From: the human T2T-CHM13v2.0 reference genome, Homo sapiens
Reading direction: 5' to 3' (one strand)
Assembly: GCF_009914755.1 (NCBI RefSeq)
Contig: NC_060947.1
Length of the DNA: 64,000 nucleotides
Positions 1-64,000 of this stretch are shown here, in pieces; position 1 is the stretch's first letter; each line of letters begins with the position of its first letter. The position numbers and the translations under genes are program-made. Under the pieces are notes generated by a model. It did not search any database. It saw only the letters and a list, made by a program, of their open reading frames with translations, and was not told the origin of the DNA.

Positions 1-383
1 ATTAATAAAGAGTTGGTGTTTATTAGGTTTCTTTCCCTTTGCATCCCAGAAAATACTACTTTTTGTATTGTATTTGTTAAGAAACTAAAGGAAAAAAATG
101 ACCAGCAGTTAGACACTTCTCTGTAATTCTTTTTGATCATTTTACATTTATGCCTTATTTTTCAACTCTTTATATGATCTGAAATAGGATACAGACTTAT
201 TTCACTAACTTTGATTGTTGATGGTTTTGGGGGAAGGGTGTCACAGTTAACAAATGGCGTTTCTTTCAGTGCATTTTTTGATTTAGGAAAGGAAGTAAAT
301 CTTACCAGAATCAACTTAGAAATATAAGTAAAGGCTTCATGTAAACTTGCAATGTTTCTGTAAAGTTCTGCCTTCCATTTGAC

Positions 384-600
384 CAGTAATTCTTAACAAG
401 GGGCAATTTTACTTCCCTAAGGGACATTTGACAGTATCTGGAGACATTTTTGGTTGACACAACTGATGTGTAGGGGTGAGGACATTACTGGCATCTAGTG
501 GGTAGAGGTCACTAAACATCTTACAATACACAGGACAGCTCCCTACCACAGAGAGTTCTTGGGGCTCAAAATAGCAATAGTGCCGAATTAAGAAACCTTG
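384..600 (+). mobile_element. MER20 (hAT-Charlie non-autonomous DNA transposon)
   Basis: Termini CAGTAATTCTTAAC...AAGAAACCTTG; internal GGGACATTTG..CTGGAGACATTTTTGGTTG..CTGGCATCTAGTGGGTAGAGG match the recalled MER20 consensus; ~217 bp. Confidence 0.9.
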
Positions 601-1321
601 CTGTAGAGGAGGTGCCACACCTTTGGCTTTAGTTCTAGTCATTCAGAAAGAGAACCCATGATTCATTTTCCCAGCTAACTCACATTATGCAACCCTGTTT
701 TAAAATTCCAGTCTCTGTGTCAGATGCACAGCAGTAAGTCTGCTTCTCTGTACGAGGGAAATTGTTTTCTACTAACTGATGACCTCAGTTTAGCAGTTTC
801 TTTTCCAGCACATCAAAGCTCACAGTCAGACTTGCTGCAGCAAGTACACTTTTGAGTAGCTTGATGACATATAAAGACCCTCTTTGGCATTCATACTGTG
901 CTGCTCTATTGTTTATAGGCTAGCAGTAAATTATTTATGGATATTGCTAGAGATAGAAGTCACTTGCTCTCTCCTTTTTAGCCCAAAAGCTATATTTTAT
1001 CTGGTGGCAAGATTTTATGTGAAAATTATGCGGTGGTGGGCGGGGGGGAGCGGTTTATGTACTCTTTGCATTTGTGTGACAAGTTTTATGGTACCAGTCC
1101 CATCCGCTTTTTATTACTTTAAACCTGCTTTGGAAATTATTATTAATTACATCATGAACTCAGCAAATAATATGTTTTTTTAGAATTCCCATTATAAATA
1201 ATTTCAGAAAGGCTCTTCCTGAGTCAATTTAGAGAAATACTATCAGAAAAAACTCATTTTGGTCCTAAAGCAAAGCAAAAAATCTTTAGGTCGCTTTGGA
1301 GCATTGATCTATAAATGGATA

Positions 1322-1363
1322 TGTGTGTGTGTGTGCACGTGTGTGTGTGTGAGAGAGAGAGAG
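1322..1363. repeat. Compound (TG)n(GA)n microsatellite
   Basis: Interrupted TG run followed directly by a GA run. Confidence 0.95.
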
Positions 1364-2219
1364 AATCAGTTGAATGCCAAAGTAATCATTATAGGGTGTG
1401 CATTTATTTTTGCGAGCATCAGTGTACTTCAGGTTGTTTTTTTAGTATGCAAAACATTATTTCTGGTTGAGTTTACACTGACATATTTCCAACCACTGAT
1501 TCTGATTTAGAGGTTTTTTCTTGTTCTCCATCTCTCCTCACACCTCCCAAGTGGTAACATTTTGTTCTTAAATTTATCAGGCATTTATGAAATTGACTAT
1601 TTTCTAAAAAAACAGTAATACCAAAAGTATGTGTAGAAGGCAGTACTAGTCAGAATGCATAGCTCAACCCAGAACTCTACAGCTCTAATAGATTTTTGCC
1701 TTTATTAAGACTGATTAATTGTCAATCGTAAAATTTAAAAAAATGAATTGTTAATGAATTAACAAGGGACAAACTATGGTATGTCAACAAAAATATTTTT
1801 TTCAGTGGATTTTGTTAGTAGACAGACACTTCATGCCAGTAGTTTAGGCTGTAAGGAAACTCTAAGAACTCATTAGACGTAGAAGACAACAGATAGAGTC
1901 TACTTGGAATCAAGTCATTAGTCCCTGGTTATGATAAAACTATTGGTACCACGGCCAAAAAGAACTAAAGAAAAGTTAAACATAATAATATGATTTTTAA
2001 TTGATTTATTTGTTTCATGGAGGCATCATATGAGGGACTTGAGATTTTCTAGTTTAGAGGTGGGATTAGTTAAAAACACAGCATGATTTTCTTTGGGTTT
2101 CTGCTATAGAAGGGTTTGTGAGGTTTATGAGAAAAGTTAGCTCATCTGGTATATTGCATCCTATAAGAATCTTGGTTCTTGCATGCAATTATATTTTATA
2201 GACTGAATTCTGTTCTTTT

Positions 2220-2782
2220 GTTTTTCTTCAACTTTTATTATAGATTCAGGGGGTACATGTGCAGGTTTATTTTCTGGGTATATTGTATGGTGCTGAGGTT
2301 TGGGGGACAAATGATCCTATCACCCAGGTATTAAGCATAGTACCCAATAGCTAGTTTTTCATCCCCTGCCCCCTCACTCCCTCCCCTGTCTAGTAGTCCC
2401 CAGTTTCTATTGTTGCCATCTTTATTGTCCGTGAGTACCCAATGTTTAGCTCTCACTTATGAGTAAGGATATGCAATGTTTGGTTTTCTGTCACTGCATT
2501 AATTTACTTGGTGTAATGGCCTCCAGCTCCATCCATGTTGCCACAAAGAACATGATTTCATTTTTTATGGCTGCATGGTAGTCCATGGTGTATATGTACA
2601 ACATTCTCTTCATCCAGTCCACTGTTGATGGGCATCTAGATTGATTCCATGTCTTTGCTATTGTGAGTAGTGCTGTGATGAATATGCAAGTGCATGTGTC
2701 TTTTTGGTACAATGATTTGTGTTGTTTTGGTTATATATCCAGTAATGGGATTGCTGGTTCAAATGATGGCTCTGTTTTAAAG
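2220..2782 (-). mobile_element. L1PA15/16-like 3' fragment (ORF2 end plus 3'UTR)
   Basis: T-rich tail then AGATTCAGGGGGTACATGTGCAGG...; minus ORF 2491-2712 resembles the ORF2p C-terminus (KDTCTCIFITALLTIAKTWNQ). Confidence 0.88.
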
Positions 2783-3116
2783 AGCTCTGTTATTGATGAG
2801 AAAATTAAGTTATCAGGTAAGGACTTTAGGAAAAAAAAATCACAGTCTCATGAAAATTGCATTTACAAATTTGCATAAATTTGTCCATACATAAAGTTGG
2901 TTGATATATGATTATAGGGCTCTAGGCCTGGGATCTTCAATCAAAAAGAAAAAAGCAAAACAAAGCAAATGAAATGAAAAAAACATACAACAACAATAAA
3001 ATACTCAAGTTTAATATTTTGATATATTCAGTAATGTTGGTTTGACCATATACCCTGGTTTATGACTGTTAATTATTTTTTGTATTCCTTTTTAATATCA
3101 ATAATATTCTTGTTTG

Positions 3117-3985
3117 CTTAATGTTTTCCGAGTTCATCTATGTTGTGGCAAATGGCAGAATCTCCATTTTTAAGGCTGAATAATATTCTATTCAATACAT
3201 GCATATGCCACCGTTTCTTTATCCGTTCATTTGTTAATGGACACATAGGTCGTTTCCAGATCTTCGCTATTGTGAATAATGCTGCAGTGAACATAGAAGT
3301 GCAGATATCTTTTTGAAGTGGGGATTTAATTTCCTTTGGGTATATACCCAGAAGAGGAATTGCTGGGTCATATGATAGTTCTTTTTTTTTTTTTTTTTGA
3401 AAAGCAGTAGTCAGGTTTAATAGCAGATTAACACAAATGTATCAGTTTTCTATAGTTACCATAGCACATTACCACCAGTTTTCTGGCTTAAAATAGTTTT
3501 GTTTTTAATATCATTAGCAATCTCCATACTGTTTTCCATAATGGCTGCACCAGTCTACATTTCCACCAACAATATACAAGGGTTTCCTTTTTGCCACACC
3601 CTTGCCAACATTTGTTGTCAATCTTTTGTTTTTTTTTTTAAAGGCAGATATACAGAGAAAGAGAATAAAACAGTGGGTACCAAAGGTAGAGGCAGGGGGG
3701 GATGTAGGTCAGAGGATGCAAATTGAGGATCAAATATGTAGGATGAACAAATCTAGAGATCTAATGTACAACAACATGAAGGACTATAGTTAATACAAAG
3801 GTACTGCATTGAGGATTTCTGCTAAATGATTAGATTTTATCTGCTTTTGCCACATAGAAAAATTGGTAACTATGTGAAATGTTGGATATGTTAACTTGCT
3901 TCACCACAGTAACCATTTTACTATCTGTATCTATCCCATAACATCATGTTATATACCTTAATTATGCACAATATTATTAATTTTT
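3117..3985 (+). mobile_element. 5'-inverted (twin-primed) L1MA/L1MB-type element: inverted ORF2-end segment 3117-~3630, sense 3'UTR ~3640-3985
   Basis: Antisense L1 ORF2-end sequence abuts a sense L1 3'UTR; flanked by AATAATATTCTTGTTTG (3100-3116) and AAAAATGTTCTTGTTTG (3986-4002). Confidence 0.75.
3382..3492 (-). other. Short poly(A)-tailed retroposed insertion inside the L1
   Basis: T17 tail at 3382-3398, ATTAAA on the minus strand at 3416-3421, duplication ATAGTTCT/ATAGTTTT. Confidence 0.65.
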
Positions 3986-4147
3986 AAAAATGTTCTTGTT
4001 TGGATGAAAAAGTATATAGTTACACAGTGGAATATAAGTGTACCCTATGTTTGAAGATACTAAGTTGATTTCCCACTCATTTCTTAAGGTAATTCAGTTC
4101 ACCGTAACAATTTTTTTATCTTTGTCTCAGAAAGATAAATCATCTTT

Positions 4148-4250
4148 CCTAGCTACTCGAGAGGCTAACGTGGGAGGATCACTTGAGCCTAGGAATTCAA
4201 GACCAGACTAGGCAACATAATGGACCTCAACTCAAAACCAAAAAAAAAAA
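4148..4250 (+). mobile_element. Alu monomer (FLAM-like), 5' truncated
   Basis: GGGAGGATCACTTGAGCCTAGGAATTCAAGACCAG, A tail; TSD AAAGATAA(A/G)TCATCTTT at 4131-4147 and 4248-4264. Confidence 0.85.
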
Positions 4251-4546
4251 GATAAGTCATCTTTAATTTTTTTAATGATATTTGAGATCATTTTATACAA
4301 TCTTATCATTTGAATGACTTCAATTACTTAAATTGGCTCTATTAAATACAAGAATATAATTTGCTTTTTGATATATCATTTTTTCTTCTGTCTTTGCAAG
4401 GATTTACACAGTTTTCTTATGCTTTAAAAATAGTAACCAACAAATTGTTGTGCAATTGATTTTGAAAAATTGATCTTTTAAAAATTTATGTAGGAGAATT
4501 ATATGTAAGATTCCTGACACTACCTGCTACTGAGTTGTTTTCAAAT

Positions 4547-4717
4547 CAATGGTTCTTAATTTATTGTGAATCTCATATCATTGTATTCCTTGAAAATATA
4601 ATGAAAACTAAGATTCTCTTCTGAGAAAAAACATGCCCCCATAAAAATTTCCAAAAATTTTAGTGGGTTCAAGGATTTCCTGATGTCCATCAAAGCATTT
4701 TAGTTTAAGAAGTCCAG
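4547..4717. mobile_element. Old hAT-Charlie MITE (MER103-like, subfamily uncertain)
   Basis: Charlie-type termini CAATGGTTCTTAA...TTAAGAAGTCCAG, ~170 bp. Confidence 0.5.
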
Positions 4718-5633
4718 CCCTAAACTGTGAGATCTTAGGGGGCACGAACTGTGGTTTTTTTCTTCCTCCCCACCCTTCTCTGAATCTTTATTATGTAGCA
4801 AATATTGTACTCTTTAAAGTATTTGTTGAATGACAGAATAAAAGGATGCTTTATTTATCAGTATGGCTGAGGTCTGAGCTGGATACTTTATATCTTTTCA
4901 CTTTTCTTCTGGCTTTTTTTCTGTGTTTTTTGCTCTTTTTCAGCATTGGCATATTATTTGTTAGAAAATGTTTTCCATTCTATAAACTTTGTAGCAGATC
5001 AAATACCAGAAGTGTTAGATCCAGCATTTACAATCTGTGTGTCCTGGGGCTACTCACTTAGCGTCTTCGAGCCTCAGTTTCTGCATTTTCATGGGTTGTT
5101 GGGAGTCCCTTTAGCTCTATAGTGATCACCTATAAACCTCCTCAACTACCTGCCCACAGAAAATAAATTTTCCCATCAAACCATGTTTTGTGCCAATGAA
5201 ATTGAGTTATTCTCTTATTTGTTATTTGGTTTAATATGGAGATGCATAAAATAACAAAGAGCTACTCATTTATCTCAGATCTTCTCATGTTTCCTGATAG
5301 GCAGGGTTGGTGTGCTTTAAGAAAAGCTGTACTCTTATCACATTTGAAACCAATACACTTTTCCTACTGACCAAATTTGTCTAAAATTTGATAGTTCCAA
5401 ATAATAATAAGTTATTTTAATCATTTCAAAAGTATGATATTTTAAAAACTTTTTTATTGTGGAATTTTTAAAACTTACACAAAAATAGATAAAATAATGT
5501 GATAAAATTCAGTCTAACTGCCTTAACAATTTCCCCTGTCTTGCCTTTTTTTTCACTCATTCTCTCCTTTTCTAGAGTATTTTAAGTTTTAGATATTGTG
5601 TCATTTCACCCTTTGAATACCTCAGCATATTTC

Positions 5634-6149
5634 TGTTACACGTATTGATCGCTAAGTAAACCACCCCAATACTGAGTACATGATTCGGCAATACGGTCTG
5701 GACTCAGCTGTGTGGCTTATCTCTGATTCACATGATGTTATTTGGGCTTACTCATGCATTTTCAGTTGACTGTCAACTAAACTAGACTGGAAGATCCAAA
5801 ATGTCTCCGCTCAAATGTCTGACATTTGTTGATGGCTGTAGGATGGAGCATCTTGATTTTTTTCCATATGGCCTCTAACCCTCTGATATGCTAGACCTGG
5901 CTTTTTTTCACAGCAAGGTCTCAGGGTTCCAAGAGAGAAAAAAAAGTTTCATAAGCACTAGCCTTGGAAGTCACATACCACCACTTCCTGCTGCATTCTA
6001 TTGGTCTCAGCAAGTCACATGGCCAGCCCAGATTCTGAGGGGAGGAAATAGACTCTACTTCTGTATGGAAGAAGGGGCAAGGTCACATTGCACAGAGGAG
6101 TGTGGGGAATGGGAGGAATTGTTGTTGCCATTTTTACAAGCACATCTAA
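5634..6149 (-). mobile_element. MLT1-family MaLR LTR (old subfamily)
   Basis: AAACCACCCCAATACTGAG...CATTCTATTGGTC...CAAGTCACATGGCCAGCCCAGATTC...GGAAATAGACTCTAC motifs typical of MLT1. Confidence 0.75.
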
Positions 6150-6799
6150 CTGATCTTCTGGCTTTTAATATCATCATGCCACTAACAGAGTTAACAAATT
6201 TAACAATATTTCCTTTTTAAGATTAATTTTTAAATTTTCTCATTTTTAAATTTACATACAGAAATTTTTTGTGCGTATACTTTTTATGTTTCATTTTTTG
6301 TGGTTTTCATTTGCATTTATCTGATGAATAATGATGGTGAGCACCTTTTCATATACCTGTTGGTAATTTGTATGTCTTTTATGTGGGCTCAGGCCTGGAG
6401 CCTTGGTCCATAGAGGTTAATTTGGCATTGGGGTGGCCCTGGAACCAGGGTCTGTGGGGAAGTGTGTATGTGTATACTGCTGTGAGATTCGACAAATGCA
6501 TAGAGTTCTCTAACAACCACCATGGTTAGAATACAGAAAATTCCCTCAGCAACCAAAAGTCCCTTGAGCTTCCCACTTGTAATCAAACCCTCCTCCACCT
6601 CCTAACCCAGTGATCCCCAACCTTTTAGGCACCAGGGACCAGTTTCATGGAAGATAGTTTTTCCACCGACCAAGGTTGGGATGGTTTCAGGATAATTCAA
6701 GTGTGTTACATTTATTGTCCACTTTATTATTGTTACGTTGTAATATATAATGAAATAATTATACAAGTCACCACAATGTGGAATCTGTGGGAGGCCTGA

Positions 6800-8949
6800 G
6801 TTTTTTTTTTTTTTTTCTTGCAACTGATCGGTTCCATCTAGGGGTGATGGGAGACATTATCACCCAAAGTATGTTGCTTATGTCCAATCTACTCTGTAAT
6901 TTTGTTTTAGTTGCTGTCACTGCAGAAAACCCTGCTTCACAATGATAGGAAGTTGGAAATGGAAGCTGGCTTTTCAGTACTTTTGTGACAGTCTTGGGAT
7001 AGTCTGCCTTGACTTTAATCCAGAACGTATGGAGATTTGAAGTTGTCTCAAACGTACTTTTAAGGGCACTGTCATTTGCAATCTCAAGCAGTTGATTCTC
7101 TTCTAGCATGGACAAAGTCAATTCACCCTGCTTTATTCACAAATGGGTGGCGTATCTGTTCTTTCCCAATTTGGGGAGTCTTTGTGGTTGGAAAGTAATG
7201 CTCAAACTCTTTTGAAAGCTGAGGTAGGTAATCATGCACCAGCTGGAAAAAAGAAGGCCTTGGTCAGTGTCTTTCAAAATCTCTACTAATGTTTGAAACG
7301 TGTCAGAAATCCCAATGTTCACTCATTGTCCCCATAATTCCAGTCTGGCTTTGAATGCCCCCACTTTATCTGCTGGACTGGAACATAGTTGTCATTCCCC
7401 TTTGAAATGACAGATTGAGTTCATTGAGCAGGTTGACTGTGTCACACAAGTAAGCAAGTTTTGTGACCCATTCTGTGTCACTGAAATGTGCTGCCAGTGG
7501 TGACTGTTTTCCTAAAAGAAATCTCTGGAGCAGCTCTTGTAACTCAGAAACTCTAGCCAGTGAGTTTAGAAACCTTTAGAAAGCCATTTCACTTCTGTGT
7601 ACAAGAGAAGACGTGTGCTGTGCGTCCATCTCCTCACAGAGCTGCGCAAACAGATAAAAGTTAAAGGCATGTACTTTAAAGTAGTTGATAATTTTAATCA
7701 TATCCTGCATAACATTGTTAAGTTCGGGTGACATTTTTCGGCTAGCCAGCATTTCTTTATGGATGAACCAGTGTGTGGATTCACATTCAGAAGCAACCTC
7801 TTTGACTTGAGTAGTGAAACCAGAAAGCCATCCAGTCATGGCAGCTGTTCCGTCTGTGCATATACCAACACAAAATGACCAATTCAGTTCTTCTGATATG
7901 TAATCATTCAAAGACTTGAATAGTTCTGCAGCTGTATTGTTAGTTGGGAACAAAAGTGTACATAACATATCTTCGTGCACATCCTCCTGAAAAGTATATT
8001 ACATAAAAACAAGCATTGCTGCCTTGTTCTTAACATCGGTACACAAACCTGGATCATGTACCATGGTGACTCGTTAATCCTCTCTAACAATTGTTCCTCA
8101 ATATCCTCTGCTATTTTATCAATTCGTCTAGTTATGGTGCTAGCCGAAAGAAGAACAAGTGCCACCTTTTGAACTGCAGCCTCTCCGAAAAGGTCATGAC
8201 AAATGTCCGTAGCAGCAGGCAGGATCAACTCTTCAACAACAGTAAAGGGATCCTTAGCTTTGTCAGTGTGGTTAGCCACTAAAAATGATGCTCTCAGTGC
8301 AGACACATTTGAGGAAGTGGTGGTCTTCAATAATTGCTTCTGTTCTTTGTGCTATTTTGTTCTTTTGAAAAACTCCAAAGGCTTGTCTTTTAATTCAGGG
8401 TGCTTGGTCTCCATGTGGTGAAGCAGTGTTTTTTTTTTTTTTTTTGAGACAGAGTCTCACTGTATCACCCAGGCTGGAGTGCACAATCTCAGCTCACTGC
8501 AACCTCCACTCCCCCAACCCCTCGGGTTCAAGCAATTCTCCTGCCTCAGCCTCCCGAATAGCTAGGACAACAGGCATGCACCACCACGCCCGGCTAATTT
8601 TTGTATTTTTAGTAGAGACGGGGTTTCTCCATGTTGGCCAGGCTGGTCTCGAACTCCTGACCTCAGGTGATCCATCCGCCTCAGCCTCCCAAAGTCCTGG
8701 GATTACAGGTGTGAGCCACTGCGCCTGGCCTGGTGAAGCAGTTTTGAAGGTTTGATGGCTTCATGGGATACCCAGTTGCCACATACAAAGCACGCTTGGA
8801 GACTGTCAGTCACCTGTTGCAGTGAACCCATAATTCAAGTAAGACTCTTGGTATTTTCTTGTAAATGCAGCTTTCTTTTTCTTGGCAGTCTTAGAGTCTT
8901 CTGCTGTCTTGGGCCTTTCCCCCTTTTCAAAGAAGCTCTCCAGCGACAT
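6800..8949 (-). pseudogene. Disrupted Charlie/Buster-type hAT transposase
   Basis: ORF pieces 7908-8330 (PFTVVEELILPAA..LSASTITRRI), 7576-7980 (CVGICTDGTAAMTG..THWFIHKEMLAS, DDE and CxxH region), 6768-7121 (FWIKV..PFPTSYHCEAGFS, hATC dimerisation); frameshifts, stops and an Alu insertion. Confidence 0.85.
8429..8730 (-). mobile_element. AluS inserted in the Charlie3 transposase
   Basis: Dimeric Alu with T tail; TSD TGGTGAAGCAGT at 8416-8427 and 8731-8742. Confidence 0.95.
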
Positions 8950-10406
8950 TTGTTTTTTACTCATTTTGGCTAGGGTTAGCTTGAGGGCTTACCAAAACTG
9001 TGACTGAGACTAGAGCTCAGTCCAGGAAAGAGGTGCAGATGGAAGTAAGTGAAATAATAGGCGGGCGACACATAGATTAAAATAAGTGTCAGATTCTGAC
9101 TTAGAGCCTGTCACCAGATGCAGCTGTACAATCAAAGTACATCAACTCACTTGCCACTAAGCCTGCCACCAGATACAGCATAATTGTCACTTGCCACTCA
9201 CCGATAGGGTCTTGATATGAATCTGCAAGCAAGTGATTTATTATGGTACCTGTGCAGTCAAACCTCTCTGCTAATGTTAATCTCCATTTACAGCCACTCT
9301 CTGGTGCTAGAATCACCGCCTCAGCTCCACCTCAGATCATTAGGCATTAGATTCTCATAAGGAGCATACAGCTAGATCCCTCACATGTGCAGTTGACAAT
9401 AGGGTTCACACTCCTATGAGAATCTAATGCTGCCACTGATCGGACAGGAGGCAGAGCTCAGGCAGTAATGTGAGCAATGGGGAGTGGCTGCAGATACAGA
9501 TGAAGCTTCAGTCAGTCGCCTGCAGCTCATCTCCTTCTGTACCACCTGGTTCCTAACAGGCCACAGACTGGTACCCGTCTGTGGCCCAGGGGTTGGAGAC
9601 CCTTTCCTAAGCCTTAGAAACTGCTAATTTGTTACCAGTCTCTATAGCTTTGCCTTTAGAATGCCATATAAATGGATTAATATAGAATGTAATCTTTTTA
9701 GGTTGTGTTTTGCACTTAGCATAATGCATTTGAGATTTATCCATATTGTGTGTGAATCAATAATGTGCCCCTTTTTTGCTGAGTCATATTTCATTGTAAA
9801 AATATACCAGAATTTATTTTTCCATTAATCTTTTTCATTCATCAGGTGAATGACGTTGGATTTTTCTGGTTTTGGGAGATTATAAATTATGCTACAATAA
9901 ATATTTATGTACGGGTTTTTATGTGAACATAAGTTTTAGTTTCTGTAGAGTAAATACATAGGAGTTTGGCCATATGGTAGGTATGTATTTAACATTTTAA
10001 GAAATTGCCAAACTGTTTTCCAGAGTGGCTGTACCATTTTACATTTCCATAAAATATGAGAAATCCAGTTGCACCTTATTTTCCCCTGCACTTTATATTG
10101 TCAGGCTGTTTATATTAGCCATTCTAATAGGTGTATAGTTGTATCTTGTGATTTTAATTTGCACTTCCTAATGACTAATAAAGTATCTTCATATGCTTAC
10201 TTGCATTTAGTTTATCTTCTTTGGTGAATTTTCTGTTCAAAACTTTTGTCCATTAAAAATAATTGGTTTATTTCCTTATTGTTGAATTTTGAGGATTCTT
10301 TATATGTTTTATATATAAGTTCTTCATTGGATAAGTGATATGCACATATTTTATCCCGGTCTGTACATTGTCAATTTATTCTCTTATTGTGATCTTTAGA
10401 AGAGCA

Positions 10407-10742
10407 AAACAGTGAGTAGAAGGATGGCTACCAGATGCTGGGGAATGGGCAGAGTGGTGGGGAAAGGTTAGATGTTGATCAAAGGATGTTAAGTTTCAGG
10501 TAGACTGGAGGAATACGTTTTCGTGATCTATTGCACTACACGGTGACTACAGTTAATAATAATGTGTATTTCAAAATTGCCAAAAGAATAGATTTTTAAA
10601 GTTCTTGCCACAAAAAAATAACGGTGGATATGTTAGTTAGCTTGACTGACTCTTCCTACAGTGTATATATAGATTAAAATACCAAATCATACCCCATAAA
10701 TATATATAATTATTATTTGCTAATTAAAAACAAAATGTTAAA
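10407..10742 (+). mobile_element. L1MA-type 3'UTR fragment nested in the older L1
   Basis: GAGTAGAAGGATGGCTACCAG...GTGATCTATTGCAC...; AAGAGCA duplicated on both sides. Confidence 0.75.
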
Positions 10743-10989
10743 AAGAGCATTTTTTAAAATATTTTGAGAAAGTCCAATTTATTTTTTTTTCCTTTCATGG
10801 ATTAGATCTCTTTGCCTAACCCATGATCATAAAGATATTCTCATTTGTTCTCTACTAAAAATTTGGTTAATTTTAAAACTTATATTTGTGTGTATGATAT
10901 ATTTTGAGTTAATTTTGTGTAAGGTTTGAATCATAGGTCAAAGTTCTTTTCTTTGGAAATTGGATATCCAGTTGTTCAGCAACATTTCT

Positions 10990-11293
10990 TTTTTAAAAAT
11001 TTCTTTTAAAATTATTTTTAATTTTTATGGATACATAATAGTTTTACATATTTATGGGACATGTGATATTTTGATACAAACATACAGTGTATAATGACCA
11101 AATATCGGATTAATAACCCATATTAGAATTATTATGTATTTTAGAATATACAAGGAACTCACCTCAAAAGCAAAAAAACAAATAGTCTAATTTTAAAATG
11201 GGCAAAAGATCTGAATAGACATTTCTCGAAAGACGACATACAAATGATTAACAGGTATATGAAATAATGCTCAACATCACTAATCATCAGGGA
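10990..11293. mobile_element. L1MA fragments in opposite orientations (minus 3' end ~10990-11110, plus ORF2 ~11140-11293)
   Basis: TTTTTATGGATACATAATAG...TTTTGATAC (antisense 3' end); AAAATGGGCAAAAGATCTGAATAGACATTTCTC (sense ORF2). Confidence 0.7.
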
Positions 11294-11782
11294 GACCAGG
11301 TCATTTCTCCATTAAAGTATCCCACATTCTGCTTTGGGCTGATTTGTTCCCTAATGGTGTCATTAAAATTGTTCTTATATCTCTCATATATCTTGTGAAA
11401 AGGTGATTAGATCTTGATTGGATTTGGGTTTACATTTTGGGTAGGCAACTTTGCAGGCTACTTTCTAAGCATTATGTCAAGGACCTAATACTTTGGTTGT
11501 CCTAGTTTAGGTGCTGCTATGTTTGATCAGTGGGAGTTTTCAGCTATATCCAACCATTATAAAGTTCCCCATCAATCTTTTTTCTATTGGCATTAGCAGT
11601 CATTGATGCTGTTTCTTTAGATTCATTATTTTATTAAGGATTGCACAATGGTGATATTCTGATTTTAGGATTTATTTTGCATTCATTAGCCAGAAGGTTT
11701 ATATACAGAAAGACTTTCCTTTATCAACTTTTTAGTTACTCTAAAATATATTTAGCCCAGGAAAGGCAGGACAAGCATTTGA

Positions 11783-12282
<500 letters not shown>

Positions 12283-15024
12283 TAGTTCATTGGAAGTTCT
12301 TCCACCTTGACGTTAACTCAGTCTTTAATAGCTTTCTTGATTTCTGGCACAATAATAATGTCCTAAGCTCATCTTGTACATTTTCTGTCACATTCCTGAA
12401 TTCAGCCATTTCTCCAAGGAATCCTTGGAACCTTTTAATGGAAGATAGAATTTGGAGGCCACAATTTGGGAACTATGGCAAAATACATAGATTTTGAATG
12501 TTGGTTGGTTGGCGGTTTTTAGGCTTAAAACCTAAATCACCATAAGATCCTCAAAGTTTATAATCATAATCTTCTCATAATATATTGTTAAGACCTAATT
12601 AAAAAGACAGGCCTTTGGGTAGGAATTTACCAACTTCAAGTCCTAAAATGGCTGCCCCAAATTCCTGTAACTATTTATTTGTCTACCTGTGGTTGGAAGG
12701 GGTTAAAGCATTCTGTGGGAGCAAATTCACTGAAGGAGTAATTTGAGACAATTCACTACAATGTAAATACAAGATGACCCTGTCAATAGGGCTCAAATAT
12801 TCTTATATTATAAGGAGGACCACTTTTAACCACATATCAATGTTTGGTTTTCCAAACCAAAGGGATCTCCAATTTCCCTTTCAATGGTGTCACGCTTACT
12901 TTCCTTTCATATTTGCTCACTGGAAATTGGCAGAAAAAGACATGCTCCAGGATTAAATATGCTGTGAGTATACAAATTTTTTATTAAGCTAGACAACAGT
13001 GTGAATGCAAAGATTTTAAAGTGACAATTTTCGTATTAAACTAGCTAGACATCTCAATTTCATTACCTTGAATAAAGTTATGCTCCACTTTGCATAAATG
13101 TGTTTATTCTCATATTTGCATTTGGAAATGACCTTTCACTCAGTCCTGATGCCAGCTGCAGTGCAGAAATCAGTATACAACTTAGGAATTCTGTGACAAT
13201 ATTCAGGCAGATACTGTATATTGCCTCAGTCTGTCTACTTTCTCACTTTCAAGAAAGGAGAAAGGTCAAAGATTGCTACATTCTGTTATTTAAAATTCAA
13301 ATGAGGAACATTTTCTTGTTCTATGAACCCAATCATTATCCATGATTGGTTATGTCCTTTTCCTACTTGATTTTTTCTGTTTTTGTTTTTTTTTTTTAAT
13401 TTGTGCAGAATATTAGAATAAACAAAAAATGTATATGACAAGGTTTCCCAGTATTAGACTTTCTTTATCTACAACTATATTATGTCTATATCATGTCTAT
13501 ATCTATACCTAGCTAGCTGGACTAGTAAGAATTTCGTAAGCTTTACATTATCTTGCTTTTTCATTATTTACTAGCACTTATCAACCAACATCCTAGAATA
13601 TTAATATTTTCTTCTAAACCATTTATAGATATTATAGAAAATAACTATTTACAGTCATCTGAATGCTGACACATATATGTGCTTGATTTGAACTGAACTC
13701 ATAATATAAAAAATATTTGCCTAAATAAAGACTTGTATAATACACTCTCCATCCAATCCTCCATTGTAAACTTTGATCCCTGGCCTATGTCTCCTGTAAC
13801 TTAGCTAGGTTTTTATACTGATGATGACATGGACCAAGTAGTTTTGTAGGAAGAACAGAGCATATCTGTTTATTGCACAGCATGGTGTCAGAGGCCTTTA
13901 TAAATATTTTGGCTCTACATATATTCCAACCAAGTAAAATAAACTGTAGTTAAGGCTTTAAAAACAGCTCCATTGACTTAGCCTTCATACTGCATGGCAA
14001 TCCATTGTATATCACTGGGGCACACCATTCCCCTTGTCTTTGCATTTTATTTATGAATTTTACATGAAATCATTACCATTTTTGTATTCAGTTCTTCTGC
14101 AGTGGCGGAAGCAGGAATCTAAACAGGCTGTTACATCTCAAAGACATATTCATTAGGCCTGAATTATGAGTTCAGCACATCCTGAAAATAGGAACTGCTC
14201 AGAACCTCCTCACAGCTGTCGTTTTGCTTCTCTCTTACAACTGCCATCGCCCTGCACAAAATGACGACTCAATTCTACACCCACCAGATGTTTTTGCCCC
14301 CGTTTTATGGTGTCAGCCTTGAATACAGAAATCTTGGGTTTTATCAAAACCAAAATAGGCTGCTTTTAAGGAAGATGAAGGAAAGAAGAGACAAGGTTGT
14401 TGACATTAGTATAAAGGTGCTAGAAAAATCTGTCGACTGGCTTTAATCATTCTTCATAAGGTAGAAAAACATGAATATTTTATATTTTTTAAAATTAAGA
14501 GATCTGACTAATATTTTTAAAAGATGGTGGCTTATACCTATAAAACATTACTTGTTTTCATTCTGAATGGAAGGTGACAAATATCACTACTAATCTTTTT
14601 TTGAACTAATCAAATAAAATAATATTTATTATTAATTTTCTTATAATAGCAACATACTCATTATAGAGTCATACAATTTTATGAGAATCTTGTTATTCAA
14701 TAGAGATACCTCTTGGAAGATGCCAATTATATATCAATCTAGGTTGCATAAGCTTTACCAAATCTTTTATATGGAAAATGTGCTGAAGGAAAAAAGGGAA
14801 TAAAGGAGTTCAAGGTTCCATAAAAATAAGAAAATATGCAAAAATAGTAAGGAAATTAGAACTAAAATCTAGCCCTCATGTCTCCTTATTCATCCTTGTT
14901 CATTCATGTTAATATCACTAACACATATTCAGTTAGTGTTTATTATTTGTCAGACACTCTGGTAGATGTTGGAGATAATTATATTATGATATGATGAGAG
15001 CTAGGATAGAGGAATGAAAATGAG

Positions 15025-15225
15025 CCTTTGTCATGTGTCTGATGTATTCCAAGTGCTCTTTATGTATCCTATTTTATTTAACCCTTACAAAAATTTATAT
15101 GAACAATGAATTTATATCCTAAGGCTACTAATGAGGATATTAGCTTGAAGATGATTAGCTAATTTTTTCTATGTTGCAGAGCAAAAATATGGCAGAACAC
15201 ATTCTCTCCAGATCTGTCTGTTTCT
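15025..15225 (-). mobile_element. MIR (degenerate)
   Basis: AAGTGCTCTTTATGTAT..ATTTAACCCTTACAA...CCAGATCTGTCTG. Confidence 0.5.
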
Positions 15226-15464
15226 AGGAAATGATGCCATTCTATTTGAGCAATGTCATGAAGGATAAATAAGAGTTTTCCAGGTACATAACGAATGAAG
15301 GACATTCAAGATCCTGACTCATATAACTCATATAACTGAAAAAAGCATTGTTCTTTCTGGAAATTGCTAGGAGTTCAAGAAGCCTGGAGTCCAGAATGAA
15401 TGAAGGGGAATAGGGAGATAAGGCCCAAAGCTTTGGCTCACAACTTAGAAAGCATTTCAATAAA

Positions 15465-15968
15465 CATCAATTTTATTGGTGAAAAATCAGATTTAATAAA
15501 ATGCGTCAATTTTAAAGGTACAGTTGCATGACTTTTGACAGATGTAAACATTTGTGTAACCACAACAGTCAAAATATAGAACATTTTCTGTCATCTGAGA
15601 AAATTCCCTTGAGCATGCCTTGAACACCTCCATTCAATCCTCAGCCCCAGGCAACCAATGATCTGCTTTCTATCACTATATATACATTAGTTTTACGTTT
15701 CCTAGAATTTCATGGTATGTACTATTTTTTGCCTGATTTATTTTGGACAGCATAATGAATTTCAATCATATTGTATCAGTGGTTCACTATTTTTATTACT
15801 GAGTAGAATTTTGTTTTATGGATATACTACAAACTGTGCATTTAATCGTTGAGAGAAATTTGGGCTCTTTCCAGTTTCTGACCATTATAAATAAAGCTTC
15901 TATTAACATTTTCATACAAGTCGTTGGGTGGACATCATATGTTTACATTTCTCTTGGATAAATTCCTA
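15465..15968 (-). mobile_element. L1ME/MD-type 3' fragment
   Basis: TTTTATTG...GGTACAGTT..TTTTGACAGATG...CAGCCCCAGGCAACCAATGATCTGCTTTCTATCACTATA. Confidence 0.75.
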
Positions 15969-18240
15969 GTTTTGTTTGCATGGTACACATTTTTCATCTT
16001 TTTAAACAATCTATCTTTAAAGTGGGTTTCTTATAGAAAGCACATACATAGTTAGATCTTGCGTTTTTTAAAATCCAGTTTGCCAATCTGTGCCTTTTAA
16101 TTGGAATCGTCAGATCAGTTTTTAAAATTTAATTACAGATTCAGCTGGGTTTAAATCTGCCATCTTGCTGTTCGAATCCATTGGTCCCATCTGTTCTTCG
16201 TCCTTTTTGCCCACTTTTCCCATTTTCTTTTAGATAAATTGATTTTTTTTCCATTATATATTTCCTCTATTGGTTTACTAGCTATAATGTTTTGGCTTAT
16301 TTTCTCAGGGGTTCCTCTAGGGTATGTAATATGTATTTTAATTTATCAGTTCATCACAATTTACCTTCGAATAATATTATATGATCTTGCAAATAATGTA
16401 AGACCCTTATGAATAGTATACTTTGATTTCTCGTACTATGTGCTATTGCTGTCATACACTTTATTGTGTATATATTTAAAACCTGACAATAAATACATTA
16501 TTACCATTTTTCTCTAGGTATTCATTTTCTCATTTAAAAACATGAGAAAATACTTAACATTTACCCATATATGTACCATTTCCAATAGTCTTCATTTCTT
16601 TATGTACGTCCGAGTTCATCTGTTATTTTCCTTCTGCCTGTAGAACTTACTGTAACATTTCCTATAGTACAGGTCTGTCGGCAATAAAGTCTTTCAACTC
16701 TTGTCTGACAAAAATTGTTTATTTCACCTTCATTTCTGAAGGGTATTTTCATAGTGGATAGAATTCAAGATTGACATTTCTTCAGCATTTAAAAAATGTT
16801 CAATTTTCTTCCACTTTGCATAATTTCAGATGAGAAGTATATAATATTTTGTATCTTTGTTCCTTTGCATATAATGTATCTGTCTTCTCTAGCTGCTTTT
16901 TTACTTTCTCTTCACTAATGTTTTCATCAATTTGTGAAATGCCTTGGCGTGATTGTCTTTGTGCTTTTCACTGGGTTTGTTAAGCTTCTTGCAACTGTGG
17001 GTTTATAGTTTTCATCAACTGAAAAATTTTTGACCATCATTATTTTAGATATTATTTTTGACTCACCCTCCTCACCCACATTCTTTCCAGGACTATGATT
17101 ACATATGTTACATACTGATTGATACTGTGCTGCAGAGCACTGAAGCTAGGTTTATTTTTCACTATTTTTATTCATTTTTTGCTTCATTTTGAATGGTTTC
17201 TGTTGCCAGGGCTTCATGTTTACAGATTTAAAAAAATTCTATAGCATCTAATTTGCTGTCAGTTCTCTCCAGTGAAATTTGCAATTTAGATATTGCCTTT
17301 TCCATCTTCTGAAGTTCCATCTTATTCATTGTTATCTTTTATTTCTATTTTCATTGTGTTCATGCTTTCTTTCAAACTTTTGGGCATGTAATAACTGTTT
17401 TAAAATCCTTGTTAATTTCCTCATCTCTGTCATTTCTAGGTCTGCTTATTTTGACTTATTTTTTTCCTGCTTATGGATTATATTTTTCTGTTTCTGCATA
17501 TATCTACTAATTTTCTACGGAATTTCTGTCATTTTAAATTTGTTGTTAAATCAGACTTGTTCTGGCAGTCAGTTTAGGTATTTACAGATCAGCTTGCTCC
17601 TTTTCCAGGCTTGTTTTAAAGCTTTCCTTTGGGTAGGTCTACAGTAGTCTTTATTCTGGGATTGGTTTAGCCTCACTATGAAGACACTGTCCTTTGGGGT
17701 TTTTTCCAAATACTTCATGTATTTAACAAGGTTTCTCCTCTCAGGCCAGTGAATAACTGAGTAAGTCTCAACTTTGTGCTCCCTAGTAATTGTTTTTTGC
17801 CCACCAGTTCTGCTTTGCCTGGCCTCAGGGAGTTTCACCCTGTGCATTTGCAGATTGGTATTCATATAAATATTCAAGAAAACAAACAAAATATTTTCCA
17901 GAGGATGCTCTCTGTGTAGCTCACTCTGCTGTGGTACTCTGCCTCCAAAATTCTAGCCACCTTGGCCTCCTCAAATTTCATTTTTGTTTCCCCAATTCAG
18001 TGAGATTTTCAAGGATTGTTTGATTCCCTCTCCCTTTGCCATGGTTCAGAAATTTCCTCCCAGCAAAGAGCTGAGTCAGGCATAGATCTCATTTATTTTC
18101 CTTCCCTAAGGGATCACGGTCCCATGCTGCCAGCTGTCTAATGTCACAAAGCAGTTATTTCATAATTTTTGTTGTTTTCTGATTGTTTATAGTGAAAGGG
18201 TACTTCTTACAGCAGTTATTTCTTCTTAGGCAGCAAAAAT
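15969..18240 (-). mobile_element. Old L1M ORF1/5' region fragment
   Basis: TTTAAAGTGGGTTTCTTATAGA..., TTTCAGATGAGAAGT, CTAGCTGCTTTT and other antisense L1M ORF1-region motifs. Confidence 0.7.
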
Positions 18241-18489
18241 CCACATAGCGAATTTTTAAACAGAAGATCAATATATACATGAAAATCACAAACAACAAAG
18301 TTTTGTATGATAATAAATCAGTATAAATCATAAAAATTGTCTGAATTTCTGATCTTTAGAATGATGCAATAGTAAATCAGACCAACTTTCTAACCGAGGA
18401 CATTCTGACGATGATATTTTCTTACTGACAGCATTGGCCAGTGTGGAATAATTAGCTGTTAAATTGAGTGCAGTTTTGGTGGTCATACG

Positions 18490-19395
18490 AGAGAATCAAA
18501 ATATAAATCAATAGTTAATAGAATATGAGCAAAAGACTTAATAGGTACTTCAAGAAAGAGGAAATTCAAATAGCCATTAAGCATTTGAAAACCTGCTCTA
18601 TTTCATTGGTGACTAGTAAAAGGCAATTTAAAACTACAAAGAGATACTAGTATATACTCACTCAAATAACAAATAGTAAAATTTATAATGATATAAACTG
18701 TTGGCAAGGATGATGAGCAATGGGATGTAAAGTTTATTGGTGGAAGTATAATTTGCATATAACTGCTTTGGAAAAATTTATATTTAGTAATTGAAAATAT
18801 GCCTGATCTATGATCCAGTCAGCTCTCTCATATTTATGTACTTCCAGAATATCCTTCAGGGTATATGTACATAACTGTTTATAATAGCATTATTCATAAT
18901 GCCAAAACAATAATAATAGCCCTGAAAGCAACTCATGTCTATCAACAGGAAAATGAATATGAGTTCTATGGTATAGTCATACAGTGGAACACTATGCAAC
19001 CATAGAAATGTACAGATACATGTATTGCCATAAATAAATATTGAAAACACATTTAAAATAAGACCAAAAGGACTACATATAGTTTGATTTAACTTATGTA
19101 AAGGTATAAAAAAAGACAAAAACTAAACTGTATTCTATAGGGTTACATATATGGGTGGTAAAACTGTAAAAAAAATTATGACTACAATAAACAAATAGTT
19201 ACTTTCAGGAGAAAATGAAACAGTCTTATGAATGAGAATGGGCATATGGTAGATTTCTGGAATCCTACAAATGTTTTACTTCTTGACCTGGGTGGTGGCT
19301 ACAGATGTTCTATTTATAATTATTCATTAAATTATATATTATATATTGTGAAGTTTTCTATGCACATATTATTTTCACAATAAAAATGTTTTAAA
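18490..19395 (+). mobile_element. L1ME-type 3' fragment
   Basis: AAAAGACTTAATAGGTACTTCAAGAAAGAGG...TTTATAATAGCATTATTCATAATGCC...TTGACCTGGGTGGTGGCTACA...AATAAAAATG. Confidence 0.75.
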
Positions 19396-19419
19396 AATGG
19401 TGTTGGTATCTGTCTAGGC

Positions 19420-19746
19420 CATCTCTGTCCAATAAAAATATAACATAAGCCACAAATTTGAGCTACTTATCTAATTTTAGGTTTTCTAGTAGCCACTTAA
19501 CAGGGTAATAAAAATAGGTGAAATTAATTTTAATATATTTACTTTAACCCAATATATCTAAAATAGTACTATTTTAACATACAACCAACATAAAAGTACT
19601 GAGATATTTTACATTCTTTTTATCGCACTAAACCTTTGAAATCCAATGTGTATTTTGTACCTGTAGCACATCTCAATTTCTGGTAGCCCTATTTCAAGTG
19701 CTCAGTAGTCACATGTGGCTGATGGCTACTGTACTGAACAGTACAG
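19420..19746. mobile_element. MER33 (hAT-Charlie MITE)
   Basis: CTGTCCAATAAAAATATAAC..TTTTCTAGTAGCCAC..GTGAAATTAATTTTAAT..CACATGTGGCT; 8-bp TSD GTCTAGGC / ATCTAGGT. Confidence 0.88.
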
Positions 19747-20004
19747 ATCTAGGTATGAGTGGTAGTTAGCTATGTGTGCTACAGCAAAGACAAAGGCTTT
19801 AGAGAAGTCAAAAACCCAGTCTGTAACCTAGGCACGGTAGCCATGAGTTCAAAAACTGAGGTGGAACATGGTTTGGTGGAGAGATTAATTGATCCTAAAC
19901 TCTGGCAATCAACTGGGTGACTGCACCTAGGACTGAGGTTTAGGTAAAGAGTGATTAGCCTGAAGCTATAAAACAGAAGCCAGAAAGCAAAAGAGGGGTC
20001 ATAC

Positions 20005-20170
20005 ACCTAGACTCAAATCCAACTCTGTCATATAGGAAAGTTCACATATTTTTTCTTATGTGTAAAATGGGTTGACAATACCTACCTTATGGGATTATTA
20101 TAAGCATTCAGTGAGATATTGATTGTAAAATTAGTAGCACAAAACTTGAAAAATAATAAGCCTTTAATAA
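20005..20170 (+). mobile_element. MIR
   Basis: TGTAAAATGGG..ATACCTACCTTATGGGATTATTATAAG core. Confidence 0.6.
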
Positions 20171-20804
20171 ATTTATTTGCCAAAAAATTTGGAGTGCCTA
20201 CTCTATGCTAGATGCTGGCTTAGACAGTGAGGGGTACAGAAGTCAATGAACATTAGTTTTTTTTTTTTAATGACAAACAGTAAACAAGGTAATAGAATTT
20301 TAAGGCCAATCTCTACATTTTACTTCACTTTCTGGAGTTTTCCTATTTGAGCTGGTAGCTCTCTAGAATGAGGGCGTTTAAAGGCCTATCAAAAGAGATA
20401 ATTAGGAACAGCTTGCTGGAATTAAAAAGTGTGGAGACAAGCCTTTTCTTTCCTGATTGGATCTGAGCCTTCATTAAAGTAAATGTATAAGAGATAGTTG
20501 AGATTTTAGGGATAAAGTTATGTAAAAATATTTTAGTATCTTCTCATTAAGGAGGAAAATTACTAGTTTAACTGTATACCTGCCAAATGTTTATGAAAAT
20601 TCAGAGCACTTCATGCAAAAGTCAGTATCTGTGTTTTCTTCAGGAAATACTCATTTTTTTATGTTAACCTAACACTTCATCCTTCTGTTTTAGAGAACGT
20701 TATCATTATCTCTTCAAATGTTGTTTCTGTACCATTTCTGCTTTCTTTTTGAGTCTTTGAATAAACAGATATTAAATTCTCATTCTTTTTCCACTCTATT
20801 TAAC

Positions 20805-21610
<806 letters not shown>

Positions 21611-22359
21611 AATATGTGCTGATGTGTGAGTGTTGCATGGCCTTTATCTGACCTATGTTACAATTCATGAATTCTCCGTTATCCTGCAGTTAAACTCATC
21701 CATTTAGTATTGAGTTCTTAATGTGTGTGTTTGTGTGCATGTGTGTGTACGTGGGATGGACCAAAATAATTATAATTTACATAAAAGTGGAAGGAGCGAG
21801 GGAGAACTGAAACTCTGAAAGGCAGAAATCAGAGGATTAAAGTAATTTACTAACCATGACAGCCTAAAGCACAATCATGGAAAGGTTGTGATAAAATCCA
21901 AGAAGCCATGGATGTCTGACTGCTGAAGTGGTAACACAAATGGGCTACTGGAGAGGTCTGTGCAAGCCAGTACTACTGTGAGGTAGAATTGGGGCCAGCG
22001 TTGGTCAGCTGGGCCAGAAGCTGGGAAATACAAGCTGGAAGCTATGTTTGTTTGGCGCCGTGTAGATCTATTTAAAATCTTCTGAGAGTTCTGTCTGCTG
22101 CTTCTCTTCTACCTTCCAAATATCATCTTGTCTAATAATGTTCCCTTAATAGAAGAGATTTCGGGAAAAGTACTTAACCACCTTAGATGAATAGAAGTGA
22201 GGTGAAGTTGTATTTTTCTGGTTTAGACATTCTTTTAAATTTGTTTCATATATCCTCTGTCATTTTTTCACATCTGCTGTGTTTCCAGATGTCTGCTGAA
22301 GTTTATCGTTCTGTTTTATCTTTGCTAATCTGGCTGGACAAAAGTTTCTCACTATGTTC

Positions 22360-22760
22360 TTATTTGATTACAGGTTTGTTTGAACTTTTTCATATATTTT
22401 ATGCCTATTTATATTTCTTTTATGAATTGCTCATTTATTTGTCCATTCTTCTATTGAATTGTTTATTTTGAAATTTAATTTACAAGAATTATCTATATGA
22501 GAATTATTTTTCCCTTGGTCTATTGTATATATTGTAAATATTTTCCTAGATTATTATTTGCTTTTATTTTTATTTATGTGTTAATATTTTCCATAATAAT
22601 TTCTAAATTTTTAGACAAATCTGAATATTTTTCCAATATGACCTATTCTTTGGGATTCATTCTTAGAAGGGCCCATCCCCAATCCCCAAGATTACATAAA
22701 AATGCCCATGTTACTCCTTTAAAATACTTTTTACCATGTTTGTGATCATTTTAGAAGTGT
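22360..22760 (-). mobile_element. Ancient L1M fragment
   Basis: TTTATATTTCTTTTATGAATTGC..TTTGTCCATT..TTGTAAATATTTTCC. Confidence 0.55.
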
Positions 22761-23049
22761 TTCTTCTAAAGTTTCAACCTGAAGAGAGTTTCCTGTTATT
22801 TAATTGAATTAACAGACATTTATTAAATGTCTCCTAGATACCAGGTATTTTGATGAAGACATAAAAGTGAATACATTTCCTAACATTAAGAAATTCATAG
22901 TCTCTGGTGGGGGGCGGGGGGCGTCCAGATTTGTAAGCCATAACTATATGAAACATGATAAATCTGTACTAGAACTGTTATAGGAACACAGAATTTGGAG
23001 ACAATTTTGCTGGAGATCTGAAAGGGTTGGTCAGTCAATAGCATTTATT

Positions 23050-23270
23050 TTTAATTGATTAATTGGTTATTTGGGGGAAAAACTATATATTGTATAAACT
23101 AGGATAACATGATGTTTGGAAATATTTCTACATTGCAGAATGGCTAAATTGAACTAAATAACATATGCATAACCTCAAATATTTATCATTCTTTCGTAGT
23201 GAGGACACTTAAAATCTACTCAACAATGTTCAAGAAAGAATACAATATATTGTTATTAACTATGGTTACA
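23050..23270 (-). mobile_element. L1MA-type 3' terminal fragment
   Basis: AACATGATGTTTGGAAATAT..ATGGCTAAATTGAACTA..GTGAGGACACTTAAAATCTACTC. Confidence 0.75.
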
Positions 23271-24292
23271 CTAACACTTATTAACTAATGGCTTATGAAG
23301 AAATCTGTCGCAAAGGTATAAATTGCTCATGATAACACAAAATACAGAATCATAAAATAATCTTACCCAGAACGAAACTAAATAATTCACAGGATACAGA
23401 AAAGCGTTAGACACAATTAAAACATTCTATCCCTGGAGGATACCAACACAGTCAGTTCCAGCCTCCAAACATGCCCTTGTTTTTTCATTAGCCACTTTTT
23501 GGTGCTGGGTTAACAGATGTGGCTTAGGCAATGTATGTAGAAACACTACCAACAAAAAGAATCCATTTGGGTTTGTAATATTTTCATTTTTTAATTTCAT
23601 TAATTACATAGCTTATTTGGCTATCCTTCATCTCCAGGTAGCCATATTTCATAAATGCACAAATTCCAGGTTTGTTTACACTTTAAAAATCTGCTGGTAA
23701 ATACCATTAGAGTGTTTACAAGGCGGTCTGGACAAAGTCATTCACCCAGTAGGTAGGGAGTAAATTAAAGGCCTGCGGTTAAACCATTCCTTCCCAGGGC
23801 TTTTCCTCTTAGTTCTTTTAAATCATTTTTTCAGTGGCTTCTTCATTAACTGCTTATGATTGAGAGCTAGAAACATTGCAATATGTTTAATTTAATATAA
23901 GATTTTACATTTGAAAGGCTTTTTTTTTTCTAGAGGCAGCTTTGGTTGTTAATTTTTGAGTTGCCCAAATATTTTACCATTTTTGTTCAGTGTTTTTCTT
24001 TTTAAAAGCATGTTTTCTGAGAGCCCTATGCTAAGTGTTTTTCAAAAGTAACTTCAGTATAAAATTATAGATTCAATGCTTGCGACCTTTAAGATAATAT
24101 GTTATTAAAATAAAGTCTTGAGAAAATGAAAATAGGTGGCAATAATATTTACTTACTGTTATGTATGAATAGAACTGATTTTTCTTTTGAACACATCTAT
24201 TACAGGCAATAATACAGAAATTGGAAGCATGATAAGAACATTATCATTTTGCATTTATCTAACAGTTTTAAGAAATAAAACTCCAACTGGCT

Positions 24293-24754
24293 TGTATCGG
24301 TTATCTATTACTGTGTAACAAACCACCCCAAAACTTAGTGGTTCAAGACAACAACCATTAATTAGGTTCATGATTCTGTAGGTTGGCAATGTGGGCAAGA
24401 CTCAAGTGGGTACTTTCTTTTAGTCTTAGTTGAACCCACTCATGCATCTACATTCAGATGCAAGTTAGCAATCTTGCCTTGCTTCTGGGGCTGGCTGGCT
24501 GTCAGACATAGCATTAGGGGACAAATGGCCTATGTGACTCTCCTCATCCAGCAAACTAGCACAGGCTTTTTCACATGGCAGCAGTTTCCAAGAGAAGGAA
24601 GAGAGTCTCGGTCCATAAGAATTTTTCAAATCTCCCAAGGACCAAAGCAATTCATACGGCCCTGGCCAGAGTCAGCATGGGACGGGACTTCTGAAAGGTA
24701 TGAATATAGGGAAATGTGAACAAACTGTGGGCCATCATTGCAGTAATCTAAAAC
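24293..24754 (-). mobile_element. MLT1-family LTR
   Basis: TGTATCGGTTATCTATTACTGTGTAACAAACCACCCCAAAACTTAGTGG. Confidence 0.8.
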
Positions 24755-24858
24755 TAAAATTTTACTTTCGAGAATATTTCCTTTTCTGAGTTTTCTCTAG
24801 CCTCAAATTAGCATCTCATATATCTCATCTCATCACTCTCTCATCTCTTGCTTTTGCC

Positions 24859-24861
<3 letters not shown>

Positions 24862-24899
<38 letters not shown>
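24862..24899. repeat. (AC)n microsatellite, ~19 units
   Basis: Uninterrupted AC run. Confidence 0.97.
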
Positions 24900-24901
<2 letters not shown>

Positions 24902-26769
24902 ATACACTTTCCATCTCCTAACAGAAATCGTATATCCTTGATGGAGAACGTATAAGTCAATAGCATGCTTCAGAATGGAGACAATATTTTTTTATTTCTT
25001 GTCCTATCCTAGCTCTCTGAAACACTAGTAGGTGGGTATTGGCGACCATGCAACTAGATTGCTATCAAAAATAAAATTCTTAAATTTAGCTTTTTAAAGG
25101 GAACAAAAACTGACTGTGGACTAGCCATCAACAAAGAACTGCTGAACACAGCAGCTCGAGCAGTGAGACACTGCCGGAAAAGAGCAGCATACCAAATTGC
25201 CTTGCCAACCTTGCTTCAATAGCTGTTCAACAGGGTTCCCATGCAGCTTTCAAGTCTTAGTTTCTATTTGTGCTTTGCTTCAGTGTTAACTTCCAATTTA
25301 GGCTTTTAAAATGGAAACTCAATCTTAAAATCAGTTTGGATGCCAGAAAAGCATTTTTTGAAGAGGCAAGGAAACGAAGACATTATATTTATATAAAAAA
25401 TGGGCAGATGAGGAACTGTAATAAGAATTTCATGAGTGACTCTTATTCTAGGATGCTTTTTTCCCCCTACTACAGTCTATTCTTTTTTACTAGATAACAC
25501 ACAAGCTTTGATTTAAAAGTTTTATAAGTTACGCCTAAATGGATATTTAGAAGAGCACACATGATCAGCTCATTTGAAGATAAATTACCTACTTGATTTC
25601 TAGTTCAGTGTGTTTTCAATGCATATTTAGAATCAGACCTTCATTTGGCACCCTCTGAAGCCAGGCACCTTCATATTCAGGCTTGTGTGCACCCAAGTAT
25701 TAATCTAGAAGTTAAAATGGGATCTTAATATATTTTAGTGAAGGTAAGATATAACTCAGTGGAAACTGGTAGCCCAATCTCAACAGTATATACTTCTTTT
25801 AAAGACACTTAAAACAAAACAATAAATCTATGTGTGTCAAACAATATCTATAGATATTAATCTCTAACTTAAACTTTACCTTTTTCTTCACAAATACGCA
25901 GAATTAATATTATTTTTCCTGTTTTGTTGAAGAAGGATCTAAACATTAAAGGAGGTAAGCATTAGTTCTTAGCTCGTGAAAGTGGTGAGACTGGAATTTT
26001 AACTTGGGACTACCTCTTTGACTCTAAAATCCATATTCTTTTCATTGCTTATTCCTAGCTTCCTTTAAAAATCAACATAGGTATCTTGTATAAGATGTTC
26101 AGCAGCTGTTTATTAAATTGAATATTTGTATTTTCAGTATCCCAGCTGAGTTAATACTTTGACTACTTTCTACTAAGCATACTTCTTTAAGACTTTGTAA
26201 TTTCAAAATTTTAAAAAACACACAGAGCAGTTCCTCTTGAATGGTAACAAGATAACAAGAAGTTAAATTTCAGATTCATTGTGGACACATGTTTTTGTAA
26301 AATACAATAAAAATTAAACATTGGAAAAATTAACAGTGGTATAAAATGCAATCCAAGTTTTTTTAATGACTAGACTCAATAGACATAAAATTACTTCTCC
26401 AGTTTGCTAAGAAAAATTTGCAAGCACACTTACTTTCTATTTCTCCATCTATCTTCTTGAGGACTGGTATAGTTGGAGGACATATACTTGTCTGCTTATC
26501 CACAAAGCCACATTAAGCAGCTGTATCTTAGAAAATTATTGACTTCACATACTTCCTTAGTGCTCCCTTTGGTAATATTTATTCTAAAATTGGAATAATA
26601 TGGGGGAAAATAAAGCATTTCATATATAACAACAAAAAGAAATAACAAAAATATTTGTTCATTTTTCAAAAATTTACCCAGGAAAGAAACCAGAAATTAA
26701 TAGAACTGTTTAGTTATAGGTGGCGGGTGGGAACAGGGTTGTTAGGACAAACAGCCAAATTTGAAGCTA

Positions 26770-27030
26770 CAGTCAATAATTTTTAATGTTTGGTGATGTT
26801 GAATTTTTTGAATTTTCTAATTGTACTATAGTTATATAATTATATGTCCTGGCTCTTAGGAAATACACACTGAAGTATTTATGAATATAGAGGCCTGATG
26901 TCTGTAACATTCACCCAAATTGGTTAGGGGGGAAATGTTAGCAATTCATATATTTAGCTGAGGACTGTACAGGAGTTTTTTATCTTGTTTCATTCTTGCA
27001 ATCCTTCTCTGAGTTTGAAATTATTTTGAA
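26770..27030 (+). mobile_element. L1MC/ME-type 3'UTR fragment
   Basis: TCTTAGGAAATACACACTGAAGTATTTA..GATGTCTGTAAC..GAGTTTGAAATTATTT. Confidence 0.65.
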
Positions 27031-27515
27031 ATAGACAAAGGACACTTCGTTAACTTTTAAAGGATATATATGCAGAACTGACAAAAAGGAAGAGAAACAT
27101 TAGCACGTAGTTTTTTCATGGAATTCACCAACTTCCCATATTTACGACCGAATTTTGATATACTTTTAAACTTGAGACCTCGGGAAGAATTGTGCAGTGA
27201 AATTTTTTAGCCTGTATTTACTCTGGCTGAATTGTGAGCAATATTTAAAAAGCATTCACTAGATATTACATCTAATTAATCTCCTGCCAGACACTTAATC
27301 TGCTGTGAAATTCAGCTGCCATGAAGATAATTTGACAAAGTGGCTTAAATTGTTAATAGTAAAGCTATTTGAATATGAGGACCAAATTATAGATGCCTCC
27401 ATCATCTGTAGGTCAGTGCTGGCCTAGAAAGCAAAACGAATGCCCAAAAGTACCAGTTTTCTACTTATTTGGATGTAATTGTTATTTAAGGAGGTACTGG
27501 TAAGGCTTTCTGCCT

Positions 27516-30500
27516 ACCACAACCATTTTAGACCTCTCTTGACCAGCAATGGGTGGTTTAGATGAGTCTAGAATGGATGCAATAGGTTTTGGCCAGTTTT
27601 GACTAGTCATGGCTGGTTCCAACCAGTCCAGGCTGGTTTGGACTGTCATGGGTTAGACTGACTGTGACTGGCCTCAACTGGTTTAGAGAGATTTTGAACA
27701 GAACTGACCTGTTTAGCCACAACTGGTTTAGTCCGGTTGTGACTGGCCACAGCCAGTTTACACTGGTTTAGACAAGCTGCAACCAGATTTGAATGGTTTT
27801 GACTGGCCATGACTGACTTAGGCTTTGACTGGTTTGAACCATTCTTGGTTGGATGCAACTTGTTTAGACCAGTTTTGGCTGGCCACAACTGGATTAGACT
27901 TTCCACGACCAGTTCAGACCAGCATTGATTGGTCTAGATCAGCTTCAATCAACTTAGGTTGGACTCAACTGTTTTTGTTTGTTGATTTTGTTTTTGAGAC
28001 AGGATCTCACTCTGTTGCCAAGGCTGAAGTGCAGTGGTGCGATCATGGCTCACTGCAGCCTCAACCTCCTGGGCTCAAGTGATTCTCCCACCTCAGCCTC
28101 CTGAGTAACCGGGGCTACGGGCATGTAACACCATGCCTGGCTAATTTTTTGTGATTTTGTGGAGACAGGGTTTTGCCATGTTGCCCAGGCTGGTCTCCAA
28201 CTCCTGGGCTCAAGCAATCCTCCTGCCTTGGCCTCCGGAAGTGCTGGAATTACAGGCTTGAACCACTGCACCTGGCCTAAACTGGGTTAGACTTGTTGCA
28301 AATGGCATAGGCCAGTTGTGCCTGGCGGCAACCAGTTTAAGCTGATTTTCACTGGCCGTGACCAGTTTAGACCAGGTACAACCAGTTTAGATGAGTTTTG
28401 CCCAGATGTAAATGGATTCAACTGGCTGTGACTTGTTTGGATCAGCCTCAAACACACTCTGATGACTACAACAGGAACTGACTGGCCTTGATTGGCCATT
28501 ACTGGCATTGACTGGTTTCAGCTGGCAATGACTGTTAGACCTGTCTTGACTAGCCCTGGGAAGTTTAGATCAGCCTAGACTGGACATGACTGGTTTAGGC
28601 CAGTTTTGACCAATCAGGGTTAGTTCTGACCAGTCTAGGCTGGTTTGGACTGGTCATAAATGGCTTAGGCAGGTTATGACTGGGCTCAACTGGCTTCGGG
28701 TGGTTTTTTTCCAGCCCTCAACAAGCTTAGGCCGGTTTCAGCAAGCCCAGCCACACTGTTTTATATAGGTTTACACCATCAACAATTGGATTTGGCTGGT
28801 TTTGACTGTCACTGGCAACAACTGGTTGAGTCATGTGTCAGCTGGTTTTGACCAGTTTTGTCTGGCTACAGTCATTTCTACTAGCCACAAGGGGTTTAGA
28901 TTGGTTGCATTATGATGTGACTGGTTTTGAATGCCCACTACCAGTTCAGAGAAGCATCAAGTGGTTAAAACCAGTTTTGACCAGTTTAGACCAGCTGCAA
29001 CCACATTTGACCAGTTTACACAAGGCAGAAGATGTTTGGGTATATCTCAACCATCTTGAACTGGTTTGGACCTGCCACAACTGGTTTTAGCAGGTCTTGA
29101 CCAGCTTGAACTGGTTGTGACCAGCTGAAACTGGTTTTGGCTGTTTTTGACTGGCCGTGATTTGGTGAGACTGGCCACAATGAGATTTGAACAGGTTTTT
29201 CCAGGAGCGACCAGTTTAGATGAGTTTAGACTGGACCTGACCAGTTCAGGCCAGTTTTGACCAGTTCCTACCAGGTCCACTTAGGTTGTTGTGACCAGTC
29301 TAGGCTGGTTTAGACTGGCCACAATTGGTTTAAAACTGTTGTAACTGGCCTTGACTTGTTTTGAGTGTTTTTGACCAGTCTCTACTGGTTTAGACTGGTT
29401 TTGACTGGTCACAACCTGATTAGACTGGTTTAGACTGTCTGCAACTTGATTTAGCCAATTTCACCTGGACACAACTGGATTTGACTTTTTGACTGGCAAT
29501 ATCTGTTTAAAGTAGGCCTCTACCAGTTTAGACTGGTTTGACTAGCTGCATCCAGTTTAGACCAGTTTTGTCTGGCATAACTGGCTTTGACCCCCTACAA
29601 TCAGTTTAGGTCAGTTTCAAGTGGTTACAACTGGTTTATCCTGGCCATGACTGGTTTAGACCAGCCACAGTGGGATTTAATAAATTTTGACTGGCCATAA
29701 CCCATTCAGATGGCACTGGCTTCTTCAGACTGGCCTCAATCAGTTTAGGCTGGCCACAATCAGACTCAATTGGTTTAACTGGCTATACCAGATTTGGCCA
29801 GTTTGGACTGGCCATGACTTGTTTAGACTGGCTTTGACTGGTATAGACCAGCTACAAATAGATTAGACATATTTTGAGTTTTCATAAATAACTCTGGACT
29901 TTACATGACCAGATTAGACCAGTTTCGACTGGTCATGGCTAGTTCTAATCCCTCCAGGCTAGTTTTAGTTTGGTTGTAACTGACCTTGGCCACTTTACAC
30001 CAGTTTTGAATGTCTATACCAGTTTAGACTTGCTGCCATCATTTTAGGCCAGTTTTGAGTGTCCACAAGCCACAACAGGGCCTAACCTTTTTTGACCAGT
30101 CATGACAAGTTTAGATTGGCCTGGACCAGTTTAAACTGTTTTTTGACTAGCCGCAACTGATTTGGGCTGGGTTCAACTTGCCACAACTGGTTTTGAATGG
30201 CCACAACTGGTTTAGACCAGCCACAGCTGGTTTAGACTAGCTTCAACTGGTTTCAAGCAGCCACAACTGGTTTAGTCTAAATTTGGTGTAGCCAGCTTAG
30301 TCTTTGTTTTGCCCAGCGGCCACCAAATTCAACTGTTTTTGATGGCCCACAATTGGTTTGGACTGACTTCAACTGGTTTCAACTCCCATGACAAATTTAT
30401 AATGATTTTGGTTGGCAAGGACTGGTTGTTTCAGGATTTGACCAGCCATAACCATTTTAGACTGGTTTTGACTGGCCAGGACTGGTTTAGATGGTCTAGA

Positions 30501-30976
30501 TTGGCTTCAGTCTATTTAGACTTGTTTTGGCTAGTCATCACAGGTTCTGACTGGTTTCTATGGCCACAGCAGCTTTATACTCATCACAATTGATCTAAAC
30601 TAGTTTTATCTGGAAACCACCAGATAAACTTGTTTTGACTGGTCAGTACCAGTTTAGACTGGCTTAGACCAGTTTTGACCAGCTTCAGCTGGCTTTGGCT
30701 GTCCATAACTGGTTTCTAATGTTTACAACTAGTTATGAATGGTTTTGTCTATAATGGTTTCTACTGGTTTTGGCTGGTTGTGACTTGTTTTAACCAGTTT
30801 CATTTTTAACTGGCTTTGATCAGCTTCTACTGGCTTTGACTGGCTGTGACTTGTTTCTGTTCATTTTGGCTGGTTGCAATGAGTTTTGCCATGACTGGGT
30901 TCAACTGGCTTTGACTACCTTTGATTGTCAATGACTATTGGTGTCCTTTAGTCACCAGCAGTGTCCCCTGGTGACT
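27516..30976. repeat. Degenerate 10-bp-unit tandem array (ACTGG/ACCAG + TTTAG/TTTTG/CCACA), ~3.1 kb excluding the Alu
   Basis: e.g. 30181-30275: CCACAACTGG TTTTGAATGG CCACAACTGG TTTAGACCAG CCACAGCTGG TTTAGACTAG CTTCAACTGG; CTGG/CCAG recur every 10 bp. Confidence 0.93.
27972..28277 (-). mobile_element. AluJ inserted in the decamer array
   Basis: J-diagnostic GATCATGGCTCACTGCAGCCTCAACCTCCTGGGCTCAAG; array units on both sides. Confidence 0.92.
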
Positions 30977-31214
30977 GGTCATGAACAGCCATAGCACAGT
31001 AGCAGCACATGGTGTTGTTCATGTGTTCGTGTGTTCACTATGTGGCTGATTGAGGCTAGGGCAGGTCTTTGCATGTTTTCTTCAAAGGCTTGACTAGACA
31101 CACCTACATCACATTAGATACTTAATGATCTGGCAGAGTACACTTTTCCATTGGGGGATGGAAAGATTAAGCCACCTGGGGCATCAGCAAGGGAGGATAG
31201 GGGCTATGGGGATG

Positions 31215-31420
31215 GCTGCCAGAGCCAGATTCCATGGGGTTGAATCCTGTTCTGCCACTTCCTAGTTGTGTGACTTTGGCAAGTCACTTAACTACTCTGC
31301 TCTTCTGTTTCCTGATCTGTAGATGGGGATGATAATAGGACCTAGTTCATGGAGTACTTGTAAGGATCAAATGAGAACATGCCTAACACAAGTCCCACAT
31401 CAGTAATATATAATAATAAT
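31215..31420 (+). mobile_element. MIR
   Basis: GGGTTGAATCCTG..CTGCCACTT..AGTTGTGTGACTTTGGCAAGTCACTTAAC..CTGTAGATGGGGATGATAATAG. Confidence 0.85.
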
Positions 31421-32927
31421 CCTTATTATTTTATGTGATAATATACTGATATACTACTGATGCTTCTACTATATAAGATTTCTTAGTTTCATTTTCTATC
31501 TTCTGCCATGTTGTTATCTCAAATAGGGAATTGGATTTGTAGATATTTGCTGCTCTGCTACATCCAGGTGATGAACAGAGACTATTGGAGAAGCTGAGGG
31601 CCCAAATACAGTGCTTTCTCCTCACACTCACAAGGTCTGAGATACATCCAGGCTAAGACCTTGGGGGTCACCCAAGGGTTGGGACATGAATAAACACTTC
31701 AAAATATTAAAACCCATCTGATTATGCCATGAGTGAATATGTTCCACCTGATAACAAAATGAGTTGAAAGTCAGAAACAAGCAAACATGCACAAACAAAA
31801 TCCAGCATTGTCAGAACGGCCCGGTCAAAGTATTTGTTTTGTGGATTAGGGGAAAGAATTAAGGCCCAGAAATGAGGAAAGGGTGTATGTTTTTCAGTGT
31901 GTTGGGAGAAACACAATGTCTGAAAATCATGAGGTTAATCATATATTAAAATACTTGAGACCAGAAGGATCTACCCCACCTGTGGGGTTTGAAAGGTTTG
32001 TTTGAATGGCTTTCTGCCTCTCATTAGCAGTCAGTTTACAGTTCACATCTTTCTGCTGGGTTCAAGGGGTCCTCTCATGATGCACAGGATGCACACTTCA
32101 GGTTCAGATGGCTACACTATTCCTTTTTGGTTCTGGTTTTATACATTTTCCAGGGCTTATCTACAGAGAAATTTCATGCCCAGATTCCAATCACAGAAGG
32201 AGTCTGCCTTTAACGATTTGGTTAATGCCCTTAACATTTTAAACAATCTCAACTCTGCCCATTTAGTATAATTTAAACAATGGAAGCCAAAAGTTTTAAT
32301 TAACTAACATAAATTGTTTCCCTACTAATAAATTTCCTGGAACTCTTAATACATACTTTCTATTAATAGCTTGAGATAAGATACTGTTTGGGAGATATTG
32401 AACCAATATATTTTCTGTTTCCATAACCTTTAGTTCCAAATCGTCCTACAGCTTCAAGGACAGTAAGCCCCACTTAACGGTCCAAGGTGATAATGTTTTT
32501 CCTGTTGGAAAACATTGGATATAGAAGATATTCCAGGCTTGGGATGTTGGTTGTGAGACTTGCTGCTTTAGAGTAGGGGTATAATGTAGATGATCCTTTC
32601 TGGTTCTCATGAATTATGCAAAGACGTAGTGGAAAATCAGTGCAGCTGACTCAGGCTCTAGATGTTTCTTTCTACTTCACCATCAAGGGAGTGGATCCTA
32701 GGCAATAACTGACATTCTCATATAGGTTTAATGCTTCCAACATATCTCATCCCATACTTAGAGCAGCAAATCATCCCTCCTGATATTTCTAAGGCCCCTC
32801 TTTCTCCTTATTTCTTTGAGTTTGGATTGGGTTGGGGGAGAGGCTGAGGTGGGTGTGGATAAGAGACTTCCCTTGTTTTCTTCCCTCTCCTTTTCCCTTA
32901 CAATATACCAAGACCTGAAGGGGTGGC

Positions 32928-33268
32928 ACATTAGTTTATTAGGGCTGTCATAACAAAATGCCACAGACTGAGTGACTTAAACAGATGTCTTACAAGTTTG
33001 GTGGCTGTAAGTCTACAATCAAAGCGTCTGCAGGATTGGTTTCTCCTGAGGCTTCTCTTCTTGGGTAGTAGATGGCCACTTTCCTGCTGTATCTTCACAT
33101 GATATTTCCTCTGCAAAGGTACAACCCTGATGTCTCTCTGTATGTCCAAATTTACTCTTAATAACCTCTTTAAAGGCCTTATCTCCAAATACAGTCACAT
33201 TCTGAGATACTGGGGATTATAGCTTCAGTAAAGAATTTGCAGAGTGGCACAATCCAGCCCATTAATAG
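32928..33268 (-). mobile_element. MLT1A/A0 LTR
   Basis: AGGGCTGTCATAACAAAATGCCACAGACTGAGTGACTTAAAC..TTAAAGGCCTTATCTCCAAATACAGTCACATTCTGAG. Confidence 0.85.
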
Positions 33269-33788
33269 GTAGGGTTTTGCTTTATAACCTCTATCACATC
33301 CTTGTATTACATGACAGTAAACTTTAGGTCATGAATAGAAGTGGATTTTTTTTTACCCTGTGAAAGGAGCTCTATCCTAGCTCTTGAACTCACACCTTCA
33401 AGACTGGGATTAATTAAGAGGAAAATATATCAGTTTAATGTCTACCAATATTATTTCCACCATAGACTTAGTACCACCTACCAGGGATTGCTGCTGGCAC
33501 CAGGTCTCAAAGATCTGCAACAGAAGAGAGGGAAACTGAGACAGACATTTCTAAAGAGAAACTAGATGGTCTATAGAGAAGAAGACATTTTAGTTTATTA
33601 TTTGGAAACTACGTGCAAAAGCTCTATATCTTGGTCTCACCTGTAGAAGAAAGCTTAGAGCCAGGTCTTTGTCTGAAAAAGATATTGAGGTTTATTCTAT
33701 TTAAAGTCAGGTGACCAGAGAAAGGAAATGAGTGACAGTATCCTCAACACCCAAAGAAATCAAGATCATTGGGCTGAACAGTGTAAAA

Positions 33789-34326
33789 CTGAGCAATCCA
33801 ATATGGTAGCCCCCAGATGCATGTAATTACAATTATGTGCTGCATAATGAACTTTTGGTCAATGACTGACTACATATAGGACAGTGGTCCCATAATATTA
33901 TAGTACTGTATTTTTACAGTATTTTTTCTGTGTTTAGATACACAAGTACTTAACCATTTTTTATAGCTGCCTACAGTTTTCAGTACGGTCACATGCTGTA
34001 CAGGTTTGTATCCTTGGCAACATAGGCTATACCATGTAGCCTAGGTGTGCAGTAGGCTATACCATCTAGGTTTCTGTAAGTACACTCTATAATGTTTCCA
34101 CAATGATGAATCACCCAATGACATATTTCTCAGAATGTATATCTATCATTAAGTGATATATGACTATAATTAAAGAAACTAAAATAAATTTCAAGGTTCA
34201 GTTTCTCAGCTGCACTAGCCACATTTCATATTCTTAAGTAATCATATATTCCTAGTGTCAACCATATGGAGGAGAACAGATAAATAATATTTCCATGATT
34301 GTAGTAAGTTCTATTAGTTGACATTA
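33789..34326. mobile_element. MER3 (hAT-Charlie MITE) split by Tigger3a
   Basis: TCCAATATGGTAGC on the left; GCACTAGCCACATTTCA..TTTCCATGATTGTAG..AAGTTCTATT on the right. Confidence 0.65.
33830..34166 (+). mobile_element. Tigger3a/MER7A (TcMar-Tigger MITE)
   Basis: TA-CAATTATGTGCTGCATAATG...ATATGACTA-TA; AGGCTATACCATGTAGCCTAGGTGTGCAGTAGGCTATACCATCTAGG; TA TSD. Confidence 0.88.
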
Positions 34327-34759
34327 ATAAGTAATTTTTTGATGTATGGTGAAATTAGCATCTACATTGGTTGGAGCTTTGATTATCTGTGTTAACTGAA
34401 TCTTGAACCCTTCACTGATGGTCTGGTTTCCCAACAAAGAATTTTCAACCATGTAGAAACCCCCCACTTCCATGGGAACCAAAAGTCTCATGGTATTCAA
34501 AATGCTTGAACATCACCGTCCATGAAGAAGAATCAGATAATATGTTCCCCCATTACTCCCCATCTCAGTAGCTCATCTGTTTCCTTTTTAAACCTGTGTG
34601 CAGTATTTTAAGTATCTTTATTATATATTCTTCCCCTCATCTAATGTAGGGTAAGCTCCATGAAGGCAGAAGCTGTCTTCCACCTGGTTCAGCAGTGTCC
34701 CCAGAACTGGAAACCTATGTGAAAGAATGGCAAGCTGTGGAGAACTCTTTGGATGTGTT

Positions 34760-34950
34760 ATTTTATTTGATTTGCACAGCATCCTAATAAAGTTGCTCAT
34801 ATCTCCATTTTAGATAGAAGGAAAAAAATATCCTGAGACTCAGTTAGTTTGGATAAATCACTTGCCCAAGATCAAACAGCTATTGAATTACAGTTGTAGT
34901 ATTTGAACCCATATTTGTCTGACACCAAAACATGAATGCGTTACTACTTG
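34760..34950 (-). mobile_element. MIR
   Basis: CCATTTTAGATAG..GAGACTCAG..CACTTGCCCAAGATCAAACAGC..TTTGAACCC. Confidence 0.7.
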
Positions 34951-35624
34951 ACTACTTGATATTCTGTTCTCTTGAACTATGTAAACTGGGGACAAAGTTA
35001 AATAGCTGCCTAAATCTTTTTTTTTTCCCTGAAGGAATTTATTCAACAAAGAGCCATACTCAAAATAAGAAAAATAGTAATTTACCTCTCTACAGGGAAT
35101 ATTTTAGCAGGTCAAATAATTAAATTTTAGGGGACAATCTTTGTCTGTGAGAGTTGAACAGGATCTATTTGCCGTTTAAAAGAAACAGCCAGAAGCACAG
35201 TTTAATAAAATGGGATAATACTACAATATGCAGGAATAAGTTCACCATCAGACATTTAGAATCTAATCCATTCCCTGATTTATAATTAAGCAATCAGAAA
35301 ACAGTTTGGGGGCACTTACCATGTGTCAATCAATACAACCTTGTGTTAGAAGAGTTACAAAGACACAGTCTCTGCTCTCAAGGGGTTTAAAATCTAATGG
35401 GAAAGACAATCTTGTAAACGACTAAAGGAAATACAAATCTGAGTAAAATAAGAACTAAAAAAAAACTCAAGGTTTTTTTGAAACGCAATTTTTAGTTTCA
35501 GTTCTGAGTATACACATGCATTAAGTATTTGAAAAGCTTGACAATTTTTGAACAGTCATTTTATATTACTAAGTCAAATGCAAACCCTACTTTTTTATTT
35601 GCCAGGTACCTGTAGGTATATGAG

Positions 35625-35915
35625 ACAGAGAAACTGTGGAATGGTGTTTAAGAGGGAGGCTTGTAATGGTACCAACCAGCATTCCAGTTCCAGCTCTATG
35701 CTATCAACCAGCTGTGTCTTCTTGGGCAAGTTCATTATCTCTCTAAACCTTTCTCTTCTTTTTTTTTTTTCTTTTCTTTTTTTTTTTTTTGGTGAAAGAG
35801 GATAATAACGGGGTCTGACTCCCAGGGTTTGGGGGAATATTAAATGAGAAGTGCCTATAAAAGTTTCAGGGTTTCTGGCACTTGGTGAGTTCTCAATGGT
35901 ATTAGCTATCATTAT
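35625..35915 (+). mobile_element. MIR with an internal poly(T) tract
   Basis: TGGTGTTTAAGAG..CCAGCTGTGTCTTCTTGGGCAAGTT..ATTAAATGAG..CTGGCACTTGGTGAGTTCTCAAT. Confidence 0.75.
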
Positions 35916-36599
35916 CAGGATGGTAGACAAGATTGCAAGTGCTGTTGGGCTCTTTATAAAATACAGAAACGTGCATATTGTGTTGACAAAAAAAAGTACC
36001 TGACAAAAAGTCATATACCATTAAGCTCTACTTCCTGCTCTGCTGCTTTCCACTCAAGTGACTATAGACAATATATTAACTCTATATATTCAAAACAGAG
36101 ATATTTTAGCAATAAATGCTGTTTCCCCTCACTTTCTAAGATAGCTGCGGGAAGGCAGTGAAGGTGGAAACTGTCCACACACATGGATACCCACATAAGA
36201 TTTGTTTGATAAACTATTTATTCCCAGATAAACCAAAAGCTGTTTGATTCTGCATATTTAAATTTGTTTATAATATGTTATAGATTCTGGGAACTCAGAA
36301 ACAAAATGCTATTTCTAGTGTATATGATTGTTTTATTTTCATTAAAGTTCAGATGGCCTTTATAAATTTCATGATTGAAATATGTCAGACAACTACCCAT
36401 GCATCCCGAGGTGATCTCAGTTTCTCCAAGGGTTTCAACTGTCTATGTACTAATGTCCTCAAATGGAATTATCCAGCCATAGATCCCCTTCTTGTTTGTA
36501 CAAATAAGTCCTTTATCATAAAAACTTCAAATTTCCTTTGTCCCAGGTGGCATTCATTGTTTTGCTACACAAGTCATTCCTTAGTGCTACCACATCAGA

Positions 36600-36836
36600 C
36601 AGTGGTTCCCGATTGGGAATCATTTTGCTGCCATTCCCCAGTGAACATTTGACAATGCCTGGAGATACTTTTTGTTGTCACAACTTGGGGGAAGGCAGTT
36701 GCTACTAGTATCTAGTGGGTAGAGGCCAAGGATACTGCTAACCATCCTATAATTCTCAGGAAAAACATTCCCCACTCCCCATGACAAAGAATTGTCTGGC
36801 CCCAAATGTCAATAGTGCTGCAGTTGAGAAACCTTG
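36600..36836 (+). mobile_element. MER20
   Basis: CAGTGGTTCCC..ACATTTGACAATGCCTGGAGA..TCTAGTGGGTAGAGGCCAAGGAT..AAATGTCAATAGTGC..GTTGAGAAACCTTG. Confidence 0.9.
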
Positions 36837-36844
36837 ATATTTAG

Positions 36845-37740
<896 letters not shown>

Positions 37741-37801
37741 AAAGTTTAAGGTCAAACTAAAATTTTTAGAATATTACCTAATAAGTTAAAAAAAACCACA
37801 T

Positions 37802-38231
37802 GGCCATATTAGAGTGTCAGCAGGAAACAGAACACTAAGGTTAAATAATTTGAAGATAATGTAATAAAGGAAATCTTTACATAGGGGTAGAAAACAGGGA
37901 TAAAATGCAGTGAATTGGCATTAGTCATATCAGGTAGGTATTGCCACCATGGCCTAAACAAGTGAGGTAGCCAGGTAGGGAGCTGTTAGTGGACTTACGG
38001 AGGGAGGGTGGGGCAGGGGTGAGAGAGAGAGAGAGAAGAGAGAGAGAAGGCTTCCAGACAGTAGCTTTTAGGTCTCCTCCTGTGACACCTTTGGCCAAAC
38101 CCAATCACAAGTGAGAAGGCAAGGGAATGTATCCATGTAGTCCATACAGATCAGGTCCCATGTAGCAAAAACAGAATGGAGAAGGATGGAAAGTACATCT
38201 GGATGGGTCAAATGGAATATATCCAGCCCAA
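37802..38231 (-). mobile_element. LTR33-like ERVL solo LTR
   Basis: GCAGGAAACAGA..TAATTTGAAG..TAATAAAGG..TTGGCCAAACCCAA..GGCAAGGGA..ATCTGGA..CAAATGGAATATATCCAGC. Confidence 0.7.
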
Positions 38232-41200
38232 TGACATAATGAAAAGAAGTGTGGGTTTTGAAATCTGACAGATCTTATTTCCAAATCCAAGTGTTTCTAT
38301 TCTCTAGTTGTGTGATAATATATAAGATGATTTACATACCTTGATCTCAGTTTGTAGTAATAGTAAAAACACCTTCTCAAGGTTATGATTAAGATGAAAT
38401 GGTGTATATACATGTCTTATAAATTGTTTAGCACATAGTGGGCCTACCCAGATTGAGATCAAGACATTGGGAAAATTTTTTAAAAGTTAGATTTAATCTC
38501 TTCTAAGTAAAAAAAAAAAAAAGATCTTGTGCCTATTCCTTGACAGTCTTCTCACAGATGGTGGAAACACAGCAAAACTAGTCCTACTAATGGAAAAATT
38601 TCACAAATCATCCTGAGTCAGTATTATTCTCATGAGCTTTTGTGTATATGTACATACAAAATGAGGCTGGAGAGCTCAAAACTGCCTGCATCTGTACCTT
38701 TACTAGCTGTTTGTTATTTTACAGTGATGTGAAATTTGCTTGAGAAGTATTTACATTTTCCTCATATAGACTATATCTGCTTTCAGATGTAGTCCAGTTT
38801 AAATAGCAAGAATTAATCCATTGAAGGTACACAATTTGGTTGAAACATCTGTTTGATATTCTGTGCAACCAACTTCATCTATTCTCTATGCAAAAAGAAC
38901 ACAATCTTACTTATAATAAACATTTTTTTTGTACCGGCAATCATGCAGCTGCAGAAAACATGGTTTATCATTAGATAATCACATCCTTGGGGGATTGGAT
39001 GCACCCGACTGTGTCTTATGCTTTCTATGTTGGAAATTTAATTTTCTCATAAATGTCAGAACTATTGCCTTGCTACATATTGCTTAATTAATAATTAAAC
39101 CATAATTCCATCCTTATAAACTATATTTAAATCTATATGCTATATGTATGTATACATAACACAAGCAGGACTAAACATAGATAATGGAGCCTTTTGTATC
39201 TCAGATAAGTTCATTTACATTTCATATCCTAGTATTAACTTGTACTAGTTGGTACATTTACTCCATCAGTGAAAACATCAGCTCATAAAAACAATTTAAT
39301 TGGAAACATAGCCCAATTCTTAATGATTCCCCCCCAGCCCACCCACTAATATATCGTAATGCTTGGATTTTTAAGAAATCAGGCTAAGGGTAAGAAAGAG
39401 AGTGAGTAATAAGTGAAAGTGAACTGATCGCTTTTGAGATTGAACCTGAATCCTAGTCATTATTAGCAAGCAGCTAGAAATCTTTTGGTAACTCAGAAAA
39501 AAATTGGCCATTTGTGTTATAGAATCAAGAGATACGCATTTTTCTCTGTATTTAAAGTGGAAAAAATCTTTCACTGTTAAACTAGTATCTCCTGCAATAA
39601 TGTGGTTAGATTTATGATGGTACGCAGATCTGTGACAATCTGTTATGTCATGTGCAATTTAAATCAGCTTTTGAGCAAGATGGCCCTTAATCAAGTGCTT
39701 CCAGGATGAATCCCTGTCACTAAGGGGCAATAGTGCAGTATTGGCAGTTCTGAGCTGACCAAAGGGGTTTAGAGATGGATGCCTAAGTTAGTTTAGTTAG
39801 TATGAAATTAAGTGATATATTCCAACAAAATTACTTTTCTTAACAATTCAGTATTGATCTCTTGAGCATCACTTATCACTGTGGAACCAATATACTGGTC
39901 CAAAGAGGATGATGAAAGCCACATGGAGTAGAGCCACTCTAAGCTGACACTGGCCTAAGTCAATTGAGTTTCTGGCTGGCAGCAGATACATGAGTGTGCC
40001 CAGCCTAGACCAGCCTAAATCAGCGGACAGTCAGCTAAATAAATGTTTACTGTTGTGTGCCTTTGAGATTTTATGGCTGTTTTGCAGAATGACAGAAACA
40101 TAATTATCAGTTTCTTGCCTTAGTCTACCCTGCTGACATTAGCATAGTCTTGTTGAAGAATAATAGTGGTTACCCTTCACTCTACTGATTGCCTAGTATA
40201 TGCCAGGTGCTTTTACATCTCTTTGATTCTTTCATTTCTTAAAGATAGCTATTATTACCCACTTTTATAGATAAGTAGAATGAAGTTCAGAGGTGTGAAG
40301 TTCATCTAATCCTTTTTAAAAATTTTAACTTTTATGGGTACATAGTAGGTATATATATATTTATGGGTTATATCAGATGTTTTGATACAGGCATGTAATG
40401 CGAGTTAAATACATCATGGAGAATGGGATATCCATTACCATTAGTAACAATCCAATTAAACTCTAAGTTATTTAAAAATATACAATTAGGTTATTATTGA
40501 CTGTAGTCACCCTGTTGTGCTATCAAATAGTAGGTCTTTTTCATTCTTTCTAACTATTTTTGTACCCATTAACCATCCCCACCTCCCCTCACCCTCCCAC
40601 TATCCTTTCCAGCCTCTGGTAACCATCCTTCTACTCTCTATGTCCATGAGTTCGAGTTCAATTGTTTCGGTTTTTAGGTCCCACAAATAAGTGAGAACAT
40701 GCGACGTTTGTCTTTCTGTGACTGGTTTATTTCACTTAACATAGTGATCTCCAGTTCTATCCATGTTGTTGCAGATGACTAGATCTCATTCTTTTTTATG
40801 GCCAAATAGTACTCTATTGTGAGTATGTGCCACATTTGCTTTATTCATCTATCTGTTAATGGACATTTAGGTTGCTTCTAAATCTTAGCTGTTGAAACAG
40901 TACCACAACAAATATGGGAGTGCAGATAGCTCCTTAATATACTGATTTTCTTTCTTTTAGATATATACCCAGCAGTGAAATTGCTGGATCATATGGTAAC
41001 TCAAGTTTTCATTTTTTTGAGAAATATCCAAACTGTTCTCCATAGTGGTTGTGCTAATTTACATTCCCACCAACTGTGTACAGGGGTTCTCTCTTCTCCA
41101 CATTCTCCCCAGCATTCATTATTGCCAGTCTTTTGGATATAAGCCATTTTAACTGGGGTGAGATGATATCTCATGTTAGCTTTCTTTCGCATTTCTCTGA

Positions 41201-44124
41201 TGATCAATGATATTGAGCACCTTTACACATGCCTGTTTGCCATTTGTATGTCTTCTTTTGAGAAATGTCTATTCAAATCTTTTGCCCATGTTTTGATCGG
41301 ATTAATAGATTGACTGGTCTGTTCAGATTTTGAATTTCTTCCTGGTTCTATCTTGATAGGTTGTATGTGTCTAGGAATTTGTTCATTTCTTCTTGATTTT
41401 CCAGTTTTTTGGCATATAGTTGCTTATAGTAGCCACTTAATGATACTTTCAATTTCTGCATATTCATTGTAATATCTTCATTTTCATTTCTGATTTTATT
41501 TATTTGCATCTTCTCTCTTGTTTTCTTAGTCTGGCTAAAGTTTTAACAATTTTGTTTAACTTTTCAACTTTTGTTTCATTGATCTATTGTATTGTTTATT
41601 TCACTTCAATTTCATTTATTTCTGCTCTGATCTTTGTTTTCTTTTCCTAATTTTGGGTTTGGCTTGCTCTTGCTTTTCTCGTTCTTTAAGATGCATCATT
41701 AGATTGTTCATTTGAAGTTTTTTTTCTCTTTTTTGATACAGGCTTTTATAGCCTTAAACTTCCCTCTCAAAACTGCTTTTGCTGCATCCCATAGGTTTTG
41801 GAATGTTGTGTTTCCGTTATTTGTTTTAAGAAATTTTTTTATTTCCTTCTTATTTTCATTGTTGACCCACTGGTCATTCAGAAGCATATTGTTTAATTTC
41901 TATGTATTGTATAGTTTCCAAAATTCCTCTTCTTATTAATTTCTAGTTTTATCCCATTGTGGTCAAAGAATCTGCTTGATATTATTTCAGTTTTATGAAT
42001 GTTTTTAGACTTGTTTCGTGACCTAACATATGGTCTATCCTTGAGAATGATACATGTGCTGAGGATAAGAATGTGTATTCTCCAGCTCTTGGATGAAATA
42101 TTCTGTAAATATCTATTAGATCTATTTGGTCTATAGTGCAGATTAAGTCTAATGTTTCTTTGTTGATTTTCTGTCTGGGAGATCTTTCCAATGCTGAAAG
42201 TGGGGTGTTGAAGACTCCAGCTAATATTGTATTCAGGCCTATCTCTCTCTTTAGCTCGAATAATATTTTCTTTGTATATCTGGTGCTCCAGTGTTGGGTG
42301 CATACATATTAAAATTGTTATATTCTCTTGCTGAATTGACCCCTTTATCGTTACATAGTGACCTTCTTTGTCTCTTCTTACGGTTTTGTTATGTAATCTT
42401 TTTTGCCTGATATAAATATATTGACTCCTGCTCTTTTTTGGTTTCCATTGACATGGAATATCTTTTTTTCATCCCTCTATTTTGTCTATGTATATCTTTA
42501 TAGGTGAAGTGCATTTCTTGTAGGTAATAGATCAGTGTGTCTTGTTTTTTCATTCATTAAGCCAGTCTATGTCTTTTAATTGGAGAGTTTATTTACATTC
42601 AATGTTATTTCTGATAAGTATGGACTTACTCCTGCCATTTTGTTATTTGTTTTCTGGTTGTATTGAGGTCTTCTCTTTGTTCTCTTTTTTCCTTCCTATC
42701 TTCCTCTAGTGAAGGTGATTTTCTCTGGTGATATGATTTAGTTTCTTGCGTTTTATTTTTTGTGTGTTCATTGTATGTTTGTTTGAGGTTACCATGAGGC
42801 TTGCAAATACTATCTTATAGTCCGTTATTTTAACCTGATAACAACTTAACCCTGTTTGCATAACAAACAAGCAAAAAGAAAACTAATAAAACTCTGTGCT
42901 TTAACTTCATCCTCCACTTTTTAACTTTTTGTTGTTGCTATTTACATCTTATTTTACTGACTATGTCTTGGAAAGTTGTTGCGGTTATTATTTTTGATTG
43001 GCTCATCAGTTAGTCTTTCCACTTAGGAGAAGAGTAGTTTATACACCACAGTTACAGTGTTAGAGTATTCTGTGTTTGACTATTACCAGTGAGTTTTGTA
43101 CCTTCAGGTGATTATTTACTGCTCATCAATGTCCTTTTTTCCTGATTGAAGTACTCTTTGTAGCGTTTCTTGTAGGGCAGGCCTGGTATTGATGAAATTC
43201 CTCAGCTTTTGTTTGTCTGGGAAAGTATTTTTCCTTCATGTTTGAAGGATATTTTCACCAGATATACTATTCTAGTGTAAAAGTTTTTTTGCTTCAGCTC
43301 TTCAAATATGTCATGTCACTTTCTCCTGGCCTGTAAGGTTTCCACTGAGAAGTCTGCTGCCAGACATATTGGAGCTCCATTGTATATTATTTGTTTCTTT
43401 TCTCTTGCTGCTTTTAGGATCCTTTCTTTATCCTTGACCTTGGGGAGTTTGATTATTAAATGCTTGAAGTAGTCTTCTTTGGATTAAATCTTCTTGGTAT
43501 TCTGTAACCTTCTTGTACTTGGATATTGGTATCTTTCTCTAGGTTTGGGAAGTTCTCTGTTATTATCCTTTTGGGTAAATGTTCTATCCCTATCTCTTTC
43601 TCTACCTCCTCTTTAAGGCCAATAATTCTTAGATTTGCCCTTTGAGGCTATTTTCTAGATCCTGTAGGTGTCCTTCATTGTTTTTTACTCTTTTTTCTTT
43701 TGTGTCCTCTGACTGTATTTTCAATACCTTATCTTCTAGCTCACTAATTCTTTCTTCTGCTTCATCAGTTCTGCCATTAAGGGACTCCAATGCATTCTTC
43801 ATTATGTCAATTGCATTTTTCAGCTCCAGAATTTCTGCTTGACTTTTAGAGATTATTTTAGTCTCTTTGTTAAATTTATCTTATAGAATTCTGAATTCCT
43901 TCTCTGTATTATCTTGAATTTCTTTGACTTTCTTCAACACAACTAAGTTGAATTCTCTGTCTGAAAGGTTCCATATCTCTGTTTCTCCAGGATGCCTGGT
44001 GCCTTATTTAGTTCATTTGGTCCTCGATGCCTTGTTTAGTCCATCTGGTGAGGTTATGATTTTCTGGATGGTATTGATGCTAATAGATGTCCTTCAATGT
44101 CTGGGCATTAAAGAGTTAGGTATT

Positions 44125-44453
<329 letters not shown>

Positions 44454-45006
44454 TTATTTGTAGCCATCCTCCTTGGGAAGGCTTTCCAGATATTTGAAAG
44501 AATGAGGTGTTCTGATCTTAGCTGTTTCTACTTTATGGGGCACCCCAAGCCCAGTAATGCTGTGGTTCTTGCAGACTCATAGAGGTACCACCTTGATGGT
44601 CTTGGACAAGATCTGAAAGAATTCTCTGTATTACTAGGCAGAGGCTCTTGTTCTCTTTCCTTACTTTCTCCCAAACAAACAGAATCTTTCTCTGTTCTGA
44701 GCCACCTAAATCTGGTGGGTTTAGTGACACAGGCTCCCCTGTGGCCACCACCACTATGACTGTGCTGGGTCAGCGCTGAAACCAGCACAGCACTGGATCT
44801 TGCGCAAGGCCTACTGTAACTGCTCCCTGGCTAGTGCCTATATTTGCTCAGGGTCCTGGAGTTCTACAGTCAGCAGGTGGCAAAGCCAGACAGGCCTATG
44901 TCCTTCCCTTCAGGACAGTGAGGTCCCCCAGGCCCCAAGTGCATCCAGAGGTGCTGTCCAGGAGTCAGAGACTAGAGTCAAAATCATTAGAGGTCTACCT
45001 TGTATT

Positions 45007-45183
45007 ATTTTTAAATTTATTTTTATTTTTTAATTTAACCTTTAAGTTCAGTGGTACATGTGCAGGCTTGTTACATAGGTAAACTTGTGTCATGGGGGTT
45101 TATTGTACAGATTATTTCATCACCAAGGTATTAAGCCTAGTACCCATTAGTTATTTTTCCTGATCCTCTCCGTCCTCCCACCT
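45007..45183 (-). mobile_element. Short L1PA (PA8-13-like) 3' end nested in the L1MA 5'UTR
   Basis: TTTAAGTTCAGTGGTACATGTGCAGG..CATAGGTAAACTTGTGTCATGGGGG; TSD CTTGTATT. Confidence 0.82.
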
Positions 45184-46539
45184 CTTGTATTGCGGCTGGG
45201 CTGGTACTCAAACCCCAAGACACAGTCCTTCCCACTCTTCCCTCCCTTTTCAAAGATAGAGGAGCTTAATCCAGTAGCCACCACCACCCTAGGCCCTAAG
45301 GAATACTGCCACACTACACACTATCAGTAGATGTTCCCTTAAGGCCCAAGGGCTCTTAAGTCAGCTTGTAGTGAATGCTGTCTGGCCTGGGACTCACCCT
45401 TTAGGGCAGTGGACTCCCCTCTGGCCCAGGGCAGGTCCAGAAATGCTGTCCAAGAGTCAAGTCCTGGAATCTGGGACCCCAAGTGCCTGCTTGGTGCTCT
45501 GCTGCCCTGTGGCCATGATGGTACCTGAAGCCAGCAAGTCTCAGATGCTCAGCCGAGGCCCTTGACGTAGTACTTGGGCATCACTGCTGCTCATTCAGGG
45601 CCCAAGTGTTCTTCAGTTAGCAGGTGATGAGTGCTGCCAGGACCAGGTCTTTTTCTTCAAGGCATTGGGTTGCCCTCTGGCCCAGGGTATATCTAGAAAT
45701 GTTGTCTGGGAGCTAGAACCTGAAATGGGGGCCTCACGACTGACTGGTGCCCTATCCTCCTGTGGCTGAGCCTGGTATCCAAGATGCAAGACAAAGTCTT
45801 CCTCGCTCTTCCCTCTCCTCTCCTTAAGTGGAAGGAGGGGGTCTCTTTTGGAGCCTGGAGCTGTGTAGCCTGGGTTTAGGGGAGGGGTGATGCCAGCACT
45901 CCCCTAGCCACCCCAGCTGGAGTCTAAATATGTCACATGCTTCCCCGGTCCAAAGTCTTGGGCCTAGTTCAGCACTAGGACTCACTTAAGAGTTGCAGTC
46001 CTTAGGATCTAGACTTCCTTTCAAGTTTACTTGGAGACTCAGAGCACTGTAGCCCTCTGTGGGGAGGCTTGCAGGCACTCTAGCTCTGACCACTGGGATC
46101 AATGATTCCCCTCTGGCTAGGGCTGGTTTGAATGCTTCCTCGGTGGTTGGGCATCAGCTGAGTTCGTTCTGGTTTCTTTTCTGCTCTAACAGGACAGCAC
46201 TGAGTTCAATGCCTCCCAATTGCTGTGTTCTCCTGCCCCCAGCCCCTAGCCCTCAGAGATGCTCTAGGCACCATGCTGCCACTGCCAGGGGTGAGGGAGG
46301 GATGGGATTGGGGATTCTGTACTTTTTTTTCTATCTCTCTAGTGCCTCTTCCAGTGATACGAAGTTAAAACCAGGTACTATGACTGCTTGCCTGCTGACT
46401 TTTGGTTCTTATGAAGGTGTTTTTTTTTCCTGTGTAGATAGTTGTTAACTTAGTGTCCTTGCTGGGCGGGGGGGTGGGGGGGGGGCGACGATCGGTGGTA
46501 CTTTCTATTCCATCATCTTGCTCCACCTCCTCTTCCCTA

Positions 46540-47140
46540 CCTAATAACTTTCTTGACACCTCAACTTAGTGTTCTAATAGGCATCTCAAACATTTGTTTA
46601 AAACTTAGTATCTTATCTTCTCCCCACAATCTGTTTAACCCACAGTCTTTTCCATCTCAGTTAATGGCAAGCCTATCTTTCCAGTTGCTCTAGTGCAACA
46701 CCTTGGGGCTGTATTTGATTTCTCTATCATATCTCAAATCCAATTTATCAATAAATCTTATTTACTCTACATCCAGCGTATTTACAGAAGCAGACCATAT
46801 CCACTGCTATCATCATGGTCCAAACCACTATCATCTCTTGCCTGGATTATTGCATTAGTCTTTAATCTGTTTACTCCACTCATGACCTTCTGCAATTGAT
46901 TCTCCATGTAGAAACTAGAGCAATCTCCTAAAAAATGTTTGTTAGATCATGTCACTCTTTTGTCGAATACATTCTCAGAATAAAAGCCAAAGTTCTTTTG
47001 CAATGGCATATAAGGCCCTACACAATATGTTCCAAAAGGACAAGGGTTATTATGCTTTGCTCACTGATATTTCCACAGGAGCCTGAACAGTGCTCAATAC
47101 CACAGTAGGTGCTCACTAAGTATCTGTTGATTGAAGAAAT
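46540..47140 (+). mobile_element. L2 3' region
   Basis: TAATAGGCATCTCAAAC..CATCTCAGTTAATGGCA..CTCTTGCCTGGATTATTGCA..GTAGGTGCTCACTAAGTATCTGTTGATTGAA. Confidence 0.8.
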
Positions 47141-49284
47141 GAAAGCAACATGGGGTGAAAGGTTATTCAGTTAGTAAATAGCTGAGATGGAATTTAAACC
47201 CTGTTTGATCTAACTTCAATGGCATTCCTTTTTTAAAAATCACTTTTCTAGTGTTCAATTTTTTTATATTGAAGACTCAAATCTTTTAGCTCTTTGCCTA
47301 ATGACTTGTCTGTTTCCTTCTTTCTCGTGTGCCTTAATAAGTTTTGACTGGATAAAAATGGATTGGTGGTTGCGGTGGTGACAGGACGTGGTTTGCTAAG
47401 GTGTTTTGTTTACATGGTTTTAAGATGGGAGAATGAAGGGTGTGACTGTTATCTCCTTTCCTAGTGACAAATATGAATCTACGAGGTAAGGTAAGGGACT
47501 ACATAGGGGGAACTTGCCTCTCTTCTTGGATTGTGATTTTTATGTAACTAAAAATTCATTCTACAGCCTGAAAGCAATGCTTTCTAAGCTTGTGACAGAA
47601 TGTATCACAGCATTCCACTAGAAAATAGCAGGTCTACTTATCTTTCAATAATTCCTTTTATTCTGTCAATGCCAGAGATGGAGACCCAGTCTTTTTGTAA
47701 TAAGCCTTTATGTTTTAGAGATCATTATTAAAACACCTCCTGTCCTTCTTAGGTTTAAATAATGTCAAATCATTTCAGCTTTATTCTTAAGTCCTATTTC
47801 TATATCTTTAATCATTTTTATTTCTTTGCTGTAAGTCCTCTTTACATTCTTCAAATATGAAAAATTGAAGGACCTCTATTGGCAACCACCAAGAGGAAAT
47901 TTTTCTGTCTTAGTTTTTAATGTATAAACACAGACATGATTAATTACATAGACTTTTCTGAAGCAAATGCTTACCCAGAATACAGATATATTCCTAGTGT
48001 AAATAATATTATAATGCTGCTTTACATCTTAGTGACATTTCTGACTTTTAGTTTTTATAATATTATTCAGTCACTTTAGATGCCCTTAAAAAACTCTCCT
48101 TTATGTACACAATATACTCTAAATCTGTTTAAAATGTGGTCCCTACTTTCTATAGCCTTATGATCTGTGTACCGTTGTAGGTTTTAGATTTAGAACAGCA
48201 AGCTTTTAAATTATGAGTGGAATGACTACTGCAGTATTGCAATGAGATTGTAAAGAAAAACTTCCATTCTTACAAAAAATAATTTCATAATATTTGCATT
48301 GCTTCCACATATATTACCAAACTACTTCCTTTTTGCTAGGCTAAGAGACTGTAATTTGGAAAAAGAGTTCTGGGAGCTTACTTACAAATATAATCCCCCA
48401 ACCCCGAAAAATAACAGAAAAGACAAGGAGTAAACAATTTGTTCCTGCTTACTTTCTGATCTTATGTTTTAAGAACTGAGATCAAAAGAGATCACTATTA
48501 CAAGGGTCAAGTACAGGATCATCTCTTTTATATAGATTTAACCAATAAGAAAATTCCTAACTCATCCTTAAAATGCAGGAATAAGATGTATCTGATGCAC
48601 TCTGGTTAGCTTTTAAGATGACTTGCAAATTTGTTTAGTGGTGATAATGTGACTTACATATATTGTGCATTTTGATCTTTATGTGCTTTTGATAGCAATG
48701 AACTAAGAACTATGATTTTTTTGGGAAAGGGAAGAGATATTTTTTCTTAAGTCCTTCTTTGGCTTTGAAGAGATGTTTTCTGAGAAAGATGCTTTTCTTT
48801 GTTTCTAGAAGAATTTTATTTTTTCAAATAATAATTTGTAGATGAAATTCTCATAAATCAAGTCAGTTTACTTTGAAGGCATTTGATTATGTGTTAAAAT
48901 TCCTTCTTCCTTAAATATCAGTAAATTGCTGTGAGATACAATTGGTAAAATTTTTATTATCCAAATCCCAGCTAATCATACCACTTTTTGGAATCATTAC
49001 ATTTATTATGTAAATTAGTTTTGTAGAACAAGGCAGAGACAGTACTTGTCTTTCGTTGGTTTTGGAGGACAGGATTTTGTTATTCTTGTTGTTGTTTCAA
49101 AAGAGAAAATTCCAAGACCTGGACTGGATTCAATGCAAACCTCAATCTACTTTAACCTTGAAATTTTAGCTTACTTTTAAATTAGTAATTGTCAAGCAAG
49201 CCAGGATCAGCTCCCATCAAAGGGTATATGAAAAGTGTATTGAAGTTAAAAAAAGAGCATTTTTCTGGTTGTTATTAATTTGGT

Positions 49285-49510
49285 CAGTGCTGTTCAGTAG
49301 AAACTTCTGTAAATATGAAAACGTCCTTTATCTGTGCAATGTAATACACATGTGGCTATGAGCATTTGAAATGTGGCTACTGAATTGAATTGAATTTATA
49401 ATTTGATAAATTCAATTGAATTCGATGTATCGAATTCATAATTTAGTTTTATTTAATTCATTTTATTTTAAATATAGGTGGCCACACATGGGTACTAGTG
49501 GACAACAGGG
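49285..49510. mobile_element. MER3 with an internal inverted-repeat expansion
   Basis: CAGTGCTGTTCAGTAGAAACTTCTG..CACATGTGGCTATGAGCATTTGAAATGTGGCTA..GCCACACATG..TGGACA. Confidence 0.7.
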
Positions 49511-49904
49511 AATTAGAGTACTGAATTATTGAGAACACCACATCCCCTAAGTATGTCAGTGAACAATCTTGACCAGACTTCCTTATTCAGAACTCACATG
49601 CACCTTTCTGGCAAAAGATTTTTTTTTTAAAAAAAAATCACATTTAGAGTCCCTTTGTTGATACGAGCAACCATACGGGGCATCTCATCAGTTGGGGGGA
49701 GAGTCTCAGAGTATCCATAGTATCCAGTATCCATAAGGAGACAAAAGGAGACATGCTAACTGGGCTCTGTACCCACCTTCTAATTGCAGGAGATAAGGGT
49801 TTCTTTATAATCAGTATTTTAACCTTAGAAACTTCCAAGCTATGTAGGATTCTACAAAGACATATTTTATCACCTAGGGTTCTAGAGATAGTGGGTTTTT
49901 ATTT

Positions 49905-50219
<315 letters not shown>

Positions 50220-50257
50220 TAGATAGCAGGTTTTTAACCTGAGGGATGGTGAGATAC

Positions 50258-50602
50258 TGCATTATTCTGTTTTCACGCTGTGGATAAAGACATACCCGAG
50301 ACTGGACAATTTACAAAAGAAAAAGGTTTAATCGACTTACAGTTCCACGTGGCTGGGGAGGCCTCACAATCATGGCAGAAGTCAAGGAGGAGCAAGTCGC
50401 ATCTTGTGCGGATGGCAACGGGCAGGGAGAGTTGTGCAGGCAAACTCCCACTTGTTCAAACTCATGATCTTGTGAGACTTATTTACTATCACTAGAACAG
50501 CACAGAAAAGATCCTCCCACCGGGTCCCTCCCACAACACATGGGGATTATGAGAGCTACAAGATGAAATTTGGAGTGGGGGACACAGAGCCAAACCATAT
50601 CA
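50258..50602 (-). mobile_element. THE1B-like MaLR solo LTR
   Basis: GATAAAGACATACCCGAGACTGG..CAGTTCCACGTGGCTGGGGAGGCCTCACAATCATGGCAGAAG..GCCAAACCATATCA; 5-bp TSD GATAC at 50253-50257 and 50603-50607. Confidence 0.92.
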
Positions 50603-50809
50603 GATACCAAGGGCTGCTCTTGACATTTCAGTTTTGTAGATTTGTCAGGGCCCAGTGGGAAACAAAAGGAAATAAAGCCTGTTTTTATGAAGTTTCTTGT
50701 TTTCCAGATTTGAATCTTGCTAGAAGAGGAGGTTGCACCCCCCATGACAACACTGAGAGGACATTTTTAGGTAGTTGTCTTTACTTGGGGCTTATGGACC
50801 AAATTGGTT

Positions 50810-51270
50810 CTGATATCTATCACTGCATACCAAACCACCCCAAATTTAGTGGCATAAAACAATAGTTATTTATTTGTCTCACAAATCTGCAGTTTGGACA
50901 CTGTTCAGTGATGACCGCTCATCTCTGCTCCATGTGATATAAGTTGGGGCAGATGGAAGTCTGGAGGTGACTCAGAGGTTGGGAGTCTGAAATCATAAGA
51001 AGGCGAATTTTTCATGTTTGGTGGTGGATGCTGGCTATTAGCGAGAACATCTCCATGTGTCTCCTTTATGTGGCTGTTTGGCTTTCTCTCAGTATGGCAG
51101 CTAGCTTCCAAAGCAAGACAAGGACTCCAGGCAGAAGCTGTTATCGCCTTTTATGACTTAGCTTTGCCAGTCATCTAACATCACTTTTGTGATAGTCACA
51201 GATCAACCCAGATTCAAAGGGAGGGACATAGATCCCACCTGCTTATGAGATAAGGACGAATGCTTTGGGG
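50810..51270 (-). mobile_element. MLT1-family LTR
   Basis: CAAACCACCCCAAATTTAGTGGCATAAAACAA..CCAGGCAGAAGCTG..CCCAGATTCAAAGGGAGGG. Confidence 0.78.
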
Positions 51271-51473
51271 CACCTTGAATTTATAGGCTCTTTTTAAATG
51301 TGCATTTTTCTGTGGATAGCAACGTGACTTGATATGATTTTCAAACTAACATCAATTTATAAAATTTTTTATGATCTAATGGGAAATGCAGGCTTCTTTA
51401 TTATCCAACTTAGGTCACAGTCTTGGAAGTTAAAGAATAGTATGGCATGTGACACTGCTTAATGTTGTATAGG

Positions 51474-52230
51474 TCAGTGTTTCTCAAGCTTTAGTGTGCA
51501 TACAAATCACATGGGGATCTTATTAAAAATGCAGATTCTTATTTAATAGGTCTGGGGGTGGAGCATGTCTAAGTTGGTCTTGAGATTCTGTATTTCATTT
51601 TTTAATTTTAGATTCAGGGGATACATGTGTGGGTTTGTTACACGAGTATATTGTATAATGCTGAGGTTTTGGCTTCTATTGAACCCATCACCCAAATAGT
51701 GAACAAGTACTTAATAGGTACTTTTCTAACCCTTATTCCCCTTATCCCCTCTTTTGGAGTCTCCAGTGTCTATCGTTCCCCTCTTTATGTCCATGTGTAC
51801 CCAGTATTTAGCTCCCACTTATAAGTGAGAACATGTGATATTTGATTTTCTGTTCTTCATTAATTTGCTTAGGATAATGGCTTCCAGCTGCATCCATGTT
51901 GCTGCAAAGGGCATGATTTTGTTTTTTCTTATGGCTGCATAGTATTCCATGGTGTATGTGTACCACATTTTCTTCATTCAATCAATCATTGATGAGCACT
52001 TAGATTGATTCTGTGACTTTGCTATTGTGAATAGTGTTGTGATAAATGTACGAGTATAGATTTGTTTTTGATGGAATGATTTCTTTTCCTTTGGGTAGAT
52101 ACCCATTAGTGGGATTGCTGGGTCCAATAGTAGTTCCATTTTTAGTTGTTTGAGAAATACGTATTTCTAACAACTTTTCCAGTGATGCTGATACTGCTGG
52201 TCTGTGGTCAACCACACTTTGAGCAGCAAG
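51474..52230. mobile_element. MER5A split by an L1PA16-like insertion
   Basis: CAGTGTTTCTCAAGCTTTAGTGTGCAT..AATCAC..AAAATGCAGATTC on the left; TTTCTAACAA..TGATGCTGATACTGCTGGTC..CCACACTTTGAG on the right. Confidence 0.82.
51597..52160 (-). mobile_element. L1PA16/17-like 3' fragment
   Basis: TTTAGATTCAGGGGATACATG..GAACCCATCACCCAAATAGTGAAC; TSD GTATTTC at 51590-51596 and 52161-52167. Confidence 0.88.
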
Positions 52231-52444
52231 AACATAAATGTTTCCCCCTATTCTGTTTTGGAGCTTTGGGTAGCTACGTATTATCATTGAATATATCATA
52301 ATTGTTAATAATTATAATGGCTAATGATTGCACAATCAAGTGACATAACATGAGCAAACTTCCCAGCACATAGTAGCTACAAATAATTCATCCATAAATC
52401 CTTGATCTGCCCACATTTTCTCTTGGAGTAACACACTACCAAGA

Positions 52445-52599
52445 TCAGTCCTGTGTTCATTGGGTTGTACACAGCACAACTACAGAGAGTGTCAATTACA
52501 ACTACAGTTGGGCTGTACACAGCACAACTACAGAGCGTGTCAATTACGTAGATCAATATATGAAATTGACTCTTGGAGTTGTGAAATACAGTGGCCCTG
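52445..52599. mobile_element. MER91-like (hAT-Tip100) element with an internal tandem duplication
   Basis: TTGTACACAGCACAACT....GGAGTTGTG..GGCCCTG palindromic layout; 40-bp block repeated at 48-bp spacing. Confidence 0.55.
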
Positions 52600-53091
52600 A
52601 ATGGTCTCAAAAACAAAAGAGAAACAATATTATTTAGAAAGGTCTTCCTAATCTTTTCAACTGTTCTTGCTTCCATCTGTATTGTTTTGAATTATCATTC
52701 CTGAATTGGATCCTAGTTTTGTTAACTCATTGACTTCTAGCATTGGATGATACTATCTGAAACCCAATCCCCCAGTGTCCTTACCAGCCTGGTTCCCAGC
52801 TCTTATTCTCTTATCAAAGTTATTGGTTGAGGATAGTAGGTGATTAAATATTATTGCATAAGCAATAGCAAACATATAGAGGGGCTTTATTTCAATCCCT
52901 ATTTTAGGTCACATAAGTAACAGAGGATAAGGAAATCTGTAGTCTTTTTGGTAGTATTACAGCCTGCATGATTTTGGCTATAGCCTAGGGTTAATTTCAC
53001 ATTTTTCTTTCAGAAGCTACCCATTGTACACAGAGATAATACTCTCATTTTAAAAAGTTAAATAATGTACCAGGGAAACAAGAGTTACAGA

Positions 53092-53373
53092 TTTTTTTTT
53101 TATTTTTTACTATTTTTTTTAATTATTATTATACTTTTAAGTTTTAGGGTACATGTGCACATTGTGCAGGTTACTTACATATGTATACATGTGCCATGCT
53201 GGTGCACTGCACCCACTAACTCATCATCTAGCATTAGGTATATCTCCCAGTGCTATCCCTCCCCCCTCCCCCCACCCCACAACAGTCCCCAGAGTGTGAT
53301 ATTCCCCTTCCTGTGTCCATGTGATCTCATTGTTCAATTCCCACCTATGAGTGAGAATATGCGGTGTTTGGTT
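53092..53373 (-). mobile_element. Young L1PA2-like 3' fragment (non-Ta)
   Basis: AAGTTTTAGGGTACATGTGCACATTGTGCAGG..GTGTGATATTCCCC..GAGAATATGCGG; GAG rather than ACA at the Ta-diagnostic site. Confidence 0.88.
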
Positions 53374-53751
53374 AAAATAATTTTTTATTCCGAAACTATG
53401 AGGTATACTAGGTGCTGTGGTCTCTGAAGGACATGGCTGCCTAATGACAACATTGATTTCTCTGGAGTAGCTGCCTCACTGGAATAACTGAAATTATTTT
53501 AGCAGAAGCACAACCAGTTTACAATTTACAATTGCATCTCATGTGTGTGTAACTTTTTTCTTTCATACTGAACTTGTTAGTTCACAAACCCCCATGTCTA
53601 CCAATCAAAAGTTACTTGATTACTTCCAGATTTAAATGTCAGTTCAGGATTTAAACTCAATCAATTCAATATTTTTCTATGCTTCTTCACTTTACCTAGG
53701 GGTATTATAAGGTCCTGCAGAATTTATGTGGAATTCATACATTTTCCTGGC

Positions 53752-54284
53752 TGTATCAGTTATTTATTGCTGTGTAACAAGACACTACAGAACTCAGTGG
53801 CTTTAAATAATAAACACGAATTATTGCTCACAAGTTTTCAGCTGGGTGTTTCTTATGGTCTCAGCTGTGTTCATTTAGGTATCTGCTGCCCTACTGATTT
53901 TTCTGGGGTTCATTTACGCATCTGGTGGTCATGTGTCAACAGTCTGGTCTACGATGGCTTTTACTGAGATAACTGAACTTTCCTGAAAGTGATCTGTTAT
54001 CCTCTGGCAGGGTAGCCCAAGCTTGTTCATGTGGTGGTGCTGCCAGGATTCCAAAAGAGTATGTGAAAAGACAAATGGTCTCTTGAGACTCAGGCTCAGA
54101 ACTGGCACACCACAACTGTACTTCACTCTGTTGGCCAAAGTATGTCAAAAGGCTAAATGAGTTTCAAGAGTTGCGGAAATAGATTCGACTTCTTGACGGG
54201 AATTGCCACAAAGTCACATTTCAAAGAATGTCAACCCAAATAGGGGTAAAGTTATAACCGTTTTTGCAAGGAATCTACTACACA
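53752..54284 (-). mobile_element. MLT1F-like LTR
   Basis: TGTATCAGTTATTTATTGCTGTGTAACAA..GGCTCAGAACTGGCACAC..CTGTTGGCCAAAG..GGAAATAGA. Confidence 0.8.
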
Positions 54285-54479
54285 GGCATTAGAAGAGAAG
54301 CATCAGCTTTGTCTGAAAACCCCTGTCCTTGCTAACCTTTGCTTTAGTCCATGAGGCTGTTCGACATCAAGCTCTTTGCTTGGATCCACAACTAAGTGTC
54401 TCAGTTTTCTATGATGGTCTTTGCTCATGGTGTCTATGTACTTTGTGTTCTCTTCATCCTTATACCAGATTCCTTTGGG

Positions 54480-54725
54480 TGTCCATTTTATTTCTTAGTC
54501 AATTTGGAGCTACTCCCACACTACATTTATTACCTTCAGACCTGTTACTACATAGCACATTATACATTTTACTGAGTTATGTGATTTTTTATCTGTCTGC
54601 ACCAATTAGGAGAGACTGGCTTTTGCCTGTTTTAATTATTATTATATCCTCAGCACCAAAACCAGTGACTAGAACATGATAGTCCCCTGGAGAAATTAGT
54701 TGAATGAATAAATGATTGAATGAGA
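54480..54725 (+). mobile_element. L2 3' end
   Basis: CATAGCAC..TCTGTCT..TATATCCTCAGCACC..TTGAATGAATAAATGA tail. Confidence 0.6.
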
Positions 54726-54807
54726 GGACTTAGTGAGTTCTCCTCCATGTCCATCTGCCCACAGACTCCCTAATGTTTGGATTCTCTACTACTGAATTCT
54801 CAGTACT

Positions 54808-57167
54808 TTATATGGTTTGGCTCTGTGTCCCCACCCAAATCTCATCTCAAATTGTAATCCCCAGATGTGGAGGGAGGGAAGCTATTAAACTATGGGGGTG
54901 GTTCCCCCCATGCTGTTCACTCATGGAGCTGATGGTTTTCTAAATGGTATTTTTTCCTGTGCTCACACATGCTCTCTCCTGCCACCTTGTGAAGAAGGTG
55001 CCTGCTTCCCCTTCCACCATGATTACAAGTATTCTCAGGCTTCCCTAGCCATGTGGAACTATGAGTCAATTAAACCTCTTTATAAATTACCCAGTGTTGA
55101 GTGTTTTTTATAGCAGTGTAAAAACAAATTAATACAGTAAATTGGTACCATGAAAAGTGGGGCACTGCTATAAAGATACTTGAAAATGTGGAAGTGACTT
55201 TGGAACTGGGTAATGGGAAGAGGTTGGAACCTCTGCCCAGAAGTTTGGAGGGCGTAGAAGAAGACAGGAAGATGCGAGAAAGTTTGGAGCTTCCTAGAGA
55301 CTTGTTGAATGGTTTTGACCAAAATGCTGATAGTGATGTGAACAATGAAGTCCAGGCTGAGGTGGTCTCAGATAGAGATGAGGAACTTATTGAAAACTGG
55401 AGTAAAGGTCACTCGTGCTATGCTTTATCAAAGAGACCGGTGGCATTTTGCCCCTGCGCTAGAGATCTGTAGAACTTTGAACTTGAGAGAGATGATTTAG
55501 GGTATCTGGTGGAAGAAATGTCTAAGCAGCAAAGCATTGAAGATGTGACCTGGATTATTCTAAAAGCATTCAGTTTTATGCATTCACAAAGAGATGGTTT
55601 GAAATTGGAACTTATGTTTAAAAGGGAAGCAGAGCATAAATGTTCAGAAAATTTGCAGCCTGACAATGTGATAGAAAAGAAAATCTCATTTTCTGAGGGG
55701 AAATTCAAGCAGGCTGCAGAAATTTGCATAAGTAACGAGAAACTGAATGCTAATCCCCAAGACAGTGGGGAAAATGTCTCCAGGGCATGTCAGAGACCTT
55801 GGCAGCAGCCCCTGCCATCACAGGCCCAGAGGACTAGGAGGAAAAATGGCTTCCTGGGCTGGGCCCAGGGCCCCTGCTGCTCTGTACTGCCTCAGGACAT
55901 GGCACCCTGCTTCCAAGCTGCTTCAGCTCCAGTCGTGGCTAAAAGGGGCCAAGGTACAGCTCAGGTGGTTGCTTCAGAGGGTGCAAGCCCCAAGCCTTGG
56001 CAGGTTCCACGTGTTGCTGGGCCTACAGGTGCATAGAAGTCATGAATTGAGGTTTGGGAATCTTTGCCTAGATTTCAGAGGATGTTTGGAAACACCTGGA
56101 TGTCCAGGCAGAAGTATGTTGCAGGGGCAGAGCCCTCATAGAGAACCTCTGCTACGGCAGTGTGGAAGGGAAATGTGGGGTCGAAGCCCCGACACAGAGT
56201 CCCCACTGGGGTACTGCCTAGTGGAGCTGTGAGAAGAGGGACACCATTCTCCAGACCCCAGAATGGTAGATCTACTGACAGCTTGTGCCATGTGCCTAGA
56301 AAAGCCGCACACACTCAATGCCAGTAAGGAAAAGCAGCCTGGAGGCAGGTTGTACCCTGCAAAGCCACAGGGGAGGAGCTGCCCAAGACCATGGGAGCCC
56401 ACCTCTTGCATCAGTGTGACCTGGATGTGAGACCTGGAGTTGAAGGAGATCATTTTGGAGCTTTAAGATTTAGTGACTCTTCTGTTGGATTTCAGACTTG
56501 CATGGGGCTTGTAATCCCTTTGTTTTTGCCAATTTCTCCCATTTGGAATGGGACCATTTTCCCAGTGCCTGTACCCCCATCGTATCTTGGAAGTAACTAA
56601 CTTGCTTTTGGTTTTACAGGCTCATAGATGGAAGGGAAGGGACTTGACTTGTCTCACATGAGACTTTGGACTTGGACCTTTAAGTTAATGCTGTAATGAG
56701 TTAAGACTTTGAAGGATTGTTGGGAAGGCATGGTTGGTTTTGAAATGTAAGGATGTGAAATCTCGGAGGGGCCATTGTTGGAATGATATGGTTTGGTTCT
56801 TTATCCTTACCCAAATCTCATCTTGAATTTTAATCCCCAAAGGTCAAGGGAGGGACCTGTAATCCCCCCATGTAGAGAGAAAGAAGTGATTGGATTATGG
56901 GAACAGTTTTCTCCTTGCTGTTTTCATGATAGGGAGTGAATTCTCATTTGATCTGATGGTTTCATAAATGGTAGTTTTTCCTGCACTCACACACGCAGCC
57001 TCTCCTGCTGCCTTGTGAAGAAGGTGCCTGCTTTCCCTTCTGCTGTGATTGTAAGTTTCCTGAGGCCTCCGCAGCCATATGGAACTGTGAGTCAATTAAA
57101 CCTCTTTCCTTTATAAACTACCCAGTGTCAAGGGTTCTTTATAGTAGTATGAAAACAAACTAATACA
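54808..57167 (+). mobile_element. Full-length THE1D-like MaLR element (LTR 54808-55136, internal 55137-56783, LTR 56784-57167)
   Basis: Two LTRs ATATGGTTTGG..CCCAAATCTCATCT..TAATACA; internal region starts GTAAATTGGTACCA; 5-bp TSD GTACT / GTTCT. Confidence 0.92.
55188..56036 (+). pseudogene. THE1/MaLR internal ORF remnant
   Basis: ORFs 55188-55472 and 55509-56036 are in the same frame and separated by one TAG; peptide LELPRDLLNGFDQNADSD is typical of THE1/MST internal ORFs. Confidence 0.75.
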
Positions 57168-58349
57168 GTTCTCTAAGCTGCCAGGTCTTAATACACATGA
57201 CAAGCCTCTGTAATTAAAAAAAGCAAAATAATTTGTCTCTCTTCCAAGTTCATAGCTCTTGAGATTGAAAACCATGGCTTTCAGAAATATTATGTGTACT
57301 ATTTGTCTGTTTTCATTTTTATTTCTTGCAGAAGCTCAATTAACTTTTTGACTGTGTTCATCCTCCCCTTGAGGATGCTGAATGGTGAAAAGAAAAGGTC
57401 TCAAGGAAACTTATAGAGGGAAAAACCCTCAATTAATATCTCAAAATATTATTTAGCTTCATAAGTTAAAACTTTGCCATTTCTAGCTGATTCCCATTGT
57501 GGTGATTACTCAGAAGACTGAAAGTTTAGCTGAGCCATGGAATTTCATTGAATAAATTTTGTTTTTCAGAATTTCAGGCAAGAATGTCATGTCTAAACTA
57601 TTTCATGATAGGTAAGATTGTACTAAGTTGAGTGTCAAAATTACAAACTTGTGTTGTTGCTGTTTTTAATGATCTCTTTGTAAAGCTTCATTAACATTTA
57701 TGGAAGAAAGCACCAGTATGAATTACTGAGAAAATATAAATAACTATGTTAAAATAAGCCCAGGTATGCCTGAAGAATAGCTTAGATTACCTATGTACCA
57801 AGTTTCCCAAAATTTAGCCCAAGAATTATTAAGTCATTATCAAGGTTGTTCTTTCTACTTTATTTTTCTTTTCTGATCTGTTTTCAAGGATGTCAGACTA
57901 CCTTTCCCCAGCCTTACATACTATAAGGCCACTGGTTAAAAACTATATGTAACTCATTGTTACCCATTAGATACAGTCCAGATTTCTTCTTTTGGTGTTC
58001 AAGATTTACTACAGGTTCAAAGTTGCTACAAGTCCAAATACATTTTCATACTTTATATTCTGTTTTTACCACTCCTGTGCAACAGTACAGATGTATTGTT
58101 CTTAAAAGCTGTCTACTATGTTACGAAAGCTGTCTGTGAAACAGTAAGCTAAAACTCAGTCTATGATGTAGATGTGAAGTGGGTCATGGTTAGATAATAT
58201 GGTATTAAATCTAGCAAAGGATGTCATACCAGCAGAGGGAAGACTCTAGAGTCGTATTCTATGATAAAGCCAATCAAAATTGATACAAGGAAGGAATGCG
58301 TATTACAGTGTTTTATAGTCATTCAGCCAAATGCATATGGGTAGACCTT

Positions 58350-58386
58350 CTCTTCAGTGCCTCACCACTGGTGAGGCACTGAAGAG
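58350..58386. repeat. Perfect 18-bp inverted repeat with 1-nt spacer
   Basis: CTCTTCAGTGCCTCACCA-C-TGGTGAGGCACTGAAGAG. Confidence 0.97.
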
Positions 58387-59377
58387 TATCATACTTTGAA
58401 GTACCACTTCCAAGTATCATGCTGGGCACTTATTTACTCTGGATCATCCACATGATCCACATGAGCCCTGCAAACCAACCAGATTCTTCTCATTATTTTC
58501 AGAAGCATTATTATTTATTCTAAAAAGAAAGGAAAGTTACTTTTTTTTTGAGAATTTACTGTATGCCAGTTTCAACCTGACCGATTTGTCAGCAGCTATG
58601 CCCATTATACCTCTTGTTAGTAATAAGGGGCCTGTTCTTTTTTTTTCTCTCTTTTATTTTTTATCTTTTGGGTACCATCAGTACAGATAAGCTGTTTATT
58701 TTAAGATAAAATTACTTGAGATTTAGGTTGTAGAATGCCAGTTTATTTTCTGAATTATGATAAGCTCCAACTCTTAGAAGATTTATGTAAATTATTCATA
58801 GGAGTGTTTAGATTTGTATAAATAAACCTGGTCAAGTAAAACTTTGACTTTTTATATTTCTGGGAATAAGAAAAGACATCTTAGGTAGCTATTCCACCCT
58901 TTATAACTTTTTTGCTATAATTATGCATATTCTATATTTACTGATGGATATCAAACAGTTAACTTCTAGATGTGCCAAGAGATGAGCAATTTCTTTGTAG
59001 AAGATTTTGGTTACTGTTTTTGTTTTTGGCAAGATTCAGTGGATATGGCTGAAAAATGTAAGAGTGATAGGGGAAAATAATTCTAGTTGTTAGGTACATA
59101 TAAATAGTAGGAAGGGCAATACTTTTAAAATTGAAATCTCTACACTCAAAGATAATACACAGCAGTAAAAGCTAAGAGAATACAGTATTTGAGAGAGTTA
59201 TGGACAAAGACATATCTCCTTGTATATCATTTGAAGCAAGGAAGAAGAATCACATAAAGTATATAATGTTAGAGCTATAATGTATACTCTATTTCAAAGG
59301 AAGAATTGATTTGTATCACAGTTCCTGAAACCAAAGGTTTATTTTATAAGAATTTCACATTTTTGAAACTGGGCCTC

Positions 59378-59737
59378 TGCTATGGACTATTTTTGTTGCC
59401 CCCTGAAATTCATATGTTGAAGCCTTAATCCTCTGTGTGACGGTATTTGGAGTTAGTGTCTTTGGGAAGTAATTAAGTCACGAGGGTGGAGCCTCCATGA
59501 TGAGATTAGTACCCCAAAAAGAACAGACACAAGAAAGATGATCTCTCACCCATGTGGAGGATACAGCAAGAAGGTATCTATCTGCAAACCAGGAAGAGGA
59601 CCCTCACTGGGCGCTGAAACAGCTGGCACCTTGATCTTGGACTTCCTAGCCTGTAGAACTGTGAGGAATAAATTTGTATGGTTTATGCCACCAAGTCTGT
59701 GATATTTTTGTTGTGGCAGCCTGAACTGATTAAAGCA
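59378..59737 (+). mobile_element. MLT1A/A0 LTR
   Basis: TGCTATGGACT..AATTCATATGTTGAAGCC..CTGGCACCTTGATCTTGGACTTCCTAGCC..AGAACTGTGAG..ATAAATTT. Confidence 0.88.
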
Positions 59738-60289
59738 GCTTCAATATGATTTTTTTGCCACTTAGGAACAGAAATTGTGTCCTTCCACTAATTAATCGTC
59801 AGACATCTACTGAGTATTTTCTACATATAAGGTTCTGCAGTAGACATTAGCACTCTTTAAGTGCAGTAAAGTTGCTCCTCCTCTTGAAGAGTTTATAGTT
59901 TTCTAGAAAGGATTACTTGAACAAAACATTCTTGGTTTCCAGAATGATATTTTTTTTTAGTTTTTTTCCTCCCCCTAGCACTTTAGTTAGTTTTGCTGTT
60001 CTCCTTTTTTGGTACCTTTTCTTTCACCTTTCTTAGTGCTGACATTTCCAAGTTTCCATTAAAATCTCTGTTTGCATGATCTCATCTTTTAACTGGGCTT
60101 TACTTACTACCCATATAATTACAACACAAACAAATCTTTCTCTAAATTGAACACATGTGCCCTAAAATCTGGTTCCACATGACCAGGGTTACTTTATAAT
60201 TTATTGACAAAACTGGAACATTTTGGAGAAGTGAAAGGTGGTACTATTAATACTTTTTTCTGGGATAACAATAATAAATAAGAATTGTC

Positions 60290-61000
60290 TTGGGCAAATC
60301 TTAGATGTGATCACCCTACATGTAACCAATAGCCCATCTGATAGCTCTACTTGGATGTCTTTTAGGCACCTAAAATACAGTGGCCTGAGGGAGATCAGCT
60401 TCTTTTTCTTCCATATCTTCCCATCTTACGTTCTCTACTGCCACATTATCATTTCCCACAGTTGCCCAAGTCAGAAATATGGTCAGTATCCCTAACTGCT
60501 CCTAATCCCTTACCTTCTGCTCCATAGGTCTGTAAATTCCATCAACATGTTTTCCTTAATAATGAATTCTGAATCTGTCCACTGACTCCATGGTCTCCAT
60601 GCCTGTTGCGCTTGAGTTGAGGCTCTCAATTTCATTCCCCAATTAGAAAACAGCCTATTCAAGTAGTTATTGACCTTCTGTCTTGACCTCCTTTAATCTA
60701 TTCTTCACATTGTTGCAAATTGAGTATGTGTATGTGTGTGTGTATCATTCCTCAGTTTAAAATTCTCTAAGCCCCCTCCAAATATCTTTCATGATGTCTT
60801 TAGTAGGACATTAAAATTCTCCATGACTTGGCTCTTGTGTAACTCTCACCCTCTTTTGTCATCATTCCTCACCTAAGCCCCACGTTTATGTCTGTTTCTC
60901 CCTTAACATCTAGGATAGCCTTCCCTGCCTCTCTTTCATTATATGACTAATTCATATCATTCTTCAAATCTATTATTGGCTGCTAATTCTCCTGGAAACT
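60290..61000 (+). mobile_element. L2 fragments
   Basis: CTACTTGGATGTC..AGGCACCT..CCCACAGTTGCCCAAGTCAGAAA..ATCTATTCTTCACATTG. Confidence 0.6.
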
Positions 61001-61104
61001 GTTCCAACTGTTCCTGAATCTATCCTGAACATCTGAATTTTTTCTTCCTTATAGAGTAATTTTGGTTATATTTTCCCCTCATATATTTAGTTATCTCTAC
61101 CTAT

Positions 61105-61340
61105 TATTTTTTAATGGAAATAAAATTTACATGTAGTGAAATACACAGATCCTATTAGATGAGTTTTGACAAATGTATGCACCTAATTATCCAACAGCCC
61201 AATCAAGATATAAAACATTACATCACTCCTAAAAGTTCCCTCATGCCCACATCTAGTCTTCCCCCACAACCCATAGTGGCCATTGTTCTAATTTTTATCA
61301 CCATAGATAAATTTTGCCAGTCCCTAACTTCATATAAATC
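61105..61340 (-). mobile_element. L1ME/MB 3' terminal fragment
   Basis: GATGAGTTTTGACAAATGTATGCACC..ATCAAGATATAAAACATTACATCACTCCTAAAAGTTCCCTCATGCCC. Confidence 0.78.
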
Positions 61341-62904
61341 ACTAATTTTTATCAATTAATGAACCTATATTCATGTTTATAAAAGATATCAGATAGATTT
61401 TTTGTTGTACACAGTTGATATAAATGTTTAATGTTGATGAAGAAAACTTTTTAAGTATTTCATAGTGCACTTGCTACAAGAGTCGGAAATTATGGTTACT
61501 TTTATAGGCTGGTTTTGCATTTTCTTGGAGTGCTTAAAGCCTATATTTCTGGAATTCAATAGTATATATTTTTTTCTCTTATAAAAATGAGGGCAAGCAT
61601 GGGTGTCTGCCTCATTCAGCAAGATTCTGCTTAATAAGGCACACTCATAATGTTAGAAAATATGCCAACTGTGAACCAGAATGCATGTAACTTGAGCAAG
61701 AGTCCTAATGAGCTCTGTAGGGGCAATTGCGCTTTAGAATTCTGAATAAGGAGAACCTAATTGTCAGCCAAATTTACAGTCAAAGGAGAAGGATCAGTGT
61801 GGAGACTGGGAACTATATCACATATTCAGATGAAAACATAGTGTGTTCTGACACAATACTTATTGATTGGGGCTACTTTTATAATAGGGATTTCTGCCTG
61901 TAATGGGGGAGTGGGTGGGAATTCTTTGTCAAATTGCAAGGCAAATGAGGGCAAGAGCTTCATCCAGTTTACTACTATAAATTGTTCCCTAACAGTAAGA
62001 ACAGAGTCTGGCAAATAATAGACACTTAATAAATAGTTAAAAATAAATGAACACATTATTTTGTTAATACATTGGAATAGCTATTGAATTTTTGAGTATC
62101 CTATCATATTTAATCTTCTAAGGAAAGGAAGTACTTTCATTTCTTGAAATAATATCTGTTCAGCTCGCCACTGAAATATTGTGGAAAAAATGGAATAGTT
62201 GAGACTTTTGGAGGGGCTAATGAGCCTTGCTGGTATTATTGAAGAAGTTTTTATAGTTTTAAATGATCTACAATTGGAGCCAGACTACTTCCACATGACA
62301 TAGAGGTTAAAGCAGCTAGCATTTTTTCAACTTTTGACCAAAGCATTGCCTTTCTACCCAACCATAGTTCAAGCCCTTTTCAGCAGCCATCTCTACACAC
62401 AGTGCCCTTCAGTTCTGAAGGGCTATACTTTTGGAAAAAATAATACTTTTCATTTTCTTCAATGTAACCCATGAACCATAGAAATACCCCACATCTATAT
62501 GGAATTGTTACAGAACTGAGAAAGTAGGTATTGATGGAGGCAAGGGACTAATTCTGACACTTCCTTTTAAGAACCAGGAGCAGTAATTTATCAGACTACA
62601 TGGAGTTGTAGCTAAGCTAGTGAATGTTGCAGGTTGCAAAGTCACTTTGCCTCTAAGGACTTTTAAACAATAAATATCTGCCTTAATGAATGTCATTGCA
62701 ACTTGTTTATCCCAATGAGAATGTGTTGTCAATTCCAGTGAGCGGGTATTTTGTGCATGTTTCACTGTGGGGTTCAAATCCCATTAAACTAATACTTACC
62801 CATGTTCGATAAATTTGTGAAATGTCATTTGAGAGTTTGATACGGAATGTTGGAAATACGAAAATAATATTAATTATTTGAATGGAGGAAAGAAAAAAGT
62901 AAGG

Positions 62905-63025
62905 GGTGTGGCTTGCCAAGTTACCTTGATAAAGTCATTTGACTTCCTTAGACATCAAGCCTCTTGTTTGTAAAATGAGAGGAATATGTTATTGAATCTT
63001 TGAAATCCCTATATCTCTAGCTGTG
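62905..63025 (+). mobile_element. MIR/MIR3 core
   Basis: ACCTTGATAAAGTCATTTGACTTC..TTTGTAAAATGAG. Confidence 0.55.
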
Positions 63026-64000
63026 ACATTGTAAGCAGTTTATCCTTGCAATAAGAAGAAAGATGAAAAATGGCTTTTTAAAAGGAATTATTCTAATTAA
63101 ATAATTGAAGAAATTAAAGACCAACGAAAAGGAGGGAAAAATGTTTTCTTCTTGGAGGAAATTTGAAAGCCCATAAAATAATTAAGGAGGTTAATTCCTT
63201 GGGTCTTGTTGAGCTGTAAGATGTTATTTTGTTTGGCTCCCAGTGATGGTTAGATTATCCTAAAATTTATTTGAAATGTTATTAAGTAATTAAATATGCT
63301 ACTGTTACATTTCTCCTGTGGGAAAGACATCAGAAGGGGAGAGACCACGGAAAAGAAGGTTGGAGACAGTTGAAGCTGGGTGATTAAGACCAAACAAGTT
63401 CACATCAAAATTAAAAGGGCTCATTTTCAGTGCAACACAGGTTCTTAAAGCACTTTAAGTACAACACAATGCAACTGGTTACTTTATAATTATAAATTCG
63501 TTTTGGCTGGGGGAATGAAGTGTTCTTAGTGAGATCTTTTCTGCTCAGCAAGTAGAATTGAAATGTAGGAAAACAGAGCAATGAAAGAAGCTCATGCTGT
63601 ATGTGGGGCTGAAGCACTGCCATTATGGAGCACCATGGGCCCCATGGGCTGGGGTAGATGACGCTTAAGCATTAGTTCATATTTGCCAATTAAGCGTAAG
63701 TTGTGTTTCTTTATGTGCTTCAAAAGAGTTAGTCATTTAGTCCCCATAAGGAGCATTTTATCAAAAGGAGCGATTATAGCCAGAGACAAAGAAGCCTGCA
63801 ACTGGATTATAGGCCTCCCTCCATTCTGACAGGACTCAACTCTATACATAGCTAATTGTGATATAATAGTGATAGCTTTTGGAGTGAAAATAGTTGTCAA
63901 TACAAGAGGAAGCTGGCAAGATATTATGAATGAAATGATGATTAAAGAGTTAAAATATAATCCATTAAAACTTCTACAAAACCATATAATTAAGCATAAA

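What the first reader, a model, noticed from the sequence alone, without database searches (positions are those of the whole stretch)
27516..30976. Unexplained ~3.1 kb degenerate decamer array in otherwise TE-filled DNA
Seen: roughly 300 diverged 10-bp units (length/10) built from ACTGG or ACCAG plus TTTAG/TTTTG/TTTCA/CCACA/CCATG, often as a 20-bp dimer (CCACAACTGG TTTAGACCAG). Register is held over long stretches (e.g. 30181-30275, 29551-29575) despite heavy substitution. It resembles no SINE, LINE, LTR, DNA transposon or classical satellite that I recognise. Inference: an old locus-specific minisatellite whose ~1-helical-turn periodicity may be functionally retained (protein-binding platform, nucleosome phasing or lncRNA repeat domain).
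Basis: partly seen in the sequence, partly recalled or inferred. Interest (0 to 1): 0.82.

Follow-up and report, generated by a model that had tools for sequence, protein, structure and literature searches.

The report
Old decayed decamer minisatellite, one of a family
The 3.1 kb stretch is a real but heavily decayed tandem array of 10-base units that has about a dozen relatives elsewhere in the same human genome, so it is an old minisatellite from a small dispersed family and shows no sign of a preserved function.

Summary
Window 27516-31014 is a degenerate 10-bp array (consensus GACYRG-YYTW) of about 3.15 kb, split by one antisense Alu at about 27975-28280. Identity at lags 10, 20 and 30 is 0.43-0.45, against 0.26 in shuffles (z = 19-23).

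- **Not locus-specific.** The same decamer forms arrays of 0.3-3 kb at 10 other places that I read. Four more places are known only from a match row.
- **One true paralogue.** The chr1:208.48 Mb array shares the window's terminal ~230 bp.
- **Six arrays share flanks.** Five on chrX and one on chr19 share a ~0.5 kb flank. Two pairs share more, so they look like old segmental copies.
- **Register is not preserved.** Phase coherence is gone by about 150 bp, and 55-102 phase-shifting small indels are inferred.
- **Arrays diverge faster than flanks:** 64-66% against 79-81% identity.
- **No other signals.** There is no open frame, no Rfam family at its threshold and no annotated gene.

Best reading: a neutral relic of an ancient minisatellite family, older than an old Alu, whose units are mutually complementary and so prone to hairpins. 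How it dispersed is unresolved. I could not run Dfam or RepeatMasker, cross-species alignments or chromatin data. Interest is low to moderate.

The parts
27516..27974 (+). Decamer array, left segment (459 bp). Units read GACYRG plus a T-rich spacer on the + strand.
   Evidence: Sequence. Lag-10 profile 0.39-0.44. 14 exact cores. Cyclic consensus GACTGGTTTT at 64% identity. Bases 27528-27695 match 28535-28707 at 76% over 173 bp.
27975..28280 (-). Alu inserted into the array (antisense, with its poly-T at the left end). It is not part of the array.
   Evidence: Rfam Metazoa_SRP matches at 27994-28141 and 28160-28276 on the minus strand, E = 1e-13 and 2e-10, below the family's gathering score, as expected for an Alu. 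Sequence. Non-CpG divergence of 14% from the majority of the window's 5 full Alus.
28281..30950 (+). Decamer array, main segment.
   Evidence: Lag 10/20/30 identity 0.43/0.45/0.44, z = 19-23. 98 exact cores, 73 of 97 spacings a multiple of 10. TRF rows of period 10, 20, 30 and 40. All six frames carry 46-69 stops. 300-nt pieces fold with z = -4.2 to -6.4.
30951..31014 (+). Terminal block of degenerate units. It is shared, in reverse orientation, with the array at chr1:208.48 Mb. Homology stops at about 31014.
   Evidence: Local alignment score 61 against 20.2 +/- 2.3 in shuffles. A 22-mer with one free position is found exactly only at these two places in the genome; the other 8 matches, each with 2 mismatches, lie in loci without an array. 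A gentler alignment extends the homology about 170 bp into the array and ends at 31014. Nothing aligns beyond it. The best score of this block in 9 other array loci is 18-35.

Best explanation
Window 27516-31014 is an ancient, mutationally decayed minisatellite with a 10-bp unit (GACYRG + YYTW on the + strand).

Shown:
- It belongs to a small family of paralogous decamer arrays scattered over the same genome.
- It predates an old Alu insertion.
- It has lost long-range register.

Inferred:
- It grew by replication slippage and unequal exchange of decamers and of multi-unit blocks.
- The family spread early in eutherian history by DNA-level duplication (segmental copying, and possibly transposition of array-bearing DNA).
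- Since then the arrays have drifted without selection on sequence or phase.

The two core variants, with the base that follows, are reverse complements of each other (ACTGGT and ACCAGT). Either strand can therefore fold into long imperfect hairpins. This probably favoured slippage, unit inversion and local rearrangement. It is a physical property of the sequence, not evidence of a role.
For: 1. Real periodic array confined to this span.

2. Family.
- The census pattern ACYRGYYDN (three times) followed by GACYRG, with at most 1 mismatch, gave 49 matches against 7 for the reversed control.
- The 11 places were chr1:182.23 (a variant unit), chr1:244.56, chr16:69.70, chr17:52.56, chr19:39.81, chr19:48.12, and chrX:25.26 (this window, 6 matches), 48.12, 50.28, 72.98 and 111.46.
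- BLAST added chr1:208.48. A flank search added chrX:126.98 and chrX:50.45.
- I read the arrays at 10 of these places besides the window.
- Fitted decamer matrices give the same IUPAC consensus everywhere. Pearson r to the window's matrix is 0.62-0.93 over 11 array segments.

3. True paralogy, not convergence.
- The window and chr1:208.48 share the array end.
- chrX:72.98, 111.46, 126.98 and 50.28 and chr19:48.12 share a ~0.5 kb flank, and chrX:48.12 carries about its first 110 bp.
- chrX:72.98 and 50.28 share more than 4 kb on the other side at about 79%.
- chrX:72.98 and 111.46 share a further downstream block.

4. Age and decay.
- 63-65% identity to the consensus.
- Internal blocks match at 67-76%.
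- An Alu of 14% non-CpG divergence lies inside the array.
- At chr1 an L1 ORF2 fragment (E = 5e-23 to solved L1 ORF2p) separates two array segments.

5. No sign of constraint.
- Phase coherence is lost by about 150 bp.
- 55-102 phase-breaking indels are inferred.
- Arrays are 64-66% alike where their flanks are 79-81% alike.
- Stops occur in all six frames.
- No Rfam family reaches its gathering score.
- RefSeq annotates no gene or functional element in the window (hub note in the task).

6. Hairpin propensity: RNA folds of three 300-nt pieces give z = -5.2, -6.4 and -4.2, and 0 of 200 shuffles fold as well.
Against: - Neutrality is argued from within one genome. No orthologous sequence, chromatin, methylation or expression data could be consulted.
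- Indels of exactly 10 bp are invisible to the cyclic alignment, so a bias towards multiples of 10 was not tested.
- The indel count depends on gap costs (55 against 102), and the expected neutral number is only a recalled rule of thumb.
- How the family dispersed is not shown. A mobile element could be responsible, and I could not compare the sequence with Dfam or Repbase.
- Seven of the 15 listed places are on chrX, which is about 5% of the genome. This could point to something X-related, although six of those seven are tied together by shared flanks and so are not independent.
- Four of the 15 places (chrX:50.45, chr17:52.56, chr11:50.59 and chr1:182.23) are known only from match rows. I did not read them.
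Confidence: 0.6

Rival explanations
1. The arrays are the variable internal tandem-repeat region of an extinct, low-copy mobile element. Candidates are a composite non-LTR retroposon built like SVA (hexamers, tandem-repeat region, unique tail, A-rich end) or a DNA transposon with repeated binding sites. The window would hold a copy that lost or never had the other parts.
For: - Arrays with the same unit lie on at least six chromosomes.
- The chrX:72.98 and chrX:50.28 copies begin with degenerate CCCTAA-like hexamers, then decamers, then a shared ~0.5 kb tail that ends in an A-rich stretch.
- Copies differ at the left end. chrX:111.46 has no hexamers, as 5' truncation would give.
- The window and chr1:208.48 share one sharp array end.
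- At chr16:69.70 the two borders carry a similar ~15-bp AT-rich string. I saw this by eye and did not test it.
Against: - The window has no target-site duplication. No match of 8 bp or more links its two borders, whereas 21 of 100 shuffles gave one.
- I saw no terminal inverted repeat, LTR or poly-A at the window's borders.
- The window has neither the hexamers nor the tail.
- The tail has only 5 matches in the genome, all on chrX. The chr19 tail finds only itself.
- The chrX copies also share unrelated elements beyond the module: a high-copy repeat with 2187 first-look candidates and a weak L1 ORF2 piece (E = 0.017). That fits segmental copying better than transposition.
- No protein family matched the flanks. 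This null is weak, because Pfam also missed clear L1 ORF2 pieces.
Confidence: 0.2
2. The 10-bp period is kept by selection because the array works as a helical-phase platform. It could be intrinsically bent DNA or a nucleosome-positioning tract, or a row of same-face binding sites for an architectural or zinc-finger protein.
For: - The unit is exactly 10 bp, with a T-rich spacer in phase. TTT occurs in 52 of 113 spacers.
- The invariant part of the unit is kept across all family members.
- Seven of 15 listed places are on chrX.
Against: - Register is lost within about 150 bp, with 55-102 small frame-breaking indels.
- Arrays diverge faster than their flanks.
- Array lengths range from 0.3 to 3.2 kb, and spacers differ between loci.
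- The chrX excess is largely due to copies that share flanks.
- RefSeq lists no functional element here (hub note).
Confidence: 0.07
3. The array is transcribed, and its mutually complementary units give long hairpins or double-stranded RNA. It would then be a repeat domain of a long non-coding RNA or a source of small RNAs.
For: - Strong predicted folding on both strands, z = -4.2 to -6.4.
- Two weak microRNA-family matches lie inside the array: mir-3045 (23 bits) and MIR4416 (22 bits).
Against: - Both matches are far below their gathering scores of 90 and 70 bits, with E = 0.26-0.3.
- No gene or transcript is annotated in the window (hub note).
- The folding follows automatically from the unit's symmetry.
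- Nothing available here shows transcription.
Confidence: 0.04

Closest known systems
Decayed (ancient) minisatellites, the kind of old tandem repeat that sensitive repeat finders are built to label
   Same: - Head-to-tail short units that have piled up substitutions and small indels until the pattern is only statistical.
- TRF finds the array only in pieces (31 rows in total for 26000-33000, with matches of 63-100%).
- The ULTRA paper describes this decay of old repeats (PMC11580682; I read passages only).
   Different: - At 3.15 kb it is long for so decayed an array.
- It has sequence relatives at a dozen other places, some with shared flanks. That is not expected from independent slippage, which the same paper names as the usual reason why short repeats look alike.
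SVA-type composite retrotransposons (hexamer repeat, tandem-repeat region, unique 3' part, poly-A). Structure recalled, not tested against a reference.
   Same: The chrX:72.98 and chrX:50.28 relatives have hexamers, then a tandem array, then a unique tail with an A-rich end.
   Different: - The hexamers are telomere-like (CCCTAA-like) rather than CCCTCT.
- The unit is 10 bp.
- There are few copies.
- The copies share neighbouring unrelated repeats.
- The window copy has no hexamers, tail, poly-A or target-site duplication.
Foldback-type transposon arms of Drosophila, built of 10-, 20- and 31-bp tandem units (recalled)
   Same: 10-, 20- and 30-bp periodic arrays with strong self-complementarity. 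At chr1:208.48 about 130 bp of the array are inverted next to the main array.
   Different: The window array has one orientation throughout. T-rich spacers stay on the + strand from end to end, and there are no minus-strand self-matches at E <= 1e-6. It is therefore not a pair of inverted arms.
X-linked architectural tandem repeats such as DXZ4 and FIRRE (recalled)
   Same: Tandem repeats that occur at several places on chrX.
   Different: As I recall them, those have units of hundreds to thousands of bases and bind CTCF. I recognise no CTCF-like motif in this decamer, which is recall and not a motif scan. No binding data were available.

Membership tests
Minisatellite (tandem repeat, unit about 10-100 bp, array 0.5-30 kb) | Head-to-tail copies of one short unit | tested here: met
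   Lag-10 identity 0.43 against 0.26, z = 19. TRF rows of period 10, 20, 30 and 40. Cyclic consensus GACTGGTTTT.
Minisatellite (tandem repeat, unit about 10-100 bp, array 0.5-30 kb) | Array length in the kilobase range at an interstitial site | tested here: met
   3155 bp without the Alu. The signal is confined to 27.5-31.0 kb of the window.
   11 places in the pattern census, plus chr1:208.48 and chrX:126.98 and 50.45. The array end is shared with chr1:208.48.
Classical satellite DNA | Very many copies in long arrays of tens of kb to Mb | tested here: not met
   49 census matches in the whole genome. The arrays I read are 0.3-3.2 kb. The search tool warns that its counts are lower bounds.
Internal repeat of a transposable element | Target-site duplication and terminal structures (inverted repeats, LTRs or poly-A) at the borders | tested here: not met
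   No border match of 8 bp or more in the window, against 21 of 100 shuffles that gave one. I saw no poly-A or terminal repeats at the borders.
Internal repeat of a transposable element | Many copies sharing both ends, or a match to a curated family | not testable with these tools
   No Dfam, Repbase or RepeatMasker was at hand. Only one other copy shares the window's end. Searches with the window's two border regions found only themselves.
Internal repeat of a transposable element | Element-encoded protein remnants next to the array | tested here: inconclusive
   Of 99 open frames within 5 kb of the window array, 97 had no Pfam match. The other two had weak matches below their cut-offs, which I take as chance. 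All 91 frames around chrX:72.98 had none. Pfam also missed clear L1 ORF2 pieces, so the null is weak.
Functionally phased periodic element | Register kept over long distances; indels avoid non-multiples of the period | tested here: not met
   Coherence is gone by about 150 bp. 55-102 inferred phase-shifting indels, mostly 1 bp. 24 of 97 core spacings are off-phase. Indels of exactly 10 bp could not be scored.
Protein-coding repeat | An open reading frame through the repeats | tested here: not met
   46-69 stops in each of six frames over 2.7 kb. The longest open stretch is 105 codons.
Known structured RNA family (Rfam 15) | A score at or above the family's gathering threshold | tested here: not met
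   The two matches inside the array proper score 22-23 bits against thresholds of 70-90. The other matches lie in the Alu.

The most novel reading that the evidence does not exclude
The decamer arrays are the remains of one unnamed ancient eutherian element or duplicon family. Its most complete members (chrX:72.98 and 50.28) read telomere-like hexamers, decamer array, ~0.5 kb tail, then at chrX:72.98 hexamers again. This could be an extinct SVA-like composite retroposon, or old subtelomere-type duplicons now buried inside chromosomes. The hairpin-forming decamers may still mark sites of special chromatin on the X. The window array would be the largest surviving member.
Probability: 0.15. Interest if true: 0.5.

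Novelty: new member of a known kind. Interest (0 to 1): 0.27.

Why it matters
As it stands the finding is mostly housekeeping. It explains 3.5 kb of "unclassified" sequence in a gene desert as an old minisatellite.

The one point of wider interest is that so decayed a short-unit array has recognisable paralogues with shared ends and flanks. Such families are easy to miss, because repeat finders label each array separately as a simple repeat. If the family proves to be an unnamed mobile element or an old duplicon type, it would add a small entry to the human repeat catalogue and a dating marker for ancient rearrangements on the X.

Tried and rejected
1. **Flank homology among chr1:208.48, chr19:39.81 and chrX:50.28.** I first took this as evidence for a shared element. 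It is ordinary L1 ORF2: E = 1e-22 and 5e-23 to solved L1 ORF2p (sequence). Rejected as evidence.

2. **Shared unique 'head' in the window and chr1.** On parsing, it is the array's own terminal degenerate units. It still proves paralogy but is not a separate element part.

3. **The ~0.5 kb tail of the chrX-type arrays as a MIR element.** It looked like one by eye. Local alignment of 5 flanks (4 tails and the chr1:244.56 flank) against the window's own MIR-like copy gave z = -0.1 to 3.4, with no convincing match. Not claimed. Pairwise tests between old copies are insensitive.

4. **A ~650-700 bp higher-order repeat**, suggested by three block matches. Long-lag autocorrelation shows no peak there, only a modest rise near 1440-1500. 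Not claimed.

5. **Strict ACTGG/ACCAG alternation (a 20-bp unit).** Rejected.

6. **Pfam match to the INTS6/SAGE1/CT45 C-terminus at 27060-27206(-).** E = 0.0065, 16.5 bits, below the cut-off of 27, one of 99 frames, in a lysine-rich peptide. Taken as chance.

7. **Rfam FTX_2 match at 27225-27307(-).** 22 bits against a threshold of 48, E = 0.8. Taken as chance.

8. **chrX enrichment.** Seven of 15 places are on chrX, but six of the seven are linked by shared flanks. Not claimed as significant.

9. **Literature.**
- Six decamer strings found only primers and unrelated text: 122 papers held at least one string, and none of the 20 listed was relevant.
- A word search for an X-linked 10-bp minisatellite family found nothing relevant: 37 papers matched, and I read the listings of the 10 shown.
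- These two searches are my only basis for saying I found no description in print.

Full report
**What is there**

Bases 27516-31014 are built of 10-bp units that read GACYRG followed by a mostly T-rich four-base spacer on the + strand.

- In the main segment, identity is 0.430 at lag 10, 0.453 at lag 20 and 0.435 at lag 30. In 500 shuffles it is 0.258 +/- 0.009, so z = 19-23.
- A sliding profile over the whole 64 kb shows the signal continuously only here.
- Exact ACTGG or ACCAG cores occur 112 times in 3155 bp, or 35.5 per kb, against 1.7 per kb elsewhere in the window.
- Of 97 neighbouring-core spacings, 73 are multiples of 10.
- TRF sees the array only in pieces of period 10, 20, 30 or 40.
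- An antisense Alu at about 27975-28280 interrupts the array (7SL-type matches; sequence).
- ACTGG and ACCAG units do not alternate regularly, so the basic period is 10, not 20.
- A fitted cyclic model gives the consensus GACTGGTTTT with 63-65% identity of units to it.
- All six reading frames are full of stops.

**It is not unique to this place**

BLAST of the array against the rest of the genome found similar arrays at chrX:72.98 Mb and chr1:208.48 Mb. Searches started from those found more: chr19:39.81, chrX:111.46, 50.28 and 48.12, chr19:48.12 and chr1:244.56.

I then ran a census that does not start from any one locus. The pattern was ACYRGYYDN three times followed by GACYRG, with at most one mismatch.

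- It gave 49 matches, against 7 for the reversed control pattern.
- The matches fell at 11 places: chr1:182.23 (a variant unit), chr1:244.56, chr16:69.70, chr17:52.56, chr19:39.81, chr19:48.12, and chrX:25.26 (this window, 6 matches), 48.12, 50.28, 72.98 and 111.46.
- A flank search added chrX:126.98 and chrX:50.45.
- A looser census added a single variant match at chr11:50.59.

I read the sequence at 10 of these places besides the window and fitted the same model to each. All give the consensus GACYRG-YY-W/T-T. Their matrices correlate with the window's at r = 0.62-0.93 over 11 array segments.

Four places (chrX:50.45, chr17:52.56, chr11:50.59 and chr1:182.23) I know only from match rows. The search tool states that its counts of repeats are lower bounds.

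**The relatives are true paralogues**

The last ~60 bp of the window array (30951-31014) align with the end of the chr1:208.48 array, in reverse orientation.

- The alignment score is 61, against 20.2 +/- 2.3 for shuffles.
- A 22-mer from this block, with one free position, occurs exactly only at these two places in 3.1 Gb. The eight other matches, each with two mismatches, lie in loci without an array.
- With gentler scoring the homology runs about 170 bp further into the array and stops sharply at 31014.
- Nothing aligns beyond it or at the other ends.
- The block is absent from nine other array loci.
- On parsing, the block is itself made of degenerate decamers. The two loci therefore inherited an already formed array end.

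A second group shares flanks.

- chrX:72.98, 111.46, 126.98 and 50.28 and chr19:48.12 share about 0.5 kb to the right of the array. chrX:48.12 carries only about the first 110 bp of it.
- chrX:72.98 and 50.28 also share more than 4 kb to the left at about 79%. That stretch includes a repeat with 2187 first-look candidates in the genome. In both, degenerate CCCTAA-like hexamers lie directly before the decamers.
- chrX:72.98 and 111.46 share a second hexamer block. After it comes a short piece that matches L1 ORF2 weakly (E = 0.017), and then a stretch that I recall as the end of a Tigger-type transposon, which I did not test.
- Shared unrelated repeats of this kind point to old segmental copying rather than to a mobile element.

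**Age**

- Internal multi-unit blocks match at 67-76%. The best is 173 bp at 76%, between 27528-27695 and 28535-28707.
- The Alu inside the array differs from the majority of the window's five full Alus at 14% of non-CpG sites. The other four differ at 6.8-18.9%. This is a rough measure from five copies, but it places the Alu among the older ones, and the array is older still.
- At chr1:208.48 an L1 ORF2 fragment (E = 5e-23) with a further GC-rich insertion separates a 450-bp array segment from the main one. About 130 bp next to the shared end are inverted relative to the rest.

**Is the period kept by selection?**

Nothing I could test says so.

- Identity at multiples of 10 falls from 0.43 at lag 10 to 0.37 at lag 60, to 0.30 at lags 100-130, and to 0.27-0.28 from 150 on. 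The mean over lags 100-1600 is 0.258.
- The cyclic alignment needs 102 phase-shifting indels with lenient gap costs (main segment) or 55 with strict costs (whole array), mostly of one base.
- Of 97 core spacings, 24 are off-phase.
- This is about one break per 26-110 bp. As I recall, primates show roughly one small indel per eight to ten substitutions, so this looks unremarkable for sequence this diverged. That comparison is inference, not a test.
- Indels of exactly 10 bp cannot be seen this way.
- Between paralogues the arrays are 64-66% identical where the adjoining flanks are 79-81%. That is the opposite of what constraint on the array would give, although unequal exchange also speeds array turnover.

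**Physical properties**

With the base that follows, the two core variants are reverse complements of each other (ACTGGT and ACCAGT). Either strand can therefore pair with itself. Three 300-nt pieces fold with z = -5.2, -6.4 and -4.2, and none of 200 shuffles folds as well. This follows from the unit and may have promoted slippage and the local inversion seen at chr1.

The T-rich spacers recur in helical phase: TTT occurs in 52 of 113 spacers. Intrinsic bending is therefore conceivable, but this is inference only. The two microRNA-family matches inside the array are far below threshold.

**Surroundings**

- No RefSeq gene or functional element lies in the window (hub note).
- Within 5 kb on either side, 97 of 99 open frames have no Pfam match, and the two matches are weak.
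- Pfam also failed on clear L1 ORF2 pieces, so this null says little.
- The window's flanks from 22 to 37 kb share nothing but the Alu with the flanks of eight other array loci.
- Searches with the window's two border regions found only themselves.
- The borders have no target-site duplication.

**Verdict**

'Old minisatellite' is right, 'locus-specific' is wrong, and 'periodicity functionally retained' has no support.

The best reading is a neutral relic of an ancient decamer minisatellite that belongs to a small paralogous family (confidence about 0.6). A low-copy extinct mobile element as the vehicle of dispersal remains possible (about 0.2).

I could not compare with Dfam or Repbase, other mammals, or any chromatin or RNA data. 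Those are the decisive tests. I found no description of the family in two literature searches. The ULTRA paper gives the general background on decayed repeats (PMC11580682; passages read).

Noticed in passing
L055 (chrX:72,975,500-72,985,499), about 4000-4130 and 5975-6860; L056/L032 (chrX:50.28 Mb): Degenerate telomere-like CCCTAA-type hexamer blocks sit directly before the decamer array. At chrX:72.98 and 111.46 they appear again after the ~0.5 kb tail. The left block matched chromosome-end repeats on many chromosomes at 73-82%. The structure recalls an interstitial telomere or subtelomere, or the hexamer-plus-tandem-repeat layout of SVA.
   Followed up: partly
L059/L067 (chr1:208,475,850-208,487,699): The chr1 paralogue is rearranged. 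A 450-bp array segment is followed by a 5'-truncated L1 ORF2, which carries a ~3 kb very GC-rich insertion and lacks its 3' end. Then come the shared array end with about 130 bp of array inverted, and finally 1.4 kb of array in the usual orientation.
   Followed up: partly
window 31190-31400 (+): A stretch that I recognise from memory as a MIR SINE lies about 170 bp beyond the array end. MIR-like sequence also seemed to adjoin the chr1:244.56 array. The alignment test with the window copy was not significant.
   Followed up: partly
L063 (chr16:69,702,400-69,706,399), 1520-2150: The chr16 member has a clear 30-bp superunit of three decamers. A similar ~15-bp AT-rich string sits at both borders and could be a target-site duplication. 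I saw this by eye only.
   Followed up: no
L064 (chrX:126,973,000-126,976,999), 1790-2610: This member keeps the GACYRG core but has purine-rich spacers (CAGA, CAAG). The spacer therefore drifts while the core stays.
   Followed up: no
chr1:182,228,422-182,228,751 (not fetched): A related 20-bp array of GACCGG/GACTGG cores with ATAA and TCAG spacers gave many census matches. It may be a more distant family member.
   Followed up: no
Pfam nulls therefore cannot be used to exclude LINE remnants.
   Followed up: yes
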